A stretch of DNA of 19,416 bases from Candidatus Borrarchaeum weybense (GTDB lineage: Archaea > Asgardarchaeota > Sifarchaeia > Borrarchaeales > Borrarchaeaceae). A model generated the notes under the pieces. That model searched no databases. It had not been told where the DNA came from and worked only from the letters and a program-made list of their open reading frames with translations. The DNA lies in NCBI GenBank assembly GCA_019057385.1, contig JAHQJS010000001.1, forward strand, positions 139,425-158,840, given 5' to 3'. Shown piece by piece: positions 1 through 19,416 of the stretch (position 1 is its first letter; each line of letters starts with the position of its first letter). Both the position numbers and the translations under genes were made by a program.

Positions 1-287
1 ACGGCCTCCTCTTTCCAAATACACGAGCATTCTTTCCTTGTGCAGAGTGGATTTCTATATTTTACCTCCAAATATTTTTCTTCGGTTATCTCCTCAAGTG
101 TTGTATTACAAAACCATTCTTTCTCGCCGCTATCAAACTTTAATCGAACCTGACTAAAACAAAGATAATCACACTCTACTTTGATAACCTCAGCTACTTT
201 TCCTATGAAGCGTTCTTTTCCCTCATCAGTATTTCCGAAGTTATCCTCTACTAGTGCATATCTTTTCTCTTTTTTCTTCTTGCTCAT
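1..287 (-). CDS. Hypothetical protein (3' end runs off the window), possibly a small beta-barrel fold
   Basis: Translated by hand: ATG at 287, directly after the stop of 288..1064; open to the window edge (MSKKKKEKRYALVEDNFG...FIGKVAEVIKV...VRLKFDSGEKEWF...). Not in the ORF track. Confidence 0.7.
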   Translation of the reverse strand, partial: MSKKKKEKRYALVEDNFGNTDEGKERFIGKVAEVIKVECDYLCFSQVRLKFDSGEKEWFCNTTLEEITEEKYLEVKYRNPLCTRKECSCIWKEEA

Positions 288-1064
288 TTACCTTTTCTTC
301 AGAAAATTAATAACTTTCTTGGGATGCTCCTCAAAGTTTCTTCTCAAAATATTTTCAAGAGCGTAATTCCAATCTCTTTTTTGATCCGGATTCATCAAGT
401 GCCATGCAATAGCATCCGTCCTAAGTATTCCCCGACCATCCGCTCTACTTAAAATGAAATCTTCCAATGGAGCGTCATCAGGTAAGTTCTTCAAAGCTTT
501 TAACAGCTTCGGAGCACTAGCTGATCTAAATAGTACTCCACTGATTCCACCATAATCAATTTCAATAGTTTTGGGAAAGTTGTATCTAAAAAAGGCGTAC
601 TGATATTGACTAACGTTATCAGGAGGACCATCTACCGGAGTAGTAGAAAAATCAGGCTTTCCAATCTCATTGTTAGGTAAGAGAAACAAGCCACAGGCAA
701 AATTAACCGGACTATTATCCGCAGCCAAATTAAACTTCATGGTAGCTCTAATCTTCTCCAGGTAATCTGATTCCAATAATGCATCATCATCTACAAACAT
801 GAAGTATATTGGATCGCTAACTCCCTCCAGCAATTTCCTTCTGGCAGCGATAATTGGGATAGTTTTATTGCTTCTCAGATAAACTACCTCAACCCCTTTC
901 TCAGCTAAGATATCAAATACCATACGAACCACATAATTTGACGTGATGGGCTGTGCTCCATTATCAAGTATGGTTATTTTATCAGGAAGCAAGGTTTGAA
1001 ACGCCAAGGCTTGCAAACACAAACCAATCACCTCTTTCCTTCTCGTGGGTATCAATATCTGCAT
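288..1064 (-). CDS. Glycosyltransferase family 2 (GT-A fold)
   Basis: N-terminal ILIPT..R, CLQALAFQT, ILDNG, DxD-type motif MFVDDDALL, later ED motif (PLEDF) and WH. Confidence 0.8.
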   Translation of the reverse strand: MQILIPTRRKEVIGLCLQALAFQTLLPDKITILDNGAQPITSNYVVRMVFDILAEKGVEVVYLRSNKTIPIIAARRKLLEGVSDPIYFMFVDDDALLESDYLEKIRATMKFNLAADNSPVNFACGLFLLPNNEIGKPDFSTTPVDGPPDNVSQYQYAFFRYNFPKTIEIDYGGISGVLFRSASAPKLLKALKNLPDDAPLEDFILSRADGRGILRTDAIAWHLMNPDQKRDWNYALENILRRNFEEHPKKVINFLKKR

Positions 1065-1066
1065 GC

Positions 1067-1831
1067 TTATGCCCTCAAAGAATCAAAGTCAATAATTTTA
1101 TTCTCAATACTTTTAATATCTTTCAATTCACATTCCCAAATAACTAAAGTTTGATATCCATATTGTGTGAAGTGATCCACTCTCTCTTGCTCATGCTGCT
1201 CTTTAGAAATACCTGTAACTTCTTCAGAATGCCAGTAGTCGCCGAATAGTTCGATGATTTTCTTTTGTCCGTTGATGTTGATGAAGTCGGGGCATTTACC
1301 AGCAAGGATAAACTGCCCATCACCAACATACTTCCATTCATTAGGAAACAGTTTCTGGAGAAGTTTTGTCAGGAACTTTTCTGGTTTGTTCGGTTTAACT
1401 TTATTCCCAAGTAATGTAGCTCGAACATTATAACTTCTATTCACAGGATTTTGCCAGTATTTTATCTTCTCAATCCTCTTCCTTTCTTGAGCTCCTAAAC
1501 AATTTACACGAATCTTAGCAGAAGCGCTCATCTTATTTCTCACTTTGAGAGAGCTTAAACTGGCCATCATCACGATACTATGTTTAATATGTTCTTCCGG
1601 CCGAGACCATCTCTTCCTTTGACCAGCACTTGCTGCAGCACGATGTTCTGCAGAACGAGGAGGTAGAATTCTCCCCTTATTCTTTCCTATCATTGAAGCC
1701 CGATGGTTAGCACGATGTTCTGCAGAACGAGGAGGTTTCTTCTTTCCCTTCAAAAAGCTACTCTGCTTTGCCCTAACCTCAGGTGTCCTCTCGTATTTAC
1801 CTCTTAGCCCCCTCCAATCCTGAAGGTCCAA
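1067..1831 (-). CDS. Putative homing endonuclease: NUMOD3-like DNA-binding repeats plus a Vsr/DUF559-like PD-(D/E)xK nuclease domain
   Basis: Basic repeats PPRSAEHRA x2; C-terminal CPDFIN..KKIIELFGDYWH...GYQTLVIWECEL. Start uncertain (TTG inside the upstream ORF). Confidence 0.8.
   Translation of the reverse strand: MDLQDWRGLRGKYERTPEVRAKQSSFLKGKKKPPRSAEHRANHRASMIGKNKGRILPPRSAEHRAAASAGQRKRWSRPEEHIKHSIVMMASLSSLKVRNKMSASAKIRVNCLGAQERKRIEKIKYWQNPVNRSYNVRATLLGNKVKPNKPEKFLTKLLQKLFPNEWKYVGDGQFILAGKCPDFININGQKKIIELFGDYWHSEEVTGISKEQHEQERVDHFTQYGYQTLVIWECELKDIKSIENKIIDFDSLRA
1637..1736. repeat. 28-bp perfect direct repeat (AGCACGATGTTCTGCAGAACGAGGAGGT) at 1637-1664 and 1709-1736, period 72 bp
   Basis: Read directly; encodes the duplicated PPRSAEHRA motif. 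Confidence 0.95.
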
Positions 1832-2121
1832 TCACTCTCAGGCCAAAGTTCAAAATCTAAATCTTTGTCAAACGTCCCAGATAGAAACCCTTTTCCTTCT
1901 AACACAACTTCCCCTCCAGAAATCAAAATCCAATATGACATTTTTGGATGAGGTTTCAAAACTTCACGAATGCTATATTCATCAAGGAATGTCCCTCTTA
2001 TAGGCAATCTAAGAACGTTAAATTTACCGTGCACATATCCTTGAACATGTATGTCAGACACATTAACTATTCCAATAGATTCCTCTTTCAACTGAGCATA
2101 CTCATAAAACGGATCCTCCAT
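1804..2121 (-). CDS. Hypothetical protein
   Basis: 105-aa ORF, GGAGG Shine-Dalgarno upstream of the ATG, co-directional with neighbours. Confidence 0.7.
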   Translation of the reverse strand: MEDPFYEYAQLKEESIGIVNVSDIHVQGYVHGKFNVLRLPIRGTFLDEYSIREVLKPHPKMSYWILISGGEVVLEGKGFLSGTFDKDLDFELWPESDWTFRIGGG

Positions 2122-2166
2122 TTACATCCTCCAGTAACCTAACTACATTCCTCTACAACTTAGAAA

Positions 2167-3180
2167 CTATGAATCTCCATCACTTTGATGGGAAAAGTTT
2201 TTCTTTCCAAGTTCCGCCTGGTTTTCTAAGGCATATTTATTTGTTTCGATCATGTGATCCCAAGCGCACCCAGGACATCTGGCTATTACTTCTTTGAAAT
2301 TCTGATGTATCTCTCTTGGGTACAGTGGAATATCAAATATTGAATACGGATGAGATAGTGGACGATCTATACAAGCCATCAACGATCCATCAGGATTCAC
2401 AGCTGGGCAAGCCCATTCGCTGCAATGCCAATCCTGATGTATGCCCCACTTCGCCCAACTCTCAAAATATGCTTTTCCATTGTGAAGCATCAATTTATCA
2501 TAGTTATCTATAAACCATTGAGCAACTGCGGCTACCATCCATTCATCTTCTTCTCTAAAATCCAAACTCCTGTTGTTATCATCTATCGGACCTCTATACC
2601 ACCAATACATACTTTCTTCTGGCGGGCAAACATGAAAGAATGATAGAATACTCCAAATTTTTCTATCTGAAAAATACTTAACTATATCTGGAAGCAATCG
2701 AATATTTTCCCGAGTTATGGCCATGTTCGCAACCTTGTCACACTCCGGATAGTCCTCTAACAATTTCAATAGCAACTTATGACCAACATCACTTTTCAAA
2801 TCGTCATGGAATTTTGTGGTAGGTGTCAAGGTATTAACTGACGCGCTTATCCCATAAGGCTTGGCGTCAAGAATTCTTTCATAGTAAGTTCTATCCTTCA
2901 CCAATCGAACAGCATTAGTTATGATCGTATGAGGCATGTTGATATAGTTGAGATGCTTAACTAACTCGGGAAGATCTTCCCTAAGTGTTGGTTCTCCTCC
3001 GAAGAGAACTACAAAACCAACACCAAACTCTTTCATAATATCAAAAGCTGATATCCATTCTTGAGTATCCATCTCATAGGCTGATTGATAGTTAATAACA
3101 TTGCATCCTCTGCATCTAAGATTACATTTTCTAGTTAGAAAAATGCATGTCTTCTGCCAGTGCTTAAACAGATCGTACAT
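2167..3180 (-). CDS. Radical SAM protein with a C-terminal SPASM/twitch-like Cys cluster
   Basis: CNLRCRGC (CxxxCxxC), GGEPTLR, ITN; C-terminal C..WAC.AVNPDGSLMAC...CPGC. Start ATG 3180 or TTG 3186. Confidence 0.9.
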   Translation of the reverse strand: MYDLFKHWQKTCIFLTRKCNLRCRGCNVINYQSAYEMDTQEWISAFDIMKEFGVGFVVLFGGEPTLREDLPELVKHLNYINMPHTIITNAVRLVKDRTYYERILDAKPYGISASVNTLTPTTKFHDDLKSDVGHKLLLKLLEDYPECDKVANMAITRENIRLLPDIVKYFSDRKIWSILSFFHVCPPEESMYWWYRGPIDDNNRSLDFREEDEWMVAAVAQWFIDNYDKLMLHNGKAYFESWAKWGIHQDWHCSEWACPAVNPDGSLMACIDRPLSHPYSIFDIPLYPREIHQNFKEVIARCPGCAWDHMIETNKYALENQAELGKKNFSHQSDGDS

Positions 3181-3478
3181 TATCAACTCGCTTTCTTCTT
3201 CGCTTTTGCCTCTTCTTTTGTTCTTTACTAATTTTCAGATCTATATCAGATTCACAAACTATGAAAGATAAACCAGCAAGATGGTCAGTTTCATTGGCTA
3301 GCATTGCTTCAGAAACATCCTTTATATTTTTCAATCTTTTCCTTAAGCTAATGATGTGGCATAAATAAACATAGATAATAAATAAAGTCAAGAAGAAAGG
3401 AACAACTAATGATAAAGCAAGAGCTAAAAGCTTTAAGAATAAAAGCAGGCTTATTCCTTCAAACACTTGCATGGTCAT
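3164..3478 (-). CDS. Small membrane protein, paralog of 11264..11521
   Basis: Long hydrophobic N-terminus, then LRKRLKNI...LSFIVCESDIDL and a basic tail. Confidence 0.7.
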   Translation of the reverse strand: MTMQVFEGISLLLFLKLLALALSLVVPFFLTLFIIYVYLCHIISLRKRLKNIKDVSEAMLANETDHLAGLSFIVCESDIDLKISKEQKKRQKRRRKRVDNVRSV

Positions 3479-4439
3479 TTCCCAATTCTATAACTCTGTT
3501 GTTGTAGTCAACACACACATCCAAACAGTTTTCGCAACAGATAGGATCATCCAAACAGTTATGATTATTGAACCACTCGAGCCTTTCTTGCCGGACATTA
3601 TCACCAAGCTTTCCTATTGGAGCTCCTCGCTCTCTTAAATAGATAATACAAGGATAATGATAACCATTCTCAGCAGCCATGTCATCCAGAACTAATGGAC
3701 ACTGATCATTATCAGTTTTCGAAATACCTCTGATTGGTCTGCCCTTTTGAATGTTTCCAATCCTGTAATTAAGTATAGGATGACAAACCAAGATTTCCGG
3801 ATCTATAGTCAAAAGAGGTAACTGTTTGCTAACCTGTGCTGCTGGAATAATCCTGATATCTGCAACTCCAAGATTGTGAGCGAATTCAATTATTTCTTCC
3901 GCGTCATGAACGTTATCTTCAGTAAATACAACTCCCACCGTTACATATGTCCAATGAGAAAGTTTTCTGATGTTTGATACAACCTTATCCCAAACCGTAG
4001 CATTGTCAATTCCCGCCATTGCTTTTCCAGCTGAAACACAGCAAGCATCTAACGAAATGGAAAAATCATTAACTCCAGCATCAATAAGATCTAAATACAC
4101 TTCAAGGTCTGCCGAACCATTGGTAGAAATAGCGATTCTCTCAACTCCGTACATATCACATAGTCCAACGGCATCTCTAAGATGAGACCATAAAGTAGGC
4201 TCGCCACCAGAGAATCTTACATTTCGAAGGCCGTTCGTGATCCATAGATTTAGCACTTCCCAAGCTTCTTCTCTTGAAAGATCATAAAAATCTCTTTTTC
4301 TACAGTATGGACAATTGAAATTGCATCGAGAAGTGACAAGAAGTTCGCATCGCCAGAGAGGCGTTTCATGAGAACAATTAGCTGCCCTTTCATCCTCTAG
4401 AGTGTAAAATCCAATAGAATGTAGTTTATCTTTACTCAT
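3459..4439 (-). CDS. Radical SAM protein
   Basis: CNFNCPYC, RFSGGEPT, ISTNGS, SISLD; C-terminal CPL...YPC...C..DPICCENCLDVC. Start ATG 4439 or TTG 4457. Confidence 0.9.
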   Translation of the reverse strand: MSKDKLHSIGFYTLEDERAANCSHETPLWRCELLVTSRCNFNCPYCRKRDFYDLSREEAWEVLNLWITNGLRNVRFSGGEPTLWSHLRDAVGLCDMYGVERIAISTNGSADLEVYLDLIDAGVNDFSISLDACCVSAGKAMAGIDNATVWDKVVSNIRKLSHWTYVTVGVVFTEDNVHDAEEIIEFAHNLGVADIRIIPAAQVSKQLPLLTIDPEILVCHPILNYRIGNIQKGRPIRGISKTDNDQCPLVLDDMAAENGYHYPCIIYLRERGAPIGKLGDNVRQERLEWFNNHNCLDDPICCENCLDVCVDYNNRVIELGNDHASV

Positions 4440-4449
4440 CTTACTTTCA

Positions 4450-5304
4450 TTATACAAGACTCAGTTGGGAAATCAAACTATTAAATCCCAACTCAGTGAA
4501 AATTTCCAACAACTTTCCTCTATCATACTCCTTTATATTTAACTCATCAAAGTCAACTTTGATAGGAACACAGCAGTCGATAGTTGTTAACTTCTTGTTT
4601 AAGAGAATCTGATCTTTGAATTCCAGCAGCTTTTCCTTCTTCTTGCCTTTTATATCATCTATATGCTCAAACAATCCCTCAACTGAATCATATTTTCGTA
4701 TCCAATCAGCCGCAGTTTTAAATCCAATACTCGGAACACCTGGAATATTATCTGTAGAATCTCCTTGTAGAGCTAAGACATCAATGATATGCCGCGGCCA
4801 TATTCCATGCTTCTCTGCTAAGTCATCGATGGTAGTATACTTTCCTGTTTTCATATCAAGCATTCGAGCATTAAAGGATAGCAACTGTTGCATATCCTTA
4901 TCTTTAGAGCAGATGAAAACTTCATGCCCATCCTGCTGGGCTAATCTAGATACTGTTCCGATGATATCATCAGCTTCATATCCATCCATTCGAATTATAG
5001 GAATATTCATAGCTTCAAGTATCTGCTCAATCCTATCCCTTTGAATAATAAAATCACTGGATGGAAGTGAACGATTAGCCTTATACTCACTACTTAGATC
5101 ACATCGGAAAGTTTTGGTTCTCCCCTCCATAGCAACAGCCAGCATATCCGGGTCTTCCTCCCGGATTAACTTTAGCAAGGCAGTAGTAAAAATATATGTC
5201 GCCTTAGTTGGTTCTCCAGAAGGGCTGGTCAGATCGATTTGAAGAGGAGCATGATATGCTCTATGAATATGCAGATAACCATCTATTATAAAAAGACTCT
5301 TCAT
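4450..5304 (-). CDS. Stand-alone 5'-3' exonuclease / flap endonuclease (DNA polymerase I N-terminal domain type)
   Basis: IIDG, YKANR, GYEADDIIGT, SKDKD, and H3TH motif LQGDSTDNIPGVPSIGFKTA; ends at ELGFNSL with no polymerase domain. Confidence 0.92.
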   Translation of the reverse strand: MKSLFIIDGYLHIHRAYHAPLQIDLTSPSGEPTKATYIFTTALLKLIREEDPDMLAVAMEGRTKTFRCDLSSEYKANRSLPSSDFIIQRDRIEQILEAMNIPIIRMDGYEADDIIGTVSRLAQQDGHEVFICSKDKDMQQLLSFNARMLDMKTGKYTTIDDLAEKHGIWPRHIIDVLALQGDSTDNIPGVPSIGFKTAADWIRKYDSVEGLFEHIDDIKGKKKEKLLEFKDQILLNKKLTTIDCCVPIKVDFDELNIKEYDRGKLLEIFTELGFNSLISQLSLV

Positions 5305-5549
5305 TTATCAAAACCCATGATTTCATCATACTTTTTTTGTGCATCAACAGTCTTATATACAAAAGAGGATAAGGATACTCCACAATTAGGGAATCCCAAA
5401 TCTTCTTTTACATTTTTGTATGTTCCATTCATAAGCCAGCAATCACAATTAGAGCAAGCCCAATGAGAAAACAACGGAATTCCACTTTGATAATTCCGTT
5501 TCCAAAGCGCCAACTTTATTTGCTTTATCAGTTGCTTTATCAATTTCAT
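5301..5549 (-). CDS. Hypothetical protein (CxxC motif)
   Basis: ATG at 5549 forms an ATGA overlap with the upstream stop; its own stop overlaps the exonuclease start. Confidence 0.65.
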   Translation of the reverse strand: MKLIKQLIKQIKLALWKRNYQSGIPLFSHWACSNCDCWLMNGTYKNVKEDLGFPNCGVSLSSFVYKTVDAQKKYDEIMGFDK

Positions 5550-6050
5550 TTCTGCCCTCTTATCTGGCTCGTAACCACGTTGATATCTCGATGATTCCAA
5601 CAATGAAACTTACATGCTTCACAATCATCATGGCATGTAAAAAATTTCTCCGAACCCGGTGTTCCTATTATCGCAGCTTGTGGAAATACTCCGCTCCACT
5701 TTCGGGTAGTATCAGTTGATTCTCTTACTATAAAGTTCGCCGGAAGCACCTTTTTCATATATTTTAAGAAGCCAACTCTCCGAGTATTTGTTCTAAAAAT
5801 GATAAACGGAAACATCTCCGCTATTTTCGCCCACTTATCAATATATTCTTTGCTATAGAAATCTCCGGTAATGTGGACTCTAATATATTTGAGTGATTTC
5901 CTACGGCTTATCTCAGCCATCATCTTAGCGGCGAAATTTTTCTTCAGGCTCTGCTTATACCGCCACTTATGAACGGCCTTAATACTATGCCATAAAAATC
6001 CCCACGCTCCTTGGCATTGTCGAATTTCCTGCGACGAGAAGATTTTTCAT
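5546..6050 (-). pseudogene. GP88-like protein, disrupted by a frame-shifting deletion near 5990-6000
   Basis: ATG at 6050 (TAATG overlap) reads MKNLLVAGNSTMPRSVGIFMA*; the +1 frame continues LWHSIKAVHKWRYKQS...YIRVHITGDFYSKEYIDKW...C..DCEAC..HCW. RxHxxGDF and the C-terminal Cys pattern fit GP88, but the expected N-terminal Cys triad is absent. Confidence 0.65.
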
Positions 6051-6580
6051 TAGTTGATCTTGACGCCCGTAGGAGCACCAATTGCATTCGTAAGCGGGAA
6101 CGGAGATACTATAATTTCTGGTTCGATGTATACTGGCCTTGGATCTCCCGTTGCTGGATCAATCATCATCAACCATGTTGCCGAAAGAGTTTGAGGCATA
6201 AACAGGCCGTTCGGTTCAGGTTGAGGCAAGGTTCCAAAGGATCCACCGTTATAATTTACTTGGTGAACAATCCTTTCGGGATTGGAAAACTGAACACAAT
6301 ATGGAAGACCATATCCTATGCATTTTCCAAGATAGACCGCTTTGCCCTCAAGACTTTTCAAATAGGCATAGCAGACCAAGCCTTCTTGATCTCTCAGCTC
6401 GTATAACATCTCTTGATAGTTAACAATAGCAGGCATACCCACCTGCGCATTTGCCTCCTGCATAGCCTGAGCTGTTTTCCTTGCTTGATCCTTATCCGCA
6501 TCTGTAGGTTCGAAATCCTCATCACATCCCACGAGGATAAATGCGAATAGCATCAGCATAATTAACATGTACTTCTTCAT
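6050..6580 (-). CDS. Lipoprotein of unknown function
   Basis: Signal peptide MKK + hydrophobic stretch + lipobox LVGC (Cys19, Asp at +2); distinctive segments YELRDQ, GYGLPY..QFSNP, PQPEPNGLF, ATW, PVYIEP. Confidence 0.8.
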   Translation of the reverse strand: MKKYMLIMLMLFAFILVGCDEDFEPTDADKDQARKTAQAMQEANAQVGMPAIVNYQEMLYELRDQEGLVCYAYLKSLEGKAVYLGKCIGYGLPYCVQFSNPERIVHQVNYNGGSFGTLPQPEPNGLFMPQTLSATWLMMIDPATGDPRPVYIEPEIIVSPFPLTNAIGAPTGVKIN

Positions 6581-6621
6581 TTTTCACCCTTTCAAATAGT
6601 AGTCAGATAAACGTTTCAATT

Positions 6622-6966
6622 TTAGTAGTCAGACGGATACTTCATCTTTCGCAGGAAAGATTGCAGTTCTGGACTATCGATCAAGTTCTCATCATAATCT
6701 GCAAATGAATGACGAATGGTGCTTGCAATAGCCTTCTTCTCGTCCTCACTCTGGGCTCGGAGGTAATCAAGCCGATATTTGATGAGCTCCTGTTCTTTTC
6801 CCTCATTGTAGCTTCGCGTTTGCTTAAACACTTCACGACGAACAGCCTCTTTCTTCGGGCCAAAGAAACCATACCATTTGATTCCCGCCCATTCCAGTCC
6901 GAACGCTGCGGATAGCAACAACACAATTATCACTATGCTAAGCGCTACATAACCAACATATCTCAT
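6622..6966 (-). CDS. Membrane-anchored hypothetical protein
   Basis: N-terminal hydrophobic helix then a helical soluble part (VRREVFKQTRSYNEG); GGAGG SD. Confidence 0.8.
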   Translation of the reverse strand: MRYVGYVALSIVIIVLLLSAAFGLEWAGIKWYGFFGPKKEAVRREVFKQTRSYNEGKEQELIKYRLDYLRAQSEDEKKAIASTIRHSFADYDENLIDSPELQSFLRKMKYPSDY

Positions 6967-6981
6967 TTTTCAACCCTCCAA

Positions 6982-8889
6982 TTAACTTAACAAATTCAAT
7001 ATACTGTCTTTTTCTATTTTTTCCAGAGACAAGTTGATATCGCATTCCTCTTCGGTATCCACTATCTCTGCACCAGATTGCAAAAGCACTTCATTCAAAC
7101 TAATCGTGTCTATGTAGAAATCCACAAGATATCTTCGAGCATGATTAATCATTTTTGATGCTCCAGAGGTAATGCTCGTTCCTATAAGGCTCTCTGAGAA
7201 GTAAAATCGAACATCTCCAATGGCTGACGTCACTATACCCAATATCTTTTGTTTGTCATCTATTTTTGTTCCCACAGAGCAGACGATATCATTTGGATCA
7301 ATAACATAATTCTTCCCAAAGCCGCTAGGACGATGCTTTGCCACAACGATTTCAAAAGGTACTTCTTTTGAATCTGAATAGTAATTAAAATAGTTGACCA
7401 TAAATATACCAGGTGAGTCCAAGCATTGGCCAGCCAGGTAGAACAACTCTGAAGCACCTTTTGGCCTTGGAGCATTCGTGACATCTCCTGAGAACAGAAT
7501 TTTTCTCGAGTCTGATCTATATGAACCATCCCAGCCATATTTCATTCCATCTGCAGAAATCAAGGATAAATCCAAATCGACTCTTGACCTCTCTCCACGT
7601 CGACCTTCAAGGTTGAACCAGTGAACTCCAAATACCATATCCTGGTCTATTGTCAAATATGATCCAGAAGGTAAATTTCCAGTGAACTGCTTCTCTGTAG
7701 CAGGAAGAGCATATACAACATTCTTTGGAAGGTAGATTTTCTTCCCGCTAACATTCTTGCTGACATCCTGCTCAATATGCGAAAGGACTACTCTAAGCAC
7801 TTCATCTGACTTAGCCTTTACGTATCCATCATAACTAACTTCCGTAGCCCAGCTTCTCCCATTTCTTACCTTGTAGAGAGTTGAAAAAACATCTTTTGTT
7901 CTGAATTTCAAAGCATAGGCTAACCGAATTTTTCGGAAGGTATTTGCTTTGCTTAAAGCTTTGCTTAACTTGCCAAATGTCAAAAGTTCTCTCTTGTTAA
8001 TCAGAGAGGTAACTTCATTAAGATAATCTGAATGCATTGGCACGTGATGTCTTTTGGATAGCTTGCTGATTCTGTTTATGAGAGCGTTCATTCGGCCATC
8101 GGATCTAAATGCCAGGAATAGTGGCTTAAATCTATTGAAGATTTCCGACAAGCTCGTTAAACCATAACGCTTCTCATACTTCGTAAGTAAAAGAAGAGCC
8201 GGAAGTTTATCCGCTGCAGCAACTCTTCCTATAGTCGCCTTGCTTTTAATCAGCAAAGTTTCGTTGATGGTTCGGTAAAGTAAGAACCTCAGAAACTCGG
8301 AAGGATCTTTTGGTAAGATATCCAGATAATCATACAGCTTAATCCGAATTTCTTTATTCTTTACTTTTTCCAAATCCTCAAGGGATATTCCAACAAAGAT
8401 ACATATCTCAACCAGATAGTCAAATGTATCTACTTTCAAAGCTACTCCAGAAGAAATCAGCTTTATTACCTTCTCCTTTAGCTCTTCTTTGGTATAGCCT
8501 TTGATTACAACCAGATTCATCCTATCCAATTTTACCTCTGGAACATCAAGCTGTTCATTTGGAATATATACCGAATCTTTATCGTAGACCCCCAATGCTT
8601 CAAAGCCATAGGTAGTGAAATAATGCAGTATCTGCTCCAGTACCAACTGAACAATACTTGCCTCCTTCACTTTCTTCCAGGATTTGTGAAAAGAGTTGTT
8701 TAGTTGCTCGGCCGTTCGTCCAATGCTTTCAGCTATCTTAAGCAGCTCTTGCTCTGAATAGTTTGATATAACTTCTGAAGAGAATACAAACCCCCTCTGA
8801 ACAGTTGCTTCCAGCAAAGTACGACTTGGTTCTTTCCTGCTCTTGTTCTTTACAGGCAATGCTTTGAAAAGTTTGATTGTTGCTTCCAT
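6982..8889 (-). CDS. 635-aa protein: large basic helical N-terminal region plus TerD-like C-terminal domain
   Basis: C-terminal FGVHW...RVDLDLS...GWD...FSGDVTNAP..GASE matches the TerD/TerZ DLDLS / SGD / GxxE pattern; GAGG SD upstream. Confidence 0.7.
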   Translation of the reverse strand: MEATIKLFKALPVKNKSRKEPSRTLLEATVQRGFVFSSEVISNYSEQELLKIAESIGRTAEQLNNSFHKSWKKVKEASIVQLVLEQILHYFTTYGFEALGVYDKDSVYIPNEQLDVPEVKLDRMNLVVIKGYTKEELKEKVIKLISSGVALKVDTFDYLVEICIFVGISLEDLEKVKNKEIRIKLYDYLDILPKDPSEFLRFLLYRTINETLLIKSKATIGRVAAADKLPALLLLTKYEKRYGLTSLSEIFNRFKPLFLAFRSDGRMNALINRISKLSKRHHVPMHSDYLNEVTSLINKRELLTFGKLSKALSKANTFRKIRLAYALKFRTKDVFSTLYKVRNGRSWATEVSYDGYVKAKSDEVLRVVLSHIEQDVSKNVSGKKIYLPKNVVYALPATEKQFTGNLPSGSYLTIDQDMVFGVHWFNLEGRRGERSRVDLDLSLISADGMKYGWDGSYRSDSRKILFSGDVTNAPRPKGASELFYLAGQCLDSPGIFMVNYFNYYSDSKEVPFEIVVAKHRPSGFGKNYVIDPNDIVCSVGTKIDDKQKILGIVTSAIGDVRFYFSESLIGTSITSGASKMINHARRYLVDFYIDTISLNEVLLQSGAEIVDTEEECDINLSLEKIEKDSILNLLS

Positions 8890-8909
8890 GTTAACCCTCT
8901 ATAAAAAAG

Positions 8910-8964
8910 GCGGCGGGAGGTATCATTTGCCCAATGCATATAATTTAGGAACCTCCTTTGCCGC
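8910..8964 (-). ncRNA. Structured RNA unit 1 (candidate ncRNA or cis element)
   Basis: Minus strand: GCGGC AAA GGAGGU UCCUA-N23-U ACCUCC C GCCGC followed by CUUUUUU; same architecture as unit 2 with compensated stems. Confidence 0.7.
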
Positions 8965-8975
8965 AATATTTCAAA

Positions 8976-9064
8976 GGGAGATGAAAGGTATTTTTCATGG
9001 TGATGGCCTTGCGTATTACCGCGTAGGCCATCAAAAATTTTAATAGGAACCTTTTTTATCTCCC
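8976..9064 (-). ncRNA. Structured RNA unit 2 (candidate ncRNA or cis element) with an extra 9-bp internal hairpin
   Basis: Minus strand: GGGAGAU AAA AAAGGU UCCUA...UGAUGGCCU-N15-AGGCCAUCA...U ACCUUU C AUCUCCC followed by UUU. Confidence 0.7.
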
Positions 9065-9076
9065 ATCACATATATA

Positions 9077-9082
9077 ATTATA
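9077..9082 (-). promoter_or_regulatory. Putative -10 box (TATAAT) for the RNA units and the TerD-like cassette
   Basis: Perfect TATAAT 12 nt upstream of unit 2 in an AT-rich intergenic gap; no convincing -35 at 17-nt spacing. Confidence 0.5.
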
Positions 9083-9111
9083 CAATATCCTCCATTCTAC
9101 ATTAGAAAAAA

Positions 9112-9186
9112 TTATAACTTATTTCTTATTTCTTCAAGTATGTAGATTATGCCGAACAAGCAAAGTATCAACAATACCTTAAACAT
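9112..9186 (-). CDS. Putative 24-aa membrane peptide MFKVLLILCLFGIIYILEEIRNKL
   Basis: AAGGGGG SD 5 nt before the ATG, right after the stop of 9197..9679; hydrophobic core with charged tail; below the ORF-track cutoff. Confidence 0.55.
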   Translation of the reverse strand: MFKVLLILCLFGIIYILEEIRNKL

Positions 9187-9196
9187 GTTTTCCCCC

Positions 9197-9679
9197 TTAC
9201 ATAGCCCTTGGTCTTAAACTCAGCCACTCTTTCCAATCCCCTCTATTTGGAATAGGCCTCTCCAGGTCAACAAGACCTAAAGTGTATTCTTCGCCATTCT
9301 CGACGCCTTTTCTTGGGCATTCTCCAAATATCGTACCATGAGCGCCGGCAGTAATAAACTTATGTACCCGCTCATCATTGTAGCCTGCTGCCTTCATCTG
9401 GTGGATAAAGTCCAGCAACTCTGCATTCAACCCTCTCTCAAGCAGGCGTGATAAGTTGAATAGGTCTCGAATATGCTGAATGACTTCCTTTTCATCAGAC
9501 ATATCAATTTCTGCTGCTCCTCTTTTCCAAGGTTCGGTGCTGATTAGGTTCTCAGCTCCACAATTCTTGCAAGGTGCATACTTAATCTTCTGAGTACCGC
9601 TACATACCGTCAACACGTTGACCTTTTTGTAATTGCACTTGCATTTTATTGTTTCGGGCTCTTTTTTAAGTTTGTCCAT
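9197..9679 (-). CDS. Hypothetical protein with N-terminal Zn-ribbon-like Cys pairs
   Basis: CKC...CKNC; GAGGAGG SD. Confidence 0.75.
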   Translation of the reverse strand: MDKLKKEPETIKCKCNYKKVNVLTVCSGTQKIKYAPCKNCGAENLISTEPWKRGAAEIDMSDEKEVIQHIRDLFNLSRLLERGLNAELLDFIHQMKAAGYNDERVHKFITAGAHGTIFGECPRKGVENGEEYTLGLVDLERPIPNRGDWKEWLSLRPRAM

Positions 9680-9689
9680 GATCCTCCTC

Positions 9690-10145
9690 TTAATTCCAAA
9701 CCATGTTTTTTACCCAATTCTTTGCTCTTCCCTCTGCATCTTTCTTGCTCTTCCCTGCCCCAATGTATTTCTGTGCTACGGCTTTTCTTATCTCTTCCTC
9801 ACTCGCCCCTGCCGACTTCATTTCCCTGCATAACTTAACCAATCCAGTAACTCGCTTGGACTTCTTCTTCGGCTCTTCTTTCTCTTTCTTTGATTCTTCC
9901 TTTGATTTCTTCTCAGTTGGCTTATCTTCGAAATTCTCGTATAGGAGCTCATCTTCGCTATTCCTTTTCGGTAGAACAGAAAAAGTATTGCCCTCCTCAT
10001 CCACATTTACTGAAGTGCCCATGATAACGTTTGTTTCGAAAGTGCACTTCTTGAACATTGACAAATCCTGTTCTTTGCATCCTTGACACTTCTTTCCCGC
10101 TTCCCTCTTACTTGTCCGAACTCCAAAGAATTTGCACTTGTTCAT
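9690..10145 (-). CDS. Hypothetical protein (Cys-rich N-terminus, charged linker, helical C-terminus)
   Basis: 151-aa ORF with AAGGGG SD; C..FG...CQGC...C. Confidence 0.75.
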   Translation of the reverse strand: MNKCKFFGVRTSKREAGKKCQGCKEQDLSMFKKCTFETNVIMGTSVNVDEEGNTFSVLPKRNSEDELLYENFEDKPTEKKSKEESKKEKEEPKKKSKRVTGLVKLCREMKSAGASEEEIRKAVAQKYIGAGKSKKDAEGRAKNWVKNMVWN

Positions 10146-10154
10146 ATCAGCCCC

Positions 10155-10598
10155 TTATCTTATACTGAAACTCGGACGAATTCTATCGGCCTTGCCCAAA
10201 TACCGAAGAACGGCATTAACCGAAAAGAACCAAATATCACCAACATGTCCAGCATCCTGACGGGTAACTTCAACAGGATATTTTCGCCGCCTGCGGTTCC
10301 AACCTGTTATCTTGAATGTCTTGCCATCATCGGTTGTAAAGGTTCTCCCAAAATCATCCTCATCGAAGCCTTTCAGCATTCCATAAAGAATGAAATCATC
10401 CCGGCCTTGAACGCTTTCTCCGCTGGCATCAAGAACGGACACCTTGAGCTTAAAGGTTACTTCATGTTGCGTATATGTATATGAGCCACCGCCTGCGGAT
10501 AAGTCCACTCCATACTTCTCTCCAACTTCCTTTAGAGCACTGTCGATTTCGCTCCGAAGTACTTTAAGGTTGCCTTTGTTGAATGACTTAATCTTCAT
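10155..10598 (-). CDS. Hypothetical phage-type protein
   Basis: Start reassigned to ATG 10598 (MKIKSFNK; GGAGAAGG upstream, short overlap with the previous gene); FGRTF...FKITGWNRRRRKYPV. Confidence 0.75.
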   Translation of the reverse strand: MKIKSFNKGNLKVLRSEIDSALKEVGEKYGVDLSAGGGSYTYTQHEVTFKLKVSVLDASGESVQGRDDFILYGMLKGFDEDDFGRTFTTDDGKTFKITGWNRRRRKYPVEVTRQDAGHVGDIWFFSVNAVLRYLGKADRIRPSFSIR

Positions 10599-10848
10599 TA
10601 CCTTCTCCCCCGATTTTTTGACTTCTTTTTCTTCCGCTGACTCTGCCTTTTTCCTTCTTTTGAGCCTCCAGCTTTTCTTGCTCCTTCTTCTCAGCAATCC
10701 GCTGGTTGAGCTTTGCTCTTTCCTTTTTGGCTACCCAGTTGCCGGCATCGAGCTTAGCAAGCTGCTCTTCATCTGAGCGCTTTGCTCGTTGTGCCGAAAG
10801 GCATGCCGCATTCATTCTTTTCTCTCTTTTCCGTTCGTCTCTTCTCAT
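10588..10848 (-). CDS. Small basic helical hypothetical protein
   Basis: First ORF after the promoter at 10887-10915; AAGG SD; RSDEEQLAKLD...AKKERAKL. Confidence 0.7.
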   Translation of the reverse strand: MRRDERKREKRMNAACLSAQRAKRSDEEQLAKLDAGNWVAKKERAKLNQRIAEKKEQEKLEAQKKEKGRVSGRKRSQKIGGEGNED

Positions 10849-10886
10849 CTAATTGAGCCTTTCAATTATTTGCTTCTTATATATAA

Positions 10887-10933
10887 AGTATAATATATTT
10901 TGAAAGGTTTTACAAGTAAAAAATCGGAATTTT
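10887..10933 (-). promoter_or_regulatory. Sigma70-like promoter TTGTAA-N17-TATACT with upstream AAAATTCCGATTTTT box
   Basis: -35 at 10915-10910, -10 at 10892-10887, 17-nt spacer; box at 10933-10919 shared with the promoter at 18266-18312. Confidence 0.75.
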
Positions 10934-10934
10934 A

Positions 10935-11264
10935 TCAAGATTTTCGAGATTTCTTTGGTTTTGGTTTATTAGAAGGGTTCTTTTTTGTACCAGAAAATCT
11001 CCTGGATTTCACCCCACTTTTTCGGAGCTCCTTTTTCGAAGCCGCTAAATGTCTTTTCAAATCAGCAAAGTATTCCTTTATTAGTTTCTTTAAATAGTTC
11101 TCAAATTTAGAAACATCAGCTTCAATATCGCTCAGCTTAGACCATATTTCACAAGCTTCTCTATCCGTCAAAGTAATTTCCAGTTCATCCATGCTCTTCT
11201 CAGGATGCTTTGCCCTCGCCTTAACCACCTTATCCCTTAAAATATCAGATATTTGTTTCGCCAT
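10935..11264 (-). CDS. Hypothetical protein, coiled-coil with basic tail
   Basis: 109-aa ORF, TAATG coupling to the upstream gene, AGGAG SD. Confidence 0.75.
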   Translation of the reverse strand: MAKQISDILRDKVVKARAKHPEKSMDELEITLTDREACEIWSKLSDIEADVSKFENYLKKLIKEYFADLKRHLAASKKELRKSGVKSRRFSGTKKNPSNKPKPKKSRKS

Positions 11265-11521
11265 TACTTTCTCCTTTTCACTAAGCTAAGATCAGACTCG
11301 CAAACAATAAAAGCTAGAGCTCCTTTTTCTGCTGGCATTGTTCCATCGTCGATTGCTTGCTCAGCCATTTTGTGAATATTTTCCAGCCTTCTTCTTAACC
11401 TGTTATGTCTTTTCAATAATGAACTGCCGGTTAATAAAAGAGCCGAGATCATTAGCACAAGTATAAAAATACATAAATATCCAAACAATGGAATTATCTT
11501 TCCTCCTTCGCTCCAGGCCAT
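11264..11521 (-). CDS. Small membrane protein, paralog of 3164..3478
   Basis: Hydrophobic helix, then LRRRLENI...LAFIVCESDLSL. Confidence 0.7.
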   Translation of the reverse strand: MAWSEGGKIIPLFGYLCIFILVLMISALLLTGSSLLKRHNRLRRRLENIHKMAEQAIDDGTMPAEKGALAFIVCESDLSLVKRRK

Positions 11522-12273
11522 AAGATTTTATGGAGCTGCAAGCTAAACTGAACCTTTACCTTATCCCTTATCATCATCTCAACAAGTTGCTTTGGCCATT
11601 CCATGTTAATCTTCGGTTCTTGGCCTCCAAGTTGAGAACACTCTCCACATAAATGTCCTTGAACGCAAAATTCGCCATGGCCTAAAGTTCTTCCACAACC
11701 CAACTTCTGTTCTAGAGTAGCATAGATATAAGTTATAACTGGACTAAAAACTATTTTAGCATCCCAAGAAGGATGATAATCAAGTATTTCTTTAGCAAAA
11801 ACATAGTCCTTCCTATCGGCGATAACAAATTTTATAATATCTACATCTCTCATCCTGCGGAGAGCTTCAAGATTCAACTGTTTGTGCATCCCTGACGATG
11901 GTGTTTTGCAATCCATCACATATCGTATATCACGGCTGAAGTATATCGGCACAATCGAACCATTCGTTTCAATGGACACATCACCTCGCAGTGCTAAAAA
12001 TCTACACAGCTCATATACTGCTTCCATCTGGAGCAGAGGCTCACCGCCTGTAATCGTGACTTTTGGAAAATGAACTTTCTCAAGCACCTCAGGTATAGTC
12101 ATCCAATTCTCAGGTTTGTTCTCTTGAGAATACTTCGTATCACAATAACCACAGTGGAGGTTGCAACCTTTCAATCGAATAAAAGTGGCGAGTTGTCCAG
12201 CCCCATCAAAAGCGTTGACTTCGCCATCTATGCTATCGAATATCGCTTGAACATTCAACTTGATCTCGTTCAT
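11494..12273 (-). CDS. queE: 7-carboxy-7-deazaguanine synthase QueE (radical SAM)
   Basis: IFDSIDGE, FIRLKGCNLHCGYCDT, ITGGEPLLQ, IETNGS, MDCKTPSSG, KFVI, QLHKILW. Start moved to ATG 12273 (GGAGAGG SD). Confidence 0.9.
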   Translation of the reverse strand: MNEIKLNVQAIFDSIDGEVNAFDGAGQLATFIRLKGCNLHCGYCDTKYSQENKPENWMTIPEVLEKVHFPKVTITGGEPLLQMEAVYELCRFLALRGDVSIETNGSIVPIYFSRDIRYVMDCKTPSSGMHKQLNLEALRRMRDVDIIKFVIADRKDYVFAKEILDYHPSWDAKIVFSPVITYIYATLEQKLGCGRTLGHGEFCVQGHLCGECSQLGGQEPKINMEWPKQLVEMMIRDKVKVQFSLQLHKILWPGAKEER

Positions 12274-12559
12274 CCTCTCCTCCAAAATTTGATAATACCC
12301 CCAGAGCAATTTTATCCATATCATCTTTGCTAACACAAACTGGCCAGCCATCCTGGCCATTATGATGTGCTCCGAACATATCAATACAAAAATCTTTTTG
12401 ATATGGATGACCAGAAACTATCTGGTCAATAGTAAACTGGATAGGCCACCCAAAGCAAACAACAATTCTATCAACCATAATATGAATGGTAACAGTTTTT
12501 TCAAAAACATTTCCTTTAGAATCAAATGCTTCAACCTTCATCAGTTCTATTTTCTTCAT
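12233..12559 (-). CDS. Hypothetical protein
   Basis: 108-aa ORF with AAGGAG SD. Confidence 0.7.
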   Translation of the reverse strand: MKKIELMKVEAFDSKGNVFEKTVTIHIMVDRIVVCFGWPIQFTIDQIVSGHPYQKDFCIDMFGAHHNGQDGWPVCVSKDDMDKIALGVLSNFGGEDERDQVECSSDIR

Positions 12560-12895
12560 GTAGAATCTCCTTTGGAATCATCAATGCCTCCGCCATCATC
12601 TGTCTCAACTTTTCAACATCGGCAGAAAAATTATACTTACACTCTATTGATTGTATCTCAACCTCATCACACATGGACTATCTCAACCTCATCTTCACTT
12701 TTAATCGTTTTAAAATCAATGGCGGCTCTTACCGCAGCTCTGGCTCTACCCAAAGATGAATAAATTTTTCCCGTCTTAGACCAGTTACTTTTTTCGAATC
12801 CGGTATAAGCTCCACCTCTCTTACCTACCCTCACTCTTCTAGAACAACCCAGTCTCTTTATTTTTTATCCTATAGCAATCCATGTCTATACTCAT
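12531..12895 (-). pseudogene. Frameshifted hypothetical gene (possibly one broken gene plus a 47-aa ORF at 12531..12674)
   Basis: MSIDMDCYRIKNKETGLF* (TAG 12839-12841) continues in another frame as SRRVRVGKRGGAYTGFEKSNWSKTGKIYSSLGRARAAV...EDEVEIVHV*; a second 15-bp copy then starts DEVEIQSIE... Confidence 0.6.
12654..12693. repeat. 15-bp perfect direct repeat TATCTCAACCTCATC (12654-12668, 12679-12693), 10-bp spacer
   Basis: Read directly. Confidence 0.9.
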
Positions 12896-13802
12896 TTATA
12901 AGTTCATATATTTTTTCTCTTCCCATCTCATCTGGATCTCTATCATGGGGAAGTTTTATAACTTCTACCACTGGAATATAGGCCATGAGAGCTTCAGCTT
13001 CTTTTCTTGCTTTGTAATAGGCCTTCAATTCGCAGTCAAAACACATGTATAATTCTTTAAGTCCTTTTTTCAAAATCAACGTTTTTTGCTGGTCAGTAAG
13101 ATTCGAAGTAAAGGCTGCAACTGCTTCATCACCAACTCTCCAGGCATCCAGGATGCCCTCTACTACAATCATCACTTTTCCAATGTGATCATAATTATAC
13201 AAATAGTTGCCTATATCTCCTGAAGAATTTTTGTACTTTAAGTTAGCAAATCCCGTCAAATCGGCAGCTTGAAAGGCGACCAGCTTCCTATGGCAAAAAA
13301 CTGGAATGATCATCCGATTCATGTATCGTCCAGATCTACATATACCACAACCATGCTCAATCAAAGTATTTATTGAAAGACGCCGTCTCTTTATATACCT
13401 ATAAAGTAAAGGGAAGTTAGTATTTTCAGTAATAAGTTCAATTTCTCGGGGTAGTTCCACTTCGGTTATTTCTTTTGGAGTTTTCTCTCTCTGCTCACCC
13501 GCGAAAATCGCTTTCAAGATTTCAACGGGATCTCCATCAAGAATGATAGGCTCCGAAATCATATCCTTACATTGAGGATAAGACAGTCCAGTTACTGTTA
13601 CAAGTAGATCAACAAAGCTGCCTTTTGGACCACACCTCCAGCAACTTACTACTTCAGTATCAGGATTTACTCCACAGTGATTCGAAGGATCAGCACAGTA
13701 TGGACAATTTATATTTATCCATCCTTTAGTAACATTCTTTCCCTCATCCCACCAGGGAATGCCCAAGCTATTGAAAATATCAACTATCTTTTTCTTTTCC
13801 AT
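12870..13802 (-). CDS. DNA primase (Zn finger + TOPRIM), phage type
   Basis: CPYC...HC...CWRC zinc-binding region, RMIIPV, VVEGILDA, CFD, DPDE. Confidence 0.88.
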   Translation of the reverse strand: MEKKKIVDIFNSLGIPWWDEGKNVTKGWININCPYCADPSNHCGVNPDTEVVSCWRCGPKGSFVDLLVTVTGLSYPQCKDMISEPIILDGDPVEILKAIFAGEQREKTPKEITEVELPREIELITENTNFPLLYRYIKRRRLSINTLIEHGCGICRSGRYMNRMIIPVFCHRKLVAFQAADLTGFANLKYKNSSGDIGNYLYNYDHIGKVMIVVEGILDAWRVGDEAVAAFTSNLTDQQKTLILKKGLKELYMCFDCELKAYYKARKEAEALMAYIPVVEVIKLPHDRDPDEMGREKIYELINEYRHGLL

Positions 13803-13971
13803 CAGGCGCGTCGAAAGATTCGTTAATACCCTTTCTGAACTCAGAAAAACTTTTGCCGATACCCCGCATTACTTCTGGCAGTCGCCTACCGAATATCAAT
13901 AATGCTACAATGAGAATCACGCCGATTTCCCACGGGCCTGGTGCCCAGACGGCTAAGCATTGATCAATCAT
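13780..13971 (-). CDS. tatA: Twin-arginine translocase subunit TatA/TatE
   Basis: GPWEIGVILIVALLIFG-RRLPEVMRGIGKSFSEFRKG: TM helix, FG hinge, amphipathic helix with LP...G...FRKG. Confidence 0.9.
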   Translation of the reverse strand: MIDQCLAVWAPGPWEIGVILIVALLIFGRRLPEVMRGIGKSFSEFRKGINESFDAPDGKEKDS

Positions 13972-14162
13972 TTTTTTCTCCGGAATAGTTTAGTTCTTTT
14001 ACAATTTTCACACTTAACACTCGACCTTCTTTTTTTAACATATTTCTTATCTATCTCAGAGAGAAAACACAAACCACAAGCAGCATAGATAATACAAGGA
14101 TCAAGTTTAAGCTCTCCAGCGTAGAGATGTGTTTTCAAATCCTTACTCTTTTTCATTCTCAA
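13968..14162 (-). CDS. Small Cys/Lys-rich hypothetical protein, possible Zn finger
   Basis: H...ACG...VKCENCKR; ATGA overlap with tatA. Confidence 0.65.
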   Translation of the reverse strand: MRMKKSKDLKTHLYAGELKLDPCIIYAACGLCFLSEIDKKYVKKRRSSVKCENCKRTKLFRRKK

Positions 14163-14835
14163 CTATCCTTATCAAAGGATCTACAACTGAGCAAATATTC
14201 CAATAAGATGGGAGGATATCATATCTCCAACCCTCTCCCTTTATCAACCAAGCTCCATTCTTGCAGATATCAGGAAGATCAGTCGCCCAATTCTTACCAA
14301 TTCTATGTAGCATCTCATGAACTTCTGAACTGTGTTTATTCATAAGCTCGTTATGTGAGAAGAAGTTTCTGGCGTACATGCTAAGAGAATTCCTTTCCCA
14401 ATCTTTTGCTCTCCATAAAAAGTAATTCGCCGCTTCCTCCTTGGGTATGTTAAAAACTCGTGAATCAAAAATACCTTGCCCATAAGGAAAAATCTGATTG
14501 AATTTCACAGACATAAGAGCTGCGGACAGGCTGGCCATCTTTAGGATATTGTAGTCAAACCAACCCTGAGTATCCAACTTTTCATAATCAGTTAAAAGGA
14601 AGCTCACTTCGTCCGACTGAACATAGGCAACTTTAAATCCCTGAATTTCATCGGCAACATCATCTGCTGCCTTCCTCATGCTTGTAATAAAATTGTGGTC
14701 GAATGGCTTCTTAGTTCCTCTAAGAAGAGTATGAAATGCTCTTCCATCAACTCGGATAATAACGGGTGTTCTTTTAGTCAGATAATACCTGGTAACACTT
14801 TCATACGTCTTCATTCTGTCGCCGAGATTTTTCAT
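14143..14835 (-). CDS. Thg1-like protein (tRNA-His guanylyltransferase / 3'-5' polymerase family)
   Basis: GDRMKTYE, IIRVDGRAFH, YVQSDEVS, FDSRVF, NYFLWR..D..RNS. Confidence 0.93.
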   Translation of the reverse strand: MKNLGDRMKTYESVTRYYLTKRTPVIIRVDGRAFHTLLRGTKKPFDHNFITSMRKAADDVADEIQGFKVAYVQSDEVSFLLTDYEKLDTQGWFDYNILKMASLSAALMSVKFNQIFPYGQGIFDSRVFNIPKEEAANYFLWRAKDWERNSLSMYARNFFSHNELMNKHSSEVHEMLHRIGKNWATDLPDICKNGAWLIKGEGWRYDILPSYWNICSVVDPLIRIVENEKE

Positions 14836-15191
14836 TCCACTTTCCCGCCTAACTCAATTATAGCTTTTTTAACTAACCAAGAAAATAAATCATCACCACA
14901 AAGTTTTCGCTCATCTCTTTCCTCATCAGTTCTCTTCTCAATCCGAAACGAGTTAAATTCCTCAGAGAGAAGTCTTCCAACTTCTCCCATATTCCGCAAT
15001 TCTAAATACCTCTGCAGAAGTTTTATAGTATGTTTTTGATTATTCCTAAGTGTTTTTATATATTCAGCCATACCTGCGGCATTCCTCTGCTTCTTGCGCA
15101 TCAAGTATTTTCTTTTGCTGTTAGCTTTCTGTAATGCTTTTTTCGCAGTTTGCGCTTTTTCAAGTTTAAGTTTAAGTTCTTGCTCGCTCAT
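14832..15191 (-). CDS. Hypothetical coiled-coil protein
   Basis: 119-aa ORF translationally coupled at both ends. Confidence 0.7.
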   Translation of the reverse strand: MSEQELKLKLEKAQTAKKALQKANSKRKYLMRKKQRNAAGMAEYIKTLRNNQKHTIKLLQRYLELRNMGEVGRLLSEEFNSFRIEKRTDEERDERKLCGDDLFSWLVKKAIIELGGKVE

Positions 15192-15478
15192 TAACTCTCC
15201 TTGCTCAGAGAAATTCCAAAAATTTGGATTGATGGAGACATTTCCTGCAATAACAAATCAACGTTATCAATAACAAATCCTTTAATCCCTGGAGAATGAT
15301 ATCTACGATGAAGAAACTCCTCAAATGTTAACATCTTAGGAGCATTCTCTTTGAGTAAATGTCGGATTCTACCTTCCTCAACCCTTCCTGCTACTACAAG
15401 ATAGAAATCATTATCTTTCGCATATTTTGCCAAGAGTGTCGTTTTTCCAGCTCCTCTTGGCTCACATACTATCATCAT
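15191..15478 (-). CDS. Very small P-loop protein
   Basis: Walker A-like PRGAGKTT and Walker B-like FVIDN in only 95 aa. Confidence 0.7.
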   Translation of the reverse strand: MMIVCEPRGAGKTTLLAKYAKDNDFYLVVAGRVEEGRIRHLLKENAPKMLTFEEFLHRRYHSPGIKGFVIDNVDLLLQEMSPSIQIFGISLSKES

Positions 15479-16809
15479 AATTCATCCTCCACATCTCCAA
15501 TTCCTTCATCTTTCATCTTACTCTCACGAAGAAGGAATTCTTCAGATTTGTGTTTTAAGCAAGTCCAATTTCCGGTACAATCTTTGAACCAAACAACTAC
15601 TCCCTCAAGAAGAGTATTTGGATCAAGATTAGATTGACCTTCACAGTAACCAAAATCCTTAACCATCATATCCCAATATACAAACTTATTTTCTGGTTCT
15701 GCTTCTCCAAGTTCATACTTGGTTATCAAATAAGGCTTTTCTAAACCCAACTCCTCAGCCCTACGATACACTTGCTCACGATCTAAATCTACACGATAGC
15801 CATCTTCAGTCGTAAGGGTAACGCGATATAGCATTACCTTATACTCGCCTCCAAAACCATCGCGAGTGCAACCATAGGGATAATGCTTCTGAATCCATCT
15901 TCCACTTTGTTGATATCCATAAATTTCGTAATACAACTCTTCACCTTTATGCAAATGAGGTGCGAGTTTTTCTTCTATTTCTCTGCGTTCTTTTCCCATG
16001 TGTCCTTGAGTTCCATCTCTTCGTCGAGTTCCACTCACGACTTTCCAAAAGATTTTAGTTTTTGGTTTCCAGAGTTGTAGTAGGCCTCTTTTCTCGACAT
16101 GTCGAACATTGGCTATTCTTCCTGATGTTCCGTGAACTTTTTCTTCTATGTATATCATTCCCGGGATGATTCTATGAGCCTCACGCATCAGTTGCTTAGT
16201 ATCCCAATGCTTCCAAAACGAATCCGTTGTTATTCTACTTTGAAAAAGAGATAATAGCTTCAGATAAAACTTTTTCAGAAGTCTCAATTTCCTCTTCTTT
16301 TTCTTTGATCCACCTAGATACACTCCTTTGGATTTTTCAACTATATATTTATGACAAACCTCAGCACTCACCTCACTCCAACCGATATGAGTAAATTCGT
16401 CTCCGACTTTCAAACTATATGAAGGAAAAGTACGTTGAACATTATCAACTAATCCAACACACACTGCAAAATGATCTATCACCTCCAGACCAACCACGAA
16501 TCCATTTGATATCTCATCTCGAAGTTTGATTGTTCTAATTCGCCCGTTCTTACCAAAATAACCTTTAACTCTTGGATCGCTATTCATCTCGGGGTTTTCA
16601 TACAAATTGTTGAAGTGAAGAAATTCAGGAGATAGAGCTAAGTTGGAGTCAAAGTAAACAACAACATCTCCATCTTTAGCATCTAATCCAACAATAATTT
16701 GTGTACCCAGCACAGTTGCTAACTTAATCCGGTCAGCATTTGGATGCTTTCGAACATTAGCCAAAGTAGTTACAATTGCGTTATTCGTTTCTGATTTAGT
16801 TAGTTTCAT
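15475..16809 (-). CDS. RNA ligase, DRB0094/Rnl2-like, with N-terminal OB-type domain
   Basis: KHPNADRIKL, LRDEISNG; nucleotidyltransferase motifs EEKVHGTS (I), YEIYG (III), EGVVV (IV), LKHKSEEFL (V). Confidence 0.85.
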   Translation of the reverse strand: MKLTKSETNNAIVTTLANVRKHPNADRIKLATVLGTQIIVGLDAKDGDVVVYFDSNLALSPEFLHFNNLYENPEMNSDPRVKGYFGKNGRIRTIKLRDEISNGFVVGLEVIDHFAVCVGLVDNVQRTFPSYSLKVGDEFTHIGWSEVSAEVCHKYIVEKSKGVYLGGSKKKKRKLRLLKKFYLKLLSLFQSRITTDSFWKHWDTKQLMREAHRIIPGMIYIEEKVHGTSGRIANVRHVEKRGLLQLWKPKTKIFWKVVSGTRRRDGTQGHMGKERREIEEKLAPHLHKGEELYYEIYGYQQSGRWIQKHYPYGCTRDGFGGEYKVMLYRVTLTTEDGYRVDLDREQVYRRAEELGLEKPYLITKYELGEAEPENKFVYWDMMVKDFGYCEGQSNLDPNTLLEGVVVWFKDCTGNWTCLKHKSEEFLLRESKMKDEGIGDVEDEL

Positions 16810-16810
16810 T

Positions 16811-17257
16811 TCAATCTAAACCATCCAATCGATTTCCATCATCATCTTTCTCATTTGGATCAAAATGCCAATGTCGGCAAACTCCAATTCCCTCAGGATA
16901 CTCCTCATCTATGTACATCTCTGTTATCATACCTGTATCTTCTTTTCCAATAAGACCATAGGCTATTTCCCAGTTGGTTTTGAGAGCTATAACCTCCATC
17001 GTCCTCTTTCCCGGACCAATCATCTTTTCAACTATATAGACCTTTTTATTCGCATCCTTCCGGCGGGTCTCTAAGGTTTTTGTAATAACAGCGATGGGAT
17101 GATAATAATACAAAGCTACTTCTCCCTCACCAACATCATTTGAAAATGGCGCAAATACGACATCTTGTGTTAACTTGCCTTGAATTTCCCTTCTGGCCGA
17201 GCTCAAAGATTCAAACTCACGAGATCTACCATCCGACGTCCAAGTAACTTTATACAT
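16811..17257 (-). CDS. Hypothetical protein
   Basis: ATG 17257 with AAGGA SD preferred over TTG 17287. Confidence 0.7.
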   Translation of the reverse strand: MYKVTWTSDGRSREFESLSSARREIQGKLTQDVVFAPFSNDVGEGEVALYYYHPIAVITKTLETRRKDANKKVYIVEKMIGPGKRTMEVIALKTNWEIAYGLIGKEDTGMITEMYIDEEYPEGIGVCRHWHFDPNEKDDDGNRLDGLD

Positions 17258-17268
17258 AAATTTCCTTT

Positions 17269-17475
17269 CTATAATATCTCCAAACAAGGTTCTTCTTCCA
17301 AACCTTTTATCAAAGCCTTAATATATTCTTGCCGTTCCTCTGGATCTGGAATATCTCTTCGAAGAAGAAAATCTATATCTATCATCTTCTGAGTCTCCTT
17401 CTTCTTGAAAAGTTCCTCAGAGGTAATAGACCGACGTTTCTTAATCTTCAGCTTTTTCTTGTTTTTCTTGCTCAT
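17269..17475 (-). CDS. Small basic hypothetical protein
   Basis: 68-aa ORF, Lys-rich N-terminus, start overlapping the upstream stop. Confidence 0.65.
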   Translation of the reverse strand: MSKKNKKKLKIKKRRSITSEELFKKKETQKMIDIDFLLRRDIPDPEERQEYIKALIKGLEEEPCLEIL

Positions 17476-17978
17476 CTAAGATTTTTCATCTCTCCCGCTG
17501 GGCCATCCAAAACAAACTTTACATCCTCCAAGACATCTTGGTTGATAGTCTTCTCAGAACGCTTCATATTAACATACACATAGCCAATATGATTGCCCAA
17601 ATCATCTACGACCTCAGCAGGTTTGTTATAATATGGAGTATCATAGCAATCTCCACTTTTTACAATTTGAGCGATCTCGTAAGCCGGATTCACTCGGATT
17701 TTGTACTCTAAAGCAACATCAAAAAGGACTCCGAAGAACAAAGCTTGTATCCAATACCGAAGTTCAGAACTAGCTTCTCCTGTTTCCATCAAAGCCCTTG
17801 GCAGATGATTGAGCATTCGAGTAATAAAATAGTTCATCTCGCCAGCGAATGCTCCTTTATATCCATATTTTTCCGCAACTTCAGCTATCATTTCAGCGGC
17901 TTGCTTTGCTATAGGATCCAACTTCTCTCTATCCTCTCGTGGAGGCTCAGTTTTTTCGCTAGGTACGTAGGGGGACAT
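17472..17978 (-). CDS. Hypothetical protein resembling the phage DUF6899-type family
   Basis: M.PYV...R..LD, AGEMNYFIT, LEY..RV..AYE...I..SGD.Y resembles the GELNY.IT...E.YRR...PYE..KI..NGDVY pattern as I recall it; not verified. Confidence 0.55.
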   Translation of the reverse strand: MSPYVPSEKTEPPREDREKLDPIAKQAAEMIAEVAEKYGYKGAFAGEMNYFITRMLNHLPRALMETGEASSELRYWIQALFFGVLFDVALEYKIRVNPAYEIAQIVKSGDCYDTPYYNKPAEVVDDLGNHIGYVYVNMKRSEKTINQDVLEDVKFVLDGPAGEMKNLR

Positions 17979-17979
17979 T

Positions 17980-18215
17980 TCATTTCCTTTCTTTTACTAA
18001 CTTCTTTATTGATTTAATCGCCAGGAGCATACTTTCTCTGGCAGATGAATTCTGCGTATGTGAACGATAGTTTCAGGATTAGCTTCGCTTGCCCAAGTTA
18101 CTTCCTCTATTTGACCGGGCTAACCCACCATTTCCCAAACAAATCCCCTGAATCCGTGCATAGCGCCTCGACTCTAGTCCGGCCAGTTTCGTAGGTTTTT
18201 AACCTACCGGTTCAT
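17980..18215 (-). pseudogene. Probable decayed small gene (three frame changes) or structured leader behind the promoter
   Basis: Perfect AAGGAGG SD + ATG at 18215 but stop at codon 4; fragments TGRLKTYETGRTRVEALCTDSGDLFGKWWVSP / GQIEEVTWASEANPETIVHIRRIHLPEKV / LLAIKSIKKLVKERK* join across three frames and end 1 nt before the next ATG. Confidence 0.45.
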
Positions 18216-18265
18216 TTTGTACCTCCTTTACAAATACATAATTGGAATCTTCCTTATACATTTAA

Positions 18266-18312
18266 ATTATAATATATCTTTGATAAAATTCCAAATGAAA
18301 AATCAGAATTTT
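18266..18312 (-). promoter_or_regulatory. Sigma70-like promoter TTGGAA-N17-TATAAT with upstream AAAATTCTGATTTTT box
   Basis: -35 at 18294-18289, -10 at 18271-18266; box at 18312-18298. Confidence 0.75.
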
Positions 18313-18314
18313 TT

Positions 18315-18896
18315 CTAAAAACTTAAAAATTCTTGTCGCATGGCTTTATCCTCCCTCATCTTTCCCAGCAGACAACTGGTTATCATCTTACTTCCGGGCT
18401 TAAAAGCTCCTCTACATGCCACGCAGTTATGTTGAGCCTGGATGACAACTCCTACGCCAAGAGGTTTTACATGCTTCTTGATAGCCTCTGCTACTTGCCG
18501 AGTAAGTCTCTCTTGGATTTGCAATCGCTTTGCATAAACATCTACTATCCTAGCAAGCTTTGATAAACCTACTACTCTTTTATCCGGGACATATCCAACT
18601 TTAGCTATCCCAGTAAACTCTACCATATGATGTATGCAATGTGAGGTAAACGAGATATCCTTGAGCACTATCATTTCGTCACACTTCTCAGCAAAATCTA
18701 TGGATAAGATTTTCTTGATATCTTCCTCAGACACAAAATTTCCCGCACCAAATTCTTCAAGCCAAGCTCTGGCCACTCTCTCGGGCGTGCCCTTAAGATG
18801 TTGATCCTTCAAATCTAGATCCATAGCCTCCAAAAACATTTGAATGCCTTGCTCCATCTTTTTCTTTTTACTATCATATTCACTACTCTCTAACAT
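18315..18896 (-). CDS. folE: GTP cyclohydrolase I
   Basis: TPERVARAW, DEMIV, SHCIHH, GYVP...GLSKLARIVD..AKRLQIQERLT, H.C...RG, R.EFL. Confidence 0.95.
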   Translation of the reverse strand: MLESSEYDSKKKKMEQGIQMFLEAMDLDLKDQHLKGTPERVARAWLEEFGAGNFVSEEDIKKILSIDFAEKCDEMIVLKDISFTSHCIHHMVEFTGIAKVGYVPDKRVVGLSKLARIVDVYAKRLQIQERLTRQVAEAIKKHVKPLGVGVVIQAQHNCVACRGAFKPGSKMITSCLLGKMREDKAMRQEFLSF

Positions 18897-18913
18897 CTTC
18901 TACTCCTCTTCTT

Positions 18914-19416
18914 CTAAAATAAAGCACCACTAGGTTTATCATCTATTGTTTCTTCTGAAAACTGTTCCACTCTTCTTTTGGATATTTTGCAATATTTTGG
19001 CTTAAGCTCCATTCCAATAAATTTTCTGTTCAATAATTTGGCAGCAACACAAGTTGTTCCCGAACCACAGAAGGGATCGAGAACGATATCTCCTTCATTG
19101 GAAGAAGCATGAATAAATCTGATACATTGCCTCAAAGGTTTTTGAGTTGGATGATCTACTCCTTCATCGAAGTTCTTATGAATGGCGGGATCCAAAAAGA
19201 AGTTAAAGGCATTCCGCAAGCCGTACTCCTTTGCTATACTATTCCATACATACTTCTTTGGATCTTTAGTGTAAAATCCTATGAGTTCCGTCTTAGGCAG
19301 ATAGGTCTTAGCAGTGGGTTGTCGAACTCTAACATTTCGCTTCACCCATGATATTACCGCATTCTGATGAAAATACTTTTTAACTAATAAGTGCACTTCA
19401 GCAAATTCCAAAGGCG
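18914..19416 (-). CDS. DNA N4-cytosine/N6-adenine methyltransferase (beta-class order), 5' part outside the window
   Basis: HPTQKP, GDIVLDPFCGSGTT, FIGMEL; frame open to the window edge. Confidence 0.92.
   Translation of the reverse strand, partial: PLEFAEVHLLVKKYFHQNAVISWVKRNVRVRQPTAKTYLPKTELIGFYTKDPKKYVWNSIAKEYGLRNAFNFFLDPAIHKNFDEGVDHPTQKPLRQCIRFIHASSNEGDIVLDPFCGSGTTCVAAKLLNRKFIGMELKPKYCKISKRRVEQFSEETIDDKPSGALF

What the first reader, a model, noticed from the sequence alone, without database searches (positions are those of the whole stretch)
8903..9082. Two tandem RNA units with the same fold and compensated stems, in front of a TerD-like gene: candidate Y-RNA-like ncRNA/RNP system
Seen: this non-coding gap holds two units, 11 nt apart. 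Unit 2 (9064-8976): GGGAGAU AAA AAAGGU UCCUA [loop with a 9-bp hairpin] AU ACCUUU C AUCUCCC UUU. Unit 1 (8964-8910): GCGGC AAA GGAGGU UCCUA [loop] AU ACCUCC C GCCGC C UUUUUU. The outer stems differ in sequence yet pair perfectly; the inner stems differ at two pairs (AA/UU vs GG/CC) and still pair. The AAA/C internal loop, AGGU/ACCU and unpaired UCCUA are invariant, while the distal loop is free in length. Conserved loops with covarying stems indicate selection on RNA structure, typical of a protein-binding site. A TATAAT lies 12 nt upstream. Established: Y RNAs pair their 5' and 3' ends into a bulged stem bound by Ro60/Rsr (TROVE), have variable distal loops, and in bacteria are often encoded in tandem beside rsr. 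Inference: these units are ligands of the adjacent 635-aa helical+TerD protein, as processed small RNAs or an autoregulatory leader. They do not match the Y RNA consensus I know, and I recognise no named family.
Basis: partly seen in the sequence, partly recalled or inferred. Interest (0 to 1): 0.9.

Follow-up and report, generated by a model that had tools for sequence, protein, structure and literature searches.

The report
Phage handle RNAs with TerD-domain partner
Two small folded RNAs in front of an unstudied phage gene belong to a large, undescribed RNA family that always travels with that gene in phages and bacteria, often among tRNA genes or RNA-repair genes, and so probably forms an RNA-protein particle built on the plan of the Ro60/Y-RNA particle without being related to it.

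Summary
Both units (9064-8976 and 8964-8910, minus strand) fold as outer stem P1, an A-N-A/C internal loop, a 6-bp stem P2, a UCCUA bulge and a variable distal part.

A covariance model built from relatives finds 134 such units in about 500 kb of phage and bacterial DNA. Every one I placed lies on the strand of a homologue of the 635-aa gene or of the surrounding tRNA genes; most sit directly upstream of the gene. 97.4% of stem cells pair and 10 of 11 pairs show compensatory change. Rfam 15 holds no such family.

The protein has a TerD-fold C-terminal domain. Its N-terminal domain matches no named fold, and neither sequence nor fold searches gave any sign of TROVE.

Some units lie downstream of the gene or kilobases away inside phage tRNA arrays. 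7 of 134 carry a T-loop signature, and the two tested score on Rfam YrlA below its threshold. In Chryseobacterium the pair sits in a WYL-RtcB-RlaP operon. In one planctomycete it neighbours a true Ro60 with its own YrlA-like RNAs.

Best reading, at 0.6: trans-acting partner RNAs of the protein, a functional analogue of Ro60/Y RNA and not a member of that family. Binding and expression are untested.

This scan reached the same reading on other genomes (for example e1-5467744 and e1-5165873).

The parts
9077..9082 (-). -10-like hexamer TATAAT, 12 nt upstream of unit 2. It may be the promoter of the RNA-gene transcript.
   Evidence: Read from the sequence. The simple scan reports no full sigma-70 match.
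8976..9064 (-). Handle RNA unit 2: 7-bp P1, AAA/C internal loop, 6-bp P2, UCCUAU bulge and a long distal hairpin (9033-9001).
   Evidence: MFE fold -34.5 kcal/mol, z = -5.6. Covariance model R1 scores 43.4 bits, E 2.6e-8.
8910..8964 (-). Handle RNA unit 1: 5-bp P1, AAA/C internal loop, 6-bp P2, UCCUAA bulge and a short P3 capped by an AUUGG loop.
   Evidence: MFE fold -22.7 kcal/mol, z = -2.8. R1 scores 51 bits, E 2.6e-10. An AUUGG-type apical loop (ATTGG, TTTGG, AATGG or ACTGG) occurs in 35 of 108 short units.
8903..8909 (-). C plus U6 tract after unit 1. It looks like a terminator tail but is not conserved in relatives.
   Evidence: Read from the sequence. The tails after the last unit in 26 related loci mostly lack a U tract. 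The scan calls no terminator.
8895..8900 (-). Shine-Dalgarno-like AGAGGG, 5 nt before the AUG. It lies outside the folded unit.
   Evidence: Read from the sequence.
6982..8889 (-). 635-aa partner protein (P0001). The N-terminal domain (about residues 1-382, mostly helical) matches no named fold. The C-terminal domain (about 413-592) has the TerD fold.
   Evidence: AlphaFold2 model, pLDDT 89.8. TerD: Foldseek probability 1.0 to 2kxt and 3ibz; VIA Z 10.1, rmsd 3.2, 149 residues aligned to 2qz7_B. No Pfam or PHROG hit. More than 2000 homologues.
14143..14835 (-). Context: Thg1-like 3'-5' nucleotidyltransferase on the same strand. Homologues lie in the Chryseobacterium operons that hold the RNA-protein pair.
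   Evidence: Pfam PF04446, 90 bits. tblastn finds 27-30% identity in L317, L321, L333 and L354.
15475..16809 (-). Context: RNA-ligase-like protein.
   Evidence: Pfam PHA02142 OB-fold domain 32.1 bits, above its cut-off. RNA_ligase PF09414 21.1 bits, below its cut-off.

Best explanation
The two units are genes, or processed segments, of small structured RNAs from an undescribed family.

Anatomy. Each RNA has a fixed 'handle': P1, an A-N-A/C internal loop, P2 closed by G-C and U-A pairs, and a UUCCU-containing bulge. The distal module is free to vary. It can be a short hairpin, often with an AUUGG loop, a long stable hairpin, or in some relatives a tRNA-like body with a T arm, a closed acceptor stem and a D arm.

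Proposed mechanism (inferred). The handle is the binding site of the adjacent 635-aa helical+TerD protein. The resulting particle presents the distal module to other factors in tRNA or RNA damage control. The module could tether or act as a decoy for tRNA-directed enzymes, in the way Y RNAs work with Ro60.

In this phage the two RNAs are probably co-transcribed with the gene from a promoter just upstream of unit 2. The gene-proximal unit may also let the protein limit its own translation.

Shown here: the fold, the covariation, the strand, the strict RNA-gene linkage across phages and bacteria, the tRNA-array and RtcB contexts, the TerD fold, and the lack of any detectable TROVE.

Inferred only: protein binding, processing into discrete RNAs, and the biological role.
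For: 1. Structure.
- RNAalifold on a plain MAFFT alignment recovers P1 and P2.
- In 37 units, 98.5% of cells pair and 10 of 11 pairs have compensatory changes. Slid controls give 34-60%.
- In 134 model-aligned units, 97.4% of cells pair and 373 cells carry double changes. Slid controls give 38-53%.
- There are 34 G.U cells. These would be A.C mismatches on the other strand.

2. Conserved unpaired nucleotides.
- A-N-A in 128 of 134 units.
- The opposing C in 131 of 134.
- UCCUA in 118 of 134.

3. Linkage in both directions.
- All 74 hits in 25 sources (198 kb, both strands) lie on the gene's strand beside the gene.
- All 65 hits in 32 bacterial or MAG loci do the same.
- In the reverse test, 24 of 35 stem-supported pattern hits have the gene in the locus on the same strand. 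None of 85 stem-less chance hits do.
- The only complete 'orphan' genome encodes a homologue elsewhere.

4. The units are not merely a leader.
- Units lie downstream of the gene in L122, L138, L291 and S-CRM01, and 1.3 kb downstream in Phass-1.
- Units also lie between tRNA genes (S-CBWM1, L197, L199, L221, L269), spaced like tRNA genes and on their strand.

5. tRNA-like modules.
- S-CRM01 L150 3622-3736 scores 35.9 bits on Rfam YrlA over the full model, E 1.5e-5.
- L139 scores 19.7 bits.
- A Chryseobacterium tRNA-shaped RNA carries a circularly permuted handle at the anticodon position. It scores 49.8 bits on the tRNA model with a 45-nt insert.

6. Context.
- Chryseobacterium loci have the order WYL, RtcB, RNAs, homologue, then RlaP and an R2K ATP-grasp gene further downstream.
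- The window itself holds Thg1-like and RNA-ligase-like genes.
- The Bythopirellula locus has a true Ro60 with YrlA-like RNAs 1.8 kb from the homologue and its own handle unit. Each protein keeps its own RNA type.
Against: - There is no expression or binding evidence of any kind.
- In this window both units lie in the 5' leader, 20 nt from the start codon at the nearest. A purely cis-acting role fits the local picture equally well.
- Neither of the window's units has a tRNA-like module.
- The protein's N-terminal domain has no recognised RNA-binding fold.
- TerD domains are known as Ca-binding modules, not RNA binders.
- The units used for the first alignment were picked with a pairing filter, so part of the pairing percentage is circular. 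The model search, the slid controls and RNAalifold reduce this problem but do not remove it.
- The Ro60 adjacency is seen in one locus only.
Confidence: 0.6

Rival explanations
1. The units are a purely cis-acting leader. They would be tandem operator sites in the 5' UTR through which the encoded protein, or another factor or ligand, controls translation or transcription of the 635-aa gene. No trans-acting RNA product would exist.
For: In most loci the array ends 12-30 nt before the start codon, on the gene's strand, with the Shine-Dalgarno sequence just after the last unit. In the window a -10-like hexamer precedes unit 2 and a U6 tract follows unit 1, which would allow attenuation.
Against: Units also lie downstream of the gene, 1.3 kb away in Phass-1, or embedded in tRNA arrays kilobases from it. 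Copy number varies from 1 to 7. Some units carry whole tRNA-like bodies, and one form is permuted into a tRNA-shaped RNA. The U tract is not conserved. In Chryseobacterium the RNAs sit in the middle of an operon after RtcB.
Confidence: 0.2
2. The units are generic RNA hairpins: intrinsic terminators, transcript-stabilising stems or RNase processing signals between genes, with no specific partner.
For: Unit 1 is a GC-closed stem followed by C and U6. In phages the units lie between tRNA genes, where processing signals are expected.
Against: Near-invariant unpaired nucleotides (A-N-A/C and UUCCU) are not a feature of terminators. The U tract is absent after most units. The scan calls no terminator. 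The linkage to a single protein family across phyla is strict.
Confidence: 0.05
3. The units form a guide-RNA array in the manner of TIGR-Tas stem-loop arrays or CRISPR. The variable distal loops would be guides that direct the adjacent protein to nucleic-acid targets.
For: The units are tandem, processed-looking stem-loops with variable interiors next to one protein, and they are common in phages. TIGR stem-loop arrays look superficially similar (PMC12045711).
Against: The protein has no Nop domain and no nuclease domain. No paired box C/D motifs or dual 8-12-nt spacers are present. The distal parts are mostly self-paired hairpins, carry a recurrent AUUGG loop, or are tRNA-like. Arrays are short, at 1-7 units.
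Confidence: 0.05
4. The element acts at the DNA level, as iterons or an origin, a recombination site, or a mobile repeat, rather than as RNA.
For: It is a set of tandem imperfect repeats near replication genes: a primase and a 5'-3' exonuclease lie in the window.
Against: Stem sequences differ between copies in one locus yet stay complementary. 34 G.U pairs exist on one strand only. All 134 units I placed share the strand of the gene or of the tRNA array. The genome holds only two copies.
Confidence: 0.02

Closest known systems
Ro60 (Rsr; TROVE + vWA) with Y RNAs, especially YrlA/YrlB. Sources: Rfam RF02553; the Salmonella rsr-yrlBA-rtcBA operon; Chen et al. 2014, PMC4201824; Hughes et al. 2020, PMC7790460.
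   Same: - Small RNAs are encoded in tandem beside one large protein.
- A conserved basal stem with an asymmetric internal loop is formed by the 5' and 3' ends, with a free distal module.
- Some members carry a T arm, a closed acceptor stem and a D arm in the same permuted order as YrlA.
- The pair lies next to RtcB and other RNA-repair genes and occurs in phages.
- The protein is a large helical region plus a C-terminal domain of a metal-binding fold class.
   Different: - The handle sequence and loops do not match the YrlA model. The window's units give no hit at E<=10.
- The protein shows no TROVE or vWA by Pfam, hhalign or fold search.
- The C-terminal domain is TerD, not vWA.
- Copy number reaches 7.
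- Many units are plain hairpins of about 50 nt.
- In one genome both systems are present side by side, each with its own RNA type.
TIGR-Tas stem-loop arrays (Faure et al. 2025, PMC12045711)
   Same: Phage-borne tandem arrays of stem-loop units with variable interiors lie beside a single associated protein. In TIGR these units are processed into individual small RNAs.
   Different: The protein has no Nop domain, the RNAs have no box C/D pairs or dual spacers, and there is no nuclease. Here the conserved elements are an A-N-A/C loop and a UUCCU bulge.
Small stable RNAs of unknown function encoded in phage tRNA clusters, such as T4 species 1 and 2 RNAs (rnaC, rnaD). This comparison is from my own knowledge and was not checked here.
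   Same: Non-tRNA structured RNAs are interspersed with phage tRNA genes on the same strand.
   Different: No sequence or structure comparison was made. tblastn of the phage collection found the partner protein in only three phages (five records), none of them T4.
TerD-family proteins (PF02342; PDB 2kxt, 3ibz, 2qz7)
   Same: The C-terminal 180 residues adopt the TerD beta-sandwich. A DxDxS segment and an SGD segment lie where TerD has its Ca sites.
   Different: The Pfam TerD model does not match any of 49 family members at E<=1. The domain is fused to a 380-residue N-terminal domain that matches no named fold. There is no Ter operon context.

Membership tests
Y RNA / YrlA (Rfam RF02553) | The RNA matches the YrlA covariance model at or above its gathering score of 69 bits. 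| tested here: not met
   The window's units give no YrlA hit even at E<=10. Relatives with tRNA-like inserts reach only 19.7 bits (L139) and 35.9 bits (S-CRM01), carried mainly by the tRNA-like core. True YrlA-like RNAs beside a real Ro60 in L286 score 52.1 and 36.5 bits.
Y RNA / YrlA (Rfam RF02553) | The RNA is encoded next to a Ro60/TROVE gene. | tested here: not met
   No TROVE (PF05731) was found in the window's own assembly or in S-CRM01, S-CBWM1 or Phass-1. The positive controls rang. The neighbouring gene is the helical+TerD protein.
Y RNA / YrlA (Rfam RF02553) | Modular plan: the 5' and 3' ends form a conserved stem with an internal loop, the distal module is variable, and at least one RNA per locus has a tRNA-like domain. 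| tested here: inconclusive
   The plan holds for the family as a whole. Only 7 of 134 units carry a T-loop module, and neither of the window's units does.
Y RNA / YrlA (Rfam RF02553) | The RNA is bound by its partner protein in vivo. | not testable with these tools
   No RNA-protein complex predictor or RNA-seq was available.
Ro60 / TROVE protein family (PF05731) | A TROVE domain is detectable by sequence profile. | tested here: not met
   Pfam gives no hit for P0001 at E<=0.01. None of 49 family members hits TROVE at E<=1. hhalign of the family profile against a TROVE protein gives probability 0.1%. A profile search of PDB sequences found nothing.
Ro60 / TROVE protein family (PF05731) | The fold is a HEAT-repeat ring plus a vWA domain. 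| tested here: inconclusive
   No Ro60 chain appears among the best matches for the full model or the N-domain model. The best N-domain Z is 7.5, over one helical segment only. The C-terminal domain is TerD (Z 10.1), not vWA.
TerD family (PF02342) | The TerD beta-sandwich fold. | tested here: met
   Foldseek probability 1.0 to 2kxt, 3ibz and 2qng, with target TM about 0.55. VIA Z 10.1, rmsd 3.2, 149 residues aligned to 2qz7_B, and Z 9.4 to 2kxt.
TerD family (PF02342) | A match to the Pfam TerD sequence model. | tested here: not met
   No TerD hit in any of 49 members at E<=1.
TIGR-Tas | A Nop-domain protein beside arrays with box C/D motifs flanking dual 8-12-nt spacers. | tested here: not met
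   No Nop or other Pfam domain. The units' conserved elements are the A-N-A/C loop and the UUCCU bulge, and the distal parts are mostly self-paired. The criteria are taken from PMC12045711.
Intrinsic (Rho-independent) terminator | A GC-rich hairpin immediately followed by a U tract, conserved in relatives. | tested here: not met
   Unit 1 has a U6 tail, but the scan calls no terminator. Most relatives lack a U tract after their units.
Any Rfam 15 family | A covariance-model match at the gathering score. | tested here: not met
   No match in the window. Only chance-level hits with E>3 in the region. Only tRNAs in 20 related loci.

The most novel reading that the evidence does not exclude
This is a second, evolutionarily independent Ro60/Y-RNA-like particle. 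A helical+TerD protein binds a family of 'handle' RNAs that display hairpins or tRNA bodies. Flavobacteria would use it inside WYL/RtcB/RlaP RNA-repair operons. Large phages would use it, within or beside their tRNA arrays, to protect, repair or decoy tRNAs against host anticodon nucleases.
Probability: 0.5. Interest if true: 0.9.

Novelty: new variant of a known kind. Interest (0 to 1): 0.8.

Why it matters
Ro60 and its Y RNAs are the only known system in which a scaffold protein uses modular tRNA-mimicking RNAs in RNA surveillance, and their bacterial function is still unclear. Here a different protein (TerD fold plus a domain matching no named fold) and a different RNA handle show the same logic.

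The pair has over 2000 protein homologues. It has cultivable carriers (Chryseobacterium species and the cyanophages S-CRM01 and S-CBWM1), lies in RtcB/RlaP/Thg1 contexts, and sits inside phage tRNA arrays.

If the RNP is real, three things follow:
- It gives a tractable second example for asking what such particles do.
- It assigns a function to a very large family of 'hypothetical' phage proteins.
- It adds a new RNA family to the inventory. That family currently causes mis-annotated small ORFs and odd tRNA calls in phage genomes.

Tried and rejected
- Rfam. The gathering scan of the window, the E<=10 scan of the region and the scan of 20 related loci gave only chance hits (SNORA79, manA-II, mir-4847) and tRNAs.
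- DNA similarity to the phage collection found nothing.
- The first pattern scan, AGGTTCCTA..ATACCT in viral contigs, returned almost only chance matches. One real locus (L117) came out of it.
- A loosened script scan gave many false positives and was replaced by a site-anchored test.
- The pattern AWANNNNGTTCCT in the window's own genome was no more frequent than its control and was useless for finding permuted handles.
- The N-terminal domain folded alone had lower confidence (pLDDT 78). VIA-wide and ESM-atlas searches with it returned only generic helical segments or the protein's own family. No Ro60 chain appeared in any fold list.
- A profile search of PDB sequences found nothing.
- Complex prediction was not used. 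It handles protein-protein pairs only, and two copies of the protein exceed its size limit.
- Literature searches found no description of this RNA or of a TerD-domain protein in RNA-repair operons. Two papers were not held and could not be checked: Burroughs & Aravind 2016 (NAR) and the 2020 Annual Review on bacterial Ro60.
- I considered a pseudoknot between the UUCCU bulge and the AUUGG apical loops and dropped it, because the complementarity is not consistent.
- I considered reading 'U-UCCU-A' as an anticodon-loop mimic. It has no test here and is not claimed.

Full report
**1. The observation**

On the minus strand, the 307-nt gap between the ORF ending at 9197 and the 635-aa ORF (8889-6982) holds two units exactly as described.
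- Unit 2 spans 9064-8976. P1 is GGGAGAU/AUCUCCC, the internal loop is AAA opposite C, P2 is AAAGGU/ACCUUU, then comes UCCUAU and a 9-bp distal hairpin.
- Unit 1 spans 8964-8910. P1 is GCGGC/GCCGC, the internal loop is AAA opposite C, P2 is GGAGGU/ACCUCC, then comes UCCUAA and a short hairpin capped by AUUGG.
- The units are 11 nt apart. TATAAT (9082-9077) lies 12 nt upstream of unit 2. C plus U6 follows unit 1, and the start codon is 20 nt after P1.

Minimum-free-energy folds reproduce these helices, with z = -5.6 and -2.8. The composite motif is absent from 200 shuffles of the window. The simple scans call no sigma-70 promoter and no terminator here.

**2. Is it a known RNA?**

Rfam 15 gives nothing at gathering scores. 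At E<=10 in the region it gives only chance hits. In 20 related loci only tRNAs reach threshold.

**3. The gene and its relatives**

The window is part of a 179-kb phage contig binned into a 4.18-Mb assembly. It encodes a 5'-3' exonuclease, a primase, radical-SAM and QueE-like enzymes, FolE, a Thg1-like enzyme and an RNA-ligase-like protein.

The 635-aa protein has no Pfam or PHROG match. It has more than 2000 homologues in metagenomes, all unnamed.

An AlphaFold2 model from 49 homologues is confident (pLDDT 89.8).
- Residues about 413-592 have the TerD fold. Foldseek gives probability 1.0 to 2kxt and 3ibz. VIA gives Z 10.1, rmsd 3.2, with 149 residues aligned to 2qz7_B.
- The N-terminal 380 residues match nothing convincingly. 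The best Z is 7.5, over one helical segment, and only the protein's own family appears in the ESM atlas.
- No evidence for TROVE was found. Pfam is silent for all 49 members. hhalign against a TROVE protein gives 0.1% probability. No Ro60 chain appears in the fold lists.

**4. The RNA is a family, and it travels with the gene**

In 26 viral contigs that encode a homologue, a script found 1-7 tandem copies of the same architecture directly upstream in nearly all of them.

A MAFFT alignment of 37 short units (A4) was folded by RNAalifold into exactly P1 and P2. On it, 98.5% of cells pair and 10 of 11 pairs show compensatory change. Slid controls give 34-60%.

Because the units were chosen with a pairing filter, I built a covariance model (R1) and searched with it.
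- All 74 hits in 198 kb lie on the gene's strand beside the gene.
- All 65 hits in 351 kb of bacterial or MAG loci do the same.
- Only the two known units are found in the window's own genome.

On 134 model-aligned units, 97.4% of cells pair and 373 cells carry double changes. Slid controls give 38-53%. There are 34 G.U cells, which fixes the folding strand.

The unpaired nucleotides are nearly invariant:
- A-N-A in 128 of 134 units.
- The opposing C in 131 of 134.
- UCCUA in 118 of 134.

The reverse test also holds. Of 120 viral loci matching a 14-base handle pattern, 35 have stems at the site. Of those 35, 24 have the gene in the locus on the same strand. None of the 85 stem-less chance matches do.

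**5. Not just a leader**

Units occur immediately downstream of the gene in L122, L138, L291 and S-CRM01. In Phass-1 they lie 1.3 kb downstream.

The 'orphan' units lie inside phage tRNA arrays, on the tRNA strand, spaced like tRNA genes. Examples are L197, L199, L221 and L269, and S-CBWM1 between tRNA-Pro and tRNA-Glu. The one complete orphan genome (424 kb) does encode a homologue.

In the cultured cyanophages S-CRM01 and S-CBWM1 the gene itself sits in the middle of the tRNA array.

The U tract after the last unit is not conserved.

**6. tRNA-like modules**

7 of 134 units carry a T-loop signature in the distal part.
- The S-CRM01 unit at L150 3622-3736 aligns to the whole Rfam YrlA model at 35.9 bits, E 1.5e-5, against a gathering score of 69.
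- L139 2869-2981 scores 19.7 bits.
- In both, the order is T arm, loop-closed acceptor stem, D arm, as in YrlA.

In Chryseobacterium, a tRNA-shaped RNA (L308 4681-4790) scores 49.8 bits on the Rfam tRNA model. Its 45-nt insert at the anticodon position is the same handle, circularly permuted: P2 and P1 are capped by a loop. The handle therefore occupies the place of the anticodon arm.

**7. Bacterial context**

The gene family is chromosomal in about 45 Chryseobacterium species and in other Flavobacteriia, Pirellulaceae, Erysipelotrichaceae and others.

In Chryseobacterium the order is: WYL regulator (divergent), RtcB, tRNA-shaped RNA, three handle units, the homologue, then RlaP and an R2K ATP-grasp gene further downstream. 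Some loci add a homologue of the window's Thg1-like protein. RlaP is a nucleotidyltransferase implicated in tRNA repair (bioRxiv 10.64898/2025.12.29.696909). This mirrors the Salmonella rsr-yrlBA-rtcBA operon (PMC7790460).

In Bythopirellula (L286) the homologue and its handle unit lie 1.8 kb from a true Ro60 (TROVE + vWA_Ro60). Two YrlA-like RNAs (52.1 and 36.5 bits) lie upstream of that Ro60 gene. The two proteins each keep their own RNA type. This adjacency is seen only once.

**8. Interpretation**

The fold, the covariation, the strand, the two-way linkage and the contexts are shown. Three points are inferred:
- The handle is the binding site of the helical+TerD protein.
- The RNAs are processed, trans-acting partners.
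- The particle acts in tRNA or RNA damage control, by tethering or acting as a decoy for tRNA-directed enzymes.

I put this reading at 0.6. A purely cis-acting leader (0.2) fits the window locally but not the family. Terminators or processing hairpins, guide arrays of the TIGR kind (PMC12045711) and DNA-level elements are each contradicted by specific tests listed above.

**9. Comparison and novelty**

The system works like Ro60/Y RNA but fails the membership tests on both the RNA and the protein side.

No paper in the held library describes it. Burroughs & Aravind 2016 could not be read.

Earlier follow-ups of this same scan reached the same reading on other genomes. I re-derived the main claims here independently. 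I add the Ro60 co-occurrence in L286 and the details of this window.

I class it as a new variant of a known kind, with interest 0.8.

Noticed in passing
L308 4681-4790 (Chryseobacterium sp. chromosome NZ_CP180265): A tRNA-shaped RNA (Rfam tRNA, 49.8 bits). A 45-nt insert at its anticodon position is the handle in circularly permuted form. ARAGORN does not call it. It lies between RtcB and the three handle units.
   Followed up: partly
L286 8681-11117 (Bythopirellula sp. chromosome OZ245849): A bona fide Ro60 (TROVE + vWA_Ro60) with two YrlA-like RNAs (52.1 and 36.5 bits) and two tRNAs lies 1.8 kb from the helical+TerD homologue. A PcfJ-like gene sits between them. Seen in this one locus only.
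   Followed up: partly
L150 3791-3937 (S-CRM01 g173c) and L152 6995-7294 (Phass-1 CDS): Annotated small 'hypothetical protein' ORFs overlap arrays of handle RNA units. They are probably mis-annotations.
   Followed up: no
L197 3605-3720 and L212 620-735: ARAGORN calls a tRNA-Leu(caa) in L197 and a tRNA of undetermined type in L212, each nested inside a handle unit. These are units whose distal module is a near-complete tRNA body.
   Followed up: no
window 14143-14835 (-) and L317, L321, L333, L354: The window's Thg1-like protein (PF04446) has 27-30% identical homologues at the distal end of the Chryseobacterium WYL-RtcB-RlaP operons that hold the RNA-protein pair.
   Followed up: partly
window 288-4457, 11494-12384, 18315-18896 (-): Three radical-SAM enzymes (one QueE-like), a GT2 glycosyltransferase and GTP cyclohydrolase I lie on one strand. 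Together they suggest a 7-deazaguanine-type DNA or RNA modification pathway.
   Followed up: no
L366 3785-3930 (G000:C1:161784-161929, - strand): Only two tRNA genes (His, Trp) lie about 13 kb upstream on the same strand. Unlike many relatives, in this phage the pair is not embedded in a tRNA array.
   Followed up: yes
L275-L284, L302 (contigs labelled as archaeal MAGs: Pacearchaeota, Promethearchaeota, Nanoarchaeota and others): The closest genome-collection relatives (45-52% identity) sit on short contigs binned into archaeal MAGs. They are likely phage contigs mis-binned, as in the window's own assembly. L275 also carries RtcB and RlaP.
   Followed up: no
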